Virus record (IMG/VR): IMGVR_UViG_3300009873_000011
Location: 6,831 to 70,830 of that record
Length of the DNA stretch: 64,000 nucleotides
DNA from: a virus
Taxonomy: Duplodnaviria > Caudoviricetes
Direction: 5' to 3' (one strand)
Part shown: positions 1 to 64,000 of the stretch, piece after piece
Layout: each line of letters opens with the position of its first letter
Numbering within the stretch: the stretch's first letter is position 1
The notes under the pieces: generated by a model
What the model saw: only the letters and a program-made list of their open reading frames with translations
Databases searched by the model: none
What the model was told of the DNA's origin: nothing
Translations under genes and position numbers: made by a program

Positions 1-97
1 CTCTTGCGAAAGGTGTTTAAGGGGTAATGGAGCTGACCTTTTACCTCCTGGGTGCCTTCCTGTTCCTCTGGATCGTAGACAAGGTAGTGGAGAAGAA

Positions 98-328
98 GTG
101 GTGAAGTTTCTGGGTTTAGTGTTAGCTGGCTTGCTACTCGTGGGGTGTGATCGTGGGGTGGACTATGCCGCCCCGCCTTCCGAGTCTCTAGGTAATCGCT
201 TCGTGGTAGAGGCCAAGGCGGAACTTGGGGGACGCGCTCTATACGTTGTTAGAGACAAGGAGACAGGGGTTTTGCTCTACCTGGGCGTAGAGATGGGTGT
301 TGCAGTGCACAAGAAGGAGAGCAACTAG
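98..328 (+). CDS. small lipoprotein, DUF6440-like
   Basis: Signal peptide with lipobox LVGC; RF...VVRDKETGVLLY resembles DUF6440. Confidence 0.5.
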   Translation: MVKFLGLVLAGLLLVGCDRGVDYAAPPSESLGNRFVVEAKAELGGRALYVVRDKETGVLLYLGVEMGVAVHKKESN

Positions 329-625
329 ATGGTTAGGGAGCTTAAGGTCGAAGATCCGAATGAAGGGAAGCTGTCCTGGGAGCAGGAAACCGAGCAGCTG
401 CATGACCTGGTATACCTAGGGATCGAGCTAAGCGATGAGTTGACCGAGCAGAGGAGGGAGAAGCTAGGCTGGGTACCCGCAGAGAGGGACCCCGCAGCCC
501 AGAGAGCGGAGAGCCTCTGGAACGCTTACCACGTTTGGCTGGAAGGGAAGGACCTCGGGGAGCTTTCCCCAGGCCAGCGCCTCTCCCTCTATGCTGCTAG
601 CCTTACTCCTAAGCAGGAAGACTAG
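329..625 (+). CDS. hypothetical protein
   Basis: ATG abuts upstream stop; GGAG RBS. Confidence 0.55.
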   Translation: MVRELKVEDPNEGKLSWEQETEQLHDLVYLGIELSDELTEQRREKLGWVPAERDPAAQRAESLWNAYHVWLEGKDLGELSPGQRLSLYAASLTPKQED

Positions 626-652
626 CTACTTCCGGCTCACAACCCTAAACCT

Positions 653-940
653 ATGGTTCGAGATAGCCTTCTGGCCGACCGCTTTGAGCGCCCTTACCGG
701 ATGGCGTCTAACCCTGGAGGGGTTTACATCCTTACGACACACGAACCCGTTGTTTGGGCTAGCCGTAGTTTTGCACCGAGGGAGGAAGGGTTGAAGAAGG
801 AAGAGTTCGAGGAAAAGAGGGAGCTGCTTTCCGATCTCAAGGCAGAGAGAGACAGCATCGAGCAAAGAGTGATATTCTTGACCTCCCAAATCCGAGACCT
901 AGAGGAGGAACTTGCGCTACATCTCAAGGGGAAGCCATGA
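653..940 (+). CDS. hypothetical coiled-coil protein
   Basis: ORF in the operon; heptad-like C-terminus. Confidence 0.5.
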   Translation: MVRDSLLADRFERPYRMASNPGGVYILTTHEPVVWASRSFAPREEGLKKEEFEEKRELLSDLKAERDSIEQRVIFLTSQIRDLEEELALHLKGKP

Positions 941-1976
941 AGCTTTCCGAACATGTCCAAGGGCTGGCTACTGGAGGTACCTCTCAGGACCTTACGGTCC
1001 TGATGGTGTGCTTGGACTCGAACCAACAAGCAACCCAAGTTATCTCGCACTTGGAAGCGCTTGGCATATCGCAGCAGAGGGCCTGCTTCGCGGAGAATCC
1101 GCGATTGAAAGTGTCAGGCCAGCTCTGGACTACGCTAGAGCCGAGAACCTTGGAGATGCTGAACAGAACCTCCTACTGGCTCTATCCCTGGCTTGGGAAC
1201 GTGCTGCTGGCCCAGCTTTTTCCGAACGCTACGAAGTAGTCTCCATTGAAGAGGAACTCGTCACCCCGCTCACCTCAAATGTCCAGTTGTACTCCAGAGC
1301 AGATGCCATTCTTCGAGAGAGGAGCGATGGCACCCTCTGGGTCCTCAACTGGAAGACCGCTGGGGACGTTAAGAACTGGAATAGAAAGTGGTTCTATGAC
1401 ATCCAGAGTTGGACGGAGAGTCTCGCCGCAGAGGCGAAGCTTGGAGAGCCAGTACGGGGATGCATTTACCTGGGAGTGTACAAAGGCCCGATTTATCAGG
1501 GGAATACTACCTCTCGCCTCATCTACGGATACAAGTCTACTTCTCCTACTGGACAGCTTAGCTACGCTACCGAAACATCTGGGAAGGCTACCCGCTTCCC
1601 CGCTTGGCAAGAGCGTTTCCCCTTCGGGGATGGCATAGCAGCTTGGATCAACTGGCTTCCTGAGGAGTACCTAAGGAAGCACTTCGTGGAGTCAGCTCCC
1701 CAGATCAGGCAGGATGAGGTGGTGGAGAGCTGGCTCCGGCAGGTGGTGGGTTACGAGAGTGACGTAGACCATGTGCTGAGCGAAGGCTCCGCACAGGACA
1801 AGCTCGACTTCTTCTGGCAGAACTGGGGGGAAGACACATGCGGACGGTGCCCCTTCTCCCCGCTCTGCACCCTTAAGGCCACACCTGAAAGCTTGCTAGC
1901 CGATGGAATGCTGCGGCCCAGGAAGAAGTCCCCGAGAGATGAGGCGGAGGAGAGAGATGGAACTAGTAGTAAGTAG
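912..1976 (+). CDS. PD-(D/E)XK (RecB/Cas4-like) exonuclease
   Basis: TTG start after GAGGAGG; FRTCP, LGSAWH, SRADAIL...LNWKT, C-terminal CGRCPFSPLC. Confidence 0.8.
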   Translation: MRYISRGSHEAFRTCPRAGYWRYLSGPYGPDGVLGLEPTSNPSYLALGSAWHIAAEGLLRGESAIESVRPALDYARAENLGDAEQNLLLALSLAWERAAGPAFSERYEVVSIEEELVTPLTSNVQLYSRADAILRERSDGTLWVLNWKTAGDVKNWNRKWFYDIQSWTESLAAEAKLGEPVRGCIYLGVYKGPIYQGNTTSRLIYGYKSTSPTGQLSYATETSGKATRFPAWQERFPFGDGIAAWINWLPEEYLRKHFVESAPQIRQDEVVESWLRQVVGYESDVDHVLSEGSAQDKLDFFWQNWGEDTCGRCPFSPLCTLKATPESLLADGMLRPRKKSPRDEAEERDGTSSK

Positions 1977-2181
1977 CGCGCTGATCGCAGTAGTACTACT
2001 GTTTGGGTTCATCCTTTTGGTCTTTACTCTGATGTGGTTGGGGGAAAAACTTTTCGACGATCCGTCAGCCGGCCTTGCCTTAGGGGTAGTCTTCTTGTTC
2101 GGGTGGGCCCTAGTGTATGGAATCAGGGCAGCAAACGCCAAGCCCCAACCCCAGCCAGCACAGGTGGAGGCGGTAAAATAA
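1957..2181 (+). CDS. two-TM membrane protein
   Basis: GGAGG upstream of ATG 1957; two hydrophobic helices. Confidence 0.6.
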   Translation: MELVVSSALIAVVLLFGFILLVFTLMWLGEKLFDDPSAGLALGVVFLFGWALVYGIRAANAKPQPQPAQVEAVK

Positions 2182-2185
2182 CCAC

Positions 2186-2214
2186 TTGACAAAACCCTAA
2201 ACCCATCCTATCTT
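2186..2214 (+). promoter_or_regulatory. sigma70-type promoter of the tRNA array
   Basis: TTGACA-17 nt-TATCTT just upstream of the first tRNA. Confidence 0.75.
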
Positions 2215-2249
2215 AGATGTTATGGATACGGGCACTGCCCGTATCCCCT

Positions 2250-2324
2250 GGGAGAGTAGTTCAACGGCAAGAATACTCGGCTCCAACCCGAGTGATCAGG
2301 GTTCGAATCCTTGCTCTCCCGCCA
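2250..2324 (+). tRNA. trnW: tRNA-Trp(CCA)
   Basis: Cloverleaf; CTCGG-CTCCAAC-CCGAG; encoded CCA. Confidence 0.92.
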
Positions 2325-2510
2325 TTTCAACGGGGCTTTAGCCCTTTGAGACGTTCCACCTGGAGCCTAACGGGCCAGGGACTTTTTGTCCCTCCCAAGT
2401 AAGGGCTGGCAGAAACTGGGGGCAAGGAAAAGGTGCAATGCCTTTCATTCCTCCCCGGTTTTGTAGAGTGTTGGTCCTTTAAACGGGGAACCTTTAGGTC
2501 CCCCGTTTCA
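2325..2510 (+). ncRNA. unassigned structured spacer RNA
   Basis: Several nested hairpins, no ORF, lies between tRNAs. Confidence 0.4.
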
Positions 2511-2511
2511 T

Positions 2512-2601
2512 GGGGAGGTGACGGAATGGTTCAACGTGCCGGTCTGTAAAACCGCAGCCGGGCTTAGTCCCGTGGTGGTTCGAATCCACCCCTCCCCACC
2601 A
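2512..2601 (+). tRNA. trnY: tRNA-Tyr(GTA)
   Basis: Loop CTGTAAA, long variable arm, TTCGAAT, CCA. Confidence 0.92.
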
Positions 2602-2605
2602 TTTC

Positions 2606-2681
2606 GCGGATCTAGTGTTCAACGGCAGCACATCAGTCTTCCAAACTAATAGTACGGGTTCGACTCCCGTGATCCGCTCCA
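2606..2681 (+). tRNA. trnG: tRNA-Gly(TCC)
   Basis: GCGGATC/GATCCGC, U73, loop CTTCCAA. Confidence 0.9.
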
Positions 2682-2683
2682 AC

Positions 2684-2759
2684 CCCTCCATAGTTCAAAT
2701 GGCAAGAATCCTGGCTCTTAACCAGTGAGATCGAGGTTCGACTCCTCGTGGGGGGACCA
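2684..2759 (+). tRNA. trnK: tRNA-Lys(CTT)
   Basis: Loop CTCTTAA; cloverleaf; CCA. Confidence 0.92.
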
Positions 2760-3107
2760 ATGAGCACAAACAGTAGAGCTTATACAAATGCGTATCAGAA
2801 AAGGCATTATGCTGCTAACAAGGCAAAGTATATTGCTAAGGCTGATCGCTGGAAAAAGCGGAAGCGTGGATGGCTAGCTGGTCTAAAAGAGGGAAAACCC
2901 TGTGTGGACTGTGAGATCATATACCCAGCATACGTTTTGGACTGGGACCACGCGCGGGGTGAGAAACGGTTCCTTATAAGTCGCGCTATTGCCGCGGGAA
3001 AATCATACGAAGACATACAAAGCGAGCTGGTCAAGTGTGATTTGGTTTGTGCAAACTGTCATCGTGTACGGACGCATAATCGCCGCACTAGTTTAAAAGT
3101 AGAATAA
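2760..3107 (+). CDS. HNH endonuclease
   Basis: CVDC, LDWDH, CDLVCANCHR; ATG directly after tRNA CCA. Confidence 0.85.
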   Translation: MSTNSRAYTNAYQKRHYAANKAKYIAKADRWKKRKRGWLAGLKEGKPCVDCEIIYPAYVLDWDHARGEKRFLISRAIAAGKSYEDIQSELVKCDLVCANCHRVRTHNRRTSLKVE

Positions 3108-3155
3108 GTCCTTGGTAAGGACTGGGAAACGGAGCGTTACCGTTGTGCGGCTCCA
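3082..3155 (+). tRNA. trnT: atypical tRNA-Thr(GGT)
   Basis: GCCGCAC/GTGCGGC-T-CCA; AGTCC-TTGGTAA-GGACT; AACGG-AGCGTTA-CCGTT. Confidence 0.8.
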
Positions 3156-3210
3156 GAAAGCAGGGTAGGGTTGGATGTCAAAGAACCCGTAAATAGAGCC
3201 CTGCTTCTAC

Positions 3211-3287
3211 ACCCGGGTAGCCCAATTGGCAGAGGCAATAGGTCGAGAGCCTATACAGTGAGGGTTCGAGTCCCTCCCCTGGTACCA
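3211..3287 (+). tRNA. trnL: tRNA-Leu(GAG), short variable arm
   Basis: ATAGG-TCGAGAG-CCTAT; Leu-like D-loop; A73; 5-nt variable region. Confidence 0.75.
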
Positions 3288-3357
3288 CCCAAGCGCGACG
3301 GAGTTGGTGGGTCTAAACCACTCGTGGTAGCGCACCACGTTAAAAAATGCGCTTTAT

Positions 3358-3459
3358 GGGGGTGTGGCGAAACTGGCAAACGCGGAGGGCTTAAACCCCT
3401 CTCAACGCAGCTGGCTCAAAACCAGCCGATTCAGGGTTCGACTCCCTGCACCCCCACCA
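3358..3459 (+). tRNA. trnL: tRNA-Leu(TAA)
   Basis: GAGGG-CTTAAAC-CCCTC; long variable arm; CCA. Confidence 0.9.
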
Positions 3460-3464
3460 TCTAC

Positions 3465-3541
3465 ACCACCCTGACGGAACTGGCATACGTACATGGCTTA
3501 GAACCATGGTTTTGGGGGTTCGACTCCCCCGGGTGGTACCA
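3465..3541 (+). tRNA. trnL: tRNA-Leu(TAG), short variable arm
   Basis: CATGG-CTTAGAA-CCATG; 5-nt variable region; A73. Confidence 0.85.
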
Positions 3542-3543
3542 CT

Positions 3544-3619
3544 GGATCAGGATGCTGTCGGTCATGGCAGGCACGTTGTCAGCGTGTTGAAGAGGGTTCG
3601 ACTCCCTTCTGGTCCGCCA
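3544..3619 (+). tRNA. trnD: tRNA-Asp(GTC)
   Basis: GCACG-TTGTCAG-CGTGT; G73; irregular D-arm. Confidence 0.85.
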
Positions 3620-3632
3620 AGCTGTACAGTTA

Positions 3633-3755
3633 GGCAGAGAGATGCTGGACGAATCCAGCAAAGGAAGAACGGTTTGGGGGTGTAGCCGACGAGCTGCACC
3701 TAGCCCCAGGTGGGAACCCTAGTAATCCTGATGGACTAAAGTAAGTCACTCTGCT
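3633..3755 (+). ncRNA. unassigned multi-helix RNA
   Basis: Closing GCAGAG/CTCTGC helix enclosing 3-4 hairpins. Confidence 0.4.
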
Positions 3756-3762
3756 GGTTTTC

Positions 3763-3838
3763 GGGGGACAAGTGTTACTTGGCCGCACACTAGCTTTGGG
3801 CGCTAGTGGTCAGGGTTCAAATCCCTGGTCCCCCACCA
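3763..3838 (+). tRNA. trnP: tRNA-Pro(TGG)
   Basis: CTAGC-TTTGGGC-GCTAG; CCA. Confidence 0.88.
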
Positions 3839-3844
3839 CCCTTC

Positions 3845-3918
3845 GGGGACATAGGCTAAAGGTAGGCCACTTGGTTCTCAGCCAAACAGTCCGGGTTCGA
3901 GCCCCGGTGTCCCTACCA
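3845..3918 (+). tRNA. trnE: tRNA-Glu(CTC)
   Basis: TTGG-TTCTCAG-CCAA; cloverleaf; CCA. Confidence 0.88.
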
Positions 3919-3923
3919 CTTTC

Positions 3924-3997
3924 GGGTTCCGAGTAGGACGGGAATACGACTGGTTTGCACCCAGTAAGACGGGGTTCGACTCCCCGGGGATCCACCA
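3924..3997 (+). tRNA. trnA: tRNA-Ala(TGC)
   Basis: Loop TTTGCAC; G3.U70 identity pair. Confidence 0.9.
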
Positions 3998-4002
3998 TTT
4001 GA

Positions 4003-4076
4003 TGCGGGGAAACCAGGGGTTACCTTAGGCTCATAACCTACAGGGTGTTGAGGTTCGAATCCTCCCTCCGCTACCA
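4003..4076 (+). tRNA. trnM: tRNA-Met/fMet(CAT)
   Basis: Loop CTCATAA; 1:72 mismatch (initiator-like); degenerate D-arm. Confidence 0.75.
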
Positions 4077-4162
4077 ACTAGGAGAAAGCTCTGTGCATGG
4101 GGCCTCTCCCTCGTACGGGACTCCACGGAGGGTGGGAGCCCTCTGCCCGTCCGGGTTATTTT

Positions 4163-4237
4163 GGACCGCTAGTGAAACGGTTATCACACCTGGTTTACAC
4201 CCAGTTATTCAAGGTTCGAATCCTTGGTGGTCCACCA
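4163..4237 (+). tRNA. trnV: tRNA-Val(TAC)
   Basis: CTGG-TTTACAC-CCAG; CCA. Confidence 0.92.
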
Positions 4238-4242
4238 TCTTT

Positions 4243-4317
4243 GGTGAGCGTGAGGTAATGGAAGCCTAGCAGGTTGTGGCCCTGCCAGAGCGGGTTCGAA
4301 TCCCGTCGCTTACCCCA
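4243..4317 (+). tRNA. trnH: tRNA-His(GTG)
   Basis: Loop TTGTGGC; encoded G-1 opposite C73. Confidence 0.92.
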
Positions 4318-4322
4318 TAACC

Positions 4323-4384
4323 ATGAAGTGCGAGTTAGTCTGTTCTAACTGTCATCGTCTTCGTGGTGAAGTTAGGCGTAAAAT
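4323..4384 (+). pseudogene. HNH endonuclease C-terminal remnant
   Basis: Translates MKCELVCSNCHRLRGEVRRK, matching the KCxLxCxNCH end of the intact HNHs. Confidence 0.7.
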
Positions 4385-4458
4385 TGGGTTGTCGTCCAAC
4401 GGCAAGACATCGCGCTCTGACCGCGAGAATCAAGGTTCAAATCCTTGCAACCCAGCCA
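4385..4458 (+). tRNA. trnQ: tRNA-Gln(CTG)
   Basis: TCGCG-CTCTGAC-CGCGA; U1-A72, G73. Confidence 0.92.
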
Positions 4459-4460
4459 AA

Positions 4461-4536
4461 GCAGAGAGAGCTAGTGTGGTCATAGCACGGGTCTGAAAAG
4501 CCCGCCAACGTGGTTCGATCCCACGTCTCTGCACCA
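4461..4536 (+). tRNA. trnF: tRNA-Phe(GAA)
   Basis: CGGGT-CTGAAAA-GCCCG; CCA. Confidence 0.9.
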
Positions 4537-4539
4537 AAC

Positions 4540-4833
4540 ATGACACGAAATGCTAAGAAGGTTGCGGAGTGGCGGCGCAGAACAAAGGCCAAATTGGTAG
4601 CTTTGGCTGGGGGAAAGTGTCAGCGTTGTGGCTATAGCCGCTGTTTAGCTGCTCTGCAATTTCACCATAGAGACCCCAGCACGAAAGCATTTGCCATAAG
4701 CCGTAAAGGGCATACAAGACGTTTTAGTCTCCTAGTTGAGGAGATACAGAAGTGTGACTTGCTCTGCGCTAATTGTCATGCAGAGGTCGGGTATATTCAG
4801 GAGTCGCCCAATGGTAGGGCAACAAGCTGTTAA
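4540..4833 (+). CDS. HNH endonuclease
   Basis: GGKCQRCG, LQFHHRDP, KCDLLCANCH. Confidence 0.85.
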   Translation: MTRNAKKVAEWRRRTKAKLVALAGGKCQRCGYSRCLAALQFHHRDPSTKAFAISRKGHTRRFSLLVEEIQKCDLLCANCHAEVGYIQESPNGRATSC

Positions 4834-4872
4834 CTTGTCCCGGTGCAGGTTCGAGTCCTGCCTCCTGAGCCA
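4797..4872 (+). tRNA. trnN: tRNA-Asn(GTT)
   Basis: TCAGGAG/CTCCTGA-G-CCA; loop CTGTTAA. Confidence 0.92.
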
Positions 4873-5175
4873 ATGCCCTACAAAGACTACAAGAAACAAA
4901 TGAATCTCTATATGAAGCGGAGATGGAAGCTTCGTCGAGAGATTGCAGTAGCTTTTCTTGGTGGTAAGTGTGTCAACTGTGGGACCGTAGAAGCTCTGGA
5001 ATTTGATCACATTGACCCGACCACTAAAATTAAAACCATTGCTAAGTTTTCTTCTGCTAGCGAACTTAAGTTTTGGGCGGAGGTTAAGAAGTGCCAGTTG
5101 TTGTGTGAAAGTTGCCATAACGAAAAAACTAAGTTAGACTTTTCTCTTGGGACTGTAGCTCAATGGGTAGAGTAG
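4873..5175 (+). CDS. HNH endonuclease
   Basis: GGKCVNCG, LEFDHIDP, KCQLLCESCH. Confidence 0.85.
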   Translation: MPYKDYKKQMNLYMKRRWKLRREIAVAFLGGKCVNCGTVEALEFDHIDPTTKIKTIAKFSSASELKFWAEVKKCQLLCESCHNEKTKLDFSLGTVAQWVE

Positions 5176-5224
5176 CGGCCTTTTAAGCCGAGTGATGAGA
5201 GTTCAAGCCTCTCCGGTCCCACCA
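5149..5224 (+). tRNA. trnK: tRNA-Lys(TTT)
   Basis: CGGC-CTTTTAA-GCCG; CCA. Confidence 0.9.
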
Positions 5225-5226
5225 AT

Positions 5227-5300
5227 GCGAGCGTCGTCTAATGGAAAGACTGGCCCCTGATTAGGGTCAAACGTGGGTTCAACTCCTACCGCTCGTACCA
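5227..5300 (+). tRNA. trnI: tRNA-Ile(GAT)
   Basis: GGCCC-CTGATTA-GGGTC; unusual T at position 37. Confidence 0.8.
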
Positions 5301-5305
5301 CTTCC

Positions 5306-5380
5306 GCTAGCAAGGTCTTGAAGGTAAGACGCTCGCTTCGTAAGCGAGAGGAACGGGTTCGATCCCCGTAGCTAGCTCCA
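5306..5380 (+). tRNA. trnT: tRNA-Thr(CGT)
   Basis: CTCGC-TTCGTAA-GCGAG; canonical T-loop; U73. Confidence 0.88.
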
Positions 5381-5389
5381 GAACACTCC

Positions 5390-5464
5390 GGACCTATGGT
5401 GAAATGGAAATCACTACGCGCTTCGAACGCGTCATTCGGGGTTCGAGTCCTCGTGGGTCCGCCA
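5390..5464 (+). tRNA. trnR: tRNA-Arg(TCG)
   Basis: ACGCG-CTTCGAA-CGCGT; CCA. Confidence 0.9.
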
Positions 5465-5467
5465 AAC

Positions 5468-5537
5468 GCCGGGAGAGCAAGGCTAAGGAGGGTTTTGTAA
5501 ACCTTCCCGCAGGGAGCGTTACCCTGTCCCGGCTCCA
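5468..5537 (+). tRNA. trnT: atypical tRNA-Thr(TGT)
   Basis: GCCGGGA/TCCCGGC-T-CCA; loop TTTGTAA; CAGGG-AGCGTTA-CCCTG; shortened D-arm; 70 nt. Confidence 0.75.
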
Positions 5538-5539
5538 AC

Positions 5540-5616
5540 GGGGGAGTCGTCTAGCGGTCAAGGACACCAGCCTTTCAAGCTGGCTAACGTGGGTTCGAAT
5601 CCCATCTCCCCTACCA
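5540..5616 (+). tRNA. trnE: tRNA-Glu(TTC)
   Basis: CCAGC-CTTTCAA-GCTGG; CCA. Confidence 0.92.
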
Positions 5617-5654
5617 GGTTCGAGTCCTCGACGTCAGATTGTCCTCAGCACAAA

Positions 5655-5744
5655 GGGAGTAGGGAGGAAGGTTTCTCAAGGCGGCTTATACCCGCTTGGC
5701 CAGATTAGCCCTAGAACTTGGTTCGAGTCCAAGTGCTCCCACCA
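5655..5744 (+). tRNA. trnI: tRNA with TAT anticodon (Ile AUA) and long variable arm
   Basis: GGGAGTA/TGCTCCC-A-CCA; GGCGG-CTTATAC-CCGCT; variable hairpin GGC..GCC. Confidence 0.75.
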
Positions 5745-5753
5745 AAACCTTTC

Positions 5754-5829
5754 GGCCCCGTAGTTCAATGGAAAGAACGCCACTCTTCTAAAGTGGATGC
5801 TGGGTGTTCGAGTCGCCCCGGGGTCACCA
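5754..5829 (+). tRNA. trnR: tRNA-Arg(TCT)
   Basis: CCACT-CTTCTAA-AGTGG; CCA. Confidence 0.92.
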
Positions 5830-5834
5830 CTTTT

Positions 5835-5919
5835 GGAGAGCATCCGAACGGTCAGGAAGCAGTTTGCTAAACTGCCACAGGCATAGCCTCAGTGGGTTCG
5901 ACTCCCGCGCTCTCCGCCA
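5835..5919 (+). tRNA. trnS: tRNA-Ser(GCT)
   Basis: GCAGT-TTGCTAA-ACTGC; long variable arm; G73. Confidence 0.92.
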
Positions 5920-6204
5920 ATGCCCACCAAAAACAAACAATTGCTTAGGGAACTTCAACGACGACACCGCCAACAGAAAAAAGCCAAGCTACGCGCGTAT
6001 TTTCAAGAACACCCGTGTATTGACTGCGGGGAAGCCGATTTTAGGTGTCTTGGCTTCGATCACGTCCGCGGCACTAAGTTCAAGAATGTCTCTGTGATGA
6101 TGCGCTCCGGCTATTCTTGGAAAGCGGTTCAAGCTGAGATGGCTAAGTGCGAAGTCCGTTGCGCGAATTGTCACCGTAAGAAAACATACGGCCCTATCGT
6201 CTAA
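5920..6204 (+). CDS. HNH endonuclease
   Basis: HPCIDCG, LGFDHVRG, KCEVRCANCHR. Confidence 0.85.
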   Translation: MPTKNKQLLRELQRRHRQQKKAKLRAYFQEHPCIDCGEADFRCLGFDHVRGTKFKNVSVMMRSGYSWKAVQAEMAKCEVRCANCHRKKTYGPIV

Positions 6205-6264
6205 TGGAAAAGGCGAGGCCCTCCTAAGGCCTAGATCGGGGTTCGACTCCCTGTAGGGCTACCA
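6190..6264 (+). tRNA. trnR: tRNA-Arg(CCT)
   Basis: AGGCC-CTCCTAA-GGCCT; CCA. Confidence 0.9.
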
Positions 6265-6271
6265 CATTTCT

Positions 6272-6360
6272 GGAAGGCACCCGAATGGTTAGGAACTAGT
6301 CTTGAAAACTAGGGTGGGGGAGATCCCCCCTACAGGGTTCGATTCCTTGGCCTTCCGCCA
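6272..6360 (+). tRNA. trnS: tRNA-Ser(TGA)
   Basis: CTAGT-CTTGAAA-ACTAG; long variable arm; G73. Confidence 0.92.
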
Positions 6361-6365
6361 AAAAC

Positions 6366-6716
6366 ATGGAAAAGAAACTTCTCTTCAGTCTTACCGCTAA
6401 GGACTTCGATATTCAGACCTTTTGTACTGGAGGTAACGGTGGACAGCACCGAAACGCCAAGCAAAATGGAGTGCGGATAATTCATCGTGCTTCTGGGGCT
6501 CGGGCAGAACACCGAGATGGACGGGATCAGGCGAAGAACAGGGAAGCAGCGTTCAAGAAACTGGTAGAGACTCCGACCTTTAAGGCATGGCACAAAATGG
6601 AGGTAGCTCGCAGGTGCGGCTTGGTGGCTGAAGCCGAGCGAGCGACAGAGGAAGCAATGCAGCCTAAAAACCTTAAGATAGAGGTTAGGGACGAGCAGGG
6701 GCGGTGGACGAGTTAG
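6366..6716 (+). CDS. GGQ peptidyl-tRNA hydrolase (ArfB/YaeJ-like ribosome rescue factor)
   Basis: TGGNGGQHRN...VRIIH...RDQAKNRE RF-1 domain motifs. Confidence 0.85.
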   Translation: MEKKLLFSLTAKDFDIQTFCTGGNGGQHRNAKQNGVRIIHRASGARAEHRDGRDQAKNREAAFKKLVETPTFKAWHKMEVARRCGLVAEAERATEEAMQPKNLKIEVRDEQGRWTS

Positions 6717-7172
6717 ATGAAATGGAAAACTCTAAGCGGGGAGCAGATCCCCGACATAGCTGAGTTCATAAAGAAGGCATCCGCAGATGGACAGGAGGTC
6801 CACATTGGTACCGACTCCCTTCAGACCGGACGGTACACCCAATTCGTTACAGTGGTTGCTGTGCTCAACCCACCTAAGGGAGGAAGAGCCGCCTACACGA
6901 GGGAGATTGTTCCCCGTATTAGCTCTCTACGAGAACGCTTGCTGCGTGAGGTGTGGAAAAGCGTTGAATTGGGGATGGCAGTGGCGGGGGAGTGTAACGG
7001 GGATTTGACGATCCACGTAGATGCGAACCCCTCAGAGAAGTATATGAGTAGTAAGTATGTGCAGGAGTTAGTCGGCTTGGTAGTTGGCCAGGGCTTTAAA
7101 GCCCTCATCAAGCCGGAGAGCTGGTGCGCCACCCACGCGGCGGACTGGACTGTACGCAACCTTAACAAGTAA
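6717..7172 (+). CDS. YkuK/DUF458-like RNase H-fold protein
   Basis: HIGTDS, FVTVVAV, LLREVWKS, IHVDAN, AAD. Confidence 0.75.
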   Translation: MKWKTLSGEQIPDIAEFIKKASADGQEVHIGTDSLQTGRYTQFVTVVAVLNPPKGGRAAYTREIVPRISSLRERLLREVWKSVELGMAVAGECNGDLTIHVDANPSEKYMSSKYVQELVGLVVGQGFKALIKPESWCATHAADWTVRNLNK

Positions 7173-7247
7173 GAGCGGGTAGGCAAGAGGCTAAGCCCCA
7201 TGGCTGCAACCCATGTATCGAGGGTTCAAATCCCTCCCCGCTCTCCA
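7173..7247 (+). tRNA. trnC: tRNA-Cys(GCA)
   Basis: CATGG-CTGCAAC-CCATG; U73. Confidence 0.92.
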
Positions 7248-7252
7248 TCCAC

Positions 7253-7326
7253 TGGGGATTAGGCTCAAGGCGAGCCGGGAGGCTTTGACCCTCCGGAGCA
7301 GGGTTCGATTCCCTGGTCCCCAGCCA
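7253..7326 (+). tRNA. trnQ: tRNA-Gln(TTG)
   Basis: GGAGG-CTTTGAC-CCTCC; G73. Confidence 0.92.
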
Positions 7327-7351
7327 GAAAAGTAGAAAGGACCAACACTCA

Positions 7352-7534
7352 ATGATGACCCCATCCGGGGAAACCACATTAGAAGACGAGATCATCTACT
7401 CACCTGAAATCTCGAAACTCCTTGACGAAACTCAAAAGCGCATAGAAGATGGAACCCATGTTGGTTCACTGCGGATGACTTTGGAAACCCTGGTCTTCAG
7501 GGCTATCCGTTCTTGGACAGGAGAAGGAGAGTAA
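7352..7534 (+). CDS. hypothetical protein
   Basis: AAGGA RBS; abuts the next gene. Confidence 0.5.
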   Translation: MMTPSGETTLEDEIIYSPEISKLLDETQKRIEDGTHVGSLRMTLETLVFRAIRSWTGEGE

Positions 7535-8584
7535 GTGGCGATAGTAACTCCGGACAGCGTAACCCTGGTCTACGCCGCTGGCGGCATGGGGAAGTCCACC
7601 CTAGGTGCCCAGCTAGCTGCATACATTTACAAGACCACCGGGAAGAAAACCCGGGTGGTGAACATGGACGGAGGGGGAACCCGAACCGCCCACGGTGGGC
7701 TGATAGCGAAGGGGATCTCAGAGGTATGGGACCTAGATCAGTGGGACGAGAAGAGTCTGTTTCTGACCCTGGACCTGGCGACCAAGGGCTGGTGGCCGGA
7801 AGATCCGAGCGAGCCGAACTCTCCTCTGATCTCCCCCTTCACGAAATGGAAAGAGTGCCCGAGTTGCCACAAGGATGTGGGTGCGAAAGGTTTTGCTTTA
7901 CCACCGAAATGCGTGAGTTGTGGCGCGTCACTGGCTGCTGGGACTTTCTGCAAGACACGAACTACGTACGCAAATGGGTTCGATGCCGTCGGTGCGGTGG
8001 TGTTCGAGGGCTTTACCAGCTTCGGTGAAGCCCTTCTCCGCCGGCTCCGCACCATCAACCCCGAGGGAGGCCGCACCATAGATGACAAGGCAGGAGATGG
8101 AACGGTTTTTAAAGTCTCTGCTCCTGGGCAGCAACACTACGGAGACGCCCAAGCCTACCTCGGACAGTTCGTTGCCAACACCCGGACCATCCCCGTCTCC
8201 CGAGTCCTCTGGACAGCACTGGAGAATCGTGGGGAAGAAGACGGAAAGCAGATATTTGGTCCGAAGGGTCCAGGGCAAGCCCTCACTACAACTTGTATCC
8301 CGTGGTTCACGGACGTGATTCATCTGGATGGGGTGGCGCAAACCAAGAACGGGCTAGTGGTGAAGGACGCGAATGGGCAGGAAGTGGTAGAGCGCAAGCT
8401 CTTCCTGGCCCCGCATTACCCTCCGGACAACAAGCTCTTCCTCTTCCGAGCCAAGACTTCCGCCCCACTCCTTGGTGGCCTGCCGCCCATGCTTGACTTC
8501 CCGCCCACCGGCAACACCATGGAGAAGCTGCTCACCCTGGTGGAAGAGGCTAAGGCGAAGGCGGGCGAGGAGATGCTTAAGTGA
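7535..8584 (+). CDS. P-loop ATPase, Sak4/AAA_24-like recombination protein
   Basis: Walker A AAGGMGKST; VVFEGFTS; Zn-ribbon insert. Confidence 0.7.
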   Translation: MAIVTPDSVTLVYAAGGMGKSTLGAQLAAYIYKTTGKKTRVVNMDGGGTRTAHGGLIAKGISEVWDLDQWDEKSLFLTLDLATKGWWPEDPSEPNSPLISPFTKWKECPSCHKDVGAKGFALPPKCVSCGASLAAGTFCKTRTTYANGFDAVGAVVFEGFTSFGEALLRRLRTINPEGGRTIDDKAGDGTVFKVSAPGQQHYGDAQAYLGQFVANTRTIPVSRVLWTALENRGEEDGKQIFGPKGPGQALTTTCIPWFTDVIHLDGVAQTKNGLVVKDANGQEVVERKLFLAPHYPPDNKLFLFRAKTSAPLLGGLPPMLDFPPTGNTMEKLLTLVEEAKAKAGEEMLK

Positions 8585-8802
8585 CCTACACTCGGGAGCT
8601 TCAGGATGAAGATTGGAAGGGCGTTTGTGCTAACTGGGACAAGATGACAGACAGTCATCGTTGGTTTCTGGTAGCTATTCGAATGGCAGATGGTAGGATG
8701 AATCTTTGGTGTAAGTATTGCAGCATGCAGCGGAGTGCTGCAGCTGAGCCCTGGCAGAGTTTCATCGACAACCGTCAGCTTCTCATGGAGTACCCAAAGT
8801 GA
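8581..8802 (+). CDS. hypothetical protein
   Basis: GTGA overlap; CxxC. Confidence 0.5.
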   Translation: MTYTRELQDEDWKGVCANWDKMTDSHRWFLVAIRMADGRMNLWCKYCSMQRSAAAEPWQSFIDNRQLLMEYPK

Positions 8803-9095
8803 GCGAACCTGAAGATCCGAAGAACCAGGAAGAGGCCCTCCCAGTAGAGGTGGGGTTGATTAAGGACCCGGAGATGTTCGAGGTGGGGACCGCCCCGCAG
8901 TTTGGCGACTCACCTATGCTGGTCTTCAAGAAGGAGGGAAAGCCCGTCCACGCCCTCGCCTTCACCGACGGGGCTGGCGAAAAGCTCTTGCAATCCTTTG
9001 CCGCTCTGCTAAGCTTGTACTACGGCACAGCTGGGGAAACTGAGGAGAGGCCCCAGTATGTTAGTGCCGAGAAAAAGAAACCAACTCTCCATTAA
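8799..9095 (+). CDS. hypothetical protein
   Basis: GTGA overlap; GGAG RBS. Confidence 0.55.
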   Translation: MSEPEDPKNQEEALPVEVGLIKDPEMFEVGTAPQFGDSPMLVFKKEGKPVHALAFTDGAGEKLLQSFAALLSLYYGTAGETEERPQYVSAEKKKPTLH

Positions 9096-9117
9096 ACCTT
9101 TGAGGAACAAAAAACTT

Positions 9118-9762
9118 ATGGCTACTATGCCCGCAGACCTTGCCGGATCCGACGAAGCCGTTGAGACCATCCAGATCGAGACCCCGGACTACACCGACTA
9201 CGAGCTGCTCAACCCCGGGTTTTACACCTCCCCTAGCAGGGTAGTTACCCCTGAGCGTAGGGTTGGAAAGAATGGCCCTTTCATCATGGCTCGGGTGGAG
9301 ATGTCCCAGCTGGTGAACGAGGAGGGGAACACCATCTACCTCTCGCGTCCTCTGGTTAAGTACATCTTCTCCTTCACCCGGAAGCAGAAGAACCGTCAGG
9401 GGGAGACCTCTGAGATCGCGAAGTACCTGAGGGCTGCTGGAATCCAGCTGGAAGGGAACGTCTCCCCGCAGGTTGTCCAAGAGGCCCTCTCCGAGAGCGC
9501 CGCTCTCCCTGTTCAGGTGAAGGTTGGCTGGACCAACCGGACGCCTAAGCAGCCGGATGGGAAGTACCTCCCGGAGAAGGCCTACACGGGGGATTTCCGG
9601 AGTGGCGCGAACGGTTCCGCCACTTTCCATGCCACCCTCACCGAGGATGAGGTAGTAAGCCTCGCCCCCGGGAAGCAGAAGGAGCGGCTCACCGCGGTTC
9701 TGTGGAACGGTAAGGTTCAGGCCAAGCATCGGGTAGAGGAGTTCTTCCCCTTCCGAGGCTAA
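9118..9762 (+). CDS. hypothetical, possible ssDNA-binding protein
   Basis: GAGG RBS before ATG 9118; position after Sak4-like ATPase (inference). Confidence 0.5.
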   Translation: MATMPADLAGSDEAVETIQIETPDYTDYELLNPGFYTSPSRVVTPERRVGKNGPFIMARVEMSQLVNEEGNTIYLSRPLVKYIFSFTRKQKNRQGETSEIAKYLRAAGIQLEGNVSPQVVQEALSESAALPVQVKVGWTNRTPKQPDGKYLPEKAYTGDFRSGANGSATFHATLTEDEVVSLAPGKQKERLTAVLWNGKVQAKHRVEEFFPFRG

Positions 9763-9868
9763 GCGTTTAGGGGCGAAACGGAGGCAACCTAGGCCCTGCC
9801 TTTAAGTACCCCCTAGGGGTTAGGCTTCCCCCACAAAAGCTGGAGTTTGGCGGCATCTCCTGAAAAAC

Positions 9869-9896
9869 CGCCCCTGACACTTGGGGCTTTTCTTTT
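9869..9896 (+). terminator. intrinsic terminator
   Basis: GCCCC-TGACACTT-GGGGC followed by TTTTCTTTT. Confidence 0.65.
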
Positions 9897-9938
9897 CAAG
9901 GAGGGACGGCCCCAGCGCTGGGTTTGGCGGTAAAACCC

Positions 9939-9967
9939 TTGAAAACCGCCACCTACCCTGCTACACT
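9939..9967 (+). promoter_or_regulatory. sigma70-type promoter with extended -10
   Basis: TTGAAA-17 nt-TACACT with TG at the extended -10. Confidence 0.6.
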
Positions 9968-10018
9968 TCTCCTCTGGGCAGCGCCAAAGTTGCCTGTTTA
10001 AAAGGAGAACCCCCACAC

Positions 10019-11752
10019 ATGAAGGCCTTCCGAAATTTTCTCGCTGCCCTAGCTGTGGCTTTCGTCACACTCGGTGCGAGTTGTCCAGGCCCCGGACCGG
10101 GCCCCGGGCCCACCCCCACACCCACACCCACCCCCACACCAACCGCCATCCGCACGGACATGCTGCTTCGCGCCGTAGATGCGAAGTTAACCAACTTAGC
10201 TGGAGAAGCGGTGGACTTCCGGCAAGCGGTTCAGTGTTGCGGGTTTGAAGACGCAAATCAGCCGGATGGCTGGAACAACGACCTTCCAGGAGTGGAGAAC
10301 CACTACTGGCCCCTCATCGGTGACGAAGCGATGGAGTACTTCGCGGGGTACAGGTTTAATGCTTTCCACATGCGCCTGGGACCGTTCTACGGGGATGCGG
10401 AGCATGAGAGCGCCTGGACTGGGATTGGCGGAGCCTACTCCGGGGGACCGGGGAGCAGCTTCAACCTGGCCTTCTACACCAAGGTAGAAGGCTTTATCAA
10501 CTACGCCGCCCAGAAGTCCTGGTGGGTAGAGGTAAACGTCGTAGACACCTGGTACTGCAAGCGAGCCCAGTGGGGAGACCAGCAGATCCCCTGGACGCAA
10601 GCGGCGATAGACTCTTGCGGGAGAACCCCGAACGCTGAAGTGGAAGCCTTCATCCGCCAGAACGTCAGAGCTTTCACCAAGTACGGTAACGTGATCTGGC
10701 TGATCGACAACGAAGGTTCGGAGATTTCCCAAGCTAAGCGTGCTTGGTTTGAGTGGGTCCGAGACGTGATCCGGGATGAGGAAAGCAAGGACCCCTCGAA
10801 GCATGTTCATCTCATTGGCACCAACTCGGACTTCCAGGATGTGGGAGACTACGTGGCAACGCACGCCAGGGAAGCCCTTACCTCCCCGCTAGCTGGTAGG
10901 TGGACCCTAAACAACGAGCGCAACCCGGAGTTTTCTCCTGAGCAGGAAGCTTCCAACTTCAAGCTAGCCAGAGACGCGGGTCTTTCCTACGCCTACTGGC
11001 GAGCCGAGCAGAACACGGAGAAGATGGTTCGCACGCTGGAACTCTTCAGAGACGTAGTGGATGGGAGCGCTCCGGTGGGTTGCTTTCCACCCGCTGAGGA
11101 TGACTCCAAGTGGGTGGAGCCACCAACCCCTGGTGGTGGGGAAATGCGGGCCGCGGTAAATGCCGCTAAGGCGAAGGTAGGAGAGCGGTGTGGAGCAGAC
11201 CACTCCGGAAGCCTTGCCACTCTGGACCTTCTTGGCCAGCAACTCCGGGCAGATGGCTTCTGTGCAGGCCGGATGACCGATTCGGTGTTCATAAAGCGCT
11301 CCGACGGCAGATGGGAAGAGTACCACGCAGTGACCTTTGCCTCTGGTTGCTGGAGTGCAGACCCAGCTCAGAATCCGAAGTTCACCTGGACCTACAGCGG
11401 AAGTTCCGCTTCCGCCTGCCCGGATCCTCAGCCCCCGGACCTTGAGTCCTGGGTAGTGAAGATCCACAATCAAGGGCCTAACTGGACCGTGATTGACTCC
11501 ACCCCCTTCGTGAAGGACACCGCCTACTGCAACGCCTTCGGCTTCCCAGGACCTAGGTGTCCAGTCCGCCCGGAAACCGATCCGAACCGTGGGAGCTGCG
11601 AGCTGATCTCGGTGGGGCTGCCAACCTGGACAGGCCCTGGAGAGGTAGTGCCTGGAAACCCGTACCAGTATCGGGTGCGGCGTGGAACCTCTGGCACGGC
11701 CACTGTGTGTGGTAAGGGGGGAGTTTGCGAAAGCATCTCCGTCCCGGCATGA
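10019..11752 (+). CDS. lipoprotein with clan GH-A-like TIM-barrel glycoside hydrolase and Cys-rich C-terminus
   Basis: Signal ending LGASC, (PG)n(PT)n linker, WLIDNEG acid/base-like motif, LNNE. Confidence 0.6.
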   Translation: MKAFRNFLAALAVAFVTLGASCPGPGPGPGPTPTPTPTPTPTAIRTDMLLRAVDAKLTNLAGEAVDFRQAVQCCGFEDANQPDGWNNDLPGVENHYWPLIGDEAMEYFAGYRFNAFHMRLGPFYGDAEHESAWTGIGGAYSGGPGSSFNLAFYTKVEGFINYAAQKSWWVEVNVVDTWYCKRAQWGDQQIPWTQAAIDSCGRTPNAEVEAFIRQNVRAFTKYGNVIWLIDNEGSEISQAKRAWFEWVRDVIRDEESKDPSKHVHLIGTNSDFQDVGDYVATHAREALTSPLAGRWTLNNERNPEFSPEQEASNFKLARDAGLSYAYWRAEQNTEKMVRTLELFRDVVDGSAPVGCFPPAEDDSKWVEPPTPGGGEMRAAVNAAKAKVGERCGADHSGSLATLDLLGQQLRADGFCAGRMTDSVFIKRSDGRWEEYHAVTFASGCWSADPAQNPKFTWTYSGSSASACPDPQPPDLESWVVKIHNQGPNWTVIDSTPFVKDTAYCNAFGFPGPRCPVRPETDPNRGSCELISVGLPTWTGPGEVVPGNPYQYRVRRGTSGTATVCGKGGVCESISVPA

Positions 11753-12093
11753 GGCGGACGTTAAAGGCCATTCTCGTAGGGGGCACCCTGGGGTTCCTCC
11801 TCGTCTTCGGCTACATCGCCTACGAGACTTACCACCTCCCCAAGATCCGCCCCCTAAACTCCTACCTCTTCATCTTCGACACAGGAGAGAGCAAGGAGTT
11901 GCTAGGGGACTCCATCGAGCAAAGAGGTAGCTGTACGGTAGTGATTACCAACGAGAAACCTATAGTGTGGCTCTGCAACATCCCTCACGCGATTGTGTCT
12001 CTTGGCCCAAAGCTGCCGGCTCCACCGGCCCCAGAGCAACCAGCCCCCACCCCTACCAACAAGGAGAGGACCCCATTTAATGAGCGTACCTAG
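11749..12093 (+). CDS. membrane-anchored hypothetical protein
   Basis: ATGA overlap; N-terminal TM. Confidence 0.55.
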   Translation: MRRTLKAILVGGTLGFLLVFGYIAYETYHLPKIRPLNSYLFIFDTGESKELLGDSIEQRGSCTVVITNEKPIVWLCNIPHAIVSLGPKLPAPPAPEQPAPTPTNKERTPFNERT

Positions 12094-13072
12094 GATCTAC
12101 ATTGGATTCCACAGCTACGGGATTTGCCCCACCAGTTTCGCCATAGACCTCGCCCGTCTCATGCGGTACTCGGGGACCATCATCCCAGCGGCACTTCACG
12201 AAAAGAGCTGCTACGTAGACTCAGCCAGGAACAAGCTGGTGCGGGCCTTTCTCTCTCAGAGCGACGGCACCCATCTAATGATGATGGACGTGGACCTTAG
12301 CTTTGAGCCCGACGCGGTTTTGAAGACCTTCAGCATCATGCAGGCTTTACAGCTGGATGCGGTGTACGGCAACTACGCTTTGGGAAATGGTGCCAACTCC
12401 ATCTTCGGCCCACCGGAGAATGTGAGTCAGGAAGCTGCCGTACGGGTAAACCTGGAACCTAACAAGGTCTACACTGACATCGTGACAGGCGGAACAGGCT
12501 GGCTCCTGATGACCCGGGAGCTTCTAGCCAGAATGGAGAAGGAATGTGAAGGCCCATGGCACTGGTTTGCACGAGATGTTACAACGGATGGTAAGGACCG
12601 AAGGGGAGAGGATATTACCTTCGGTTTGCGGATGTACAGAATGCAACCAAGACCGAAGGTTGCTGGTATCACGACCGTTCTCCTTGGACATGAGAAGACC
12701 CAAAAGTACTTCCCCAACTTCATGAGTGGGGTGGCTGCTGCTGGCAGCATGGCCGGAGTGTGCATCCCGAATCCCTTTGAAAATGACCCCCAGAAGTACG
12801 CTATAATAGGTACTTCAGTCATCGACATGTCCAACCTCACGCAGGAGCAGCGGGAGGCGGTTCTGGCGGAACAAGCCAGATGGATCGAGTGGAAGAGGGT
12901 GCAAGATGCCGGAAGCCCTAGAGCGGGAGTTGAAAGCGCAAGCAGCCAAGAAGAGACTCCGCGGGAAGCGGAAGGGAGCCTACATCTACGGGACACTGCG
13001 GAAAACGGGCTGGAAGCCGAAGCGGGAGCTGGGACTGACCGAGATGGCAAGGGAGAAGAAGTAAATGGCTAA
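12080..13072 (+). CDS. GT-A fold glycosyltransferase (family 2-like)
   Basis: VDSARNKLV, MMMDVDLSF (DxD), GTGWLL, GEDITF, GHEK. Confidence 0.8.
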   Translation: MSVPRIYIGFHSYGICPTSFAIDLARLMRYSGTIIPAALHEKSCYVDSARNKLVRAFLSQSDGTHLMMMDVDLSFEPDAVLKTFSIMQALQLDAVYGNYALGNGANSIFGPPENVSQEAAVRVNLEPNKVYTDIVTGGTGWLLMTRELLARMEKECEGPWHWFARDVTTDGKDRRGEDITFGLRMYRMQPRPKVAGITTVLLGHEKTQKYFPNFMSGVAAAGSMAGVCIPNPFENDPQKYAIIGTSVIDMSNLTQEQREAVLAEQARWIEWKRVQDAGSPRAGVESASSQEETPREAEGSLHLRDTAENGLEAEAGAGTDRDGKGEEVNG

Positions 13073-13187
13073 CATCCTAGGGGTTCTAGGTAAGGTACGT
13101 AAGGTTCTGGGGAAGCTCACTGACCTTCTGATAAAGGGTCGTCAGGCTGGCTTGTGGGATCGTAAAAATACTCCGGATGCCAAGTAA
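13065..13187 (+). CDS. small amphipathic protein (not in ORF track)
   Basis: MANILGVLGKVRKVLGKLTDLLIKGRQAGLWDRKNTPDAK; GGAG RBS. Confidence 0.55.
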   Translation: MANILGVLGKVRKVLGKLTDLLIKGRQAGLWDRKNTPDAK

Positions 13188-13617
13188 GCCCTACACGGTT
13201 TCTCCGGAAAAGCGTAGGGAGTACAACCAAAGGTACAAAGAACGGCACCCTGAGCGTATAAAGGCTAGTCACGCCGCTACCTATCAAAAAAGAAAAGCTA
13301 AAGCCAAAGAAGAAACGCTTAGGTGGCAACGAGCTAATCCGCAGAAGGTTAGATTAAAGAAGTGGCGACAGGCTGGCATACGTAACTTTGACTGGAGTGA
13401 CTGGTATAGGCTATTTGAGGCTCAGCGGGGAATATGCGCTTGTTGTTTAGTATCACCCATTAAGGTAGTTGACCATGACCACAACACCGGAGAAGTTCGT
13501 GGGCTGTTGTGTCAAGCATGCAATAGGGGTATTGGACAGCTAGGCGATACCAAGGTTGGGCTGGAGAAAGCTGTAGCTTATCTAGCATGGAGTGAGAAGA
13601 ACAAGGTGGGAAAGTAA
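13177..13617 (+). CDS. endonuclease VII-family nuclease
   Basis: QRGICACC, VDHDHNTGEVRGLLCQACNRGIG. Confidence 0.88.
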   Translation: MPSKPYTVSPEKRREYNQRYKERHPERIKASHAATYQKRKAKAKEETLRWQRANPQKVRLKKWRQAGIRNFDWSDWYRLFEAQRGICACCLVSPIKVVDHDHNTGEVRGLLCQACNRGIGQLGDTKVGLEKAVAYLAWSEKNKVGK

Positions 13618-13784
13618 TGAGCAAGGGACTAGTAGTTGGTGCAATTATCGCATTCGTGGGTGGTGTCAGCGCTACTTTGGGCGTGGCCTACACGGATCAG
13701 GTTCTCTCCCAGAGTGAACTCATCCAGGCCCTAGTGGCTGGAGTTACCGCGGCTATCGCCTACGTGAAGAAGCCCGCGGCCTAA
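13617..13784 (+). CDS. putative holin (not in ORF track)
   Basis: 55 aa, two TM helices, basic C-terminus, upstream of endolysin. Confidence 0.55.
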   Translation: MSKGLVVGAIIAFVGGVSATLGVAYTDQVLSQSELIQALVAGVTAAIAYVKKPAA

Positions 13785-13785
13785 A

Positions 13786-14175
13786 ATGGCGGAGGAGCTA
13801 AAGGTTGCGGACCTTCTAAAGGTTAAGGTCCGAAAGCTCCTCCTAGCCCCCCTCGGACGGGAACAGGCAGTCGGCACCGCTCAGCAGGGGCTGATTGTCC
13901 TGGATCCCAGAAGTCGTACTCCTCTCGCACGGACCCTACTCCACGAGCTAATTCACCTCAAGCGCCCACTCTGGAGTGAACCAAAGGTCCTGCGAGAGGA
14001 GAGCCGTCTCTGGAGGGAAAGTACCTGGCAGGAAAAGGGGGAGCTTTTCATCCGGCTGGGGAAAGCCAAAGTCTGGAGGGGAGAAGAGGAGTTTGAAGAT
14101 GAAGTTGAAGTTCAAGGCGGGGGTGAGCCTGAAAGGCCTTCAACCCCAGATGTTGGTGGCTCTGGAGTTGATTAG
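13786..14175 (+). CDS. small zincin-motif protein
   Basis: TLLHELIH (HExxH). Confidence 0.55.
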   Translation: MAEELKVADLLKVKVRKLLLAPLGREQAVGTAQQGLIVLDPRSRTPLARTLLHELIHLKRPLWSEPKVLREESRLWRESTWQEKGELFIRLGKAKVWRGEEEFEDEVEVQGGGEPERPSTPDVGGSGVD

Positions 14176-14428
14176 GGAGGTTTTCGCTTCCTACGCCCTA
14201 GACACCGTGGTAACATCGTGCAACGACGGAACCCACAAGGAAGGGAGTTATCACTACCTTGGAAGAGCATTTGACTTCCGAACTAAGCACGCAGGGGGGT
14301 TTGCCAAAGGAATTGCCCAAGCCATTAAAGCTGAGCTTGGCCCACTCGGATTCGATGTCATCCTCGAAGATCTCGGAGGAGTCAACGAGCACCTCCATGT
14401 CGAACTCGACAAGCGAGCTGGCTACTGA
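14099..14428 (+). CDS. peptidase M15-family endolysin
   Basis: VTSCNDGTH, SYHYLGRAFDFR, HLHVE. Confidence 0.8.
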   Translation: MKLKFKAGVSLKGLQPQMLVALELIREVFASYALDTVVTSCNDGTHKEGSYHYLGRAFDFRTKHAGGFAKGIAQAIKAELGPLGFDVILEDLGGVNEHLHVELDKRAGY

Positions 14429-14696
14429 GGGGGAGCTTCTCCTCCAGATCTACCTGGAGATGCTCCGCCTCCCAACGGGGGATGGGAGTAAGAAGAGAGG
14501 TAGAGGGGAGAAGCCACCTTGGTGGAGAGACACCTCCCATGAAGGTGCGATCTTCTCTCACCTCACCAAGTGGAAGCGGGGGGAAAGAGTAGACCCTGAC
14601 TCTGGGGCTCACCCCTTAGTTCACGCCGCATGGAGATGTTTAGCAATCGCGTACCAGGAGACATATGGAAAAGTCGATCCAAGAGACAGGAAGTAG
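14397..14696 (+). CDS. dATP/dGTP diphosphohydrolase-like (DUF5664)
   Basis: AIFSHL..W..GE..DPDSG.HPL.HAAW..L. Confidence 0.7.
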   Translation: MSNSTSELATEGELLLQIYLEMLRLPTGDGSKKRGRGEKPPWWRDTSHEGAIFSHLTKWKRGERVDPDSGAHPLVHAAWRCLAIAYQETYGKVDPRDRK

Positions 14697-14907
14697 TGAA
14701 GCTCCGAACCCTCTAGAGGCTGAACTTCTTCAGCACAGGCAGATCCTCCAGGGGATGGCGGTGCATCTGCAAAGCCTGGAAGGCAGGCTATTCAAGCTGT
14801 CCAGTCGGGTAGAGGAGTTGGTGGAGTGGCTCGCAAGTCTTAGCCAAGAGGAGGCCTCTAGTGAAGGTGGAAGTCCCGCAGTTCCTGAAACTGACCGAAG
14901 CGAGTAA
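14665..14907 (+). CDS. hypothetical coiled-coil protein
   Basis: AGGAG RBS; heptad pattern. Confidence 0.45.
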   Translation: MEKSIQETGSSEAPNPLEAELLQHRQILQGMAVHLQSLEGRLFKLSSRVEELVEWLASLSQEEASSEGGSPAVPETDRSE

Positions 14908-15388
14908 CTCGATTTTATTCTTTGACCTGGAGACACAGGGACTCAATGCAGACTATGGCAAGATCCTCGTCTATTCTCGGATGTGGTACGGGGACAAGGC
15001 ACCTACAACTACCCTCAGGGAGAACAATATCCTGCGAGCGATGCGGGCTGACTTTGAAAAGGCTGACCTGCTCGTGGGATACAACTCAAGACTCTTTGAC
15101 GTTCTCTTTGCCAATACACGTCTGCTTGAGCGAGGTCTACCCCCTCTGCCACAGCGTCATCACCTTGACCTTTACTTCGCTCTTAAGGGGAAGCTCAGAA
15201 CCACAAGCAAGAGTATGGGAGCTGTTGGATCCCTACTTGGACTAGACGAGAAGAAGATGGGGATTGCAGCGAAAGAGTGGAGGAACAACAACTGGAAGGC
15301 CCTAACTGCTCGGTGTGAGAGTGACGTGAAGCTGCTGAGGGATGTGTACAACGCCGCGAAGCACTTGGTGAAGACGATCAACACATGA
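14861..15388 (+). CDS. DnaQ/RNase_H_2-like 3'-5' exonuclease
   Basis: FFDLET, VGYNSRLFD, HLDL, CESDV. Confidence 0.85.
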   Translation: MKVEVPQFLKLTEASNSILFFDLETQGLNADYGKILVYSRMWYGDKAPTTTLRENNILRAMRADFEKADLLVGYNSRLFDVLFANTRLLERGLPPLPQRHHLDLYFALKGKLRTTSKSMGAVGSLLGLDEKKMGIAAKEWRNNNWKALTARCESDVKLLRDVYNAAKHLVKTINT

Positions 15389-15966
15389 AGAAAAAGCAAG
15401 TCTTGGTCCTTGGGGCCGGGCTTGATCGACAGCAAAGGGTGGTTCTGGGGGCCAGCAATGGCCCCACTTTTGCTGACAACTTCGATCGAGTCATCACGCT
15501 AGACAAAAGTGCTGCATGTTCACCGACGGTTAAGATGGATCTGGCAGACCCGTATTGGGCGGACTACGTGCGGCTGACCTACGGGGAATCGGATGAAGTC
15601 CATGCTTACGAGTGTCTGCATCTGGTAGAGCATTATGGAGGCTCACGTCCATGGGGATTCTTCCGTCTCTGGAAGGCCATCTGGGAAGTGACCAAGCCAG
15701 GGGGGCTAGTCGCGGTGACTACTCCCTGGTGGGAAAGCAAGTGGGTCTTCCAAGACCCAGGGACCGTCCAGGTCTACACACCAGAGAAGCTATGGTACTT
15801 GGATGCTGCCCATTCCGAGCGCCCCATGATGACCAACTATGATTCCCTCTGGCCGGCACCCTACACTTTCACCATAGGCTATGCCGCGCAGCGTGGGGAT
15901 GACCCCAAGAATGCAGGCTTTACGTTCATCCTAGTAAAGGGAGAGAGGAAGAGAAGTGAAGGTTAA
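15385..15966 (+). CDS. class I SAM-dependent methyltransferase
   Basis: VLVLGAG, DEVHAYECL..EH, TKPGGLVAVTTP. Confidence 0.75.
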   Translation: MKKKQVLVLGAGLDRQQRVVLGASNGPTFADNFDRVITLDKSAACSPTVKMDLADPYWADYVRLTYGESDEVHAYECLHLVEHYGGSRPWGFFRLWKAIWEVTKPGGLVAVTTPWWESKWVFQDPGTVQVYTPEKLWYLDAAHSERPMMTNYDSLWPAPYTFTIGYAAQRGDDPKNAGFTFILVKGERKRSEG

Positions 15967-16351
15967 GACAGCAGTAGGGGAGTTTGTGGTCCCCGAGAGG
16001 GTTTCCCCCAGGGCTAAGTACTGGGCCGAAGCGCTCCACAACGTGGTGCGGATCGAGGAACTCTACGGGTTGGTACAGGTGATGCTCGATGAGGCCTTCT
16101 ACGCAGGAAGGGCCGAGGCACTTAATCATTTCATGGCCGGGCTGGCGGAGAAGCTAGCCCCGGAGGTAGTTGATGTCGAATGGACGGAAGTCACGGAGTC
16201 TGCACAAGGAGATATTCAAGAGGGGGATGAAGGGTCCGCAGGACCCGAGCATCCTGAGCCAGTTGCAGTTAGCCAAGCGGACGGATCCGCTGAACCTACC
16301 CTGGCTGACAGCGGCGTACATGGAGGCGCTGAGCAAGGCTCCGGGAGCTAG
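15956..16351 (+). CDS. hypothetical protein
   Basis: GTG start after GAGGA; within the operon. Confidence 0.5.
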   Translation: MKVKTAVGEFVVPERVSPRAKYWAEALHNVVRIEELYGLVQVMLDEAFYAGRAEALNHFMAGLAEKLAPEVVDVEWTEVTESAQGDIQEGDEGSAGPEHPEPVAVSQADGSAEPTLADSGVHGGAEQGSGS

Positions 16352-16397
16352 CGAGGCGACCAAGAGGAAGTGGAGGAAGGCGGTAGGTCTTGGTTAA
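16227..16397 (+). CDS. hypothetical protein
   Basis: GAGGGG RBS; overlaps neighbours. Confidence 0.4.
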   Translation: MKGPQDPSILSQLQLAKRTDPLNLPWLTAAYMEALSKAPGASEATKRKWRKAVGLG

Positions 16398-17109
16398 AGC
16401 CATCAGCGTAGTGAGTGACCCGGAGCACCCAGGCGCGAAGCGCCTGAGCCGCTCCGCCAAGTTCTGGGGCTGGGACCACTCCTTCGTCATCAAGCAGGGA
16501 CAACCGGATCTTTCCCCGCCTTACGACCCCTGGCTCCCCAGCTACCGCGCCGAGCAGCTCGGCCAGCTGGAGTACATCAACCAGCACACTCCGGACTTCT
16601 TGCTATACCTGGATGGATGGGACTCCGTATTCACCGGCCCGCCCCAGGAGCTTCCCCTCCTCAAGGGGCATCTATCCTTCGGTGGGGACACAGTGCTCCA
16701 CCCGGAGGGGAGCACCCAGCCGGTTTCCTCCTTCCCGAAGGTTGGGGAGCTGGAGTTTCGCTTCGTCAACATGGGAGTGGTCTGGGGGGATGCCATGGTG
16801 CTTAGGGAGCTAGCCGCGGACTACCTTCAGAACTCCCCAGAGCAGATGGTGAACCAGCTCTACTTCAACCGAAGGTTTGCTTTCGAGCGTGGGGTGGGGA
16901 GGCAGCGCCTCCACATCGACACCCAGGCTAGAGTGAGCCTCAACATCATGGATGTGCAGAAGCGTCACTTCGAAATGCGGGGGCCTCGTCCCCACTACCT
17001 TCCCACTGACACCTACCCCATCATCATGCACGCCCCCGGGAAGGGCTTCTCCCACAAGGACAAGGCGGTACCGCTTCCTGAGGAGATTGAGAGACTTTAT
17101 GCAGAGTAG
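16390..17109 (+). CDS. PLOD/LH3-like glycosyltransferase domain protein 1
   Basis: YLDGWDSVF, FVNMGVVWG, NQLYF, LHIDT, MHAPG. Confidence 0.65.
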   Translation: MVKAISVVSDPEHPGAKRLSRSAKFWGWDHSFVIKQGQPDLSPPYDPWLPSYRAEQLGQLEYINQHTPDFLLYLDGWDSVFTGPPQELPLLKGHLSFGGDTVLHPEGSTQPVSSFPKVGELEFRFVNMGVVWGDAMVLRELAADYLQNSPEQMVNQLYFNRRFAFERGVGRQRLHIDTQARVSLNIMDVQKRHFEMRGPRPHYLPTDTYPIIMHAPGKGFSHKDKAVPLPEEIERLYAE

Positions 17110-17734
17110 GTTTAGAGTGTTCACCCTCACTACCTCTCACCCGGGAGACCCGAGGATCCAACGTCTCCAGCGTAGTGCAGCGAAGTACGCGATCCCTCTG
17201 GAAGTACTCTATCTATACACCTCTGGTCAGACTTACGAGTCCTTCCTAGAGCACAAGCACCGCTACATAGCAGGGGTGCTGGCCAGGACCCGTGCTCCCG
17301 GCTTCCTCTACCTGGATGCTTGGGACACAGTGTTCACCGGGGAGATCCCGCTGGAAGTGTTCTCCGAAGTAGACCTCTGCTTTGGTGCGGAGAAGAACTG
17401 CTACCCGGAACCCAGCTACGCAAGGAGTTTTGACCAAACCTCCCCCTTCCCCTACCTAAACTCCGGGGTGATGTGGGGGAACACCAACCTGGCCCTGGAG
17501 CTAACCCCTACGCAGGTAGAGCACGACCAGTTAGCGTGGACGAAGCAATACCTTCTGACGCCTGAGAGGATCCACCTCGACACTCACGCCCGGCATGTGC
17601 TGAACCTTCACTCGACAGATCCACAGGATCTGTCCTATTTCCCCGATGGGGTGCGGTACAATCCCACTAGCACCTGGCCTTTCATCCTGCATGGGAATGG
17701 GAAGTGGCCGCTTCCTCAGTGGACGGAGGTTTAG
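17099..17734 (+). CDS. PLOD/LH3-like glycosyltransferase domain protein 2
   Basis: YLDAWDTVF, FGAEKNCYP, YLNSGVMWG, HDQLAW, HLD, LHGNG. Confidence 0.8.
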   Translation: MQSRFRVFTLTTSHPGDPRIQRLQRSAAKYAIPLEVLYLYTSGQTYESFLEHKHRYIAGVLARTRAPGFLYLDAWDTVFTGEIPLEVFSEVDLCFGAEKNCYPEPSYARSFDQTSPFPYLNSGVMWGNTNLALELTPTQVEHDQLAWTKQYLLTPERIHLDTHARHVLNLHSTDPQDLSYFPDGVRYNPTSTWPFILHGNGKWPLPQWTEV

Positions 17735-19336
17735 TTGCTTGCAAAACCAAAAGAGTGCGCCGGATGCCCTCTCTTTTCTCTCGGACAGGGCTTTGCTCGC
17801 ACTAGAGGAGAAGGAAAGAAAGGCGTACTTGTCGTCGCTGAAGCACTCGGAGAAGACGAGGCAAGAGCAGGAAGCCCCCTGGTTGGCCGCGCAGGCGCGG
17901 TCTGGGATCGCATTGTCGGACGCACTAAGGATCCAACAACGGGCAGCTACCTGGAATCAAACTCAGATCTACTCCACGCCAATGTGGTCAACTGTCGCCC
18001 ACCTAACAACATCCTCACCGGAGCCCCCTACGAGCACGGAGCCATTAGCCATTGCTCGCCCTACCTGGAGGAGACTATCCGGAAGTTCCAGCCCCGGGCC
18101 ATTCTCGCACTGGGTAACACCTCCCTCCGCCGTCTCACCGGCCAATGGGGCATCGAGCAACTCCGCGGCTACATCTTCGAGACAAAGTACGGACCTGTCA
18201 TTCCTACCTATCACCCCAGCTATATCCAGAGGGGGAAGTGGAACCTGGCCCGGATTGTTCAACTGGATCTTCTTAGAGCCATTGAGGTGGCTAGGGAGGG
18301 GTCTAAGAAGTTTCTTCATGACAAAGCCTATGTCCTATCTCCCTCGTGGCAGCAGGTACATGCTTTTGTGGAGGGCTGGAGAGCTGCGGGACGACCGCCC
18401 ATAGCCTTTGATATTGAAACGCCCCACTCCGGTGAGGCCGCAGAAAACGAGGAGATGACCTTCGAGGATGACCCAAGCTACACCATCCTCATGGTCAGCC
18501 TAGCTTATGAACCTTATCGGGCAATCAGCATACCTTGGCAGGCGCCATTCATTGACTTGGTGCGGGAAGTCCTCTCTGAAGCACCAATGTCTCTCGTGTG
18601 GAATGCAAAGTTCGATGTGCCTAGACTATGCGCAAATGGGGTCCACTTTGGCGGTGAGATTGTCGATGTCATGCTCGCATGGCACTGGCTTGAGCCTTCA
18701 CTACCTATGGGGCTCAAGTGGGTGGCCACCTTCTTCTGTCCAGACATGCACGCTTGGAAACTGGATATGGGGAAGAACTTTCAATGGTACAATGCAGCAG
18801 ACTCCGATGTTCTGCTGCGCGTGTTTGAAGGAGTACGGGCTAAGCTAGAGGAGCAGGGAAGGTGGAAGACCTTCCTAAGGCACTTCGTAGAGTTCGGGAA
18901 GATCCTTCAGAGGATGAGCGAAAGGGGGGTGAGCATTGACCACACCGCTAGGGCAGCAGCTAGAGATTACTTCGGTGGCCGGTTCACGGAAGTGGTTAGC
19001 GCCGCCGACTCTCTGGCTCCGGGACAGGTCAAGCGCGTCCATCCGAAGAGAGGTTACAAGAAGACGCCGAAGGATACGGAAGGCCTCGTCCAGATCGAGG
19101 TGGAGCTGACACCGGAAGAAGCAGAAGCAGCGAGGAAGAGAGATGAAAGGCTCAGAAAGAAACTCCAGGAAGCTAGAGAAAAAGCGGCTCGCAAAGCAGA
19201 GAGAAGAGCAGCTGCGGAAGCTAAGCGAAGAGGAAAGGAAGAGCGAGCAGCCCTTAGGGCAGCAAAGCGAGCTGGAAGAGAAGCGGAGAAGGCTCGAAGA
19301 AAGATGGCTGGAAGCAAACAGCAAGAGGCTAGCTAA
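17735..19336 (+). CDS. DNA polymerase A N-terminal part: family-4 UDG + 3'-5' exonuclease + start of thumb
   Basis: CAGCPL, AEALGEDE, NVVNCRPPNN, YHPS; FDIETP, WNAKFD, YNAADS. Confidence 0.85.
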   Translation: MLAKPKECAGCPLFSLGQGFARTRGEGKKGVLVVAEALGEDEARAGSPLVGRAGAVWDRIVGRTKDPTTGSYLESNSDLLHANVVNCRPPNNILTGAPYEHGAISHCSPYLEETIRKFQPRAILALGNTSLRRLTGQWGIEQLRGYIFETKYGPVIPTYHPSYIQRGKWNLARIVQLDLLRAIEVAREGSKKFLHDKAYVLSPSWQQVHAFVEGWRAAGRPPIAFDIETPHSGEAAENEEMTFEDDPSYTILMVSLAYEPYRAISIPWQAPFIDLVREVLSEAPMSLVWNAKFDVPRLCANGVHFGGEIVDVMLAWHWLEPSLPMGLKWVATFFCPDMHAWKLDMGKNFQWYNAADSDVLLRVFEGVRAKLEEQGRWKTFLRHFVEFGKILQRMSERGVSIDHTARAAARDYFGGRFTEVVSAADSLAPGQVKRVHPKRGYKKTPKDTEGLVQIEVELTPEEAEAARKRDERLRKKLQEAREKAARKAERRAAAEAKRRGKEERAALRAAKRAGREAEKARRKMAGSKQQEAS

Positions 19337-19512
19337 TGGCTAACGCTTGCACTCATGAGCACGACTGCTGTAGGTGCGGCAAACCCTACTCCTGCTCCAA
19401 CCCGGAGTGCATGACCCTGACTGGTTTCCAGATGCTGTGTGACAGGTGTGGGTACCTGTATGGTTGGCGGCAGAGGCAGGATAGGGATTTGAATGACTGG
19501 AGTGCCCTCTAG
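19336..19512 (+). CDS. 58-aa Cys-rich Zn-finger protein (not in ORF track)
   Basis: MANACTHEHDCCRCGKPYSCSNPEC...CDRCG; TAATG and TAGTG overlaps with both polymerase halves. Confidence 0.6.
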   Translation: MANACTHEHDCCRCGKPYSCSNPECMTLTGFQMLCDRCGYLYGWRQRQDRDLNDWSAL

Positions 19513-20675
19513 TGAGAGAGGTTCGCTACGCCCAGCAGCTCCCCTTCAACCCGCTCTCCCCTCCTCAGGTCCTCTCCTACCTCCAGTTCAAGGGGTACAA
19601 GATCCCGAAGGACAGGAAAACCCGGAAGCCGACAACTAATGATGATGCACTCCGGATGGTGCTCAGGAACAACCAGGACCCGCTCCTAGAGCGGGTCCTA
19701 GAGGCCCGGGCCTTAGGGAAGGCCCTGGGGTACCTAAAGGACACCGCTGTAGGGGCGGATGGGAAGTTCCACCCGATCTACACGTTCAAGCCTGAAACCG
19801 GCCGGCTGTCCAGTGTCCGCCCTAACATGCAAAACGTCCCGAACGGTGGTGTTGATGAAGAACTCGCCAAAGCCATTCGTTCCTGCGTGGTCCCATCTCG
19901 GCCTGGAAGAGTTCTGGTTGAGTGTGACTGGCGAGCCATGGAAGCCGTCCTCACCGGATGGTTCGCAGGAGACGACGAGTACATCGCAGCATCCAAGAAA
20001 GACTCCCACTCTTGGTACGCAGGATACATCCTCCAAGACGCAGGAGTGATTAAGGAGGTTCCCTCACCACTAAGTGATGGGTTTATGGACTTCGCCCACT
20101 GGGTGAAGAAGGAGCACCCCGCGGTGCGGCGGGATGCCAAGATGGTGAACCTCGCCACTGGCTACAACATGCGGTGGCCCCTTCTCGCCTCCACCATGCA
20201 CTGGCCTGCGGAGAAGGCCAAGCGCTTCATCGCCCTGAAGGACGAGATGGCCCCGAAGGTGAAGAAGTGGAAGGAAGCCACCTGGCTGGAGGCACACCGG
20301 AAGGGGTACCTCGAAACCCCCTTCGGCTACCAGTGCTTCTTCTGGGATGTGCTAGTCCCGGTGAAGGGGAAGCCGGGAGAGTTTAGCCTCGGAAAGGAAG
20401 CCAACGCTTCCCTGGCCTTCCGCCCACAGAGTAGCGGAGCAGCCATGCTCCGAGAGGTGATGCTTGAGGGGGCTGAGCACGATGGAGAGTTGTGGGACTA
20501 TCTCGTTCCAATCCACGACGCCACTCTTAGTGAGTGTTGGGAAAAGGACATAGATCAAGTAGCAAAGATCCAGACCGCTTCAATGGGTCGGGCATGGCCA
20601 GAGTTGAACAACCTCATCATCGAAGCCACCTATAAGGTAGGGGTGAACTGGGGAAGTATGGAAGGGGAAGATTAA
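19512..20675 (+). CDS. DNA polymerase A C-terminal catalytic part
   Basis: FNPLSPPQ, ETGRLSS..PNMQN, DWRAME, R..AK.VN, IHD. Confidence 0.9.
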   Translation: MREVRYAQQLPFNPLSPPQVLSYLQFKGYKIPKDRKTRKPTTNDDALRMVLRNNQDPLLERVLEARALGKALGYLKDTAVGADGKFHPIYTFKPETGRLSSVRPNMQNVPNGGVDEELAKAIRSCVVPSRPGRVLVECDWRAMEAVLTGWFAGDDEYIAASKKDSHSWYAGYILQDAGVIKEVPSPLSDGFMDFAHWVKKEHPAVRRDAKMVNLATGYNMRWPLLASTMHWPAEKAKRFIALKDEMAPKVKKWKEATWLEAHRKGYLETPFGYQCFFWDVLVPVKGKPGEFSLGKEANASLAFRPQSSGAAMLREVMLEGAEHDGELWDYLVPIHDATLSECWEKDIDQVAKIQTASMGRAWPELNNLIIEATYKVGVNWGSMEGED

Positions 20676-20676
20676 G

Positions 20677-20853
20677 ATGAGTACACTAACGTATGACCTG
20701 TGGAGGGAAGCGCAAGCATTGGCAACCTACCTCGATGAAAATGAGGGAGCTTGCAGTAGAGATCAAGTGAGAGAAATGATGGGAAACCTCACCACTGCCT
20801 ACTTCCTCTGGGCAGATTCCATTGACAAGGTGAGCCTAGAAGAGGTACTCTAG
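20677..20853 (+). CDS. hypothetical protein (not in ORF track)
   Basis: 58-aa ORF starting 1 nt after the polymerase stop. Confidence 0.5.
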   Translation: MSTLTYDLWREAQALATYLDENEGACSRDQVREMMGNLTTAYFLWADSIDKVSLEEVL

Positions 20854-20883
20854 CTCATCTTATACCGGGCTTCGGCCCCGACC

Positions 20884-20922
20884 AGCCAGGGAGGTCGTAA
20901 CAAGTCCCTGGCTTTTACTTTT
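20884..20922 (+). terminator. terminator at the convergence of the two arms
   Basis: AGCCAGGGA/TCCCTGGCT stem followed by TTTACTTTT; a UUCG hairpin just upstream. Confidence 0.7.
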
Positions 20923-21085
20923 CCGGAACCCTCGGAATCCCTCTAGGCCCCGCACCCTTCTTCAGGGCGTTCAAAGTAAGGGCCGTCGCGTACTCCAATT
21001 CCTTCTTGGGATTCCTCTTCACGTACACCCTCTTCCCCTCCCGGTCGAAGTAGTAAGCCCGAGTGAGGTCCGTGAGCTTTTCCAT
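20915..21085 (-). CDS. hypothetical protein (not in ORF track)
   Basis: 56-aa ORF MEKLTDLTRAYY...; TAATG overlap. Confidence 0.5.
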   Translation of the reverse strand: MEKLTDLTRAYYFDREGKRVYVKRNPKKELEYATALTLNALKKGAGPRGIPRVPEK

Positions 21086-21738
21086 TAGTACCCCTGCCCC
21101 GGAAGGCTCTTCCTGATCCCCCTGGTAGCTTGCTCGATCCCCTTGTTCCGCTTTTCAAGCTTCTCCGCCTGACCGTAGGCGTCGGAAAGCTTAGAGAGCT
21201 TAGGAGCCGGCGCAGCTGCCGCCTTAGGCCTGGTGTTCATCCCTTCCGTCCTAGCTCGTGCGGTTGCGGCCCTCAACTTCTTCGTCTCCTCGTTGGCCAA
21301 CGAGGGGTCATCCCAAGGGTTTGCCATAGGGGTTTCCTTTCTCTTTATCTTGTCTGCCCCTAGGGCAGCCAGTTTTCCTCGTAGTATCCCAAGACGCTGG
21401 GCTACCTCTAGCTCTTTCCTCTCCGGTCCCATCCCAGGGACACCAAGGGCATGCCCAGCCCCACGGAAAGCCTTGGTCACCGGCTCGGCAACCCCGGAGA
21501 GTCCCGGCCACTTCTGAGCAAACAAGTAGGCAGACCCATAGCGCTCCGCCGCGGCGGGGTCGTAGATTTTCTGCTCCCCCGGATAGGCAGCGTCCCTGAT
21601 CCCTGGGATCCTCTCCCTTTGAACCAGGTCCATTCGCTCAGTTTCCCCTACTCCGTAGCGAAGCTTATTGGCGAGGTCCAGGGCTTCTTCCGCCACCTTC
21701 CCGTCCACCACCATCCCGTGTAGTCCTGTGTCTGCCAT
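21085..21738 (-). CDS. hypothetical protein (possible internal start MANPW)
   Basis: Starts 1 nt after the giant gene; internal AAGGA-ATG. Confidence 0.55.
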   Translation of the reverse strand: MADTGLHGMVVDGKVAEEALDLANKLRYGVGETERMDLVQRERIPGIRDAAYPGEQKIYDPAAAERYGSAYLFAQKWPGLSGVAEPVTKAFRGAGHALGVPGMGPERKELEVAQRLGILRGKLAALGADKIKRKETPMANPWDDPSLANEETKKLRAATARARTEGMNTRPKAAAAPAPKLSKLSDAYGQAEKLEKRNKGIEQATRGIRKSLPGQGY

Positions 21739-21739
21739 C

Positions 21740-24700
21740 TTAATCCTTCTCCGGTTCTAGGTTGGAAGGCTTCACTTCCCCCCTCTTTGCCTTCTCGGCG
21801 TACTTCTGCCTAAGCCTTCGGTTCGCCCCGTAGAGCGTGTTTAGCTGGTGTACCTTCTTGTAGAGCACCGCCCGCTTCTTGTGATCCGCTACCCTCTGGT
21901 AAGCCTCCGAGGTGATGAACTCGTTCAGTAGCTGGGTCACCAGCGGCATGTACTCCTTCTCGAACTCTTCCCGCTCAGCGGGGGAGAGGGTGTAGTAGTT
22001 GGGTCGGCCTGCGGTGTCCCTACCTGGGATAGTGACCCGGGTTGAGAGGGTAGGCTGGTAGACTCCCCGAGCTTTCAGCTCCGCCCTGTTAGTCCTCTCT
22101 GCCATCTTGAGCGGCTCAGTGGTCCTCCAGGCACGGACTCCTCTTCCTGTGTTCTCCCCTACGCTATTCCCTAGGAGCATCAGCGGGATCAGCCAGGAGA
22201 CCCTAGGGTTCTCCTGAACGATATCGTTCATGTCTTCCACGCTCATAGGGGTTACCAGCTGGGAGATCAGGGTGGTTGCGGCTCCCGTCGGGTTCCGCTT
22301 GAAGTCCACCGGGGCACCCTCCACCGTTCTCTCGGTAAGCACATTCGCCACCGCGCTCGCCCCAGGCCCCAGCTTGCTCCGGAAGAAATTGACTACCGTG
22401 TCGCCAACATTCTTTGGCCTTTCTATTCCGGTACCCCGCTCCTTTTCCTTCCCGGTGAGCACCTGAGCGGAAGCCCTCACAAACTGATACCACCCACCTC
22501 CACCGTCGTAAGTAATGTCCCCCACCTTGATCTTCCCGAAATCGGTAGAGATTAGGGAGTCCTCCACCTCTGGCTTCTCCCCTGTGGCTGCTGCGATAGA
22601 GTAGATCAACCCATTCGCCGCAACCGCCCCGGTGATAGCCCGCATCATCTGCCTTCGGGCATAGCGACTCATGGTAGAACTACCCCTTCCATGTACCCCC
22701 TGGGTAACATGGAAGAGGGCATCCCCCATCATCCTCACTCGGGATGCATTCATCTGGGCAGAGTAGAACACGTAGTTGAGACGCTTGTCCCACTTAGCAT
22801 TTCGGGTAACGGCTCCCCTAGAAGCGGCGTTGTTAACATACTCCGCTAGAGAAGCTAGATCCTCCGGGCGAACCTTGTAAGCCTTAGGGTTCAGCTTGTT
22901 GAGAGCCACAAAGGTGTCAAACCCGTGCTTGAACGCATCCCGCATGGCCTTGTTCTGGTAGTACTCGAAGGAGTTCTTGGACGCGTTAATGAGGGCTCGT
23001 GGGAGTTTAGCTGGAGCCCCAACCTTCCCCAGTAGGGATGTCGCCTTGTCCTCAAACTTCTTGAATGCCTTGTCCACCAGCTCATGCCCTATCCAGCTCT
23101 CATGCACCTTACCCTTGTGGATGAAGTTCACCCCCATCTCGTCAGCAAGGCGGAACCAAGAGTCATCCTTGAGCGCTCCCATCAGTTCGGCAGCCTTCTT
23201 CTCAGAACCGAAACTCTTCAGCATATCCCAGATGTTGCGACCAAAAGAGGTGTCGGACTGCTTGCCATACCTTCCTAGGGTGGCAGCCCATAGAAGATCC
23301 TGAGTGATCTGATCCGTGGTCAACTGATAGGTCTGCCTGAACGGGTTGCTCACGTCCACAGCGGTAACCAACGGTCTGGTGAAGTTCGCAGCTTCTCCCA
23401 GGTTGTCGAAGATCTTGTCCCTGGTGGTCTGCATGCCAGATTCCCTGATCTTCCCAACCTTCTTCGCCAGAGGCATTACTTGCTCTTCCAGGAAGAGGTC
23501 TCTTCCCATCTGGAGATCCCAAGGGTTAGGACCAGTGTCAGCGGTGGCGCTAGCCTCGTCCTTCAGGGCTTGCCTTTCTAGAAGGTCATCCAGGTCTACC
23601 TTAGCCTTCCCCCTCTTGAGGTACTCCATCCGTTGAGTTGGGCTCACCGGCCTGCTTACGTGCCGCTCGAATGCCTGCTCTCTCCTTCGGAGGAATTCTA
23701 GGGCGTCCTCAGCTTCCGTCGGCTTGAGATTCCCTGCCGCTACTTGCCGCTTCACCCAAGCCTGCTGCTCGGAGAAGAGCCGTGGGGTGGTTTGCTTCTT
23801 CAGCCAATCCTTGGTCTCGGTAGGTAGGCTGATGTCGGTGGCCTTCTGCCTACCCTCATAGCGCTCCTTAAGTCTCTCCGCACTTCTAAAGGCTAGCCAT
23901 TCCTCCCCCGCCTCAACCTGGAGTTGCTCCCACTCGTTCTCGTACTTCCTCTTGAGCTTCTGCTCGAAGCTCTTAAGCTCCCCACGGTTGAGCATGTACT
24001 CGTCATCCAGGTCGATAGGTCTACCATCTAGGTAGTCCTCCAGAAGGTTCCTGTAGTCATACTTCTGCTTAGCCGTCTCCTTGGCTTCAGCAACATTCCT
24101 TAGTCTTCCCCCAGCGCCTAGCTTGTGAATGAAGATCTCCAGCTCCTCCATCCCCAGCTTGACCTGATCTCTCACATAAGCGGCCTTCGCCTTGATGCTC
24201 TCGGGGGTGACAGGGGCCTTGACCTCCCTCAGCTTCCTAGGCTTCGCCACCATCCGCTCGGAGACCACACCTGCCCTTGGTCCGGTGTACTTCTCCCCGT
24301 AGTGCTCCGCGATGTCAAAGGCCTGGTCGGTCTTTACCCCTCCCTTGCCCTTGGCGAAGCCTTCCTCCTGCTTGAGGAGATTCTTCTTCCCCGCCCTTCC
24401 ACCCTTAGGCGCAACGGGCGAGCTGAAGGGATTTAGAGTGTCCGGGATCTTCTCGAACCTTGCCTTCCCCTTGACTGTCTCAGCGGGGAGGGCACCAAAC
24501 TCCATCTCAGCTGGCTGCTTCCCGGCTACCTCCAGATACTCCGGAGCGGCTTCGATCTTATTTACCAGCTCGGTATCCCCGGCCTTCTTTGCCTTCTCAA
24601 GAAGGTCCTTCAGAGTAGCTCGCTCAGAGTACGCCTTGATGGGTGAGGTGGCTCTTCCCTCACCACGGGTGACAGCCGCAGGCACTACATCCTCCGGGAG

Positions 24701-27700
24701 GATGTCCACGCCGAGTCTTTCCTTGATCCCCCGTACCACTGCTTCCTTGGACTTGATGCCCTCGGTTACAGCATTCCCTGCCTCATCCCTCCAGATGATG
24801 TTCCTCTTGAAGGCTTCCTTCCTTGGGATGGCGGCTCCCTTTTGGACGTTAAAGGGCGAGAGCTTCCCCTCAGGGAGCTTCTTCGCAGCGTCCTTGATGA
24901 GTGGGGCCTTAGAGCCCTTTTCAGCCAGCTGACGGAGAAGGACATCTCTCCCTTCCTTAGGAGATGCACCTTCAGGAAGTCTACCAGTTCTGGTCTTCTC
25001 CCCAACCCCCCGCTGCAGTAGCTCCGACTCGAAGATCCTTAGCTGGGTTTCAAAGCGGCTAACCCTCTCCGAAGGTAGCAGCGGCCGGTTCCCCTTGGTC
25101 GCCTTGGCGAGCGCCAGCTTCACCCTGCTCTTCATTTCCGGAGTGAATCCCACCACGTCGATGAGTTCTGGCACCACCTGCGTTCCCCGGTTCATGTGAT
25201 CCCGGAGTCGGGCGATGGCATCCCGGTCAGCCCTTACACTGGAAGCGACCGACTTCAGGGGCTCTGCCCCAAAGAGCTTCCGCCTCAGCGGCTCCATCAC
25301 CTGCTCGATGCTGAACCCCTTCTTCGCCTTGAAGTGGTAGGTGGTAGGCGGAACCTTCTTCGCCCCCGCTGCCTGCTCCTTGGTGGTGTGGAAGGTAGCT
25401 GGGCTACCGCTCTGCGGACGCTCGTTCGGGAAGTCGTACCTAGGACCGACGGTCTTCTTGTATGTCCTCTGCGCCTCCATCTTCTTGATCTTCGCGCGCT
25501 GCTCTGCGGTGTGGACAGGAAGAACTTCACTAGGTCCTTCCGGCCCAGGCTTAGGTGTGAGTTTCTTTTCCCCCCGGCTAGGTAGCTGTCCAGTTTCTCC
25601 AACCTTAGCCCGTCTCTGCAGAAGCTCTTCCCTGAGTTGCGCCAGCAGCTCCGGATCTCTCCGCGCCATCTGGATGGTCTCAGGAGTGAACTCCGCCATC
25701 TCTCCGCTAGGGAGCTTTCCGGAGAACTTAGCTGGCTTGCTCTTCAGGCTCTCCTTGAAGCCAGCTAGCCTCTCCTTAAAGCTCTTCGGCTGGGCAGCGG
25801 CCTCCTCCCTGAGCATCCTGAACTGGGATGCCTTAGGGGCTACCTTCCCTGCCAGGATAGCTTCCAGCCTCTTCCCGACGTTCCTTACCCTCTTCGGCTT
25901 AGGGCCCAGGTTCTTGCCGAACTTTTGCTCCTTATCCCTGAAGAGGCCTGCTCCCATCTGAAGGTCATCCGGCTTCTTCCCCGCTGCAGCTTCCGCCTTT
26001 AGGCGTTCCCTTTCCGCCCTTCTCGCAGCGAACTCTTCACTCTTGGTGCGTCTCTCCCCTTGAGTGAGCCGGTCTAGCCCTGGCTTCCTTCCCTTAGGTC
26101 CGAGTCGCCCGAAGAAGCCCTTTAGCCGTTCAAGGGCTGCACCGAGTGTCCCTAGACGTTCCGTCACCTCCGGAAGGGTATCCCCCTTACCCTTAGGCAG
26201 CTCAGCGACTTTGTTTCCCGCGGCTAGCACATCCCGCCGGGCTTGCATGGCTTCGCCACGAGCCTTGACCGCTGCCCCCTCAGGGGTTAGGTCTGCTCCC
26301 TTAGGGATAGCCCTTAGACTGCCCGGAGTGATGGTAGTACCCCCCATCCGAGGGTTTACCCCTAGGTCTCTTGGCGCAGCCCCGAAGGCCCTAGGAAGCT
26401 TCCCTCCCTTACCACGTTCCCCAGCGAGATAGCGAAGCTTGGTGAGGAGTTCCTTCCCTCCCTTGCTCTCCACCCCCAGCTTCCTGATAGCCTTGTCGAT
26501 GTTGTTGTAGACCGGCCAGAGGTCACCCCGCTCCACGCCGAGGGACTTCAGATGCCCCGCACTCTGGATCCTTCCCTCCACCACCGCACGATGTAGCTCG
26601 TTTAAAACATCAACTGCGTTAGGTAGGCCAACTCCCTTTAGCCGGGCTCTTTCTTCTCTTGGTGCCCGGAGCAGGTCAATCAGCTTCTTGGTAGCTGGGA
26701 GTTCGGCTATGTCTGTCACTGCCGCCCCAGGAAGGGGCAGCTGCCTGCCGGTTAGCGCCCGGAGCTTAGGCCGCTTATCAAAGAGGTCATCCCCCATCTT
26801 GAGGGAGGTGCGATCCTGGAAGAGGTCGAGAGGCAGCTCGGGCCGCGCCGCTTCCATCTTATGCGCCGGCACCACCGGGAGTTGCTCTTTGGGGGTTCCC
26901 ATCACCTCATGGAAGAGCTGGAGGTCCCTAGGAGGTTGAGAGACAGGATCCGCACCGAACACCCTCGCTGGGAGAAAGGAGTCCTTCAGGGCTCCGGTCC
27001 TCTCCACTACCGTAGCAGCGTCACCCAGGTAAGGATGATTCTTCGCTGCTTCCCTGATCCCGTGCTCCCTGAATTGCTGGGTGAAGGCCATCAAGCGGTC
27101 GTCGTCTATCCCCCCGGATGCATGCCCGCCGGGACCTAAGTCCTTGCCAACTCTTTGCGCGCCGATTCCAAACTCCGTAGGATGCTGTACCTCATGGGAG
27201 ATCACACTAAGGAGGTTATCAGTTACCCCCCGTGCATCGGTAGCCCCCGAGAGGACATGCTGCACGCCAAGCTCCCCGAGGACTATGGTGTCAGGGATCT
27301 TTTGATCCACCTTGGCGAGCCCCCTAAAGGTGGGATCAACCACCACCTGGGAAACTGGTAGAAGAGGAGCCTCTCCAGGGAACTGTCCCTGGAAGCCCTT
27401 AGCCGCACTTTCGTTAACCGCCCGGAGAACCTGGTTCCCCAGGAATTCCACGGCCTTCTGCGCTTGAGGGGTTACCTGCACATTCGGCGGAGTGGTCTCC
27501 GCACTTTGGAAGAAAGGTTCCGCCCCTGGGCGAGGCTTCATAGCAGCCGCTGTGTCCGCAGCTAGCTTGGGAGACTTCGGCCCTGCCCCTAGACCCGCTG
27601 CGAAGGCTCCACCCATGCCCACCCTGACAGCTCCCATAGCCGCGGCCATCGGGTCCTTCTCTTGAGCTGCCCTGTAGATATCCCCAGCACCAAGGGCTAC

Positions 27701-28189
27701 GTCTGCTGCGCCTAGGGTTCGTCCAACCACTCCAGCTGGAGCGGTCACAGCCCCGGCTACGTTTAGCGGTGTGACTAGCTCCTTTGCCCCTGCTGCTCCA
27801 CCTTCAAGTCCTGCCTGAGTAGCCTTCTCCGGTTCTGTCCTCTTAGCCCGGGCAACCATCACACCAGGAGCTGCACCTAGCGCGAAACTCCCAGGCGGCA
27901 TGGCTCCAATGGCGGCAAACGGCGCGCCTATCACCTTACCAGCTAACCCAGCAGCTTGGGGGATCCCGCTTCTTCTAGCTGCGGTTCCTAGCCAGTCCCC
28001 ACGCTGCTCCAGTGCCCCAGCGCTGTAGGCTTGGTCTAGTTGGGAAAGAGCCGAGAGCTTCTGTAGGGCTCTCTCCCAAAGGGCTGGCTCAGGTGCTTCT
28101 GGTGTAGGTGGAGTAGTCCTCTGCTGAAGAACGGGGTCTTCCGTTTCAGGGGAATACTCTGGATTGAAAACATCTCTCCAGGTTGGCAT
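21740..28189 (-). CDS. giant internal virion / DNA-ejection protein (2149 aa)
   Basis: Size and position after tail genes; C-terminal STDFGKIKVGD..YDGGGG block; HEVQH. Confidence 0.7.
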   Translation of the reverse strand: MPTWRDVFNPEYSPETEDPVLQQRTTPPTPEAPEPALWERALQKLSALSQLDQAYSAGALEQRGDWLGTAARRSGIPQAAGLAGKVIGAPFAAIGAMPPGSFALGAAPGVMVARAKRTEPEKATQAGLEGGAAGAKELVTPLNVAGAVTAPAGVVGRTLGAADVALGAGDIYRAAQEKDPMAAAMGAVRVGMGGAFAAGLGAGPKSPKLAADTAAAMKPRPGAEPFFQSAETTPPNVQVTPQAQKAVEFLGNQVLRAVNESAAKGFQGQFPGEAPLLPVSQVVVDPTFRGLAKVDQKIPDTIVLGELGVQHVLSGATDARGVTDNLLSVISHEVQHPTEFGIGAQRVGKDLGPGGHASGGIDDDRLMAFTQQFREHGIREAAKNHPYLGDAATVVERTGALKDSFLPARVFGADPVSQPPRDLQLFHEVMGTPKEQLPVVPAHKMEAARPELPLDLFQDRTSLKMGDDLFDKRPKLRALTGRQLPLPGAAVTDIAELPATKKLIDLLRAPREERARLKGVGLPNAVDVLNELHRAVVEGRIQSAGHLKSLGVERGDLWPVYNNIDKAIRKLGVESKGGKELLTKLRYLAGERGKGGKLPRAFGAAPRDLGVNPRMGGTTITPGSLRAIPKGADLTPEGAAVKARGEAMQARRDVLAAGNKVAELPKGKGDTLPEVTERLGTLGAALERLKGFFGRLGPKGRKPGLDRLTQGERRTKSEEFAARRAERERLKAEAAAGKKPDDLQMGAGLFRDKEQKFGKNLGPKPKRVRNVGKRLEAILAGKVAPKASQFRMLREEAAAQPKSFKERLAGFKESLKSKPAKFSGKLPSGEMAEFTPETIQMARRDPELLAQLREELLQRRAKVGETGQLPSRGEKKLTPKPGPEGPSEVLPVHTAEQRAKIKKMEAQRTYKKTVGPRYDFPNERPQSGSPATFHTTKEQAAGAKKVPPTTYHFKAKKGFSIEQVMEPLRRKLFGAEPLKSVASSVRADRDAIARLRDHMNRGTQVVPELIDVVGFTPEMKSRVKLALAKATKGNRPLLPSERVSRFETQLRIFESELLQRGVGEKTRTGRLPEGASPKEGRDVLLRQLAEKGSKAPLIKDAAKKLPEGKLSPFNVQKGAAIPRKEAFKRNIIWRDEAGNAVTEGIKSKEAVVRGIKERLGVDILPEDVVPAAVTRGEGRATSPIKAYSERATLKDLLEKAKKAGDTELVNKIEAAPEYLEVAGKQPAEMEFGALPAETVKGKARFEKIPDTLNPFSSPVAPKGGRAGKKNLLKQEEGFAKGKGGVKTDQAFDIAEHYGEKYTGPRAGVVSERMVAKPRKLREVKAPVTPESIKAKAAYVRDQVKLGMEELEIFIHKLGAGGRLRNVAEAKETAKQKYDYRNLLEDYLDGRPIDLDDEYMLNRGELKSFEQKLKRKYENEWEQLQVEAGEEWLAFRSAERLKERYEGRQKATDISLPTETKDWLKKQTTPRLFSEQQAWVKRQVAAGNLKPTEAEDALEFLRRREQAFERHVSRPVSPTQRMEYLKRGKAKVDLDDLLERQALKDEASATADTGPNPWDLQMGRDLFLEEQVMPLAKKVGKIRESGMQTTRDKIFDNLGEAANFTRPLVTAVDVSNPFRQTYQLTTDQITQDLLWAATLGRYGKQSDTSFGRNIWDMLKSFGSEKKAAELMGALKDDSWFRLADEMGVNFIHKGKVHESWIGHELVDKAFKKFEDKATSLLGKVGAPAKLPRALINASKNSFEYYQNKAMRDAFKHGFDTFVALNKLNPKAYKVRPEDLASLAEYVNNAASRGAVTRNAKWDKRLNYVFYSAQMNASRVRMMGDALFHVTQGVHGRGSSTMSRYARRQMMRAITGAVAANGLIYSIAAATGEKPEVEDSLISTDFGKIKVGDITYDGGGGWYQFVRASAQVLTGKEKERGTGIERPKNVGDTVVNFFRSKLGPGASAVANVLTERTVEGAPVDFKRNPTGAATTLISQLVTPMSVEDMNDIVQENPRVSWLIPLMLLGNSVGENTGRGVRAWRTTEPLKMAERTNRAELKARGVYQPTLSTRVTIPGRDTAGRPNYYTLSPAEREEFEKEYMPLVTQLLNEFITSEAYQRVADHKKRAVLYKKVHQLNTLYGANRRLRQKYAEKAKRGEVKPSNLEPEKD

Positions 28190-28202
28190 TAAGGGACTTT
28201 CC

Positions 28203-29384
28203 TTACTCTATAGTGATCTGACTTAGAAGATACTGAAGCGCTTGGGCTCGTTCCTCCGGGCTAAGGGCAGCGTAGACTGAACGGTTGAAGGGGATCCCCA
28301 GCTTCTCTGCGGCACCTACTAGAGCACCTTCGTGCTCTAGTAGCCCCATCTCACCAACCGGCTCTTGGGTGGTAGGGTCCTTAGCGCCCATAGCAGTCTT
28401 ACTGATTCCGAGAAGACGACTGATCAGTCTTCCCTTTTCGGCGGCTTCGGCAGCGTCAACCCTAGCCCCCGCCTGGATTCCAGCGACTTCCTTCCTTCCT
28501 CGGATGGTCTCCTCAAGCTGCCGGAGTCGGAACTTTCGTTCTTCCTTTCTCTCTTGGTCCGCCTGGGCTTCCTTTAGGAAGCCTTGCTCAGTCTGTGCCC
28601 AGAAGCTAGCGGGTGCCTTGAAGACATTCCCCATCAGGTTGCCCTCCACCATTGGCTCGGCCAACCCTGCCTTCTCCCGCTCCTTCTGCAGCATTCCCTC
28701 TCCTGCCACCTGGGTCTTAGCCCTGCTCCGGGCGCTGAGCGTGTCTAGCTCCGGCTTGAACCTGGCCAGCTCGGTGAGGAAAAGGCTCACATTCTTCTCG
28801 TTGTCAACCTTCCCATCCATCATATCCTTGTCGAGGGAGGCCTTGGCTTGGGCTAGGGAGCTAAACTGGGGGTCTTGTAGAACCTCAGCAGGGAGTTGCT
28901 GGGATGCGCTGAAAGCGGTATCCCACATCTGGTGCCTTCTTTGCAGCTGCGCCATCTGCTCGGACTGTAGCCGCTGCCTAGCCCCCCCTGCCACATCATA
29001 TCCCTGTCGGGAGTTGGTGAAAGCGTTCGCCAATCCCTCTGCCCCCACTGCGATTCGATCGAAGATTCCACCCCAGTTGCGCTTAGGCCCTTGCTCGAAA
29101 GCTCCGCCAACTCCAGCCGCTGCGAAGTCCTCCGGCCGCTTCCTCATCTGGACCAGAGAAGAAAGCCCCGGGCTAGTGCGTGCGGCAGGGAGATCTGAAG
29201 GCAACTGTTGCACAAGAGGGACATCCAACTCGGGTTGGGCCGGAGAAGCAAAAGCTGCTCCACTAAGCTCAGGAGATTCGTTAAATGCCTGGATAGCTCT
29301 CTTTGCTTCAGCATCACCCGCCTCTGCTTTCTGAAAGAGCTTCTTCAGCCCCAGGGTGTCGATCAGGTTAGTTAGAGGCATCAT
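28203..29384 (-). CDS. putative internal virion protein
   Basis: Helical, A/E/Q-rich; ejectosome position. Confidence 0.55.
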   Translation of the reverse strand: MMPLTNLIDTLGLKKLFQKAEAGDAEAKRAIQAFNESPELSGAAFASPAQPELDVPLVQQLPSDLPAARTSPGLSSLVQMRKRPEDFAAAGVGGAFEQGPKRNWGGIFDRIAVGAEGLANAFTNSRQGYDVAGGARQRLQSEQMAQLQRRHQMWDTAFSASQQLPAEVLQDPQFSSLAQAKASLDKDMMDGKVDNEKNVSLFLTELARFKPELDTLSARSRAKTQVAGEGMLQKEREKAGLAEPMVEGNLMGNVFKAPASFWAQTEQGFLKEAQADQERKEERKFRLRQLEETIRGRKEVAGIQAGARVDAAEAAEKGRLISRLLGISKTAMGAKDPTTQEPVGEMGLLEHEGALVGAAEKLGIPFNRSVYAALSPEERAQALQYLLSQITIE

Positions 29385-30762
29385 CCAGCTCCTTCACTGC
29401 GTTGATGGTGAGTGCGAGGAGGCCGTAGGAGTCCACCCGCTTGAGCCCATCAGCTCCCTCTTCTACAAGCTCTGGTGCTACCCTTTCCACATCCTGCGCC
29501 ATGACTCCCACCCTCCGCCTCTCCGGCTCGAAGGTGTAGTTGTAGGAGTAAACCGGGATAGCCTTGAGGCGGGAGAGAGCAGGAAGTTCTTCGATGTTTT
29601 CCTTCACCCTGATGTCCGAGAGGATCCCGGCCACAGCCCCCACTCCTCCCAGGATCTTGTCGAAGGTACTCTTCTTGTTCGCGTTGATCTGGCTTTGGTT
29701 GAGTCTGGCTTGCAGGTCCCGATCTAGTTGAGCTTGCTGCCCTTGCCAGACTCGGCCTGCCCCGGTCTGATCCAGGAACTGCTGCTGAGCAAGACCTTGC
29801 CCAGCCCAACCGAGACCCAGCTGACCCCTGCCAAGCTCACCTTGTAGGCTGAGCCCTCCCCAACCAAGGGCGTTCTGCATGTTCGCTTGCCGCGCCTGCT
29901 CTGCAAGGCTTCGGCCAAACTGACTCTCCTGGAGGCCCATCTGGTTGTAACCCATTTCTGGGTTGACGAGGCCCGTTAGCTCACCCCTAGCCTGCCCGGT
30001 AGCAGCCTGGCGCATCGCGCCGAGCTGGGTGATCTTCTGCTCTTCTAGTCTTGCAGCTGCTGCGTCCCTGGCTGGTCCAGGTGGCATTGCCATTACCTGC
30101 TGGCGTGCTTGGTCCATCTGCTGCTGGTACTGCCCTGCGCCTCCCCAGCCCATGTAGTTCTTGAGCGCCTGCTCCGGGTCCTGGGCGGCCTGAAGGCCGG
30201 TGCTACCTAGGTACTGGTAGATGGGGTTGTCCCAGGCGGTTCCACCACCATAACCTCCACCGCCACCCGCTCCACCTCCCCCACCCTGTCCTCCTCCCCC
30301 GCCTCCGCCATTCATGGGGATACAAGGATCTGTCTCATCCGGACCTGAGGGTACCATCCCATTCGGGCACTCGGTGGGCTTTTCAAACAGCCCCTCAGCT
30401 CCTCTAGAGCTTCTAAACTTCCCCGAGGCCTGATCGTAGTACTGGTTCCACCTCTTGATGTCGTCTTCCTTGAAGCGCTCGAAGTCCTCTGAGAAGCCTA
30501 GTTGCTTAGCCCTGTCCTTGGTTTGCTGTAGGTTAGGGCCGCCGGATGCCGGAGCAGGGGCCTGGGGCACACCTGCCCAAGGATTCGCACCCCTCCCAGT
30601 AGTTCCCCCGGAGTAATTAGCCGGAGCGGCGGGAGCAGCCGGAGCCTGACTCTTCTGCCATCCACCCATCTCCCTGTTGTAGGCAGCCTCGTCCCCACCG
30701 CTTTCCTGCATCCAGCGCTGCTTTCCACCTGCGCCCTGGTACCCGGACATATCAGATGCCAT
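29368..30762 (-). CDS. Gly/Gln-rich virion protein with C-terminal peptidase S74 chaperone domain
   Basis: SDIRVKENI...YSYNY...GVMAQDVE..APELV...AVKEL. Confidence 0.75.
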   Translation of the reverse strand: MASDMSGYQGAGGKQRWMQESGGDEAAYNREMGGWQKSQAPAAPAAPANYSGGTTGRGANPWAGVPQAPAPASGGPNLQQTKDRAKQLGFSEDFERFKEDDIKRWNQYYDQASGKFRSSRGAEGLFEKPTECPNGMVPSGPDETDPCIPMNGGGGGGGQGGGGGAGGGGGYGGGTAWDNPIYQYLGSTGLQAAQDPEQALKNYMGWGGAGQYQQQMDQARQQVMAMPPGPARDAAAARLEEQKITQLGAMRQAATGQARGELTGLVNPEMGYNQMGLQESQFGRSLAEQARQANMQNALGWGGLSLQGELGRGQLGLGWAGQGLAQQQFLDQTGAGRVWQGQQAQLDRDLQARLNQSQINANKKSTFDKILGGVGAVAGILSDIRVKENIEELPALSRLKAIPVYSYNYTFEPERRRVGVMAQDVERVAPELVEEGADGLKRVDSYGLLALTINAVKELDDASN

Positions 30763-30765
30763 GTC

Positions 30766-30984
30766 TTACTCCTTCTCCACGGGGCCACAGCACCCGGCTT
30801 CACGACCCTTGATCATTTCCTTCACCGCCTCCAGACCCCTAGAGAAGTACTTCCCCCGGCACTCTTTACAAAACCAGTGATCGCACCTGGGGCAGTACCT
30901 CACATCCGAGAACCCCTTACACAAGTGGCAGATATAGATTCTACCACTAATTTTTGTAGGAGTCCAGATAGGCTCTAGCTGCAT
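30766..30984 (-). CDS. Cys-rich Zn-finger protein
   Basis: CHLC, CPRC, FCKEC, CCGP. Confidence 0.55.
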   Translation of the reverse strand: MQLEPIWTPTKISGRIYICHLCKGFSDVRYCPRCDHWFCKECRGKYFSRGLEAVKEMIKGREAGCCGPVEKE

Positions 30985-31339
30985 CTAACCGATCTCCATA
31001 AGTTTCTAAAACGGCAACAACCTTACAATTGCAGGTATTACAGAGTAAGCCACGAACACGACCAGTAAAGTGATCATGGTCTACATCTAAAGGGCGACGA
31101 TTTGGCGTTGCTCGACATATGGCGCAACCACCATTTTGTCGTGCCAAGAGGGCTTCGTAGTGTTCATTGGTTAAACCGTATTGGCGCTTTAGGTAAGTAT
31201 TTCTCGCGCTTTTCTTGTGCTTACTCTTATCCTTTGTTCGCTGGTACCGTACACGTCGATAGCAATTACTGCACAAACCACGACTACTTGTCGTAGTCTT
31301 TGGGTGAGAGCACTCACCCCAGGGTTCTTTCCAAGCCAT
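30947..31339 (-). CDS. endonuclease VII-family nuclease
   Basis: QNGGCAIC, DVDHDHFTGRVRGLLCNTCN. Confidence 0.88.
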   Translation of the reverse strand: MAWKEPWGECSHPKTTTSSRGLCSNCYRRVRYQRTKDKSKHKKSARNTYLKRQYGLTNEHYEALLARQNGGCAICRATPNRRPLDVDHDHFTGRVRGLLCNTCNCKVVAVLETYGDRLDAARAYLDSYKN

Positions 31340-31723
31340 TTACGTTATTGTTGTGTCCAGGGTGGGGCTGAATGGGACCCCGACTGTAAGACCCGAGTTA
31401 ACATAGACATAAACCTTCCCGTCTCCGGTAAACTCAAGAATGGTTGCACTCGCTGAGTCAGCCACCCACTGGCCGGAAGCATCCACATGTGCCCCCCTGG
31501 CTAGGGCGCTCTTCTCCAGGTCATCCCCATAACGGGAGATGTAGAAACCCCCAGCGGAGAAGTTCTGCCCCTTCCCGGAAGAGATGTTTAGGGGTTCGAT
31601 GCGGTTAGTGCTCTCCGTCTTCCCCTCTAGGCGGTCGAGCCTTTCGGAGAACTTCTGGAAAGCCAGATTCACCGCCGCTTTGGTGAACTCTCCCTCTACC
31701 TGAACCCTGCTCCCGGCTCCCAT
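31340..31723 (-). CDS. hypothetical virion protein
   Basis: GGAGG RBS; follows tail genes. Confidence 0.55.
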   Translation of the reverse strand: MGAGSRVQVEGEFTKAAVNLAFQKFSERLDRLEGKTESTNRIEPLNISSGKGQNFSAGGFYISRYGDDLEKSALARGAHVDASGQWVADSASATILEFTGDGKVYVYVNSGLTVGVPFSPTLDTTIT

Positions 31724-32151
31724 TAGGTGCCTCCGCCCTTACGCCAAGCCAACCGATCTTGCATGACCCAAGTCTTGAGCCGATGATGATTAGAACAACG
31801 TACTACACACTTTGAGGCTTCAGCACGGATGGCGGCTAAGGAACCACGCTCGCACACATTGTGCGTCTTATCACCGGAGGCATGATCAAACTCCAAGAAT
31901 AGGGGATAGTCTTCACTACAATCTACGCATTTGCCACCTAGTTCTTGTAGCACTAATAGGCGTCTAGCAGTTCGTCGCCACCGAGCAACTTGATTACGGA
32001 AGGCAGTGTCCATCTTGTGCCTAGCTCTCCAACGTTCCTTTTGTCTGCGTACCTTATCGGGATTTGCTTCGTTCCACCTACGTCGGTCAGCCTGATTCTT
32101 TTCCCAGTGTTTCAGGTAGCTTCGTCGGCGTATCTCCTGACGAGTCAACAT
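31723..32151 (-). CDS. HNH endonuclease
   Basis: GGKCVDC, LEFDHASG, KCVVRCSNHH; start 1 nt after upstream stop. Confidence 0.8.
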   Translation of the reverse strand: MLTRQEIRRRSYLKHWEKNQADRRRWNEANPDKVRRQKERWRARHKMDTAFRNQVARWRRTARRLLVLQELGGKCVDCSEDYPLFLEFDHASGDKTHNVCERGSLAAIRAEASKCVVRCSNHHRLKTWVMQDRLAWRKGGGT

Positions 32152-32152
32152 T

Positions 32153-34540
32153 TTACGTCCCGCCGCCTTTTCGGAGGTACGCAGCGTATCCCGCCTGGCT
32201 GAACGGGGTGAGCGCCTGATAGCTACTCTGTGTCTGCCAAGGCTTAGCGAAGAGCACCGTGTCTTCTCCATAGAACCTGAAGGGTTCCGCGCTGTCTAGC
32301 TTGAAGCCCCAGACGTTCCCAAGCCTTGGGAGCAACTCCAAGAAGACCTTCTTCCTGACCCCGTTCGTGTTTGGCAGGGCGAGGGAGTAGATGTCATCCG
32401 TCCCATCCACGTTGATGGTAAGGGTAACCGGCGCGTTGCTACGAAGTCCCCAGTAGGAGTCCTTGATGTGGTACGGTCCCCCCTGGCCAAGACTCTGCGG
32501 TGGGTGCTCCCAATGCTTGGTGTCCTCCTCATCTTCCCTGAAGAGCAGGAGCGCCTGGTAGAGCTTCGGCTTCAAGTTTGGTTCCTCGTTCCATGAGAAG
32601 TCCAGGCTGATGCTTCTTGCATAGTAGTCGGAAAGAGAGAAGGACTTGGTACGCCTTCCTGTGATGTCCCCCTGGGTGCCGGTAGTCAAAGCGGTCCCCG
32701 CGGTTAGCTCCGAGTTGTAATAAGGTGTGATCGTGATGTCCACCCCGGCTGGGTCGAAGTCGAGGATAAGGACCCCCCACTCCTTGTGTGTCAACGGTGC
32801 TCCTGCGTCTATAGCCCCGCTTCTAAACTGTACCCCAAACGCCTCATCCTCATTCTCAATCAGATCATCAAAGACCTTGATGAGCTGGGAGTTGTACTCC
32901 CCCAGGATGATCTGGTTCCAAGGTAGCCCCTCGTTGAAGTACGCCGCTCCGTACTTGTTCTGTGTCCATTCCAGCCAGCGCTTCCCAAGCACGTCATACA
33001 CCAGATGGAAGGTCCCACCCGTTGTGGCTCCCTTGTAGAAGAAGTGCAGCTCCTTGTTGGTGGCCTCCATCCGGATCTCATCCGAACGAGAGTAGTCTAT
33101 CGCTTCCAGGTCTCCACGGTTTTCCCCCCTGAAGATCGGCTTGAGGGTCTCGTCTATGATGTTGACCGGCGGGTTCGGCTGGCAGTCGGTTATGTAGATC
33201 CCATCCTTGCTGCAGAGAAACACGATGTTGGGAGCGACAGCAAAAGCATACCGTCCCGTTGCACCAATTCCGATGGGCACCTCTCTTGGAGTGAACGCAG
33301 GTTGAGCCTCCGGCCCGGCAAAGTCCATAGCGTAAAGACGCTTGTCACTGAAGACGTAGGGATTTGCACCAAAGATAAAGCCATTGAGTAGATCCTCCCC
33401 GGGGTCGCTGACTGCATTCACATCATACGCAGCGTCGTGTCTTGCTAGGTCGGTGAGCTTGTTCCAGTAGATGTGATTCTTCCTAACCGGGTCGCCTACC
33501 CAGAAGACATACTTACCCAGGAAGGGGCCAAAGGCGTAAGCGAACTTCTGCCCCGTGCTGGCTGCGCCCGCGGTGTCTATGGTGGTGAACACCTCCACAG
33601 AGTCGGTGTCAAGTGCTTCGTTGAGGGCTACTGTTGCATCGGCGGCAGTGTCATCATAGGTGATGCTTCCCCCTGAGTTGGTAGAAGCGGTAGTGCCCAG
33701 GAGTCTCCACGTGTTGGAGAGGGAGCCCCCAAGTCTCCAAACCCTGAAGTAGTCGAAGTTCCCATAAGTGTTAGTGTCTGTCCAGGTGGCTCGGCAGCCC
33801 TGGTTGGACAACACTATTGAGTTGCTCACCGCACTTGGCGGACCTTGGAAACCCGTGGTGGAATCATATCCACTGATCCGGTAGTAGTAAGTCCCAGTAA
33901 GGCCGGTGCTATTTGTTGCCAGGGTGGGCGCTGCTGCCGGCTTAGGAATCCCCAGACGCTTAGCGTTGAAGGTGGGCACCGTAGCCAGGTTGTAGTACCC
34001 CGTGTTGATGGCTAAGGTGGTGTGCGGGCTGTCGGTGTTCAGGTCCTTCAACTTCAGGTACCACTGACCGTCTATCAGGATGATGTGTAGGCCTAGCGGG
34101 CTGGAAGTCCGCACCACACTTAGACCCGTTGGGTCTAGCGCTGCGTAGGTGCTGTACCCCGTTTGCTTCCGCACCACGGCTCCGTTCAGAAAAACCCTGT
34201 ATCCCGAGTCAGAGTAACCCATCGGCAGCGGGGTGCTGCCGTGGATGGAGAGGTAACCCTCCACATCCGAGTCGGCGTCTACCGTGATCTGTCCGATGTA
34301 GCGGATAGCCCTTAGGGGTCCAGTGCTCCACCCACTAGGGTAAGCGTAGGTATGCCCATCCAGGTCTTCCTGCTCAAGCAGGATCGGCCCGGTGGATGGC
34401 CTGCCTTCGATTACCCCCTCGACATTCGCCCGGAGATTCAGGGCTCGGGTGAGCTGCCCCGGCTGGAGTTGCTCGGGAGGGTTAGTAAGGTTCAACCCAC
34501 CTAGGAAGAACTTCAGATTGAGGTTTCTGTAGTCCGCCAT
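32153..34540 (-). CDS. tail stabilisation / nozzle protein (P22 gp10 / T7 gp12-like)
   Basis: FLGGLN..NP, ALN...GVIEGRP, beta-propeller-like middle; podoviral synteny. Confidence 0.65.
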   Translation of the reverse strand: MADYRNLNLKFFLGGLNLTNPPEQLQPGQLTRALNLRANVEGVIEGRPSTGPILLEQEDLDGHTYAYPSGWSTGPLRAIRYIGQITVDADSDVEGYLSIHGSTPLPMGYSDSGYRVFLNGAVVRKQTGYSTYAALDPTGLSVVRTSSPLGLHIILIDGQWYLKLKDLNTDSPHTTLAINTGYYNLATVPTFNAKRLGIPKPAAAPTLATNSTGLTGTYYYRISGYDSTTGFQGPPSAVSNSIVLSNQGCRATWTDTNTYGNFDYFRVWRLGGSLSNTWRLLGTTASTNSGGSITYDDTAADATVALNEALDTDSVEVFTTIDTAGAASTGQKFAYAFGPFLGKYVFWVGDPVRKNHIYWNKLTDLARHDAAYDVNAVSDPGEDLLNGFIFGANPYVFSDKRLYAMDFAGPEAQPAFTPREVPIGIGATGRYAFAVAPNIVFLCSKDGIYITDCQPNPPVNIIDETLKPIFRGENRGDLEAIDYSRSDEIRMEATNKELHFFYKGATTGGTFHLVYDVLGKRWLEWTQNKYGAAYFNEGLPWNQIILGEYNSQLIKVFDDLIENEDEAFGVQFRSGAIDAGAPLTHKEWGVLILDFDPAGVDITITPYYNSELTAGTALTTGTQGDITGRRTKSFSLSDYYARSISLDFSWNEEPNLKPKLYQALLLFREDEEDTKHWEHPPQSLGQGGPYHIKDSYWGLRSNAPVTLTINVDGTDDIYSLALPNTNGVRKKVFLELLPRLGNVWGFKLDSAEPFRFYGEDTVLFAKPWQTQSSYQALTPFSQAGYAAYLRKGGGT

Positions 34541-37323
34541 TATACACTTCCCCGGTAGAGTAGCTTGTAGAGTTCAACACCAAAGGTGAACATCTTCTCA
34601 CACTGGGCCGCCCTGAGGGGGTCATTCCTCTCCCCAGCTTGGCTGAAGAAGTCCGCCATCAACCCGTAGCGGATCACCCACCACAGGACATATGGTAGCG
34701 GAAACGCTCCCCAAGGTCCAGTGGCTGGCGGGGTTGGACAGGTGCAAGGTGCCGGCACACTCGGAGCGGAAGGCACATAGGTGTAAAGTACCTTAACCGT
34801 TGGTGTTGACCCAAAGGTTCCAGGAATGGTGATGCTAAGCGCATCCCTCTGGAAGTAGGTGTTGAGCGCGGTGGAGTCCATGTCCCGCTGAAAGGGATCT
34901 CCGGGGTAGTAGGGTGAACCGTCCACCTCCACCCGGAGCAGCTCGATCAGGTCGGTTGGGAGAGAGAAATTCTCAGTGTCGGTGTCCGCAGAGCTGAGGG
35001 TAGCTTCCTTGCGTAGGGCCGCGGTCTCCAACACGAACCGCTGTAGCCGCTTCTGCGCTAGTTCCACTGCTTTCGCCATTCCCCCAAACCGGTCAAAGCC
35101 CTCACACACATCCTGGGTGTGAACCGGCTCCATCATCATGTACTTGGTCTCTTCGAAGAAGTAGCCCCAGGTCTCGTCCGGGATAATCGGGCAGATGTCG
35201 CTCAGGCTTTGGGAGTCGTTACTCTGGATCACGTCGAAGAACTCTCCGGCTCCTGCGTTGTATAGGCCAGAGATCTGGTCCTGATCCATCGTCAGGTCGT
35301 ATACTCCCCACTCGTCAAGACTTAGAGTACCGCTGGTTGGGGAGCCGAAGCTGATCCCTGTCCCATCCATCAACAACAACCCGTTACTATGTGTGAGTTC
35401 TAGCACTCCGTTTAGGTAAACCCTGTAAGTAGCGGTGCCATCAAAGGTGATTACCACATGGTACCAGGTCCCGGTGCTGAGGGAGGTGGTTCCGGCAGTA
35501 GCTGAACTACCAGTAGACACAAAAGAGAGAACCCCTCCAGCCGTTTCGGAGAGCGCCCAAGTGTTCGATCCAGTGTTGCTGTTCACTATACTGTTGTTAT
35601 GCGCGCTGAACTGAACCCAACCGGAAACACTAAAGGCCTCATCCCAGGTGAATCCAGTTGTTTTGATCATGTTCTGACCAGAAGCGATTCGCGCCCCGAA
35701 GCCATTCTTCCCAGTGATTTGTGTGGTTGAGGCAGAGGGGATCAGATCTAGATTCCCTATGAAGTCTTCTCGGTTTCCGGTGCCGGTTCCTTCCTCCATC
35801 TTCCAGTAAGCAAAGAGCCCATGTCGGAGATCGTAGTCATCCGAGAAGCCAGTGCCGGTGACCGTCACCGTAGCCGCCCCGGCATTGGTGTAGTACACAT
35901 GCACCGGATGCTGCTCGGAAGAGGTCTCCCCATCCCCGAAGGTCCAACCCCAGGAGTTGGCATCCCCCACACTTTGATCCGTAAAGCGGGTAGTTAGCGG
36001 GATGTACCCCATAGTTGGTGCCGCTGTGAAGCTGGCGGTGATGGTGGCAAAGTTGACCACCAGCTGGGTGTAAGTGTCGGAGGTGCCCGCAAGGGTCATC
36101 ACAGTGGTGGAAGCGGTGCCGATGGCATTTCCTACAGTAAGCACCGGAGAGAATGTGCCTACTGTGGTGTACACATGGGTAGGGCTCTGTGCCACACTAC
36201 CGGTTCCATCCCCGAAGTCCCAGTCCCAAGAGGTTGGGAGCGCGTTAGTGGCGACCCCAGTGAACTCCACCGTGAGCGGGCGAGTCCCGGTGGTGGTGCT
36301 AGCCGTGAAAGCTGGCACTGGCTTACCATTCAACACCGTGATGTAGCTCGTCTTCGTCTCTGTGTCGGTGGTAGGGGTGGTGTTCTCCACGGTGAGTATC
36401 ACTGTGTAGGTCCCCACCGTGGTGTAAGTGTGTAGTGGATGTTGCGCGGTAGAGGTTGAGGAATCCCCGAAGTTCCACGTCCAGGCCGCCGGAGGTGGTG
36501 TTCCTGTACTTCCATCCGTGAACTGCACCGCGAGGTTCTGGACCCCACTAAGCGGGCTCGCACTGAACTCCGCTACCACAGCAGTTGCCGCCGGGTCAAC
36601 CGTGATCAAACTACTCTTCGTCTCTGTGTCCGTTCCTCCCGCGTTGGCCGCAGCAAGGGTCACCGTATAAGTAGAGGTAGCAGTCGTGGAGTAGATGTGT
36701 ACTGGATTTTGAGAGGTTGAGGTGTTTGTATCACCAAAGTCCCAACTCCACGAAGTTGGGGTGTTTGTGCTTTGATCCGTAAAGGTAACGCTTAGTGGAG
36801 AAGTTCCTGTGGTGGTTGAGCAAGTAAACTCCGCGGTTGGAGTTGTCGCAGGCGTGTAGGTGATAACTAGGTAAAGCTCCGCCAGTAAGCAGGTCTTGGT
36901 GTGGTCATCCGCATCTCCATTCCATACCCAATGCCAGGTAAGAGAAGAGTTGTAGAAGTCTGTGTAGACCCAGGATCCACCACCAGGACGTGAGATGCTT
37001 TGGGAACCTGGGCTAAACCCCGGCCCTAGGGTACCTGAGTTAGTTGTGTTACCGCTTCGGGTGATTCCCACATAACCCGTTCCCCGCTGTAGGTTCGAGG
37101 TGATGTTGTACCCCACCGCCACATTAGTGATGGTGCTGCCGATAAACTCAGCTGGAACAGCAGCGTCTGAATAGATCGTTACGCTGGCAGGGGTAGTGCC
37201 ATACGTGTTGACAAAGCCAGTAGCGACATTCGAGTCGCCTAGGATTCCAGCTCCGGTGCCGTTATACGGCCCACAGCCAGAGTAGCCGCTAACCTGGTTT
37301 GCGTAGATAGTAAGGGTTGCCAC
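34540..37323 (-). CDS. tail appendage: 4 PKD repeats + LamG domain + C-terminal adaptor-like domain
   Basis: Four SWxWxFGD repeats; AYWKMEEG...WYHV..TFDG...YLNG..LDEW. Confidence 0.75.
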   Translation of the reverse strand: MATLTIYANQVSGYSGCGPYNGTGAGILGDSNVATGFVNTYGTTPASVTIYSDAAVPAEFIGSTITNVAVGYNITSNLQRGTGYVGITRSGNTTNSGTLGPGFSPGSQSISRPGGGSWVYTDFYNSSLTWHWVWNGDADDHTKTCLLAELYLVITYTPATTPTAEFTCSTTTGTSPLSVTFTDQSTNTPTSWSWDFGDTNTSTSQNPVHIYSTTATSTYTVTLAAANAGGTDTETKSSLITVDPAATAVVAEFSASPLSGVQNLAVQFTDGSTGTPPPAAWTWNFGDSSTSTAQHPLHTYTTVGTYTVILTVENTTPTTDTETKTSYITVLNGKPVPAFTASTTTGTRPLTVEFTGVATNALPTSWDWDFGDGTGSVAQSPTHVYTTVGTFSPVLTVGNAIGTASTTVMTLAGTSDTYTQLVVNFATITASFTAAPTMGYIPLTTRFTDQSVGDANSWGWTFGDGETSSEQHPVHVYYTNAGAATVTVTGTGFSDDYDLRHGLFAYWKMEEGTGTGNREDFIGNLDLIPSASTTQITGKNGFGARIASGQNMIKTTGFTWDEAFSVSGWVQFSAHNNSIVNSNTGSNTWALSETAGGVLSFVSTGSSATAGTTSLSTGTWYHVVITFDGTATYRVYLNGVLELTHSNGLLLMDGTGISFGSPTSGTLSLDEWGVYDLTMDQDQISGLYNAGAGEFFDVIQSNDSQSLSDICPIIPDETWGYFFEETKYMMMEPVHTQDVCEGFDRFGGMAKAVELAQKRLQRFVLETAALRKEATLSSADTDTENFSLPTDLIELLRVEVDGSPYYPGDPFQRDMDSTALNTYFQRDALSITIPGTFGSTPTVKVLYTYVPSAPSVPAPCTCPTPPATGPWGAFPLPYVLWWVIRYGLMADFFSQAGERNDPLRAAQCEKMFTFGVELYKLLYRGSV

Positions 37324-38088
37324 TTAGCGCCCCCCGGCTTGATTTGGTGCGTCTCGGGTAGGCTGTCCTTCGCCTCTGTCCGGACCCATGAAGTCCTTGT
37401 AGAGGAGTGAACCCCTGAGCTTCTGATTTCTGAGGGTAGCTGCCAGATCCATTAGCTGCTTCAATGGTTCGGTGTTAGTGAAGGCCTCTTCCGTCCCACA
37501 CTTGATGTTCAATTGCCAAACCGCATAGTCGAGCAAGCGGTTGATTTCCTCATTCCCAAGCTGGATGTAGTCGCTCTCGCTTACCAGCAGTTGATCCCCT
37601 CGGTAGTAGTCCAGCCTCACCCAGGTGTTGGGCCGCGGATAGAAGATGATCTTGTTTAGCCCACAGGGTGCCCAGTACTCGGGGGTGGTGGCGGTGCCGG
37701 TCCGCCACCCTGGATAGCCGTGGTCAAACTCGGGGAGGGTACCCTGGACGAGTTTCGGGAAAGAGTAGAGTTGACCTGTAGTGTGTGTCTGCACATCCGT
37801 ACCCACTCGCCATACACTAAGTGGTAGGGGAGCGGTAGCGGTGCTTTCCACCACTACCATATCCGAAGTGCCCGTGGCGGGATAGTAGAGATCCTCCACT
37901 TCCCCACCCAGGCTTGACGTGCTCAGCTGACTCTGGGTAGAGAACTCCCCCACCATCAGCTGCCACACGCTTAGCGCCTCGTTTATGGCTAGGCCAAACT
38001 CGAAGTTAGTCCAGAAGTTGTCGTGTCCGCCAACCCGTTCTTTTAGAAGTGCTTTAAGGGTGGCGAAGGTGGTCTGTGCGTAAGCCAC
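37324..38088 (-). CDS. head-tail adaptor-like protein
   Basis: TFATLK..L.ER.G, AINEAL, FYPRP, LLDYAV. Confidence 0.6.
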   Translation of the reverse strand: MAYAQTTFATLKALLKERVGGHDNFWTNFEFGLAINEALSVWQLMVGEFSTQSQLSTSSLGGEVEDLYYPATGTSDMVVVESTATAPLPLSVWRVGTDVQTHTTGQLYSFPKLVQGTLPEFDHGYPGWRTGTATTPEYWAPCGLNKIIFYPRPNTWVRLDYYRGDQLLVSESDYIQLGNEEINRLLDYAVWQLNIKCGTEEAFTNTEPLKQLMDLAATLRNQKLRGSLLYKDFMGPDRGEGQPTRDAPNQAGGR

Positions 38089-38102
38089 TTCCCCCCCTTA
38101 GT

Positions 38103-38354
38103 TTACCAGAGCGCGAAGCTTCCCGCGGGGCAGGCGTGAACTTCCTTAACCCGGATGGGCAAGAAGCTTCCCGCTACCACCGTGATAGTCACGCTGACCG
38201 AGGTTCCAGCCAGGGTGGCTTGGAACGTCCCGTCTGTAGCGATGTAGATCGCCCTGCTCCAGGGGTTGAGGGTGGTGGTGGAGTTGGTGGTGAGGGCGGA
38301 GATCTCTCCGCAAGGCCCCACACTTCCAAAGCCGTCTAGGATAGGTTGTGCCAT
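38103..38354 (-). CDS. head-spike base-like protein (RcGTA Rcc01079-like)
   Basis: RAIYIATDG...VVAGSFLPIRV pattern. Confidence 0.5.
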   Translation of the reverse strand: MAQPILDGFGSVGPCGEISALTTNSTTTLNPWSRAIYIATDGTFQATLAGTSVSVTITVVAGSFLPIRVKEVHACPAGSFALW

Positions 38355-38606
38355 TTACATCCCCGAGCTGAAGGGATTCTCGTCCCTTCCGAAAGAAGAG
38401 ATCTTAGGGATCTTGAGGTTAGTGTCAATCCCGGTTTTGAAGGAGCCAACCTGCTTAGGAGTGGGCTTAGCCTGGGAAGACATCCCTTCCGCCGGCTTGC
38501 TCTTCCAGCTCTTGAAAGCCTGGATCCCCTGCTTCAGGGCTCCCTTGTCATAGGCCCGCTTGCCAATACCTTTGGCAAACTTGCCTACTGCCTTGAGGGG
38601 ACCCAT
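38355..38606 (-). CDS. small basic hypothetical protein
   Basis: Stop/start overlap; K-rich. Confidence 0.5.
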   Translation of the reverse strand: MGPLKAVGKFAKGIGKRAYDKGALKQGIQAFKSWKSKPAEGMSSQAKPTPKQVGSFKTGIDTNLKIPKISSFGRDENPFSSGM

Positions 38607-38794
38607 TACTCGATGTCCTTGCCACCGAAGGTCACATCCCCTTCACCCAGGGAAACAATCATCTTCTTGCCTTCACCGATGTTGAACTCCGGCTGGGCGT
38701 ACTTTGCCGCTCCCTCGAACTCCAGCTGTGCGGCCCCACTAGAGGTCTTCACAATCGGATCCTTGAAAGGGGTCTTGGTGATTCCACTTGCCAT
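38606..38794 (-). CDS. small late protein
   Basis: AAGGAG RBS; N-terminal SGITKTPFKD. Confidence 0.6.
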   Translation of the reverse strand: MASGITKTPFKDPIVKTSSGAAQLEFEGAAKYAQPEFNIGEGKKMIVSLGEGDVTFGGKDIE

Positions 38795-38807
38795 TTTTAG
38801 TTCTCCT

Positions 38808-39740
38808 TTAGCTCACCGGCCCCAGGCCGTGGCTCTGAAGGAAGCTAGCATCCGCAGGGGGATAGCTACTTCCGTCGTCGTATGTAATCATCCTCTGCGC
38901 GAGGTCCAGGTCTGACATCTCCGAGTCGTGCACAGCGTCATCGAACATCTTAACATACTTGGCATGTAGTTCCAAGTTGAAGTATGGGTTTGGCTTGTCG
39001 CCCAGCACCGGGACCAGACAGAGGTCCACCAGGGCACCATAGATGATGGCTTCGGGGAGGAGGACCGTGATAGGGTAGGCTGAGTTGCTGGAGAGTTCGG
39101 AGGTTTTCACATACCTCGCTACTATGTGGGTCCCCGCTGGGATCCTTGGCCAGAACTCATACCTGGGATAGCTAACCCCACTGGAAACTCTAGGTGGGGC
39201 AGCCACGTAAAGCACCGGGCTTCCCTCGTTCTCTCTTTTCGCATCCACCAGGTCCAGGTAGTTCTGCTGGTGAAACTGTCTCCGCAGCCGCCAGTTGTTG
39301 TCAATGTCTCGTACGTCGTCAAGGACTGCTAGGTCCGAAGGGAACTCGACATAGTACTCCCCGATGGAGTAGGTAGAGGAGCTGTCCGTAGCCCCCTCGT
39401 AGGCCCTATCCAGGGTTCCTGAGGTTGCGCCCACGTATGTAAAGGTGTAGTAGGGTTGCCCACCCGCGTCATCAATGATGATCTGCCGGCCTGTCATAGC
39501 AGATGTCCAGGTTGTGCCGCTTCCGGTGATGGAAGCGCTCCCGTTGGTGACCGCCACCGTGCCTGTGGAGTACTCAGTAGCTATCACCTTCTCCCAGTCC
39601 TCGAACAACTCGCTCCAGTAGTGCATTGCCACTATGCGATTGTAGGAGTTCCGGATGAAGGTTTGGGCTAGTGCCGGCGGCAGTCCCGGTGCGTAGAGCA
39701 ACAGCTTTTGCCAGAGCTGTGCAAAGGTTTGTTGTGCCAC
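38808..39740 (-). CDS. adaptor / tail tubular protein A-like with beta insert
   Basis: FAQLW..L, FIRNSY.RI, EFWP, AIIYGAL. Confidence 0.6.
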   Translation of the reverse strand: MAQQTFAQLWQKLLLYAPGLPPALAQTFIRNSYNRIVAMHYWSELFEDWEKVIATEYSTGTVAVTNGSASITGSGTTWTSAMTGRQIIIDDAGGQPYYTFTYVGATSGTLDRAYEGATDSSSTYSIGEYYVEFPSDLAVLDDVRDIDNNWRLRRQFHQQNYLDLVDAKRENEGSPVLYVAAPPRVSSGVSYPRYEFWPRIPAGTHIVARYVKTSELSSNSAYPITVLLPEAIIYGALVDLCLVPVLGDKPNPYFNLELHAKYVKMFDDAVHDSEMSDLDLAQRMITYDDGSSYPPADASFLQSHGLGPVS

Positions 39741-39751
39741 TTAGCCTCCAG

Positions 39752-39783
39752 GAAAGAAGAGGGGGGAGGGAGACCCTCCCCCC
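39752..39783 (-). terminator. intrinsic terminator
   Basis: 10-bp GGGGGGAGGG/CCCTCCCCCC stem followed by TCTTCTTTC. Confidence 0.65.
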
Positions 39784-39790
39784 AACTTAC

Positions 39791-40090
39791 TTACCAGCCG
39801 TAGACGTAGAAGATGCCGGTACCTGCCGTCTCTACGGTGACCGTCACGACGTTGGTTGCCCAAGCCGCATACGGACCAACCCCGTAGTGGGTAAGTACCA
39901 CCGACTCACCATTGACGATGACGGTACCAGTTCTAATACCTGCATCTACAATGGCTTCGATCTTCTTCAGCCCACACTGTTCCGGAGTAACCGTGTCAGC
40001 GTTGGTAGAGGCGAGTGTCAAGGCCACGAGGTGCCGCTTCCGGTCCCCCGCCCAGCCCTGTTCAACTGCTACAGTAGTTGCCTGAGCCAT
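39791..40090 (-). CDS. putative capsid decoration protein
   Basis: Small beta-rich protein after the capsid genes. Confidence 0.5.
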   Translation of the reverse strand: MAQATTVAVEQGWAGDRKRHLVALTLASTNADTVTPEQCGLKKIEAIVDAGIRTGTVIVNGESVVLTHYGVGPYAAWATNVVTVTVETAGTGIFYVYGW

Positions 40091-40099
40091 GATCTCTCC

Positions 40100-40666
40100 T
40101 TACCAACCGTTCCTGAAGACCTGCAGCTGCGCGGTGATCGCAGAGTCGGTAGAGGTGTCCACGCCCGAGAGCGCGATCCCGTACACACTTGCGATAGCCG
40201 CTACGCTGACTGCCTGTGAAGTGATGGTGATAGCAGCGAGGGTCTTGAACTGGTCGTTGTCGGCCAGCTGGAGCCTCTCTCCTGCCACCACGGTGTCGGT
40301 AACCGCAACGCTTGCGATTCCGCCCACCTGGATGAAGCCATAGTAGCCCGCTGCGGGGTTAGCTCCGAGAGCGACCCCTGCCACTACCGGGTTAGTGGTT
40401 CCCCCGATAGCGTCAGTGCTCTCGCCGCTTACCACGAAGTCGTCGAGGTCTACCCAGTAGACAGGGTGACCCGCAACGAGGGTCTCGCTGTCAGTGGTGT
40501 AGCGCTGAACATACTGGAAGAACTGGGGCTGCTTCTGCCCATTGTCCCTCCGGATGCTTAGAACCTTGCCCAGCTGCCCAGGGACGTAAGGGGTTTCCTC
40601 GTTCACGTTTGCGAGGTTAGCCGCTCCGCCCTGAACCCAGAGCCCGTCTCTTTGAAAAGTTGCCAT
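40100..40666 (-). CDS. capsid cement/decoration protein
   Basis: YVPGQLG, YGFIQVGG; immediately after the MCP. Confidence 0.55.
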   Translation of the reverse strand: MATFQRDGLWVQGGAANLANVNEETPYVPGQLGKVLSIRRDNGQKQPQFFQYVQRYTTDSETLVAGHPVYWVDLDDFVVSGESTDAIGGTTNPVVAGVALGANPAAGYYGFIQVGGIASVAVTDTVVAGERLQLADNDQFKTLAAITITSQAVSVAAIASVYGIALSGVDTSTDSAITAQLQVFRNGW

Positions 40667-40721
40667 TCTTTGACTCCTAGCTTAAAGGAGGGGGTGGATC
40701 ATTCCACCCCCTTCAGCCTAA

Positions 40722-41813
40722 TTAGCTGATCCCCCAAAGAACGCGCATGTACCGAGGTGCCTGCACGGTGAGGTTACCTGCGAACTTGTAGTGACCCACT
40801 ACAAGCGAGTTGTCCTGCGCGGGCAGGAATCCGGTGAAGCCGAAGCCCCAGAGCGGATGGGTCGAAACGTAGAACCTGATGTACTTCGTGTTAAGGAAGT
40901 AGAGGGTCTCGCCAGAGATTTCCGCCGAACCGCTGGTTCCACGTCCCAGCTTGTTCGCTTCGGAAGCGGTTACGATGTCACTTCCCGGAGCGTACCTGTC
41001 CTGGAAGATGGTGGCTCCGTTGAACTTAATCCCCTGGAACCCGAAGTCAGCGGAAGTACCTTCGTACCTCTGCTGGCTGTGGAACGCCAGCTTGATGCTG
41101 CTCATTCCCTTGTTGGTGGTTACGAGAAGGTCCGGAGACTCAGTACCGTAAACCACGCTGTTGTATGCCTGCTCCAGCACCGGGTAGCTGAGCGGTCCCG
41201 CGACGTTCCCCGCCACGAACCCGGTAGGTGCGTAGGTGGAAGCCGTCTTGGGGCTGTTCAGAGCTGAGCCGATGTTGGCGTCATTCCTGGTGAGGGTGAG
41301 GTAGGTCGTGAAGTAATCCCCGAACGGTCCCGCGGTGTACCCGTCGCAGAGAGCTTCATCTAGCCCGTTGATGAACTTACTCCTGTTAGTGGTTACCCCA
41401 GTCACATTCGTCTGACCGTGCCTGAAGATGTCGATTGCGAGCTTGGCGCTCATCGTAAGCGCCGCTGCCTGCATGAGGGTGTCGATGTAGCCGAAGACCG
41501 CTTCCGGTCCTGCTAGCTCCAGCTGGACCTTCTCCAGAAGAGCAGGAACCGGCACGTTGTAGTAACGTGGGGTTACCGTTCCTCCGGTGAAGATCTGCTG
41601 CTCAACGAAGTCGAAAGAATCCCCCGGCTGGTAGGCCGTGACATTCATCATGTCATAGAGGAAGTTCTCCTGCCAAGAGGGTCCACCCTGGTACTTCGCG
41701 AGGGAGTTCCTCTTGAGGTAAGCCATGGTTGGGCCGCTCTTGAACACCTGGTCAACCATCCCAGGAACAATCGTCTTCCTGGTGATGGTGTTTACGGTAT
41801 CTAGAAATGCCAT
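40722..41813 (-). CDS. major capsid protein
   Basis: 363 aa after scaffold; PDLLVTT, GFQGIKFNGATIFQD, LYFLNTKY, GNLTV..PR. Confidence 0.8.
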   Translation of the reverse strand: MAFLDTVNTITRKTIVPGMVDQVFKSGPTMAYLKRNSLAKYQGGPSWQENFLYDMMNVTAYQPGDSFDFVEQQIFTGGTVTPRYYNVPVPALLEKVQLELAGPEAVFGYIDTLMQAAALTMSAKLAIDIFRHGQTNVTGVTTNRSKFINGLDEALCDGYTAGPFGDYFTTYLTLTRNDANIGSALNSPKTASTYAPTGFVAGNVAGPLSYPVLEQAYNSVVYGTESPDLLVTTNKGMSSIKLAFHSQQRYEGTSADFGFQGIKFNGATIFQDRYAPGSDIVTASEANKLGRGTSGSAEISGETLYFLNTKYIRFYVSTHPLWGFGFTGFLPAQDNSLVVGHYKFAGNLTVQAPRYMRVLWGIS

Positions 41814-41871
41814 TCTATACTCCTAGGGGAGCTGGACTCCCCTTTTGTTGAAAACCCGTCTTGTTCTGTTC

Positions 41872-42660
41872 CTAGCTTCCCAGCTGGCTGACGTCAATTT
41901 CCTGCAAGGCGGCAAGCGCTGAGCTTACCCGGTCCGAGGCCTCCATCGGCTTCGCTCCATTTTCCTTGTTCAGTCCTTGGAGATAGTCAACCACTGAAGG
42001 TCCTGCTGGCTTCAGATGATCGGGGCTGTTAGTAGTTACAGAGCGCTTTCCCTCTTCAAACCACTTCTTGCGCTCGGCCTCACGGGATTCTTCCTCCCGC
42101 TTCTGCCGCTCTTCATGAGTTAGCGCAAGATATGCTTGCCAAGGTTCCACACCCTTTTGTACCGAAAGCTTGATGACCTCACGCGGGTCGATGTCAAACT
42201 TGTTGTTCACGCTGTCCTTTACGATCCTGGCAGTGTCGCCAATGACCGCCGGCAGCAGCTTGTCCAGGGTATCCAGCTTCTGCTGGGTAGCCTTGAGTTG
42301 CGCGAGTACATCTGCTGGAATCGAGGCTGGGGTTCCTTCGGCTGGGGGAGGATCACCTGCACCGAGCTGAGCGAGCTGAGCCCGGAGAGCATCTCTCTCC
42401 TGCAGCAGCTTCTCATTCTTCGGCTTCTCCTCTTCGAACCAAGCATCAAGGGCTGCTTCCTTATCCTCAACCTCCTTGCGCTCCGCTGCAATCTTGTTGA
42501 GTTCCGTGTACAGCTTGTCTTGTGCCAGGGTTCCCCTGAACACCTCTCTAGCAATCGGGAGGGCTAGCCAAGCCTGCAGTGCTTCCTTTTCCTCATCCCC
42601 GACTTCATTGCTTAGAGCTTCTCCCCACTCCTTGAACGCCACGTCCTCTTTTCTGCTCAT
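41872..42660 (-). CDS. capsid scaffolding protein
   Basis: Acidic coiled coil between portal and MCP. Confidence 0.6.
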   Translation of the reverse strand: MSRKEDVAFKEWGEALSNEVGDEEKEALQAWLALPIAREVFRGTLAQDKLYTELNKIAAERKEVEDKEAALDAWFEEEKPKNEKLLQERDALRAQLAQLGAGDPPPAEGTPASIPADVLAQLKATQQKLDTLDKLLPAVIGDTARIVKDSVNNKFDIDPREVIKLSVQKGVEPWQAYLALTHEERQKREEESREAERKKWFEEGKRSVTTNSPDHLKPAGPSVVDYLQGLNKENGAKPMEASDRVSSALAALQEIDVSQLGS

Positions 42661-42680
42661 CTTAACTCCTTAGCGGGTTA

Positions 42681-43028
42681 CTAGACTGGGAGGCCCGGGT
42701 TAGGACGAAGTGACTCGCCCCCCTCGGTTCTACCCTGGAATCCAGCTCCACCAGAAATTGCCTTTGCAAGAACCTCCGCAAGCTGGAGTCGAATTTCCTC
42801 GATCTCGTCTGCTTGTTCCGGAAGAATGCTTGCTAGTGAGTCTAGAACGGCTGTTAGCTCGTCATAGACATCCTTGAGTCCTCCCTCGCCGCCAGAGGGC
42901 ATAGACTCCTCGGAAGGGACCATCCCCTCAGAAGACGCAGCTCCCGGGAGCATAGACGTAAGCCCCTGAGGTGTGCCTCCTGGCGGCGGACCCCCCATCT
43001 TCAAGTTGTTGGCCAGCGGCGATGCCAT
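42681..43028 (-). CDS. hypothetical protein
   Basis: G/P-rich N-terminus plus a helical hairpin. Confidence 0.55.
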   Translation of the reverse strand: MASPLANNLKMGGPPPGGTPQGLTSMLPGAASSEGMVPSEESMPSGGEGGLKDVYDELTAVLDSLASILPEQADEIEEIRLQLAEVLAKAISGGAGFQGRTEGGESLRPNPGLPV

Positions 43029-43031
43029 GAC

Positions 43032-43145
43032 TTACTTCTTTCCGTTCTTGCTTGCCGGAGCAGGGCTTGAGAGCCCGCCCTTAGGCTTGCAGACCGCATC
43101 ACTAAACGGTGTGTGGGTGATCCCACTTCCACTCTTCTTTGCCAT
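43032..43145 (-). CDS. 37-aa late protein (not in ORF track)
   Basis: AAGGGAG RBS; MAKKSGSGITHTPFSDAVCKPKGG... Confidence 0.6.
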   Translation of the reverse strand: MAKKSGSGITHTPFSDAVCKPKGGLSSPAPASKNGKK

Positions 43146-43198
43146 TTTCTTCTCCCTTCGGAGGATTACAGCTTAGCTGCTTACCCCCAGTTTGTCAA

Positions 43199-45265
43199 CT
43201 ACTTACTTTCCGAAACTACAGGCCTTGTGCCCCCATCTCTCGTTTCAAAGTGTGGGGGAACGGCTCCGCTAGGTGGCCTCCCCCCCTGGCTTTTTGGGCC
43301 GGGTGGCCCTCCCTCAGGCGGAGGCGCTCCAGGCGGTCCACCTCCTGGTCCCCCAGGTCCCGGCGGTGCCCCAGGCGGCATCGCCATCATCTGCTGCACC
43401 TGCATGAGCTGCTGCTGGAGCTGGGCCATCTGCGCCTGGAGCTGCATGGCCACCATCTCAGGAGGTGGACCTTGCATCAGGCCCTGGCGCTTAGCGATGG
43501 CGAGCCTTTCCGGAACTGTTTCCGCCGGCATCGGCCCGGCGTCAGGCACGTCGAAGGTATCCCATATGGTCCAGGGGTCTACCATGTTTGCCCTGAAGAG
43601 CTGGAGGTAGAACATCTTCTGGGTTGTATGGCTTACGTTCAGCCACGAGTTAGGAGCCACCTGGAAACTGAAGAGCTTGTGGTGCTCCAGGGTGCGGTCC
43701 ATCCGGGACCGCTTGTCACCCTTAGCTGGGTTAGGAAGCATGTTCCCTGGGTCATAGTTGAAGTCTTCCCGGGTGAGCCCGTCCTTACCAAGCAGCTCGA
43801 TCCTGCGACTGGTCGTGTACCACTGGAAGAAGCCCACCTTTAGCATCTCGGCAAGTTCTGAGAGGCTGAGTTCCATGCTCCTACTCCTTAGCCGGAGTAG
43901 CGGGCTTAGCGCCTCCATGTACCGCTCCATGGTGTCCGCGGAGGGCATCTGGCCCATCTGGGCTAGCTGGGTCACCCCTCTAGTCCCCCCAGTGTCCTCC
44001 ATCTCCTGCTTCAGGAACTCTATCTGATCCTGGAAGATCTTGAACACCGCAGGGTTGGGCCCGTCAATCACCTTGAAGGGCTCCCCCGCTGCGGGGTTAT
44101 AGTGGAGCTTGTAGCCGGCCGCTCGGGCGTCTAGGGAGTCCAGCGCACTCTTCGGCATGGCCCGCTTGTCCGCGGCGATGGCCCTTCGGACCCACTGGGC
44201 TAGACCGTCATCCGCACCACGGAGCGCCTCGTTTAGCGAGTCCTGAAGAGGGATCAGGTCCCCGATCATGCTGGTTCCTAGTAGACTCCAAGGAAGGGGG
44301 TCTAGGGTGAACCGTATCACCGGGAAGAGTCCATGCCAATGGGGGTTAGGGATGTCCTTAAGAATACACTCCGGTGTGAAAATGATAAGCCTTCCCCTTG
44401 GGTAAAGTCTCGCCATCTCCTTGGTCACCAGCTCCCCGGTGTCGGGGTGGGTGGAACCCATAGGGTAGACGGTGTATGCCCAATCCCCTTCCCCAAGGGT
44501 AACCGGCTGCTCGGTGAGGTTCAGGGAGTCATCCTTCAGGTAACCCCGCATGATGTCGATTCCTGGGGTTCCAGGCTTCCCCGCCTTACCCTCCAGGACA
44601 TCCCACTGAGGAGAGATCAACCCCGTAGGGGTTTGGTCCCCGGTGTCTATCGGTCCCCAGGAGCTTTCCTTCCCGGCGAGCTTCGGAGCCTTGGTGGGGA
44701 ACATCCTACGGATGGTCTCTAGGGGAAGCTTCTGTCTCAGGATTACTCCCCGCCAGTCTTGAATGGAGTCGGAATAGGTGGGATCCACAGGGATCACATC
44801 TCTAGGGTCGAAGGGGATCAGCTCTAGGTCTCCCTTCCCACCCTGAAGGTCCGCGTTGTAGGTCAGCAAGCCATACCCGCTCCCCCCCACCGCTGCGTAG
44901 AGGAGGATGCTCACCAGCCTACGGTCTACCCGGTTGTTCCGCCACCAAGCTCTAGCTAGCTTGTTCAGCACGTCCCCCTGCTTCTTGTACTCCTCCGCCA
45001 TGGTCTCGTAGTTCCAGATGGGGCGGACGTCCGTCATGGTGGCGGCGACCTCGAAAGCGAGCTTCCTGAGCCGGTTGTCAGAGGTCTTACTTAGGGCCTT
45101 GGTTTTCCCGCTGCCTTGCTTCCCCTCGACATACCGAATCGCGCTGGGTATCTGCTCCCAGGCCCTCTCCTTTTTCAGCTGGGTCATCCCCTCCCCGAAC
45201 TTGATCCGCAGCCAGGCTAGGAGCGCCTTTTCTCTCTCGTCTACTGGTAGTAGTTCTTCAGACAT
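43199..45265 (-). CDS. portal protein
   Basis: 688 aa; DPRDVIPVDP, LIPLQDSLN, G/P/Q-rich tail; position between terminase and scaffold. Confidence 0.8.
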   Translation of the reverse strand: MSEELLPVDEREKALLAWLRIKFGEGMTQLKKERAWEQIPSAIRYVEGKQGSGKTKALSKTSDNRLRKLAFEVAATMTDVRPIWNYETMAEEYKKQGDVLNKLARAWWRNNRVDRRLVSILLYAAVGGSGYGLLTYNADLQGGKGDLELIPFDPRDVIPVDPTYSDSIQDWRGVILRQKLPLETIRRMFPTKAPKLAGKESSWGPIDTGDQTPTGLISPQWDVLEGKAGKPGTPGIDIMRGYLKDDSLNLTEQPVTLGEGDWAYTVYPMGSTHPDTGELVTKEMARLYPRGRLIIFTPECILKDIPNPHWHGLFPVIRFTLDPLPWSLLGTSMIGDLIPLQDSLNEALRGADDGLAQWVRRAIAADKRAMPKSALDSLDARAAGYKLHYNPAAGEPFKVIDGPNPAVFKIFQDQIEFLKQEMEDTGGTRGVTQLAQMGQMPSADTMERYMEALSPLLRLRSRSMELSLSELAEMLKVGFFQWYTTSRRIELLGKDGLTREDFNYDPGNMLPNPAKGDKRSRMDRTLEHHKLFSFQVAPNSWLNVSHTTQKMFYLQLFRANMVDPWTIWDTFDVPDAGPMPAETVPERLAIAKRQGLMQGPPPEMVAMQLQAQMAQLQQQLMQVQQMMAMPPGAPPGPGGPGGGPPGAPPPEGGPPGPKSQGGRPPSGAVPPHFETRDGGTRPVVSESK

Positions 45266-45268
45266 AGC

Positions 45269-45589
45269 CTAAACCCAACATCCGGGAAGACCTACTCCCC
45301 GCCCTTCCTTGTACTCTTGCTTCCCCGTCTTGTAGTTGAACCCAAGGTATTCCTTCTCTATGAACCCCACATCATCCCGCTTGACCACACCGTATTGCTT
45401 CATGAGCGAGCGCTCATGTGCCGCCGAGGTAACCTCTATGGGCTTCCCGTTGAAGTTCTTCGTCACGAAGGGGTAGCTGACAGTCTCCCCGTGGGTCTGG
45501 CGAAAGCTGCCGTGATCCGAAGCCGCTCCCTTGCAGAACGGGTACATCCCTATCTGGATCTCCGTCCCGCACTTCTCGCACTTGTCCAT
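45269..45589 (-). CDS. hypothetical protein with N-terminal CxxC
   Basis: TAATG overlap; MDKCEKCG. Confidence 0.55.
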   Translation of the reverse strand: MDKCEKCGTEIQIGMYPFCKGAASDHGSFRQTHGETVSYPFVTKNFNGKPIEVTSAAHERSLMKQYGVVKRDDVGFIEKEYLGFNYKTGKQEYKEGRGVGLPGCWV

Positions 45590-45663
45590 TAGACTCCCTC
45601 CGAGCAACCTATGAGCCACCCACAGCTCCTGCAGAGCAACTTACATGCACCCTGCTGGATCAT
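45589..45663 (-). CDS. Zn-ribbon fragment peptide
   Basis: MIQQGACKLLCRSCGWLIGCSEGV; TGATG-coupled to the LAGLIDADG gene. Confidence 0.35.
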   Translation of the reverse strand: MIQQGACKLLCRSCGWLIGCSEGV

Positions 45664-46058
45664 CAATTCGCCGCAGATACAAACTGGCCCTGCTGATTTC
45701 GTGTCCGCCGGGCTGCTACCTTTGAACGAGTATAGCTGTCGTACTTGCTTTGACGTTGTTTCCAACTGGTGATGATCTCGCGTATCCGCGCCTGACGTCG
45801 GCTGCCTAGCAAGGTGTATAAGGTCATCATCCACTGTATGGCCTTCCTATGCGTTAGCCTTACATAGTAACAAGGTTTATGCCCTGCCTTAACTCTCATG
45901 TAATGCCAATTAATGCCAAGAAGCTTAGCTACCCTGTCAATTACATCCTTGTCCGTCATGCCTACCATCAAGACAGGAGTATGATCCTTTTTGTATTCAG
46001 TGAAACAACCTTCTCCTTCTAAGAGGCCGGCTAACCAGTATAAATCAGTAGTCCGCAT
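45663..46058 (-). CDS. LAGLIDADG homing endonuclease (single motif)
   Basis: YWLAGLLEGEGCF, VGMTDKDVI, R.ARI.EI. Confidence 0.85.
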   Translation of the reverse strand: MRTTDLYWLAGLLEGEGCFTEYKKDHTPVLMVGMTDKDVIDRVAKLLGINWHYMRVKAGHKPCYYVRLTHRKAIQWMMTLYTLLGSRRQARIREIITSWKQRQSKYDSYTRSKVAARRTRNQQGQFVSAAN

Positions 46059-46500
46059 TATCGCTCCTGGCCGATGTACTCCATGGGTCTCCCGCAAACA
46101 CACCGTTCGCTACCCCTCTGCAGTCCATCACGATGGTAGTGATCGCGAAGCTTCGCTGGGCTGTTCTGAACTTCGTCTCCACGTAGGTCAAGTAGCCCAG
46201 CCGCGCTCTTGTGTTGACTCGGATCGTAAAGGCGTCTCCGAACAGCTCCACCTCTCCCTTCCCAAGATTCTCCACCCATAGGGCTTGGGGCTTCATGAAG
46301 TTGAGATGAACAAAGTACACCAGCTGGAAGGGCTTCTCGTCGGTTCGGCAGACTTCCGGAGCTTGCCCCCTGAGGACCAACACCCGGGGGGTAGTGTCCA
46401 GCTTCCCGCTGGATCCCGGCATGTCGCTGAAGGGGTGCATGGTACCGCATCCGGTTAGCAAGCCCACCAGGGCTAGACTCCAAACTTTCTTGAAACCCAT
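46045..46500 (-). CDS. putative lipoprotein
   Basis: Lipobox LTGC. Confidence 0.5.
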   Translation of the reverse strand: MGFKKVWSLALVGLLTGCGTMHPFSDMPGSSGKLDTTPRVLVLRGQAPEVCRTDEKPFQLVYFVHLNFMKPQALWVENLGKGEVELFGDAFTIRVNTRARLGYLTYVETKFRTAQRSFAITTIVMDCRGVANGVFAGDPWSTSARSDNADY

Positions 46501-46697
46501 GCAACTCCTAGACTCACCACAGCAGGGAGGGCAACGCCCCCGAAGTACTTTGCTGCTTTGGCTTCGGTTTTAAGCTCGATGAACTCGGTGTGGAGGGCAT
46601 CAAAGCGTCTTTCCATTTCCTTCCTGAACTCCTTCTGCTCCTCCATAGAGGCCAGGATCAACTGCTTGTACTCGGTGAAACCATTCTCACTCGCCAT
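46473..46697 (-). CDS. coiled-coil protein with C-terminal TM
   Basis: Sequence pattern. Confidence 0.55.
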   Translation of the reverse strand: MASENGFTEYKQLILASMEEQKEFRKEMERRFDALHTEFIELKTEAKAAKYFGGVALPAVVSLGVAWVSRKFGV

Positions 46698-47098
46698 TAC
46701 TGCTTCCTTCCCTTGGGCTCTTCAAGGGGGACCACTTCCGTCCAGTCCTGCTCCCGCTCTTTTTCCGGCCCATAGTTGATGTGCTTCTGGTACAAGGTCC
46801 CCGCCTTGTCCAGCTCATAGTTGACCACGTAGCCGATCCCCCTCGGCCCCTCGTACACGTCTACCCAGGAGTCGTACCCAGCCGGTGGCGGGTCTATCTT
46901 CGCGTCGTCCCAGGACTCCGCCACGTCGGTAGGCTTCTTCCCGCTGCTGTGCCGCAGGAGTTGGAGCGGAAAAGCCCTCTTATCCTGCTCCACCTTCACC
47001 TTTGTGTCGGAGTGGAGGTAGGCAGGGGCGTCCTCGTCTTCCTGCTTGGGATCCGGTTCCCGGTCTTCAAAGCCTAGGATCTTGGCGAGCTTTCCCAT
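46697..47098 (-). CDS. hypothetical protein
   Basis: GAAGGGG RBS; TAATG overlap. Confidence 0.55.
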   Translation of the reverse strand: MGKLAKILGFEDREPDPKQEDEDAPAYLHSDTKVKVEQDKRAFPLQLLRHSSGKKPTDVAESWDDAKIDPPPAGYDSWVDVYEGPRGIGYVVNYELDKAGTLYQKHINYGPEKEREQDWTEVVPLEEPKGRKQ

Positions 47099-47100
47099 CT

Positions 47101-47286
47101 TTACCCCTTCCTAGTCACCTTCGGGCGAAACCACCCTTCCCGGATGCAGGGGACTTGCTCTTCCTCCATCCGCTCCAGGTGCTTCGCTGGCTTTCCATCC
47201 ACCCGGACAGGGCGGATAACTTCCTGCGTTATTGTACCCTCCCGTTCGTAAAGGGTCAATCTCTTTAGCCTAGTTAGCCAGTTCAT
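47101..47286 (-). CDS. hypothetical protein
   Basis: ATGA overlap with the LamG gene. Confidence 0.45.
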   Translation of the reverse strand: MNWLTRLKRLTLYEREGTITQEVIRPVRVDGKPAKHLERMEEEQVPCIREGWFRPKVTRKG

Positions 47287-48638
47287 GGTAGGGGTGCTCC
47301 ATCGCCGGAGTTCCAGAGGGCGGCACGCTCGTCGGCGGTGAGGACGCGGGGCCAGATAGCCACGCTGGACATCAGGCCGTTCATATAGCCACCACCTCCC
47401 CACACACCAAGGCTTATCGTGCCGTCTATGGCTCCGTTCGCCCCACCACTGCTCTGGGTAGTTTCGCTCCCGCCGTTCTTGCTGATCCCCATTGCGTCTG
47501 TCACATGGTCGTAGGTGATGATGTAGAGCACCCACGCTCCGACCTCCACGACCCCGGACAGAGATGTACTCGGGCTTGCGCCCTTTGCGTAAAACTGAAC
47601 ATCTGTGGCGTTGGCGCGCAACAGCACGTCGCCACTAGTGTCAGAGATGAAGCTCCTGATTGTGGAGTTGTCTGCCTGATTCACCCACACTGACATCGTG
47701 AAGTCGGAATCGGCAGCTAGAAGCGTAGTGGCTACTGTTAGCCTCTCGCTATTCGCCGCCACAAAACTCGCCACCGTGCCCGGCAGGTTGGCCGGGTAGG
47801 AGTTGGTCGCGCTCGTGACCGTGTTGTTGTCGGTGAGCGTGTTGCTGCCGTGGGAGTCTGCGCGGTCGCCGGAGGCTTCGTCTAGGTTCCAGAAAGAGAT
47901 TAAATTGGTTTTCTCTGACTCTGCTAGACTTGTATACGACTTCCCATATCCACCATTGTAGATTGAGGTAATCACATCCTCGGCCAGCAGACCGGACCAT
48001 ACACCAAATCGTGCAACTCTACTAGTAGTGAACGAACCTGCGACGCCACCAATACCGAAGTATGAAGTTGCCGCACCAAGGTCAGCCACAGAGTCAACAG
48101 AGTAGGTATTATCATTCGTTACAACACCAAGAGCCTTTACCCTAGATGACGTAGTTGCGTGATCATACTGATATACAATCATTATCCACTTATCAGTGTG
48201 TACACCAACCTCAATTGGGCTGCCCCAACCAGCCCTGTTCCAGATTCTATGATTGGACCCGTTAAGAACCTCTAACTGAATCCCATGCTGGTCATTAGTG
48301 TTATTCTTTGTCACCCAAACATTTCTATTGCCTGGAGCGCCAACTGGAATATAGAGCCAAAACAAAACTGTGAAGGACGTATTGGTTGGAATTACTTGTG
48401 AACCAATAGATAGGCTCTCGCTATTGGCCGCAGTATACTCCGAAACCACCCCACTCGGCCCCATGTTCTGGTATGTGACCGTGTTATTATCCGTCAGATC
48501 ATTCGACCCAATGGAGTCCACCCTGGTCCCACTCGCTTCATCCAGCTTCCACAGCGCTACCGCATCCGAGTAGATCGAGGCTGCTCCTCCACCTCTCGGT
48601 AGAGTTCCAGCATAAACGTCAGTCGCGGCTCCAATCAT
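47283..48638 (-). CDS. tandem LamG/concanavalin-like domain virion protein
   Basis: Two repeats W(K/N)LDEASG.R.DS.GSN.LTDNNTVT. Confidence 0.75.
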   Translation of the reverse strand: MIGAATDVYAGTLPRGGGAASIYSDAVALWKLDEASGTRVDSIGSNDLTDNNTVTYQNMGPSGVVSEYTAANSESLSIGSQVIPTNTSFTVLFWLYIPVGAPGNRNVWVTKNNTNDQHGIQLEVLNGSNHRIWNRAGWGSPIEVGVHTDKWIMIVYQYDHATTSSRVKALGVVTNDNTYSVDSVADLGAATSYFGIGGVAGSFTTSRVARFGVWSGLLAEDVITSIYNGGYGKSYTSLAESEKTNLISFWNLDEASGDRADSHGSNTLTDNNTVTSATNSYPANLPGTVASFVAANSERLTVATTLLAADSDFTMSVWVNQADNSTIRSFISDTSGDVLLRANATDVQFYAKGASPSTSLSGVVEVGAWVLYIITYDHVTDAMGISKNGGSETTQSSGGANGAIDGTISLGVWGGGGYMNGLMSSVAIWPRVLTADERAALWNSGDGAPLP

Positions 48639-48647
48639 GGGCGCTGC

Positions 48648-48851
48648 TTAACGCTTTCCGCAGCCGTTACCAGAGGGAGTGGACTGCCCCACGCTCTCTA
48701 TTTCTAGTACAATCTCTCCAGGAGCCCCGTAGGTAGGCTTGCTCCACCTGCAGCAACCCTTCTCCTCTGTCTGGCCCTTCTCATACTCTCTCCCAGTGTG
48801 GAGGCCATAGAGCTTCCCATTGTTTTCCATGACTTCTTCTACAAATGCCAT
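48648..48851 (-). CDS. hypothetical protein
   Basis: TAATG overlap. Confidence 0.45.
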   Translation of the reverse strand: MAFVEEVMENNGKLYGLHTGREYEKGQTEEKGCCRWSKPTYGAPGEIVLEIESVGQSTPSGNGCGKR

Positions 48852-49051
48852 TAGCTTTTCTCCTGAGCCGTGGAGCTTAGAGTCCACGTAATTTGGGGGT
48901 AGGTAGGATAGCTGGGGTAGGTGGGCCAAGTGGGATAGTAAGGAGTAGTCTGATAACCGCTCCTCCCACAAGTGGGACACCTTCCGCAAGTTGGGCAAGG
49001 ACCCTCATTCCACTGAACATAATAGTTAGAGGAGGTGTTCTGCTGATCCAT
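48851..49051 (-). CDS. hypothetical CPTCGR/YP-repeat protein
   Basis: CPTCGRCPTCGR and YPTWPTYPSYPTYP. Confidence 0.5.
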   Translation of the reverse strand: MDQQNTSSNYYVQWNEGPCPTCGRCPTCGRSGYQTTPYYPTWPTYPSYPTYPQITWTLSSTAQEKS

Positions 49052-49052
49052 G

Positions 49053-49427
49053 TTAGACTCCAAAGGTCCTAGAAATGGCCCCTCCGAGTTGCTTTTTAGC
49101 AAACTCCTGGTAGGGCTCCTTCATAAATTCTGCCTGAGCCGCAAGGCGCTGCCTAACTCCTAGGGAGAGTTCAACCTCAACTCCTCCCATCCCAACCTTC
49201 GCATTCTTCTCTGCCCAGCTGACTAGTTTCCCAGGAGTGCTCAGATCCTCTTGCGAGAGTTCCTTGAGCCGGCGAAGTTCCGGATTCTCCACCACTAGGC
49301 GAGGGATTCCTGGTTCGAGATCCTGGAAGGCCGCTAGCGCCTCTGCCAGGGCGGCCCTAGGGTCCTCCGGATTCCTCTTCGCGTACTTCTCATACAACTC
49401 ATCACTGATCTTAAGGCTAACAATCAT
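49053..49427 (-). CDS. hypothetical, possible ribbon-helix-helix DNA-binding protein
   Basis: AGGAG RBS; IVSLKISDELYEKY. Confidence 0.5.
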   Translation of the reverse strand: MIVSLKISDELYEKYAKRNPEDPRAALAEALAAFQDLEPGIPRLVVENPELRRLKELSQEDLSTPGKLVSWAEKNAKVGMGGVEVELSLGVRQRLAAQAEFMKEPYQEFAKKQLGGAISRTFGV

Positions 49428-49440
49428 AAGGTCTCCTATT

Positions 49441-51453
49441 CTAATTCCCCGTGGGAGAGAAGTCAACAGCGCTGTCAAGAGCTTTTTGGTACAGCCCCTC
49501 TACCGTGTCATCATGCCCCATGGTAGCGGCGAGATCACGGATCTGCTGGACAGGGCGAAGCCCTGTCCCTTGGCGGGCCTTCGCCTCCCCGTGCTTCCTT
49601 CTCTCCTCCGCCATGTTCACCACGTCATCCTCGTGGGCTACGAAGAGAGCTATCCCGAGGGCGATGAGGCGGTCGTCGGTGTAGCCGTCAAAGGCGGCTA
49701 TGTGGATTCGGCCGGAAGGGGTCTGGGTCCGGACAAAGCTTCCCATCTCCTGGATGAGATCTGGTGAGTTGATCAGCACATCCCCCTTCCCCAGGTACTC
49801 TAATAGGGTGTTGATGAGAAGCGGGCGGGTCCCAGTGGTTGTCCACCAACCATATCGGTCTTTGTAGCTGCCACGCGTTGAGTGTGGATTGTGGTCGATA
49901 TATAGGTTGTTGTATCCCAGCTGCTGAAGGACCAACTGAGTCGTAGTTCCCGGAGAACCGGGATTACTCTCCACAGCCATAAGGCTATCGAGATCGCTGC
50001 CTTTATCGCGGTAAATGCGTCCGATAACCGCTGCCACAACCGCGAGATCCCCTGGGGGAAGGTTCCCCGCCCACTCAGCCACTTGCTCATCCTGCTTCCT
50101 CCTGTTCCCGACCCGTACTACTTCTATCGCCGCGTTGTCCTGAGCCAGCCCATGGGAGGCATCCACACTAGTCACGTAAAGGTTCCCAGGCTTAGGGAGT
50201 TCCCAGATCACCAATCTATTGAAGCTCTTGAAGGGATCCTCGGACTTCTTGTAATCCTCCACATCCACCTTGATCAGCTTCTGGGTGGCGAGGTTGACCT
50301 CACCTACGAAGACCGGCTGCCGGACGGAATCCCTCAGCTTCGCCCTTAACTCTATGCTGAAGCAGCTCTTTACCCCTGTCTGGAAGGCTTCCTCGACTGT
50401 GCTAGGGTACTCCTGGTAGAACTTCTCCAGGTCTCCCTTGGCTTCGAAGTCTCTCCGGGTAAGCTGGTAGAAGGCTAGTTGCTCTCGGTCTAGCTCCTCC
50501 CCGGTTTCCTTCTTGACCCGTTCCGCCATCTGGAGGGTGTGGGGGAGGAAGTCAAAACCCCCCGAGTTTAGCCTGTTGTTAGGTCTCAGGTACCAAGCTG
50601 CGAAAAGGGCCTTGAAGCTTGTCTGCTTCTTCCACGCCGCCATGAAGTGCTCGTAGAACCAGTTGCCCTTAGCACCAGCACCTGTGCTTTCCATCAGGAT
50701 GACTGAGTGGTGCTTCCGGCTAGAGGTGAAGGCCGGCATGAGGTCTTCGTCTATGTAGCTCGGGAACTCCCAGGTGCTAAGCTCGGTCAGGTGGCAGATG
50801 TCGATGTTCATACCCTGACCCATGGTGGTCCGCTGGTTTCCCGCACCAACTAGTACGTCCGAGTCTAGCTCGTGGAAGTGGAGGTGGGTTCCCTTAACCC
50901 TTCCCTCAGCCTTGGGGCGAAACCAGGAGGGCATGGAGTCATACATCCTGGTGAGCACATGGTAGAGGTTGAGGCTGGTGTCCGGGTGGTCAGAAGCTAT
51001 CAGCCCCTGGGTGTTGGGGTTCAGGAAGACCATGTGAGCAACCAGGGCTTCCCCGAGGACGGTTCCTCCCACCTGGCGGGACTTGAGCAAAACCATCGGG
51101 ATCTTCGCTGCTCCGAACCCCTCCTGTCGGAGTTCCTCCTCCGCCATGACCTTCAGCACCTTCTCTTGGCTCGGCCAGGGAACCACTGGGACTAGCCGCT
51201 TTTCGTCACTTAGGATCAGGCAGAAGCGGGTGAGGAAGAACCTAAAGTCCACCTTCGCAAGTAGGCGTGAGCTAAGCATAAAGTGCTGCTCCTCGGGAGT
51301 GAGGGGGGCTAGCTGCTTTCCCTCCTCGTCAAATCTCCCTTTCAGCCTATGGCTAAAGTCCTGCACCTGCGGGTAGGTCCAGTAGGGAAGCTCCATCTTG
51401 AAGTGGTTCTCCAGCTTCAGCCTAGCGGCCTCCACTATCTTCGGGTGGTACAT
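49441..51453 (-). CDS. terL: terminase large subunit
   Basis: LLKSRQVGGT, CHLTELSTW, MESTGAG, SVDASHG, DDRLIA. Confidence 0.9.
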   Translation of the reverse strand: MYHPKIVEAARLKLENHFKMELPYWTYPQVQDFSHRLKGRFDEEGKQLAPLTPEEQHFMLSSRLLAKVDFRFFLTRFCLILSDEKRLVPVVPWPSQEKVLKVMAEEELRQEGFGAAKIPMVLLKSRQVGGTVLGEALVAHMVFLNPNTQGLIASDHPDTSLNLYHVLTRMYDSMPSWFRPKAEGRVKGTHLHFHELDSDVLVGAGNQRTTMGQGMNIDICHLTELSTWEFPSYIDEDLMPAFTSSRKHHSVILMESTGAGAKGNWFYEHFMAAWKKQTSFKALFAAWYLRPNNRLNSGGFDFLPHTLQMAERVKKETGEELDREQLAFYQLTRRDFEAKGDLEKFYQEYPSTVEEAFQTGVKSCFSIELRAKLRDSVRQPVFVGEVNLATQKLIKVDVEDYKKSEDPFKSFNRLVIWELPKPGNLYVTSVDASHGLAQDNAAIEVVRVGNRRKQDEQVAEWAGNLPPGDLAVVAAVIGRIYRDKGSDLDSLMAVESNPGSPGTTTQLVLQQLGYNNLYIDHNPHSTRGSYKDRYGWWTTTGTRPLLINTLLEYLGKGDVLINSPDLIQEMGSFVRTQTPSGRIHIAAFDGYTDDRLIALGIALFVAHEDDVVNMAEERRKHGEAKARQGTGLRPVQQIRDLAATMGHDDTVEGLYQKALDSAVDFSPTGN

Positions 51454-52442
51454 TACTCCTCCACCTCGACCACTTCCGCATCTATGGGTCCGCCGGTCGC
51501 CCCGGGACTCTGGTGATAGAGCACCTCATCCGCGGCCTTAGACATCCTAGCTAGAAGGTCTCCTCCCCCTCCCGGCACATTCACCTGCACTCCCTGGTTG
51601 ACGTTCAGCGCCAGCCCGGTCTTCTTAGGTTTGATCTCGGAGATTTCCAGCAGCTCCTTCACCGCCATCGCCTTGTGCTCGGAGGTAGAGAGGGTCTTCC
51701 CGCTCCCCTTGCACCTAGGGCAGCTCTTAGTCAGGCTGGTTCCCTTGGCGACGGCTGTCACCTTCCCAACCCCCAAGCACACTTCGCAGTCCTGCTCCTG
51801 GTCGATAGCATGCCGAGCGAGGTCCCTCACCAGGTGGGGCATCTGGCGATAGATTTCCAGAACGGTTTCTGTCTTCCGAAGGGCGAGCGCGCCTTTTGTG
51901 TAGGCATCCAGCACCCCTGCCACGTCCGCCCCGGCTTCCGCGACGCACCGAGCTAGGGAGAAGTCCTTCCGGAGTTCTAGCAGCCCCGCAACTTTCCTGA
52001 TGGCTTGGTTGGTGGTACCAGAAGCCTCCAGCTTCTCCAAGAGATCCTCCCTGTCCGGACTGATCTCGTTCTCCAGCTTCCTCGCTAGCTGTGCCGCTGA
52101 GCTATTCTGCACCCCGCTCAGGTTCCTCACCACTATCTGCCCCGCCTTCCCCTTCCTGCTTCTTCGAATTATATGGTCCGAAAGGGGAACTGGGAGGTCC
52201 GAGTCGTTCAATCCACGCCGGGTCAATTCCCGGTTCAACGCTCTCCGCGCCTTCAGGTCCAAGCCCAAATCCCCAACTTGCTCCGAAGAGGGGCGGAGGA
52301 CCTTCTCCTCCGGCGGAGGGGCTGACTTCCTGGGTCGGCCACGTCCCCGCTTTACCACTACCGTCCCCTCCGGGGACGGCTGGCCCTGGGACGGTGAAGT
52401 CGTGATGTTCTGGGAGTCCGTAGAGTTTTCTAAGCTCATCAT
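51453..52442 (-). CDS. putative terminase small subunit with AT-hook and CxxCxGxG Zn finger
   Basis: Directly upstream of terL; KRGRGRPRK, CEVCLGVG, CPRCKGSG; start uncertain. Confidence 0.55.
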   Translation of the reverse strand: MMSLENSTDSQNITTSPSQGQPSPEGTVVVKRGRGRPRKSAPPPEEKVLRPSSEQVGDLGLDLKARRALNRELTRRGLNDSDLPVPLSDHIIRRSRKGKAGQIVVRNLSGVQNSSAAQLARKLENEISPDREDLLEKLEASGTTNQAIRKVAGLLELRKDFSLARCVAEAGADVAGVLDAYTKGALALRKTETVLEIYRQMPHLVRDLARHAIDQEQDCEVCLGVGKVTAVAKGTSLTKSCPRCKGSGKTLSTSEHKAMAVKELLEISEIKPKKTGLALNVNQGVQVNVPGGGGDLLARMSKAADEVLYHQSPGATGGPIDAEVVEVEE

Positions 52443-52854
52443 GTAATTCCTTCGCCGCTAGCTCCTCTTCATCAGTTAGGAGAACCTCTCCTACCTCTTG
52501 TCCAGTGCTCGTGGACACGCCCCTAGAGTGGAGATCCAAGGCATAGAGGTTGGCTAGGGCCTCCAAGCTGGATGCGATCCGCTCTAGTGGGTCCGCTTTT
52601 TTCGGTTTAGTCCAAAAAGCCACTTTCCCTCCTAAGTATCGTAGAAGAAAGGGGGTTAGCGCCGGGAGAGGACAGGAGGAGGAGAGGAGGAGCCCGCCCA
52701 AACCCCCGGCAGAAAAGAGTTTAAACCCCCTTGGTCCCAAAGTCAAGGGCTTAGTTTTCAGGTTGGTGACTTGACTTTCTTCAGGTAGTGTTTCCAGAGG
52801 TGGCTGAAGACGGGAAGTGAGGAGATTTAAAGGGTTTATGGGGAGAAATTTCAC
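52102..52854 (-). CDS. hypothetical protein (true start probably downstream)
   Basis: LERIASSLEALA helix; overlaps the terS-like ORF by about 340 nt. Confidence 0.45.
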   Translation of the reverse strand: MKFLPINPLNLLTSRLQPPLETLPEESQVTNLKTKPLTLGPRGFKLFSAGGLGGLLLSSSCPLPALTPFLLRYLGGKVAFWTKPKKADPLERIASSLEALANLYALDLHSRGVSTSTGQEVGEVLLTDEEELAAKELHDELRKLYGLPEHHDFTVPGPAVPGGDGSGKAGTWPTQEVSPSAGGEGPPPLFGASWGFGLGPEGAESVEPGIDPAWIERLGPPSSPFGPYNSKKQEGEGGADSGEEPERGAE

Positions 52855-53516
52855 TTTTTCAGCCTCTATAAAGAATATAGGTGGTGAGCTGAAGAAGAAA
52901 GACCTTTAATTTCCTGACTTCTAGCTTCCTGCTCCCTGGAGACTCGGGGGCTTGGTAGCCCCCGAAAGGATGTCTCCGGACGGTCGCTCCCGCTTTCCAC
53001 CCTGGAGACTCCCTTTTAAATGCCCCCTGGGCCGCATACGCGCCCGTTGGCGCGTATGGCGTGGGTGGGTGGGCCGCCTGCCCCGACCGGAGAGGTTTAG
53101 AGGGCTGAAAATGCCCAGAATTAAATGGAAAGGGTGCTTGACACGCAAAAAATGCGCTTTGAACCTGGTGGATCCCGCCCCTTTAAAGATTGGAAACAAA
53201 AAATTTGGAAAAAATTTGTAGCCGTAGGAGGCCCACCCCCTACCCCTCCCAAGGCTGGCTGCCTTCGGACAACCTGAGCCACTTGTATGCAAACTTTGCG
53301 CGCATTATATTCAGGGGGTTAAACACTTGATTCTGCGGGGGTTAGCTTGGCGGGAGTCTTGCAAGTTGCAAGTTCCCTGCCGTTACTTAAAGTAACGTCT
53401 GCCACCCCCGGGGGTGTCGGATTCCCCAGCATAGGGTGAAGGGAGGGAAGCTTAGGAGCACCTAGGCTCCCCGGCTCTCCCCTCAAAGTTGCCCGTCTAA
53501 ACAAGGAGCTTTAACG

Positions 53517-53675
53517 ATGGATCTGATCATGTTTCGCCTTGCAGCGCAGCACATCGCCTATATCATGACGAAGCACGGAGAGGCGGTCGCGCGCGCGTGG
53601 TTCGTGGACGTGATGACGGGCGACCAGTTCTCGGACGAGTATCGCGCGGCCGTGGCTACCGCGTTCGGGATGTAA
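53517..53675 (+). CDS. early hypothetical protein (not in ORF track)
   Basis: AAGGAG RBS; 52 aa. Confidence 0.55.
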   Translation: MDLIMFRLAAQHIAYIMTKHGEAVARAWFVDVMTGDQFSDEYRAAVATAFGM

Positions 53676-53815
53676 TGCGCCGCACCCCGAAGCACCTCAT
53701 CCCGAAGCGTTCCGGGCAGCAGCAGCTACTCGATGAGAGGAAAGCAGCGACCATTCGAGTCTACGTCGTGCCTGTCGGTGGCGGTCGTTGGTTCCGGATC
53801 ATCCCGAGCAAGTAG
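53675..53815 (+). CDS. early hypothetical protein
   Basis: TAATG overlap. Confidence 0.45.
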   Translation: MRRTPKHLIPKRSGQQQLLDERKAATIRVYVVPVGGGRWFRIIPSK

Positions 53816-53954
53816 GCTCCGGATAGGGCTAGGCTTCCGAGCCTAGCCCCTTCCAGAGTTGACTTGTTAAACGAGCAACTCTAACCAAGCAGACCTGAGG
53901 ATAGCGGGAATTTCCCCGCGCCCCCGTCAGGAAAGCTAAGGAGACTGGACCAAA

Positions 53955-54788
53955 ATGTCCAAGAAGAACACGACCGAGGAGCCGAAGCACCCCGAGACGC
54001 AGGATCTCGCCGGACTCGACCGCTCGAAGCCTGTGGCCGCTCGCATCACCACGTGGCTGCTGACGGTCCTGCCCGCCGAGATCCGCCCCAAGGTCGAAGC
54101 GGCTTTCGCCGCTCTGTTCGCCGAGCAGCGGGGATTCGTTCGCAGCGGCAACCGCACGGCGTACAACCTCGATCAGCTGGCCTTCACCTCGTCCAAGATT
54201 GAGCCGACGGCCGATGGCCCTGTCTACGTGACGAGCACCATGAAGGGTCGGAGACCCGAAGACACGGTCTTCGCCTACCTCTTCGACCACGTGAGCACCT
54301 ACGTCTTCCCGCCGACGCCGCGCGGTGACTCCACCCCGGAGAAGCCCAAGTTCCAGCGCCACGTCAAGGCCCGGACGGCGTGGGTTGCCTCTCTCGGCTT
54401 CAGCAAGGCCGAGGTGGGCAAGGGTAGCCGCAACACCCTGAGTCTGGAGATCCCGGGAACCAAGGAACTGCTCGCCGCCGTGGCGGCGCTCACCCCCGAG
54501 GTTTTCGAGGGCACCGAGAAGCCCAAGCCCGCGAGCAAGGCGTTCATCAAGATCGTTCTCCCGGCCGCCCTCGGCTCCATCGAAGCGCGGGTGAGCGTGT
54601 ACGACCCCGAGCACCCGAGCGTCACCGAGGCGCTGTTCAAGGAGGATCTGGAGAAGGTCTCCATCCTCCTCTCGAACGGCGCGAGCATCCCCGAGAAGGA
54701 TGGCGTGCTGGGCCGCATGGAGGCGCTCTACTTCACGGCCTACACCGCGCAGCGCGCGGCGCAGCAGGCTCAGACGGTCGCGGCGTAA
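53955..54788 (+). CDS. early hypothetical protein
   Basis: AGGGAG RBS; strong C/G third-position bias; followed by a terminator. Confidence 0.7.
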   Translation: MSKKNTTEEPKHPETQDLAGLDRSKPVAARITTWLLTVLPAEIRPKVEAAFAALFAEQRGFVRSGNRTAYNLDQLAFTSSKIEPTADGPVYVTSTMKGRRPEDTVFAYLFDHVSTYVFPPTPRGDSTPEKPKFQRHVKARTAWVASLGFSKAEVGKGSRNTLSLEIPGTKELLAAVAALTPEVFEGTEKPKPASKAFIKIVLPAALGSIEARVSVYDPEHPSVTEALFKEDLEKVSILLSNGASIPEKDGVLGRMEALYFTAYTAQRAAQQAQTVAA

Positions 54789-54830
54789 AACCGACAGCGC
54801 GCCTAGTCAAAGACTAGGCCGGTCTGCCCA

Positions 54831-54872
54831 GCGGTTCGGGGGGCGCAAGCCCCCCGGCCGCTTTTTCTTTTT
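54831..54872 (+). terminator. intrinsic terminator
   Basis: GC stem with GCAA loop followed by TTTTTCTTTTT. Confidence 0.8.
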
Positions 54873-54943
54873 GCCTGAGCTAGCGAACATGGACCCAAAC
54901 ATGGCTTGCTAGTTGAGTCAAGAAGAAAGGAGGGAAACTTGCT

Positions 54944-55147
54944 ATGCTGAAAGTGAAAGTTCTCAGAGCCGATGGGAGCGAGGAGCTTTTCTACGCTTCC
55001 ACCGTGGAAGTCCAACATGGAGTGATCTCCTTCGACACTCCGAGCGGACTCCGAGCGTTCGAGCAGTCCGAGGAGCAGCACATCGAGGTGAAGTTCGGGG
55101 AGCCAGCACTTCTCCGGAAGCCTACGCACAACGCGTGTAAAGAGTAG
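54944..55147 (+). CDS. hypothetical protein
   Basis: GGAGG RBS. Confidence 0.55.
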   Translation: MLKVKVLRADGSEELFYASTVEVQHGVISFDTPSGLRAFEQSEEQHIEVKFGEPALLRKPTHNACKE

Positions 55148-55159
55148 AAAGGAGCGAAC

Positions 55160-55609
55160 ATGAAGCCACACTACCGAACCCTAGCAGGCGTCGCGCTTGC
55201 CGGGAGTGTACTCGGTAGTGCCGCAGCATGGACAGACCTTTACTTTTCGGCACTACCAGCTACCAAGGAGTGGAGGAGAAGTAGCCTCTTTAATCCTCCA
55301 ACTCTGGTGGTCCCGTTGGGACCACCTGAGCATGTCGAGGCTACCGCCTACTGCGGCTGCCCGGTCTGCTGTGGGAAGTGGAGTGACGGATTCACCGCTT
55401 CCGGCTCTCCCGCTACCGAGGGCTTTACCCTCGCAGCGGACACCACCGTTTTCCCATTCGGCACCTGCTTGGCTATCGCCGGCGTGGGAGAGCGTGTAGT
55501 CGAGGACACGGGCAGCGCCATCAAGGGAAACAAGGTGGATGTCTACTTTGAGTCCCATGAGGAAGCGAAGGCTTTTGGAAGAAAGCTCTTGGAGGTGACA
55601 CCGTGCTGA
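55160..55609 (+). CDS. 3D-domain (MltA-like) cell wall hydrolase
   Basis: ATAYC, TASG, LAAD..VFPFGT, VEDTGSAIKGNKVDVY. Confidence 0.88.
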   Translation: MKPHYRTLAGVALAGSVLGSAAAWTDLYFSALPATKEWRRSSLFNPPTLVVPLGPPEHVEATAYCGCPVCCGKWSDGFTASGSPATEGFTLAADTTVFPFGTCLAIAGVGERVVEDTGSAIKGNKVDVYFESHEEAKAFGRKLLEVTPC

Positions 55610-55691
55610 ACCCCAACACTCCTCCCGCTTGGCTAGGGAAGGTGAGGTACTACCCCGCCGAGCCGAAGACTCATGAGAGGAACGTGCTGAT

Positions 55692-55847
55692 ATGGCTAAG
55701 CAAGAAGCTGGGCCGGATCGTGCGGTCGTTGCGGTCTTCGTTCTGATTGGCTTGATCCTGCTGCAAGGGATCTTCCATCGCGCGTTCTTCTGCACCAACC
55801 CCGAGGAGCACCACTACGAGAGCCAGAGCGCAGGGGATCGGTTCTAA
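55692..55847 (+). CDS. small membrane protein (not in ORF track)
   Basis: GAGG RBS; one TM helix. Confidence 0.4.
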   Translation: MAKQEAGPDRAVVAVFVLIGLILLQGIFHRAFFCTNPEEHHYESQSAGDRF

Positions 55848-55868
55848 AAGCTCGAAAGCAAAAAGAAG

Positions 55869-55894
55869 GAGCGGCCCTAGGCCGCTCTTTTTTT
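55869..55894 (+). terminator. intrinsic terminator
   Basis: GAGCGGCC/GGCCGCTC followed by T7. Confidence 0.8.
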
Positions 55895-55940
55895 GTGCCC
55901 TCGATCTAGGCACCCTGCCGTGCAGAAGTAAACCCTTTAA

Positions 55941-56207
55941 ATGGAGAACTTTATGGACATCGACCCGACCATTCAGAAGAACCTCACCCGCTGGAACATG
56001 GAGCAAGCGAGGAAGAAGGAGAAGCGGGAGCGCACCCGGGTGGAGGCCATCACCTCCCTAGCCAAGGAGCTGAACCGCCCCCCGAAGGAGCACGAGATCC
56101 GCACCAAGGTGAGCTTTTTGCTCGCGGAGCGGCGCGCCAAGTGGATGCTGAAGAACTGCCGGGCCACCATCGGAGAGATCGTGAAGGCTCATGGGGGGAG
56201 CAAGTAG
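55941..56207 (+). CDS. hypothetical protein
   Basis: ORF with GC third-position bias. Confidence 0.55.
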   Translation: MENFMDIDPTIQKNLTRWNMEQARKKEKRERTRVEAITSLAKELNRPPKEHEIRTKVSFLLAERRAKWMLKNCRATIGEIVKAHGGSK

Positions 56208-56547
56208 CCCCATGCCGAGTGACAAGAAGCGGGAAGAAGAAGAAACCCTTTTCCTCGTCTCCGCCCTAGCCTCCTCAGCGCATGAAAACGGGGAGTACGT
56301 GTTTCTCTACTCTCCTGAGAAGGGGAGGGATGTCCCGAGGCTCTGGAGCTACTGGGTGGAGCTGGCCCAGACCTTCACGGAAACTCACTACCCCTCCTTC
56401 TTCGTGGACGACTACATCGGGTTGGTGGACCAGCTGGTCAAAAGCACTCGGGAGCACGTGGAGGAGAAGGGCTACCTCCCCACTTTCGACGAGCAAGTGG
56501 TGATCTGCCTCTCCGCTGTGGACCAAGACCGGGAGGTGGGGGCATGA
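56191..56547 (+). CDS. hypothetical protein
   Basis: Overlapping operon member. Confidence 0.5.
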   Translation: MGGASSPMPSDKKREEEETLFLVSALASSAHENGEYVFLYSPEKGRDVPRLWSYWVELAQTFTETHYPSFFVDDYIGLVDQLVKSTREHVEEKGYLPTFDEQVVICLSAVDQDREVGA

Positions 56548-56684
56548 ACCGGCTAAAGGCCCTCCTCCTCGAATGGCTTAGTGCCATTCCCGAAGCGGAG
56601 CAGTTCGTGAGCCAAGACACGCTACGCTATTGGCTCCGGAAGGAAAGGCAAGCAATCCTTGATGGAAAGGGGAAGGTTGAGTGA

Positions 56685-56933
56685 ATGAGAACACTTAAGC
56701 CTAAGGGCACGAGCTACGTCTACCCTGCGGGGCTCTCCGCCCAGTGCTCCGGCCTTGAGATCAAAGACCGAGAAGGCTCGAAGGAGAAGGAAGCGAAGAA
56801 GGGACTGAAGGGCTTTTTCACCACCGGGGTGGGCTTCTTCGCCTCCCAGCATGAGGCGGTCCAACGTGCCACCACCATGGTGGCACTCAAGGCGTACCAG
56901 CTGAGGCTCTTCCGAGCGGGGCTGATCGTCTAG
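56685..56933 (+). CDS. hypothetical protein
   Basis: RBS present; followed by a hairpin. Confidence 0.5.
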   Translation: MRTLKPKGTSYVYPAGLSAQCSGLEIKDREGSKEKEAKKGLKGFFTTGVGFFASQHEAVQRATTMVALKAYQLRLFRAGLIV

Positions 56934-57076
56934 CGCGGAGCGTCTAGCCAGAAACGCGGAGCTTGCTCCGCGTTGCGGGTTTAAACCTTCAACTTTCCTC
57001 TGAACCCGCCTGATGAAGGCAGAGGAAGCAAGACGTCTTGACCGAGCGCCCGCGGCGCTCGTGGAAAGGGAAAGAA

Positions 57077-58177
57077 ATGCATCTCAAGAAGTTTCTGAGC
57101 GGGCTGATGCTCGCCGTCCTCGTGGCGTGTGGGGGAGACAACCTGACGACCACCAACGAGCCCGTGAATGAGGCTCCGGCCCCTGCGCCTGTGGCGGCTG
57201 CGACTCCCACTCCCCAGCCGGTGAACGATCCACCTACCGCCCCCCAGCACGACGCGAAGGTGAAGGGTGGCTTCTACTCCGTCACCAACACGACGGGGAT
57301 CCCGCAGTTCTACTGCGCGGCGGCTTTCGGCGTTCTCCCCGGTGGTGAGCAGGGGGCGGGGACGAACCTCTACGAGGATCAGGGGATTCGCCAGAACAAG
57401 GACACCTTCTCTGGTCAGGCACCGAAGACCGCAGCGTGTCAGTACAAGCAGATTCAGGTGGACCTCACGCAGGAGAAGGACTGCCGCAACTTCAACTGGA
57501 ACAACGTGCTGGCGGCGGAGGTCTACGACAACCCCGGGTTCATCGAGAGCAGCAAGAAGGTTCTCGTGAACGAGTCCGAGGCGGGAAACTGGAGCGAGTA
57601 CACTCCTTGGAGCGAGTACAGCCCCTACTCCGAGTACGGTCCTTGGAGCGCCTGGAGCCAGCAGGACTGCGGTGAGCGCACGCGCACCCGCACCAAGACG
57701 CGCACGCGGACGCGCTCGCGGGACCTCTTCAAGGTGGAGAAGTTCGAGTGCTCTGGCGAGATCGTCAAGACCAAGCTGAGAACCGAGACGGAGACGCAGA
57801 CGGACACCTACACCGACACGCAGAAGGAGACGAAGGACTGCTACGTTCCCACCTGTGAGGACCTGAACCCGCCCAACTTCTTGGTTCAGAGTGTCGAGAT
57901 CTCGTGGGACACCACGGGTTCTGACAAGAACGGCATCAACTCTATGAACGTCAACGTGAGGTTCTTCAACGCAGGCCACTGGGAGCTGATTCTGGAAGCC
58001 CGAGCACACTCGAACGACAACTGGACACTTAAGGACTACACCGACAAGACCCTTGAGTGCGGCAGGCAGAACGACAAGACCGTTCACGAAGAGCAGCACG
58101 ACTGGAACCGTTGGCGTTTCCGCATCAAGCGTAACGGTGTGACTGTCTTCACTTCGCAGGAATACGTGCATCCGTAA
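57077..58177 (+). CDS. lipoprotein with thrombospondin-like WSxWS / RxRxR segment
   Basis: Lipobox LVAC; WSEYTPWSEYSPYSEYGPWSAWSQQDCGERTRTRT. Confidence 0.7.
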   Translation: MHLKKFLSGLMLAVLVACGGDNLTTTNEPVNEAPAPAPVAAATPTPQPVNDPPTAPQHDAKVKGGFYSVTNTTGIPQFYCAAAFGVLPGGEQGAGTNLYEDQGIRQNKDTFSGQAPKTAACQYKQIQVDLTQEKDCRNFNWNNVLAAEVYDNPGFIESSKKVLVNESEAGNWSEYTPWSEYSPYSEYGPWSAWSQQDCGERTRTRTKTRTRTRSRDLFKVEKFECSGEIVKTKLRTETETQTDTYTDTQKETKDCYVPTCEDLNPPNFLVQSVEISWDTTGSDKNGINSMNVNVRFFNAGHWELILEARAHSNDNWTLKDYTDKTLECGRQNDKTVHEEQHDWNRWRFRIKRNGVTVFTSQEYVHP

Positions 58178-58273
58178 CTAAGTGAAAGGGGCCCCCTCGC
58201 CCCTTAGTGGAGGATAGCCTCTCCACTCTGACGATCAGGCTCGCACGCGAAGCGTGCGGAAAGGAAGAAAAAC

Positions 58274-58447
58274 ATGAACCTCAAACGCATAGCTCTGGCA
58301 GTACTGGGTCTGGTGGGGCTGGTGTTGTTCAATGGGATGCTGGCTAGGCTAGTTTCTCCTGAACTTCGTCCCCTCATCACTCTTTGGTCCTTTGTTTCTA
58401 GTTTTGTCTATGGCCTCCTAGCGACATGTTGGGCAGCCCTGGACTAA
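58274..58447 (+). CDS. small two-TM protein (not in ORF track)
   Basis: AAGGA RBS; hydrophobic. Confidence 0.5.
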   Translation: MNLKRIALAVLGLVGLVLFNGMLARLVSPELRPLITLWSFVSSFVYGLLATCWAALD

Positions 58448-58459
58448 AGGAGAACTAGA

Positions 58460-58963
58460 ATGTCTCTTCTTCTTTCCTCTCTTTCGAGGAGGCAAGTCGC
58501 CTTGTCAAATACTTTGCAGTCCACTCCGTCCAAGCCGAACTCCGTAAAGTTGAGTGGAGCGACGAAGGAAGTGATCCGAGGGCATCTTAGGGAAGTCATC
58601 CTGGTTCTTAGCGAGGAACGAGAGCTTCAGAAGTACCTCGACCTCGCGTTGGATGGCTTGGGGGGCTACTGCCAGCACGTTCCCCAGGAGGATGTGGACC
58701 GGGTGAAGCGGGAAGCGGTCAAGCTGCTCTACTTCTCCCGCTCAACCGGCTGGGGTCCTGAGCAGACCACCACTGCTCTGGTGGAACTGACCGATGGCTT
58801 CGCTACCATCTACAACTCCGAGGACACCACCGGACATGGTTGCCAGTGTGCGGGAGACATCGGCTTCTACAAGACCCGGGACGAGGCGGAGCGGCTCGGC
58901 TTGCAGGAAAGTGACCGTGACGCCATCGCGGATGGGAAGTTCTTTTCGGAGAGGGAGTACTAA
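58460..58963 (+). CDS. hypothetical protein
   Basis: AAGGAG RBS. Confidence 0.6.
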   Translation: MSLLLSSLSRRQVALSNTLQSTPSKPNSVKLSGATKEVIRGHLREVILVLSEERELQKYLDLALDGLGGYCQHVPQEDVDRVKREAVKLLYFSRSTGWGPEQTTTALVELTDGFATIYNSEDTTGHGCQCAGDIGFYKTRDEAERLGLQESDRDAIADGKFFSEREY

Positions 58964-59164
58964 ATGGACCCGAACCTTACCCGACTTCTCGACTCCACCC
59001 ACACCTTCGTCCAGCTTCTCACCATCTGGCTGCTCTTCCGCCTCTTCGACGGAGCCCTCGCTCTTTTCCTTTCCATCAGGAGCTACTTCAAGGCGAGGGA
59101 AGCGGGGAATGCCCTGGTGAAGTTGCTGAACGACTATGCTCCCCCGAAGTCTCCGAAGGACTAG
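58964..59164 (+). CDS. small membrane protein
   Basis: One TM helix; abuts the upstream stop. Confidence 0.55.
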   Translation: MDPNLTRLLDSTHTFVQLLTIWLLFRLFDGALALFLSIRSYFKAREAGNALVKLLNDYAPPKSPKD

Positions 59165-59567
59165 CCTTTCCCTTTCCCTTTCCCTCCTTTTCCTCCCTTC
59201 CTGTAGTTCCCCCACTTCCCCTGACACATGGACTCTCAAGTTCACCGGAGTGAGTGTCTCCTCCGAGGATCAAGCTTGGGCGCATGAGGAGTTCCTCATC
59301 CAAGCGAACTGTGTCAAACCACACCGAACCCTTCTAGGCGAGTTAGAGATCGAGACCATGAAAGGTCCCTTCTACTGCGGCTCCATTCTTGCCAATGGTT
59401 GCCAAATGCCTGGGAAGCTTCAGGTGCGCGTTCAGGTGTGGCGTCCTGCTGTCAGCCACGAGCTGATCCATCACTTCGAGATGCTAGATGGTCATGCGCC
59501 GGATCCTACACATGTTTCTCCCGTCTGGAAGCAATGTGATCGGCTTAATTGGCCAGGAGGTAACTAA
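59136..59567 (+). CDS. putative lipoprotein with zincin motif
   Basis: LLFLPSC; SHELIHH. Confidence 0.55.
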   Translation: MLPRSLRRTSLSLSLSLLFLPSCSSPTSPDTWTLKFTGVSVSSEDQAWAHEEFLIQANCVKPHRTLLGELEIETMKGPFYCGSILANGCQMPGKLQVRVQVWRPAVSHELIHHFEMLDGHAPDPTHVSPVWKQCDRLNWPGGN

Positions 59568-59794
59568 TGAGCCTGAATCTGGACGAGGCCGAGAAGCTGG
59601 CGCGGAACCTGGTTCCCTCAAGTTCGGCATGCTTGCAAGCCACGAAGGACTTCCTCGCCCTCGCCGCGCTCTACCGGGAGGCGGTCGAGGCGCTGCAAGC
59701 CATGCTGGACGATTGCAATACGGGGGCCTATTCGGATCGTAACGCTCGTCATGCACGCCGCGTGCTCGCCAAGGCCCACGAGGTGCTCAAGTGA
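59567..59794 (+). CDS. hypothetical protein
   Basis: AGGAGG RBS; TAATG overlap. Confidence 0.55.
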   Translation: MSLNLDEAEKLARNLVPSSSACLQATKDFLALAALYREAVEALQAMLDDCNTGAYSDRNARHARRVLAKAHEVLK

Positions 59795-60366
59795 GCGAGC
59801 CCGACGTGGAGCAGGCCAAGGCTGCCGCGAGCCGAGTGGACGATTGGGACGGGGCTGACCATTACGAGGACTGTCCGGCGCTGCAGCACATCTACGCGGA
59901 GTGCGGTTGCGGCGACACAGACCCGGAACAGGACGCGTGCGCCGCGCTTTCGGAGAGCCAGTGCGATTGCTACCTCGGCGCGATGCGCGAGTGCCGAACG
60001 GCCATCCGCGCCCTGCTCGCCTCCCACGAGCGCCTGCGCCGAAAGCTTCCGTGCGGTCACCCCGCCAGCCTGGACGACAGCTACGGCGGGTGCGTCCTGT
60101 GCCTCACGTTGCAGAGCCACGCCGAGGGCGAGGTGTATGAGGACCGGTTAGAGGCCGAGGTCGAGCGCCTGCGCCAGCTTCTCGCACGAGTCCACGAAGC
60201 CATCGGCGAGGCTCCAGAGAGCGCCGACGACTCGCTGCCGGATGTCGTGACCAAGATCATTCGTGAGCTGCGCCAGCGCGTTGCGGAACTGGAGGGCTTG
60301 GGCGTGGAGGACTACTCCCATCCAGAGCCGCCGAGCCTGCCATCAATCAAGAGGCTTCGCCGATGA
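59791..60366 (+). CDS. hypothetical Cys-containing coiled-coil protein
   Basis: GTGA overlap; LPCGHP, CVLC. Confidence 0.55.
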   Translation: MSEPDVEQAKAAASRVDDWDGADHYEDCPALQHIYAECGCGDTDPEQDACAALSESQCDCYLGAMRECRTAIRALLASHERLRRKLPCGHPASLDDSYGGCVLCLTLQSHAEGEVYEDRLEAEVERLRQLLARVHEAIGEAPESADDSLPDVVTKIIRELRQRVAELEGLGVEDYSHPEPPSLPSIKRLRR

Positions 60367-60407
60367 CCACCGACACCGGCCGCTTGTAGAAAGGAGTAAC
60401 CCATGTC

Positions 60408-60683
60408 ATGACCGAAAAACTACATCAACTCCCTCTCCCCGAACTCAACTCCCTGCGTGGGGAGTTGGGGATTCTCCAATGGGGAGAATCAAAGCTTCAG
60501 CTGACCCTTAAGAAGCTTTGTCGAAAGCAAACCTACCCATGGCTCACTCTCTTGAGTGAAAGTGAAGAGCGGGAGGAAATCCTTGCGAAGATGGATTCCA
60601 CCTTGGAGTTTGCTATCCGGAGGCACAAAGCCGTCGAAGCAGCCAAGCGAGACCCCTATCCAGACATCTATGACTTTGACTGA
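60408..60683 (+). CDS. hypothetical protein
   Basis: AAGGAG RBS nearby. Confidence 0.5.
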   Translation: MTEKLHQLPLPELNSLRGELGILQWGESKLQLTLKKLCRKQTYPWLTLLSESEEREEILAKMDSTLEFAIRRHKAVEAAKRDPYPDIYDFD

Positions 60684-61098
60684 TTCGACTGACCCCTGCT
60701 TTTGTGTGCTAGTAGCCGACTCCTATATCGCCAGGAGTAACTCTTACAGGCTAAAGGGCCACCCCTCTCGCCTGTGTATCACCCGGACCTGGCCTGAGTT
60801 TCACTCCAAGCTACAGTCCTCTTGGAATGTGGTCCTCATCTCTGGTCCCGTGTGGGGAACCCCTGGAGTGGACCACATCTCCACCACAGCCGAGACCCTG
60901 ATTGACGCGTTTAAACGAGGAAAAATCGAAGCAGTGGTGGTGAATGCCTCTGTTGAGAACTGGGGGGAAAACCTAACCCGTCTTCTCAAAGAAGCAGGAG
61001 TACCAGCTGACTGGTACCCGTACAACTACGCTGAGCCTTCTAAGCATGTGCGTAGAGAGGTTAGCCTCTTTCGAAAGGAAAAAGCATATGAGCACTAA
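60670..61098 (+). CDS. hypothetical protein
   Basis: Overlapping operon member. Confidence 0.5.
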   Translation: MTLTDSTDPCFCVLVADSYIARSNSYRLKGHPSRLCITRTWPEFHSKLQSSWNVVLISGPVWGTPGVDHISTTAETLIDAFKRGKIEAVVVNASVENWGENLTRLLKEAGVPADWYPYNYAEPSKHVRREVSLFRKEKAYEH

Positions 61099-62275
61099 GT
61101 CGGTTCCGTCTGAGTGGGATAAGTTGTACATGAGTAAGATCGGACATGACACCGAGTTCTTCCTCGAAACCCCCCGGGGAAGGGTGGTTCCTTCCTACGA
61201 GTTCTTCAAGCAGAAGGAGGAGGAGCCGGTTAGGTACTTGTCCAGAACGGATTACGATAATGGGCCTAGGTACTTGCCCTTCCCTGAGAACCTCCCCAGT
61301 GAGCGCAGAGACTGGCTTCGTCGCGTCCCCGCAGCGCATTCCCAGATGAAGGTTTTCCGAGACGGCCTCGCGGTGGAGTTCAACGGGGTTCCCGAAACCT
61401 GCCGGGGGTTTCTCTGGAACGATCAGGTGGTGGCCACCAACATGGCGAGCTGGAGACTTCCCGGGGGGGTCAGATTCACCACCAAGCCAGTGATGCGCGT
61501 CACGAGAGAGCTTGTGAAGAACTTCCCTCCGGACCTGAAAGTGCTCGGCTGCTCTCCCACTCAGGATGCCTACACCGGGACGGTCAAGAGCCTGAGAGGA
61601 GTTGATCCCCTCAAGCTCCCCTTCCGCACCTCTGGGGCACACCTGCACATGAGCTTCGTGGCCCGAGCTACAGGGCGGTCTGTGGCTATTCCTGCTCACC
61701 TCTGGGCACCCTTCATCAAGGTGGCTGATCTGCTTATCGGGGTTCCCTTTACCTATGTCTTCGGGGATGAGCTGGAGTTCAAGCGGAGAACTCTTTACGG
61801 TACTGCTGGGGAGTTCAGGCGGCAGATTTATCCCTCAGGACATCAAGGCCTGGAGTACCGGGCGCTCTCTTCTCGCCTCTGGAACCACCCCATGACCTTC
61901 TCCCTGTTCACCGGGATCTGGAAGTACATCTTGGGAACTACCTCCATCACCGAGGCTCTCATCGAGAAGTGGGATCCCGCGTGGGAGCCGGATATCCAAG
62001 CGGCGATCAACCTCGGGGATGAGGTGGCCCTGAAGAAGATGCTGGAGGTTGGGGCGAAGCTGTACCCATTTCAAGACAGCAATGCACTTACTACCTATAG
62101 TGCCTCCAAGCCCGATACGCTGAAGATCTGGGCTGGGCTGAGAGAGTGGCGGAAGATGGGGAAGTTGAACACCTTCGCTCTCATGGACCCCGCTGTCCCT
62201 GAGGGCCACTACGGGTGGCAGCACTACTCTAACTACTCAGAGTTCACTGGGGTGGTTCGGAATGCAAAACTCTAA
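61088..62275 (+). CDS. phiEco32-like COOH-NH2 ligase type 2
   Basis: IGHDTEFFL, DGLAVEFN, GCSPT.DAY, FRTSGAHLH, RR.LYG.AG.FR, GLEYR.LSS. Confidence 0.85.
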   Translation: MSTKSVPSEWDKLYMSKIGHDTEFFLETPRGRVVPSYEFFKQKEEEPVRYLSRTDYDNGPRYLPFPENLPSERRDWLRRVPAAHSQMKVFRDGLAVEFNGVPETCRGFLWNDQVVATNMASWRLPGGVRFTTKPVMRVTRELVKNFPPDLKVLGCSPTQDAYTGTVKSLRGVDPLKLPFRTSGAHLHMSFVARATGRSVAIPAHLWAPFIKVADLLIGVPFTYVFGDELEFKRRTLYGTAGEFRRQIYPSGHQGLEYRALSSRLWNHPMTFSLFTGIWKYILGTTSITEALIEKWDPAWEPDIQAAINLGDEVALKKMLEVGAKLYPFQDSNALTTYSASKPDTLKIWAGLREWRKMGKLNTFALMDPAVPEGHYGWQHYSNYSEFTGVVRNAKL

Positions 62276-62630
62276 GCTCCCCTCCTTCGAGGAGATGGTT
62301 GTTTGCCGACTAAGCCGGGATGCAACTGGAAAGTGCGACGCTTGCACCGAGGAAACCGACAAGCTCTGGAACAAGACAGACTACTTCCTCGTCATCAACT
62401 TCTCCGAGACCTGGTTCGCTCTCTGTCCCAAGCACGAGGCGGATCTCCTCAATTGGCTGATCGCTAACCGCATCAAGCGGATGAGTAAGGGGAAGAAGGT
62501 TTTCCCCGTGTCCAAGACCATGACTCTTGAGCTGCTCAACCTCGGGGATGGGGAAGAGGAGTGGGTGATTCAGGAAGACGCGGAGAACACTCCAAGTGTG
62601 CTAGAGCGTCTCACCGGAGGTGAGAGATGA
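62262..62630 (+). CDS. hypothetical Zn-binding protein
   Basis: CDAC ... LCPKH. Confidence 0.55.
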   Translation: MQNSKLPSFEEMVVCRLSRDATGKCDACTEETDKLWNKTDYFLVINFSETWFALCPKHEADLLNWLIANRIKRMSKGKKVFPVSKTMTLELLNLGDGEEEWVIQEDAENTPSVLERLTGGER

Positions 62631-62971
62631 GAAAGATCGGAGTTTACGGTTCCCTGAAGAAGGGTTTTTACAACCACTACTTGCTGGGGGAGGCAAACCC
62701 ACAAGGTAAGGCCATCCTCCGGGGTTACACCCTCCACTCACTGGGAGCCTATCCCGCAGTGGTGGAGGGCTCTCCGAAGGATCTCGTCAGCCTAGAACTC
62801 TACGAGGTGGATCCTACCACCTTCACCTGGCTGGACAGGATGGAGAAACTCGCAGGCTACAAGCAAGTTGAGCACCAGGACGGGTTCATCTTCTGGGCCT
62901 TCCCGGAGGCTTATGGTTACCCCCAGGTTCCCCCTGACTCTTCCGGAGTGGCAGTGTGGAGGGAGAAGTGA
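62627..62971 (+). CDS. gamma-glutamylcyclotransferase (AIG2-like)
   Basis: VYGSLKKG..NH, LGAYPA, ELYEV, LDRMEK. Confidence 0.88.
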   Translation: MRKIGVYGSLKKGFYNHYLLGEANPQGKAILRGYTLHSLGAYPAVVEGSPKDLVSLELYEVDPTTFTWLDRMEKLAGYKQVEHQDGFIFWAFPEAYGYPQVPPDSSGVAVWREK

Positions 62972-63519
62972 AGATCATCTCCACAACCTCAGTTGAGCTG
63001 AGCAAGAAGCAAGAGTTTGTCCCCCACTTCTCGGTAGAAATGGAGGACGCGGGTCTAAGGCTGCAGCTGGTTTCCCCCATTCTGGCTTCTTTCCTTTCCA
63101 AGCAGTCCACCACCACCACTCACCGCGGTGGTGGGATATGGACTGGAAGGGTCTTCTACGTGCCTACCAGATCCGAAATCACCCGTGGCTTGTGGCTCGG
63201 CGCGGGACATGGCTACTTCAACGAGGATGGGAACCGGATCAACATGATCTGGCTCTTCGACTCGGAGTTCCTGAAAACAGGTTCTCTAAACATCCTACTC
63301 CCCGAGCCGATGACGCCGAACAACTTGGAGGACTTCTTCCACGAGGCTTCCACCGCCCTGCGGGATTTCTACCTCACCAAGGTGAGGAAGGTGAAGTTGA
63401 GCCTCTCCCTTGCGGTGGAGGACGTGGAGCCAGAGGAGGAGGAGGAGGAATATCCTGTAGAGGAGACCCATCCAGACATCGAGGATGACGCGCTGCAGCC
63501 GGAGGACGAGGATGCCTAG
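62968..63519 (+). CDS. hypothetical protein with acidic C-terminus
   Basis: GTGA overlap; GGAG RBS. Confidence 0.55.
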   Translation: MKIISTTSVELSKKQEFVPHFSVEMEDAGLRLQLVSPILASFLSKQSTTTTHRGGGIWTGRVFYVPTRSEITRGLWLGAGHGYFNEDGNRINMIWLFDSEFLKTGSLNILLPEPMTPNNLEDFFHEASTALRDFYLTKVRKVKLSLSLAVEDVEPEEEEEEYPVEETHPDIEDDALQPEDEDA

Positions 63520-64000
63520 GAGAATCGACAAGGTTGGCTTTGAGATCGAAGGGGGCTGGGGCGGGAAGCCTGGAGTTTCCCCTTTCCCTGACATCTCCCT
63601 CATCCGGGAGGGCTCGATCAATGGGCAGACTCTCCATGGGGCTAAACCCATCCAGGCTGTACACATCGGGGAAGTAGTCTCGGAGCCCCTAGACTACGAA
63701 ACAGGGAAATGGCAGGACTGGCTGACCTCCCACTGGCCGAACGCGGATCCGCCTAACCGCACCAACCGCACCTGTGGGTACCACATCCACCTTTCCACCC
63801 TCTCCCTGAAGGACTACGCCCTTCTAGGGTCGAAGAGCTTCCTCTTCTCCCTCGCTGAGACCTTCAACCGCCTGGGGAAAGCGCTAGACCTCCCCAAGAA
63901 GCACGTCTTCTGGGAGAGGATGACCGGCCAGAACACCTTCTGCACCCTTGATTTCAACCCCTCCCGACAGATGCAGGTGGCGATGAAGGGAGGGAGAAAC
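63512..64000 (+). CDS. putative amidoligase (partial, runs off the window)
   Basis: KVGFEIEG, EVVSEPL, NRTCGYHIHLS. Confidence 0.8.
   Translation, partial: MPRRIDKVGFEIEGGWGGKPGVSPFPDISLIREGSINGQTLHGAKPIQAVHIGEVVSEPLDYETGKWQDWLTSHWPNADPPNRTNRTCGYHIHLSTLSLKDYALLGSKSFLFSLAETFNRLGKALDLPKKHVFWERMTGQNTFCTLDFNPSRQMQVAMKGGRN

What the first reader, a model, noticed from the sequence alone, without database searches (positions are those of the whole stretch)
3082..5537. Two tRNA-Thr genes share a non-canonical AGCGTTA T-loop
3082-3155 (GGT) and 5468-5537 (TGT) have perfect 7-bp acceptor stems starting G1-C2, U73 and CCA like the canonical Thr(CGT) at 5306, plus clean anticodon arms. Both replace TTCRANY with the identical loop AGCGTTA on different 5-bp stems (AACGG/CCGTT and CAGGG/CCCTG). 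T54-A58 is swapped to A54-T58 and C56 is kept. The GGT copy also lacks D-loop GG, and the TGT copy has a shrunken D-arm. The same loop on diverged bodies implies selection for an alternative elbow. That could evade elbow-reading host enzymes or nucleases, or serve a non-ribosomal role such as Thr donor or ThrRS decoy (inference).
Basis: partly seen in the sequence, partly recalled or inferred. Interest (0 to 1): 0.82.

Follow-up and report, generated by a model that had tools for sequence, protein, structure and literature searches.

The report
Phage threonine tRNAs with rebuilt elbow
Two threonine tRNA genes in this phage replace four "universal" corner nucleotides with a matched alternative set, found here in at least 75 other viral contigs and as the only cysteine tRNA detected in two Saccharibacteria genome bins, so they are most likely working tRNAs that standard gene finders overlook.

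Summary
Window 3082-3155 (anticodon GGT) and 5468-5537 (TGT) are cloverleaf tRNA-Thr genes with perfect acceptor stems, U73, CCA and the T-loop AGCGTTA. The other 29 or so tRNAs of the array have the usual TTCRANY loop.

The loop is not private to this phage.
87 of 127 matches were tRNA-shaped, with 13 or more anticodons.
- 43 of 126 matches in bacterial genomes were tRNA-shaped.
- In two Saccharibacteria genome bins the only tRNA-Cys detected carries this loop.

Two features covary.
- G55 goes with a D-loop AG instead of GG.
- A54 goes with U58, A60 and a 4-nt variable loop.

A cobalamin riboswitch has a solved A-G-C-R-U T-loop-like turn that pairs with an N-G dinucleotide (PMC6158498). This gives a structural precedent.

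The Thr family (18 sequences) shows strong stem covariation with invariant G1-C72 and C2-G71. 72% of the phage's Thr codons are ACC or ACU.

Best reading: ordinary decoding tRNAs on an alternative elbow. Evasion of host enzymes or nucleases is untested, and a non-ribosomal role is unlikely. The compact D-arm of the TGT copy has no close relatives, so its function is less certain.

This scan has flagged the same rewired elbow before on other DNA. I found no paper describing it.

The parts
3082..3155 (+). tRNA-Thr(GGT) with the alternative elbow. D-loop AAAAGTA at 3095-3101, anticodon at 3114-3116, T-loop AGCGTTA at 3133-3139, then U73 and CCA.
   Evidence: It belongs to a Thr family with covarying stems.
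5468..5537 (+). tRNA-Thr(TGT) with the alternative elbow and a compact D-arm. The D-arm is a 3-bp hairpin with an AAG triloop at 5476-5484. Anticodon at 5496-5498, T-loop AGCGTTA at 5515-5521, then U73 and CCA.
   Evidence: It lies 3 nt after tRNA-Arg and 2 nt before tRNA-Glu. ARAGORN and Rfam both miss it.
5306..5380 (+). Canonical tRNA-Thr(CGT), with GG in the D-loop and T-loop TTCGATC. It serves as the internal comparator.
2250..7326 (+). tRNA array of about 31 genes that holds both variant genes. All other members have canonical T-loops.

Best explanation
Both genes are working elongator tRNA-Thr genes. They are transcribed and processed with the rest of the array, charged by the host ThrRS, and used on the ribosome to read ACC/ACU (GGT copy) and ACA (TGT copy).

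They belong to a widespread class of tRNAs whose elbow is built from a different but matched set of nucleotides.
- The T-loop pentad A54-G55-C56-G57-U58 replaces T54-Psi55-C56-R57-A58.
- A60 replaces Y60.
- The D-loop offers A18-G19 instead of G18-G19.

Inferred geometry, by analogy with the solved A-G-C-R-U turn of a cobalamin riboswitch:
- A54 and U58 close the loop as a trans Watson-Crick pair.
- G55 holds the turn through backbone contacts.
- C56 still pairs with G19, so the flat outer face is kept. RNase P, the ribosome and T-boxes stack on that face.
- A18 intercalates between 57 and 58.

Shown here: sequence anatomy, distribution, covariation, Thr identity elements, codon match, and use as the sole tRNA-Cys detected in two bacterial genome bins.

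Inferred: the 3D geometry, expression, charging and ribosomal use in this phage.
For: 1. Cloverleaf with perfect stems, U33, and 2-3 nt spacers to neighbouring tRNAs.
2. In an 18-sequence Thr family from 16 other viral contigs, 94.7% of cells are paired. There are 115 compensatory cells against 33 in shuffles (0 of 500 shuffles reach this). G1-C72 and C2-G71 are invariant.
3. Bacterial ThrRS determinants are G1-C72, C2-G71, G4-C69, G5-C68, G35 and U36 (PMC9976931). The TGT copy has all of them. The GGT copy has all but 5-68.
4. ACC makes up 54% and ACT 18% of 771 Thr codons in 21 long ORFs. ACA makes up 12%.
5. 87 of 127 viral matches and 43 of 126 bacterial matches to the T-arm pattern are tRNA-shaped.
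6. Covariation in 553 distinct loop-blind cloverleaves. With G55, 105 have no GG in the D-loop and 15 have GG. With T55, 6 have no GG and 425 have GG. A54 pairs with T58 in 86 cases and T54 with T58 in none. A60 occurs in 84 of 86 A54/T58 loops.
7. In two Saccharibacteria genome bins the only tRNA-Cys among 37 and 39 tRNAs has this T-loop and no GG in the D-loop.
8. Structural precedent: the riboswitch J1/3 A-G-C-R-U turn superimposes on a tRNA T-loop at 0.55 A. It has a C-G pair to a partner dinucleotide and an intercalating base (PMC6158498).
Against: - There are no expression, processing, charging or structure data for any member.
- The viral loci were collected by the loop pattern itself and the sequences are related, so the Fisher P values overstate independence.
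- The TGT copy has G8, a 14-nt D region and no close relatives, so it could be impaired.
- The nearest relative found has canonical Thr(CGT) and Thr(TGT), so the variant is not required in this lineage.
- The Saccharibacteria bins are incomplete, so a second tRNA-Cys could have been missed.
Confidence: 0.7

Rival explanations
1. The tRNAs do decode, but the rebuilt elbow is kept because it hides them from host factors that read U54, Psi55, A58 or G18. Such factors include the modification enzymes TrmA, TruB, TrmI and TrmH, and tRNases that cut in the T-loop. On this reading it is a counter-defence or host-independence device.
For: - All four modifiable or recognised residues are replaced together.
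- The class is common in phage tRNA arrays, next to canonical tRNAs (54 loci hold both kinds).
- Which isoacceptor is variant differs between related phages: Thr here, His and Phe in L122. That pattern looks like turnover.
- From my own knowledge, not checked here: T-loop-cutting toxins exist, such as a Burkholderia CdiA-CT that cuts between 54 and 55.
Against: - The same loop is the only tRNA-Cys detected in two cellular genome bins, so it needs no phage-host conflict to exist.
- No defence nuclease aimed at the T-loop of tRNA-Thr is known to me.
- Only 2 of about 31 tRNAs in this phage are variant.
- Nothing was tested experimentally.
Confidence: 0.2
2. The GGT copy works, but the TGT copy is a decaying or crippled gene. 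Its shrunken D-arm prevents a proper L-shape.
For: - G8, a 14-nt D region and a 3-nt D-loop.
- No relative with this architecture and a Thr anticodon in the viral or metagenome scans.
- ACA accounts for only 12% of Thr codons.
Against: - All stems are perfect, CCA is present, and all four acceptor ThrRS determinants are present.
- It sits in the slot where the relative L122 has its Thr(TGT).
- The predicted fold is a cloverleaf at -32.7 kcal/mol, z = -2.4.
- Compact D-arms with AAG or AAGT loops recur in other tRNAs with this T-loop or a G55 T-loop: L018 Cys, L017 Met, L173 and L250 Met, L012 His, L049 Trp.
Confidence: 0.2
3. One reading: the RNAs serve a non-ribosomal role, as a threonine donor for a transferase or as a ThrRS decoy.
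For: Variant-elbow tRNA-Gly species in Staphylococcus are reserved for cell-wall synthesis (PMC4574755, PMC7826273).
Against: - Those staphylococcal tRNAs lose G19 and C56 as well (PMC4574755). Here the G19-C56 pair is kept.
- The class spans 13 or more anticodons, including the sole tRNA-Cys detected in a cell.
- I did not screen the window for an aminoacyl-tRNA transferase gene. None appeared among the 20 ORFs I scanned.
- The codon match points to decoding.
Confidence: 0.05
4. The shared loop is chance, or both genes are pseudogenes.
For: Rfam does not score either gene.
Against: - The shared 11-mer is expected 0.04 times.
- There are tens of tRNA-shaped homologues with compensatory stem changes.
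- Reversed-sequence control for the cloverleaf finder: 17 hits against 723.
Confidence: 0.03

Closest known systems
Canonical bacterial and phage elongator tRNA (Rfam RF00005), elbow as reviewed in PMC4810234
   Same: Cloverleaf, 7-bp acceptor stem, 5-bp T-stem closed by G53-C61, 7-nt T-loop with C56, a D-loop G able to pair with C56, U33, CCA, and Thr identity pairs.
   Different: - T54, Psi55, A58, Y60 and G18 are replaced by A54, G55, U58, A60 and A18.
- The variable loop is 4 nt.
- The Rfam model gives no hit at E<=10.
[quoted passage not shown]
   Same: - Pentad A-G-C-R-U. The wild type has G at the fourth position, giving the same five letters as positions 54-58 here.
- Invariant G at position 2.
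- C at position 3 pairs with a G of a partner dinucleotide.
- The base before that G intercalates between positions 4 and 5.
- The turn superimposes on a tRNA T-loop at 0.55 A.
   Different: It is an internal loop of a riboswitch, not a tRNA hairpin. The intercalating base is mostly U there (A is tolerated) and A here. No tRNA structure with this pentad is known to me.
Non-proteinogenic tRNA-Gly of Staphylococcus (cell-wall pentaglycine donors; PMC4574755, PMC7826273)
   Same: Natural bacterial tRNAs that lack G18 and U55, and that are real, charged molecules.
   Different: They also lack G19 and C56 and are diverted from the ribosome. The class here keeps G19-C56, spans many amino acids and includes a sole tRNA-Cys.
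Eukaryotic initiator tRNA-Met T-loop (A54, A60). Stated from my own knowledge; PMC10602860 turned up in a search but I did not read it.
   Same: A at 54 and A at 60 instead of T54 and Y60.
   Different: The initiator keeps Psi55, (m1)A58 and G18-G19. Here 55, 58 and 18 are changed as well, and the tRNAs are elongators.
D-arm-reduced tRNAs such as animal mitochondrial tRNAs (PMC4394434 turned up in a search; I did not read it)
   Same: The TGT copy has a shortened D-arm with a 3-nt loop.
   Different: Mitochondrial forms usually lose the D-loop/T-loop contact. Here the triloop still offers the A-G dinucleotide that matches the variant T-loop.

Membership tests
tRNA (cloverleaf, RF00005) | Four-arm cloverleaf: 7-bp acceptor stem, 5-bp anticodon stem with a 7-nt loop and U33, 5-bp T-stem with a 7-nt loop, then discriminator and CCA | tested here: met
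   Both genes pass a loop-blind finder with all stems perfect. The minimum-energy folds are cloverleaves.
tRNA (cloverleaf, RF00005) | Score at or above the Rfam gathering threshold of 29 bits | tested here: not met
   No RF00005 match for either gene, even at E<=10. ARAGORN finds only the GGT copy.
tRNA (cloverleaf, RF00005) | Conserved elbow nucleotides G18, G19, T54, Psi55, C56 and A58 | tested here: not met
   Only C56 and a D-loop G (G19) are kept. Positions 18, 54, 55 and 58 read A, A, G and U.
Bacterial tRNA-Thr | ThrRS determinants G1-C72, C2-G71, G4-C69, G5-C68, G35 and U36 (PMC9976931) | tested here: met
   The TGT copy has all of them. The GGT copy has all except 5-68, which is C-G. 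G1-C72 and C2-G71 are invariant in 18 family members. Charging itself was not tested.
Rewired-elbow tRNA class (A18-G55), flagged earlier in this scan | G55 with a D-loop AG instead of GG, and C56 kept | tested here: met
   Both genes fit. In 553 distinct cloverleaves, G55 goes without GG in 105 cases and with GG in 15. T55 goes without GG in 6 cases and with GG in 425.
A54/U58/A60 T-loop subclass (defined here) | A54 with U58 and A60, and usually a 4-nt variable loop | tested here: met
   Both genes fit. A54 with T58 occurs 86 times and T54 with T58 never. A60 occurs in 84 of 86. The variable loop is 4 nt in 55 of 66.
T-loop / lone-pair-triloop motif (PMC6158498 criteria) | Five-nucleotide turn closed by a 1-5 pair, with base 3 free to pair and a partner base intercalating between 4 and 5 | not testable with these tools
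   The sequence is identical to the wild-type riboswitch pentad, and the partner A-G is present. No 3D model could be built here.
Non-ribosomal (cell-wall type) tRNA | Loss of the G19-C56 contact as well as G18 and U55 | tested here: not met
   C56 and a D-loop G are kept in both genes and across the class. Comparison with PMC4574755.
Non-ribosomal (cell-wall type) tRNA | Weak EF-Tu binding, and a partner aminoacyl-tRNA transferase | not tested
The window was not screened for a transferase gene; the 20 ORFs I scanned showed none.

The most novel reading that the evidence does not exclude
The A54-G55-C56-G57-U58 / A18-G19 elbow is a second, modification-independent tRNA architecture. Phages keep it and pass it around because it makes their tRNAs indifferent to host factors that read or modify U54, Psi55, A58 and G18. 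Those factors include TrmA, TruB, TrmI and TrmH, and tRNases that cut the T-loop. On this reading it acts as a host-range or counter-defence device, not a neutral variant.
Probability: 0.2. Interest if true: 0.85.

Novelty: new variant of a known kind. Interest (0 to 1): 0.64.

Why it matters
G18, T54, Psi55 and A58 are taught as near-universal tRNA nucleotides, and tRNA finders rely on them. A matched alternative set seems to work in many phages and appears to be the only tRNA-Cys of a bacterial lineage.

If so, several things follow.
- The tRNA elbow has at least two sequence solutions.
- Phage and candidate-phyla tRNA sets are undercounted. Here Thr(TGT) is missed by both finders, and the cultured phage HTVC008M has an unannotated Gly tRNA.
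- Enzymes said to act on "all tRNAs" (TrmA, TruB) have natural non-substrates.

The case is directly testable with in vitro transcripts and with cultured systems.

Tried and rejected
- Searching the phage collection with the array (megablast), and with each of two Thr genes (blastn), gave no match. No cultured close relative was found.
- Only one moderately close relative turned up through a neighbouring protein: L122, 68% amino-acid identity. Its Thr genes are canonical, so orthologue covariation for these two genes could not be done.
- Pattern scans for relatives of the compact-D TGT copy in viral and metagenome contigs returned three hits, none tRNA-like.
- A loose pattern for canonical tRNA-Cys in the Saccharibacteria genomes gave hundreds of chance hits and was useless. 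I replaced it by fetching every RF00005 hit and typing the anticodons.
- Searches of the paper library for the loop sequence, A54/U58, G55/A18 and phage non-canonical T-loops found no description of this elbow. Absence from this library is not proof of absence.
- I considered and rejected chance, a pseudogene pair, and a cell-wall-type donor tRNA (see the rival explanations).
- The structured spacers at 2325-2511 and 3620-3762 were folded. They are not tRNAs and were not pursued.
Full report
**Context.** The window is most of a 70.8-kb IMG/VR virus record that CheckV rates complete. It is a tailed phage with a DNA polymerase, portal, major head protein and large terminase. A tRNA array spans 2250-7326 on the + strand.
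- ARAGORN lists 26 tRNAs there and Rfam lists 24 at its gathering score.
- My loop-blind cloverleaf scan adds Thr(TGT) at 5468, a TAT tRNA with a long variable arm at 5655-5741 and Ser(GCT) at 5835-5916.
- Rfam adds 3358-3456 (anticodon read by eye as TAA, Leu) and, weakly, 4003-4073 (read by eye as CAT).
- That makes about 31 tRNAs. All encode CCA.

**Observation.**
- Both genes have seven perfect acceptor pairs starting G1-C72 and C2-G71, then U73 and CCA. Both have clean anticodon arms with U33.
- Both have the T-loop AGCGTTA on different stems.
- The GGT copy has the D-loop AAAAGTA.
- The TGT copy has only 14 nt between the acceptor and anticodon stems. These hold a 3-bp hairpin with an AAG triloop.
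- The shared 11-mer is expected 0.04 times by base composition.
- Neither gene reaches E<=10 with the Rfam tRNA model. ARAGORN misses the TGT copy.

**The loop is widespread.**
Of 127 matches, 87 have a perfect T-stem and at least 6 of 7 acceptor pairs.
- With all stems required to be perfect, 82 hits in 75 loci remain. They comprise 49 distinct sequences and 13 anticodons.
- ARAGORN recovered only 21 distinct tRNAs with this loop from the same loci.
- Fifteen other viral contigs carry a Thr(GGT) with this loop, and five carry a tRNA-shaped Thr(TGT) with it.
- In one-genome-per-species bacterial contigs, 43 of 126 matches are tRNA-shaped. They include a tRNA-Cys in 11 Saccharibacteria bins, Verrucomicrobia loci with two hits each, and His tRNAs of other candidate phyla.
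- The cultured Pelagibacter phage HTVC008M has an unannotated Gly(ACC) gene with the same loop between cobS and an S21 gene.

**These are real tRNAs.** An alignment of 18 Thr genes with this loop gives 94.7% paired cells, against 64% in shuffles.
- It has 115 compensatory cells against 33 in shuffles, with 0 of 500 shuffles as high. Sliding the partners by 1-3 columns drops pairing to about 40%.
- G1-C72 and C2-G71 never vary.
- These pairs, with G4-C69, G5-C68, G35 and U36, are the bacterial ThrRS determinants (PMC9976931). The TGT copy has all of them. The GGT copy has all but 5-68.
- The discriminator U73 matches the phage's own canonical Thr(CGT).

**Two covarying modules.** I collected 723 cloverleaves from the viral loci without looking at the loops. 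A reversed-sequence control gave 17. Among 553 distinct ones with C56:
- Module A links position 55 to the D-loop. With T55 the D-loop holds GG in 425 of 431. With G55 it lacks GG in 105 of 120 and holds AG instead.
- Module B links positions 54, 58 and 60. A54 goes with T58 86 times and T54 with T58 never. A60 is present in 84 of 86 A54/T58 loops against 7 of 428 T54/A58 loops. The variable loop is 4 nt in 55 of 66.
- The modules occur separately. ATCGT loops keep GG (20 of 20). TGCRA loops have AG.
- The loop in this window has both modules changed.
- Caveat: the loci were collected by the loop pattern and the sequences are related, so the P values are not true probabilities. The spread over many anticodons argues against a single inherited accident.

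**Why it should fold.** The canonical elbow stacks A58, G18, G57, G19 and C56. [quoted passage not shown]

PMC6158498 describes a natural T-loop-like turn in the env8Cbl-IIa cobalamin riboswitch.
- Its five nucleotides are A, G, C, G (A in the crystal) and U.
- It superimposes on a tRNA T-loop at 0.55 A.
- It is closed by a trans Watson-Crick A-U pair with the U in syn.
- The G at position 2 is invariant in active variants and holds the turn through backbone contacts.
- The C pairs with the G of a partner dinucleotide, and the base before that G intercalates.

This is the same pentad as positions 54-58 here, and the D-loop A-G is the matching partner. The inference is that the variant elbow has nearly the same shape as the canonical one and keeps the outer G19-C56 face.

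**Evidence for ordinary decoding.**
- In two Saccharibacteria bins I fetched every RF00005 hit and typed the anticodons. Among 37 and 39 distinct tRNAs, the only tRNA-Cys has this T-loop and the D-loop GAGAAGTTA. All the other tRNAs keep T54, U55 and A58; the one other exception is a Gly(GCC) with A56 and no D-loop GG.
- In the phage, ACC and ACT make up 72% of Thr codons and ACA 12%. So the two variant genes cover the codons that the canonical Thr(CGT) does not read.
- The TGT copy lies 3 nt after tRNA-Arg and 2 nt before tRNA-Glu. That is the same slot (after Thr(CGT), before Glu(TTC)) where the relative L122 has a canonical Thr(TGT).
- L122 instead has variant His (AGCGTAA) and Phe (GGCGGCA) genes. 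So which isoacceptor is variant changes between related phages.

**The compact D-arm.** No relative of the TGT copy with this architecture was found. However, compact D-arms with AAG or AAGT loops recur in tRNAs with this T-loop or a G55 T-loop: L018 Cys, L017 Met, two Verrucomicrobia Met genes, L012 His and L049 Trp. L049 has the same 7-nt hairpin core. The triloop still offers the A-G pair. I rate its function as probable but less secure than that of the GGT copy.

**Comparison with known systems.**
- The staphylococcal cell-wall tRNA-Gly species also lack G18 and U55. They lose G19 and C56 too and avoid the ribosome (PMC4574755). The present class keeps G19-C56, so it is not of that kind.
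- I found no paper describing this elbow in tRNAs.
- Earlier reports of this scan on other DNA describe the A18-G55 swap. I re-derived it independently.
- This report adds the 54/58/60 module, the riboswitch precedent and the sole-tRNA-Cys test.

**Verdict.** The two genes are most likely functional tRNA-Thr genes on an alternative elbow. They are a new variant of a known kind, and an adaptive evasion role remains open.

Noticed in passing
window 5655-5741: A tRNA-shaped gene with anticodon TAT, a 20-nt variable arm, a canonical T-loop, A73 and CCA. ARAGORN and Rfam both miss it. Its amino-acid identity is unclear (Ile reading AUA, or a type II body).
   Followed up: no
window 2748-3107, also 4510-4833 and 4843-5175: Small HNH-like ORFs lie between the tRNAs. 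The 2748-3107 reading frame runs 26 nt into tRNA-Thr(GGT) and stops in its D-arm.
   Followed up: partly
window 6366-6716 and 6717-7172: An RF-1-domain protein (peptidyl-tRNA hydrolase or ArfB-like, 116 aa) and an RNaseH-like PF04308 protein sit inside the tRNA array. The relative L122 carries a tmRNA gene in its array at 2424-2800.
   Followed up: no
window 2325-2511: A 187-nt spacer between tRNA-Trp and tRNA-Tyr folds very stably (-82.6 kcal/mol, z = -4.5). It includes a hairpin capped by a TGCAATG loop, which resembles a G55-type T-loop. No Rfam family matches.
   Followed up: partly
window 3358-3456 and 4003-4073: Two further tRNAs that ARAGORN misses: a 99-nt gene read by eye as Leu(TAA) (Rfam 56.7 bits), and a gene read by eye as Met(CAT) with an odd D-arm (Rfam 19.4 bits).
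   Followed up: no
L122 1406-1481 and 2209-2281: In the nearest relative found, the variant-elbow tRNAs are His (T-loop AGCGTAA) and Phe (T-loop GGCGGCA, a G54/G58 type), while its Thr genes are canonical.
   Followed up: partly
L284 110-186 and L294 8627-8703 (Saccharibacteria bins): tRNA-Gly(GCC) has T-loop TTAGAGT and D-loop AGTTGTTTA. A56 replaces C56 and the D-loop has no GG, which looks like a covarying swap of the outer elbow pair.
   Followed up: no
L310 601-674 (Pelagibacter phage HTVC008M, record 91140-91213): An unannotated tRNA-Gly(ACC) with the AGCGTTA T-loop lies between cobS and a ribosomal protein S21 gene in a cultured phage genome.
   Followed up: partly

Follow-up and report, generated by a model that had tools for sequence, protein, structure and literature searches.

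HNH nuclease genes set between the tRNA genes of a phage array and the possible part of tRNA processing in their translation

How can a gene be translated when its start codon follows directly on one tRNA gene and its stop codon lies inside the next? The question is raised by a phage tRNA operon of about 30 genes, in which every tRNA encodes its CCA end and the 1-9-nt spacers have been colonised by HNH genes. Coordinates refer to the 64,000-nt phage window, which is the whole stretch of DNA analysed (position 1 is its first letter), and all array features lie on the + strand (Table 1). An earlier note on this DNA placed the HNH start codons directly after a tRNA CCA (0 nt at 2760, 4873 and 5920; 3 nt at 4540) and all four stop codons within the downstream tRNA (Thr, the Asn anticodon loop, Lys and Arg), and both descriptions proved correct at every coordinate. 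The HNH genes have no promoter of their own and no stop before the next tRNA, and HNH2-4 also have no Shine-Dalgarno (SD) site. The best explanation, which we put forward tentatively, is that selfish HNH inserts in tRNA spacers are translated by way of tRNA processing.

Table 1. Positions of the array features discussed in the text.
Feature	Coordinates	Strand	Remarks
Candidate sigma-70-like promoter	2186..2214	+	TTGACA, 17 nt, TATCTT; 10/12 matches
tRNA-Lys(ctt)	2684..2759	+	CCA end, followed at once by HNH1 start codon
HNH1, 115 aa	2760..3107	+	ATG flush with CCA; phrog_3106, 1.6e-24
tRNA-Thr(ggt)	3082..3155	+	Unusual T-loop; 26-nt overlap with HNH1 3' end
tRNA-His(gtg)	4244..4317	+	5 nt before ATG of decayed fifth HNH
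Fifth-HNH remnant	4323..4384	+	ATG and C-terminal KCELVCSNCHRLRG... part; adjoins tRNA-Gln(ctg) at 4385
tRNA-Phe(gaa)	4461..4536	+	CCA encoded; spacer AAC, then HNH2 ATG
HNH2, 97 aa	4540..4833	+	phrog_2255, 5.9e-26; no SD
tRNA-Asn(gtt)	4797..4872	+	HNH2 stop in anticodon loop; CCA followed at once by HNH3 ATG
HNH3, 100 aa	4873..5175	+	phrog_4234, 4.6e-27; ATG flush with CCA
tRNA-Lys(ttt)	5149..5224	+	27-nt overlap with HNH3 3' end
tRNA-Ser(gct), type II	5835..5919	+	CCA followed at once by HNH4 ATG
HNH4, 94 aa	5920..6204	+	phrog_3106, 4e-22; ATG flush with CCA; no SD
tRNA-Arg(cct)	6190..6264	+	15-nt overlap with HNH4 3' end
tRNA-Ser(tga)	6272..6360	+	5 nt before RF-1-domain gene
RF-1 (GGQ) domain protein, 116 aa	6366..6716	+	Pfam RF-1 8e-13; no SD
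RNaseH_like (PF04308) ORF	6717..7172	+	ATG right after TAG of RF-1-domain gene

Each HNH insert is a bare reading frame, which begins with the ATG and finishes with the last sense codon. The tRNA-Thr gene encodes the final 8 codons and stop of HNH1 (TAA, 3105-3107), tRNA-Asn the final 12 codons and stop of HNH2 (TAA, 4831-4833), and tRNA-Arg(cct) the final 4 codons and stop of HNH4 (TAA, 6202-6204), while the HNH3 stop (TAG, 5173-5175) falls in the D-arm region of tRNA-Lys(ttt). The tRNA-Ser(gct) ahead of HNH4 is not called by ARAGORN; the Rfam tRNA-Sec model, which belongs to the same clan, matches it under the gathering score (34 bits, E 6e-4), its MFE fold is a perfect cloverleaf with a long variable arm (z -2.8), and syntenic Ser(gct) genes are found in relatives. 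The tRNA-Thr(ggt) is not among the Rfam matches at E<=0.01. An equivalent of this tRNA is present in relatives. Further downstream, the stop codon of the RNaseH_like ORF is flush with a tRNA-Cys at 7173.

Each insert is a small, free-standing gene for an HNH nuclease (endonuclease VII-like) and belongs to the homing, selfish type. All four match PHROG HNH families (E 1e-18 to 1e-27) and align at their N-terminal Met columns. They retain the CxxC...KCxxxCxNCH and DH motifs, with catalytic and zinc motifs intact in every copy. The best Foldseek matches of the AF2 model listed under HNH2 (pLDDT 84) are all HNH-superfamily nucleases, namely T4 endonuclease VII, Cap5 and Gme HNH. Homing itself is putative, the label being drawn from family, context and polymorphism.

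That the HNH genes are insertions is apparent from strains and relatives, between which their presence differs. Three syntenic relatives have Asn-T-Lys(ttt), a 1-nt spacer, at the site of the 276-nt HNH3 insert, and near-identical strains (contigs from four other studies) vary in HNH content. The fifth-HNH remnant is an internally deleted copy, the positional orthologue of an HNH located after tRNA-His in the closest relative (L032); in strains from runs X2 and X7, about 269 additional nt are present within it, at 4326/4327.

The HNH ORFs are real genes under purifying selection and are therefore translated in some way. All 10 listed strain substitutions in HNH2 are synonymous in its own frame, as opposed to 1/10 and 0/10 in the other two, and dN/dS is 0.02-0.13 in an independent HNH clade of the same geometry (9 loci that start 2-4 nt past a tRNA and have their stop codon at nt 8-10 of a tRNA). 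Together with the intact motifs, and with a conserved RF-1-domain gene that is near-flush and SD-less in four arrays, this makes it quite improbable that the HNHs are poorly expressed or unexpressed passengers heading for decay, in a flush geometry without expression logic. Parts of the geometry could nevertheless arise in that way. Because array spacers measure 1-9 nt, an insert can leave both tRNAs intact only by being flush, and relatives do have 1-nt spacers. In addition, a stop is reached within about 40 nt in every frame that enters a tRNA, so that no design is needed for an ORF to read into one. The decayed copy at 4323 and the loss or replacement of copies between strains also fit such passengers, as does the chance nature of most CCA|ATG sites elsewhere.

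By itself, CCA|ATG is usually a matter of chance: in an IMG/VR sample, 7 of 84 such sites open an ORF of at least 60 codons, the same as in the other two frames. In the window array, three of the four sites are the starts of intact HNH ORFs whose alignment with the family begins at residue 1, and these junctions are therefore not chance. The survey of CCA-abutting HNH junctions proposed in the earlier note found that flush starts recur, with two further CCA|ATG HNHs in one array (L274) and an HNH of a different family filling an inter-tRNA gap in another (L262). Near-flush starts are present in cluster M mycobacteriophages, such as LilhomieP with its ATG 3 nt past tRNA-Pro. Reading into the downstream tRNA is likewise common, being seen for 33 of the 56 ORFs with a downstream tRNA in the HNH family sample (15 of 26 clusters at 60% identity). 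Random spacing in related arrays would have spoken against the earlier note; the spacing is non-random, with values grouped at 0-3 nt and at 7-25 nt, the latter spacers containing an SD in some cases and none in others. In L032, the HNHs stand behind ordinary SD spacers of 13-15 nt. Homologues of HNH4 are found in tRNA arrays of cluster C and M mycobacteriophages, Streptomyces phages, and Sphingobium phage Lacusarx. Several homologous array ORFs in GenBank are unannotated or have their start placed within a tRNA.

The phage host clearly uses SD sites, which are strong ahead of ordinary phage genes and lacking ahead of HNH2-4. At 4540, 4873, and 5920, the upstream sequence pairs with the anti-SD at energies of +1.2, -2.2, and +0.7 kcal/mol, compared with a mean of -7.3 kcal/mol for the reference starts (of which 13 are correctly placed SD-led genes), in agreement with the claim that the ORFs at 4873 and 5920 lack an SD. 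HNH1 differs in having GGGGGG at -11 to -6 (-9.3 kcal/mol), a run that forms the 3' strand of the tRNA-Lys acceptor stem. The 5' coding ends are A/C-rich and weakly folded (MFE 0 to -4.4 kcal/mol), and all six tRNA-abutting starts are AUG. The candidate promoter, a consensus match just before the first tRNA of the array, is the only promoter-like site placed to start a polycistronic tRNA/HNH transcript. No promoter-like match precedes any HNH ATG on the + strand, where the other matches fall within HNH3 (5003, 5112) and the RF-1-domain gene (6440).

It is highly improbable that the true starts are instead the in-frame GTGs within the upstream tRNAs (2748, 4510, 4843), served by SD-like sequences in the tRNA genes and giving tRNA-encoded N-termini. 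The HNH frames are indeed open to 2694, 4486, and 4834, GAGG lies 12 nt ahead of GTG 2748, and gp97 of LilhomieP is annotated from a GTG at -12. However, SD-led starts inside the tRNAs, which the earlier note had named as evidence against its reading, were not found: none of the GTGs has a properly spaced SD, 4510 and 4843 have no SD at all, and HNH4 has no in-frame start codon upstream of its ATG. Starting at the GTGs would add residues present in no homologue, and such starts would be buried in stable tRNA helices. The paralogues share a Met column, several of the shortest homologues start 1-4 residues from it, and the family N-terminus MKxCxxC of the LilhomieP protein starts with the ATG next to the tRNA.

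The RF-1-domain gene, which is not selfish, follows the same rule as the HNHs, in that it is without an SD only when next to a tRNA. In the window, 5 nt (AAAAC) separate its start from the CCA of tRNA-Ser(tga), and here and in three other arrays (L002, L011, L013) the gene follows a tRNA at a distance of 2-6 nt and lacks an SD. Away from tRNAs, a clear AGGAG/GGAGG-type SD is present in about 10 sequence-distinct contexts (16 loci, several of them duplicates). The earlier description of an ArfB-like rescue factor in the array holds for the gene and its GGQ domain and fails for the ArfB likeness: the protein is a bare GGQ domain lacking the K/R-rich basic C-terminal tail of ArfB. Among solved structures, it matches domain 3 of RF1, RF2, mtRF1, and PrfH best, and at E<=0.01 its matches include no chain of ArfB or ICT1. 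Since this tail is absent and such genes are known in arrays without such junctions, any functional link to the HNH ORFs is speculative.

As the HNHs evolve as working genes without signals of their own, tRNA processing may be what enables their translation. The SD-less starts of HNH2-4, a promoter candidate for the array only, the recurrence of the architecture, and the SD pattern of the RF-1-domain gene make expression from a tRNA-processed, leaderless or near-leaderless mRNA plausible on sequence grounds. The array would be transcribed as a single precursor from the candidate promoter, and endonucleolytic release of the upstream tRNA 3' end would leave an mRNA 5' end at the AUG or 3-5 nt before it. 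Ribosomes would read this mRNA as leaderless or near-leaderless, as in mitochondrial tRNA punctuation, and terminate at the first in-frame stop inside the downstream pre-tRNA. Given the position of that stop, HNH translation and RNase P maturation of the downstream tRNA would compete for each transcript, and transcripts on which RNase P has acted first would have lost their stop and need ribosome rescue. The readings of the earlier note, namely a leaderless mRNA once the CCA end is cleaved, a non-stop mRNA once the next tRNA is matured, and processing-gated expression, are kept here in this conditional form. If true, the geometry would spare both flanking tRNAs and couple nuclease expression to transcription and processing of the tRNA operon.

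Several points weigh against this proposal. Leaderless mRNAs are translated poorly by E. coli-type ribosomes, and the spacers of HNH2 (3 nt) and the RF-1-domain gene (5 nt) are not strictly leaderless. In L032 the HNHs have SD spacers, and insertion into 1-2-nt spacers may have left the flush state as a by-product that is tolerated. In the best-studied bacteria, the 3' end of a CCA-encoding tRNA is made in two steps, an endonucleolytic cut further downstream and then 3'-to-5' trimming, and a flush AUG would be lost in this way instead of becoming exposed; the model therefore needs an exact cut after the CCA or the discriminator base.

The lack of an intact AUG 5' end after such exonucleolytic maturation would favor SD-independent translation of the same selfish inserts from the unprocessed tRNA precursor, with processing only destroying the message. 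We consider this rather unlikely. Possible routes are loading of 30S or 70S ribosomes on the A/C-rich, weakly structured start regions before or during folding of the upstream tRNA; use of the acceptor-strand G-run, which could serve HNH1 as an SD on unfolded RNA; and termination-reinitiation at HNH3, which shares the frame of HNH2 and has its AUG 40 nt past the HNH2 stop. However, HNH2 and HNH4 lack both an SD-like run and an ORF upstream, and a folded acceptor/T-arm stack at -1 would be expected to collide with the mRNA exit path of the 30S subunit. Loss of the RF-1-domain gene SD only beside tRNAs is also hard to explain unless the tRNA end contributes.

HNH genes in tRNA arrays are already known, whereas the junction architecture appears to be new; no publication in our literature search described start codons set against a tRNA CCA or stop codons within the following tRNA. 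In tRNA arrays of mycobacteria, mycobacteriophages, other viruses, and cyanobacteria, HNH is the most widespread CDS, and some of these arrays have an RF-1-domain gene among their core genes (PMC5966550, PMC6409571, PMC8421152). The window shares this content, though the consulted passages of these papers describe co-occurrence rather than flush, SD-less, stop-less junctions. T4 SegB is a free-standing homing endonuclease gene in a phage tRNA cluster, a kind of locus where nuclease genes are variably present, as they are in the window array; its homing was shown experimentally, and the gene is inherited preferentially along with flanking tRNA genes (PMC2330249). SegB is a GIY-YIG enzyme, whereas the window genes are HNH and their homing is putative.

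The expression model resembles mitochondrial tRNA punctuation (PMC3790967, PMC8601606), in which frames butt against tRNAs in a polycistronic transcript, tRNA excision defines the ends of leaderless mRNAs, and GGQ-domain rescue factors belong to the same system. The window differs in coming from a bacterial virus whose tRNAs encode CCA and whose processing is predicted from sequence. Mitochondrial frames end in a partial U/UA stop completed by polyadenylation, whereas those of the window run into the next tRNA. The RF-1-domain product is a small stand-alone GGQ protein like ArfB and ICT1, which rescue ribosomes independently of a stop codon, but differs from both in the missing tail. Finally, leaderless AUG-first mRNAs without an SD are widespread in some bacteria, including Actinobacteria and Deinococcus, where they are initiated normally and efficiently (PMC3848588, PMC4007540). 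Their 5' ends come from transcription initiation; in the window, where no promoter is placed to make the HNH 5' ends, RNA cleavage would have to make them.

Each of the four HNH ORFs in the tRNA array (HNH1-4) lies between same-strand tRNAs within one presumed transcription unit, with a 5' spacer of 0-3 nt and a 3' end that overlaps the next tRNA. The earlier note had placed the starts at a tRNA CCA end and the stops inside the following tRNA, and this holds at every junction (see table). The frames cross into the next tRNA with sense codons and stop 15-37 nt inside it; no incomplete U or UA stop of the mitochondrial type is present at the junctions of HNH1-4. HNH2 and HNH3 share a reading frame (4540-5175), and between them lie one TAA and 13 sense codons, the latter made up of the tRNA-Asn 3' half. 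Translation of the pair could conceivably involve reinitiation or readthrough.

Features of the tRNA array and HNH-family genes in the window
Feature	Position	Strand	Description
Sigma-70-like site	2186-2214		TTGACA-17 nt-TATCTT; just 5' of first tRNA; only promoter-like site ahead of array
tRNA array	2250-7326	same strand	26 tRNAs by ARAGORN
HNH1	2760-3107	+	ATG flush with tRNA-Lys(ctt) CCA; stop 3105-3107 inside tRNA-Thr(ggt)
tRNA-Thr(ggt)	3082-3155		T-loop AGCGTTA
99-nt tRNA	3358-3456		Rfam, 56.7 bits; missed by ARAGORN
Met(cat)-like tRNA	4002-4077		Read by eye only; missed by ARAGORN
Fifth HNH remnant	4323-4384		ORF continuing to 4496; ATG and C-terminal KCELVCSNCH... segment; flanked by tRNA-His and tRNA-Gln
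HNH2	4540-4833	+	tRNA-Phe CCA, then AAC, then ATG; stop 4831-4833 in tRNA-Asn anticodon loop
HNH3	4873-5175	+	ATG flush with tRNA-Asn CCA; stop 5173-5175 inside tRNA-Lys(ttt)
Thr(tgt)-like tRNA	5465-5538		Read by eye only; missed by ARAGORN; T-loop AGCGTTA
Ile(tat) tRNA, long arm	5655-5744		Read by eye only; missed by ARAGORN
Type-II tRNA-Ser(gct)	5835-5919		Rfam match at 5834-5916; missed by ARAGORN
HNH4	5920-6204	+	ATG flush with tRNA-Ser(gct) CCA; stop 6202-6204 inside tRNA-Arg(cct)
RF-1-domain gene	6366-6716	+	Pfam RF-1, 8.1e-13; GGQ motif as GGNGGQ
Further HNH-family ORF	31706-32278	-	HMM E 3e-11; among structural genes, outside tRNA array

The source is a 70,830-bp IMG/VR virus record rated complete, of which bases 6831-70830 were analyzed. 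Near-identical DNA was found in metagenomes from activated sludge, a bioreactor, wastewater and freshwater, with no RNA run among the datasets listed for it. A megablast search of the array against GenBank phages returned no match, and an attempt at host assignment with a 670-aa structural-region protein gave matches of 25% identity only, spread over many unrelated phages. CCA is encoded in all 27 tRNAs checked, and directly adjacent tRNAs are 2-9 nt apart. The minimum free energy fold of tRNA-Ser(gct) is a clean cloverleaf with a long variable arm and a G-CCA 3' end, and the Ser(gct) genes of relatives align with it. The array probably holds 31-32 tRNAs in total. Its tRNA-Thr(ggt) and the Thr(tgt)-like gene read by eye have an odd T-loop in common (AGCGTTA instead of TTCGAAT) and neither is listed by Rfam at E<=0.01; similar Thr genes occur in the related viral loci L032, the closest relative, and L003. 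On the + strand, no terminator-like site was found inside the array except the acceptor stem of tRNA-Val.

Sequence comparisons place HNH1-4 in the HNH (beta-beta-alpha-metal) endonuclease superfamily. All four match PHROG HNH families 3106, 2255 and 4234 (E 1e-18 to 1e-27), with sub-threshold scores for Pfam PF01844 (15.7-21.1 bits vs a cutoff of 21.4). Their mutual identity is ~33% with the N-terminal Met columns aligned, and the K-C-x3-C-x2-C-H motif is invariant, together with CxxC and D/H-H motifs, across the four copies and 15 homologues, so that the catalytic His, Asn and His and the zinc-binding cysteines of the superfamily are present. The AF2 model of HNH2 (pLDDT 84) gave weak Foldseek matches in the PDB (best E 0.04), the top ones all being HNH nucleases (T4 endonuclease VII, Cap5, Gme HNH, Cas9 HNH); the HNH alignment, used as a sequence profile against the PDB, gave no significant match. 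The HNH1-4 proteins, with either start, are all absent from a 15-billion-protein collection. No near-identical protein was found for HNH2, the best match being 70% identical, and an exact look-up of the RNaseH-like protein recovered a single 1.5-kb contig.

Patterns of substitution indicate that the HNH ORFs are genuine genes that are translated. The array was compared with Logan contigs from close strains, taking the best-supported differences; for the contig from sequencing run X2, these cover 11 of 15 differences across 4326-4873. All ten listed strain substitutions in HNH2 are synonymous in the frame of ATG 4540, compared with 1/10 and 0/10 in the other frames. Nine IMG/VR loci form an independent clade that encodes a 114-aa HNH, with pairwise dN/dS of 0.02-0.13. 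The start of this gene lies 2-4 nt past a tRNA 3' end in the seven loci that have an upstream tRNA, and the stop is at nt 8-10 of tRNA-Arg(tct) in all nine. These constraints count against a rival explanation in which the flush geometry is a by-product accompanied by little expression.

The puzzle is how a gene is expressed that has no promoter, ribosome-binding site or stop codon of its own. Most ordinary genes of the phage carry a clear AGGAG or GGAGG at normal spacing, with a mean anti-SD (Shine-Dalgarno) duplex energy of -7.3 kcal/mol. Against this value, the earlier claim that ATGs 4873 and 5920 lack an SD is borne out (HNH3, -2.2; HNH4, +0.7 kcal/mol). The energies for HNH2 and the RF-1-domain gene are +1.2 and -1.5 kcal/mol, and HNH1 is ambiguous, its -9.3 kcal/mol being due solely to a G-run in the 3' strand of the acceptor stem. 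Private promoters starting transcripts at the HNH ATGs were rejected, as a promoter scan of the array found no promoter-like site ahead of any of them. Another rival is that the HNH genes start inside the tRNAs, where in-frame GTG codons are indeed available (2748, 4510 and 4843). These lack a properly placed SD and would add residues absent from every homologue, so they were rejected, in agreement with the earlier note, which had staked its reading on the absence of SD-led starts there. Several of the shortest HNH2 homologues begin within 1-4 residues of the ATG position. All four genes start with AUG, and over its opening 36 nt every ORF is rich in A and C and folds only weakly. A further rival is SD-independent initiation, or reinitiation, on the unprocessed precursor.

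The architecture recurs in other arrays. The survey covered 170 unique HNH relatives from IMG/VR. In 56 of them a same-strand tRNA lies no more than 200 nt beyond the ORF; 33 ORFs enter this tRNA and eight more stop within 12 nt of it, and overlap is seen in 15 of 26 clusters at 60% identity. Random junction spacing across related arrays, which would have counted against the earlier note, was not found: start offsets from an upstream tRNA cluster at 0-3 nt (8/40, four from the window) and at 7-25 nt, the latter group having an SD in some spacers, such as GGAG in two spacers of L032. Related junctions occur in cultured phages. The cluster M phage LilhomieP (MK937612 gp97) has the family N-terminus at an ATG 3 nt past tRNA-Pro and an annotated GTG start inside that tRNA. 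Unannotated homologues were found in the Bxz1-type phage ET08 (NC_013650 90.5-91.0 kb), where the gene runs through the entire tRNA-Trp, and in Sphingobium phage Lacusarx (KY629563 69.6-70.1 kb), with the junction CCA, GAGGTTT, ATG. In practical terms, gene callers miss or mis-start HNH genes of this kind, as in the window and these three phages.

The CCA-ATG junction was also surveyed on its own. An unbiased scan for a T-arm followed by CCA-ATG yielded 84 sites, with ORFs of at least 60 codons at seven in the ATG frame vs six and five in the other frames. The junction alone is mostly chance, because the ATG frame is scarcely richer in long ORFs than the others, and it was rejected as a general signal. 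Two of the long flush ORFs are nucleases, in the viral loci L274 and L262. L274 carries two CCA-ATG HNH genes (reverse strand; 462-815 and 876 to ~1215 in that orientation), one of the same family found by the scan and the second, after tRNA-Asp, on inspection; one spans all of tRNA-Asn and the other has CANDH instead of CANCH. The HNH of L262 (4889-5383) is from a different family (phrog_99); it begins immediately after CCA and stops 2 nt short of tRNA-Gln.

A separate regularity concerns the stops. Sixteen HNH ORFs (L130, L157, L166, L171, L174, L178-L180, L183, L184, L186, L187, L191, L192, L200 and L204) have their stop codon exactly at nt 8-10 of the tRNA that follows. The conserved U8-A9-G10 there supplies TAG or TAA, and six tRNA species are represented. 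An adaptive stop rule was rejected: the 16 loci amount to ~8 independent junctions of ~25, near the one in three of a random frame. None of the four window HNH genes stops there.

In the relatives L002, L003 and L032, the arrays are tightly packed throughout, beyond the HNH genes. Several non-HNH candidate ORFs also enter the downstream tRNA, by 10-53 nt (L002 7801-8133; L003 2084-2287, 3836-4078 and 8069-8569; L032 2885-3136); each was taken as the longest ATG frame, and most have no homologues to back them. Most array ORFs in these relatives start 12-16 nt past the upstream tRNA.

The HNH genes are insertions with turnover, polymorphic for presence and absence at an otherwise conserved locus. 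In all three syntenic arrays located via the RF-1-domain gene (L002, L003 and L032), a single T separates tRNA-Asn from tRNA-Lys(ttt), the site that the 276-nt HNH3 occupies in the window. HNH content varies among strain contigs, and the window has a deleted copy at 4323, the fifth HNH remnant. Strains from runs X2 and X7 probably keep this gene whole, starting 5 nt after tRNA-His, because their contigs are longer by ~269 letters at precisely the site of the remnant (4326/4327). In the X9 strain, 4318-4843 is swapped for 340 other letters and HNH3 is kept. Two further joints in strain contigs (2775 to 3024 and 4873 to 5354) were left out on account of their short sides (25-27 nt). By position, the remnant is orthologous to the L032 HNH after tRNA-His, where the spacer is 13 nt and carries an SD; exact-pattern scans of viral and metagenome contigs found no tRNA-His/HNH5 junction. 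Similarity among the X2, X7 and X9 contigs is lost at 4844-4845, a point within the conserved GGTTCGA T-loop box of the tRNA-Asn T-arm, which suggests that modules are swapped by recombination within T-arms.

The 116-aa product of the RF-1-domain gene had been described as an ArfB-like rescue factor encoded in the array. The GGQ/RF-1 domain is confirmed, whereas the likeness to ArfB is not: the net charge of the C-terminal 40 residues is close to zero, in place of a basic tail, and the PDB matches are to RF1, RF2, mtRF1 and PrfH, with neither ArfB nor ICT1 among them. Because of this, the link between the gene and the HNH ORFs is weak. RF-1-domain genes are also known from tRNA arrays more widely (PMC5966550). 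The gene was compared in L002, L011, L013 and about 30 other loci. It starts 5, 6, 2 and 4 nt past a tRNA, a different one each time, in the window, L002, L011 and L013, respectively, with an SD in none of the four. Where it is not beside a tRNA, a clear SD (GAGGAG, AAGGAGG) is present in ~10 sequence-distinct contexts (16 loci, several of them duplicates), and a few other non-adjacent contexts have a weak SD score. This gene provides the best indirect evidence that a tRNA 3' end can replace the SD in these phages.

As the simplest account, we tentatively propose, at somewhat less than even confidence, that the HNH genes are expressed via tRNA 3' processing. Selfish HNH genes would colonize, as bare frames, the very short gaps between tRNAs and be transcribed as part of the tRNA precursor; 3' processing of the upstream tRNA would then bring the AUG to or near the mRNA 5' end for translation. 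Termination would compete with RNase P, because the stop codon lies inside the next pre-tRNA. In model bacteria, CCA-encoding tRNAs are matured by exonucleolytic trimming, in which a flush AUG would not survive intact, and this is the main objection to the mechanism. A fuller scheme is improbable. Under it, upstream excision would release leaderless HNH and GGQ mRNAs, RNase P would make the HNH mRNAs stop-less, the GGQ protein would free the stalled products, and the kinetics of these steps would gate the nuclease dose.

If tRNA 3' processing does produce translatable leaderless phage mRNAs, it would be a new route of bacterial gene expression, and would show selfish nucleases colonizing an essential RNA operon without harm to it. 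That tRNA arrays can contain homing-type HNH genes, often accompanied by RF-1-domain genes, is established (PMC5966550, PMC6409571, PMC8421152), and T4 SegB (PMC2330249) is an earlier case of a homing-type gene among phage tRNAs. A full-text literature search found no description of flush junctions without SD and stop codon, of their recurrence or of a model for their expression, and the junction architecture appears to be new. The proposed scheme would be a direct parallel to the tRNA punctuation of organelles. It resembles that of mitochondria (PMC3790967). A difference is that there a U or UA stop is completed by polyadenylation, whereas the frames of the window stop inside the next tRNA.
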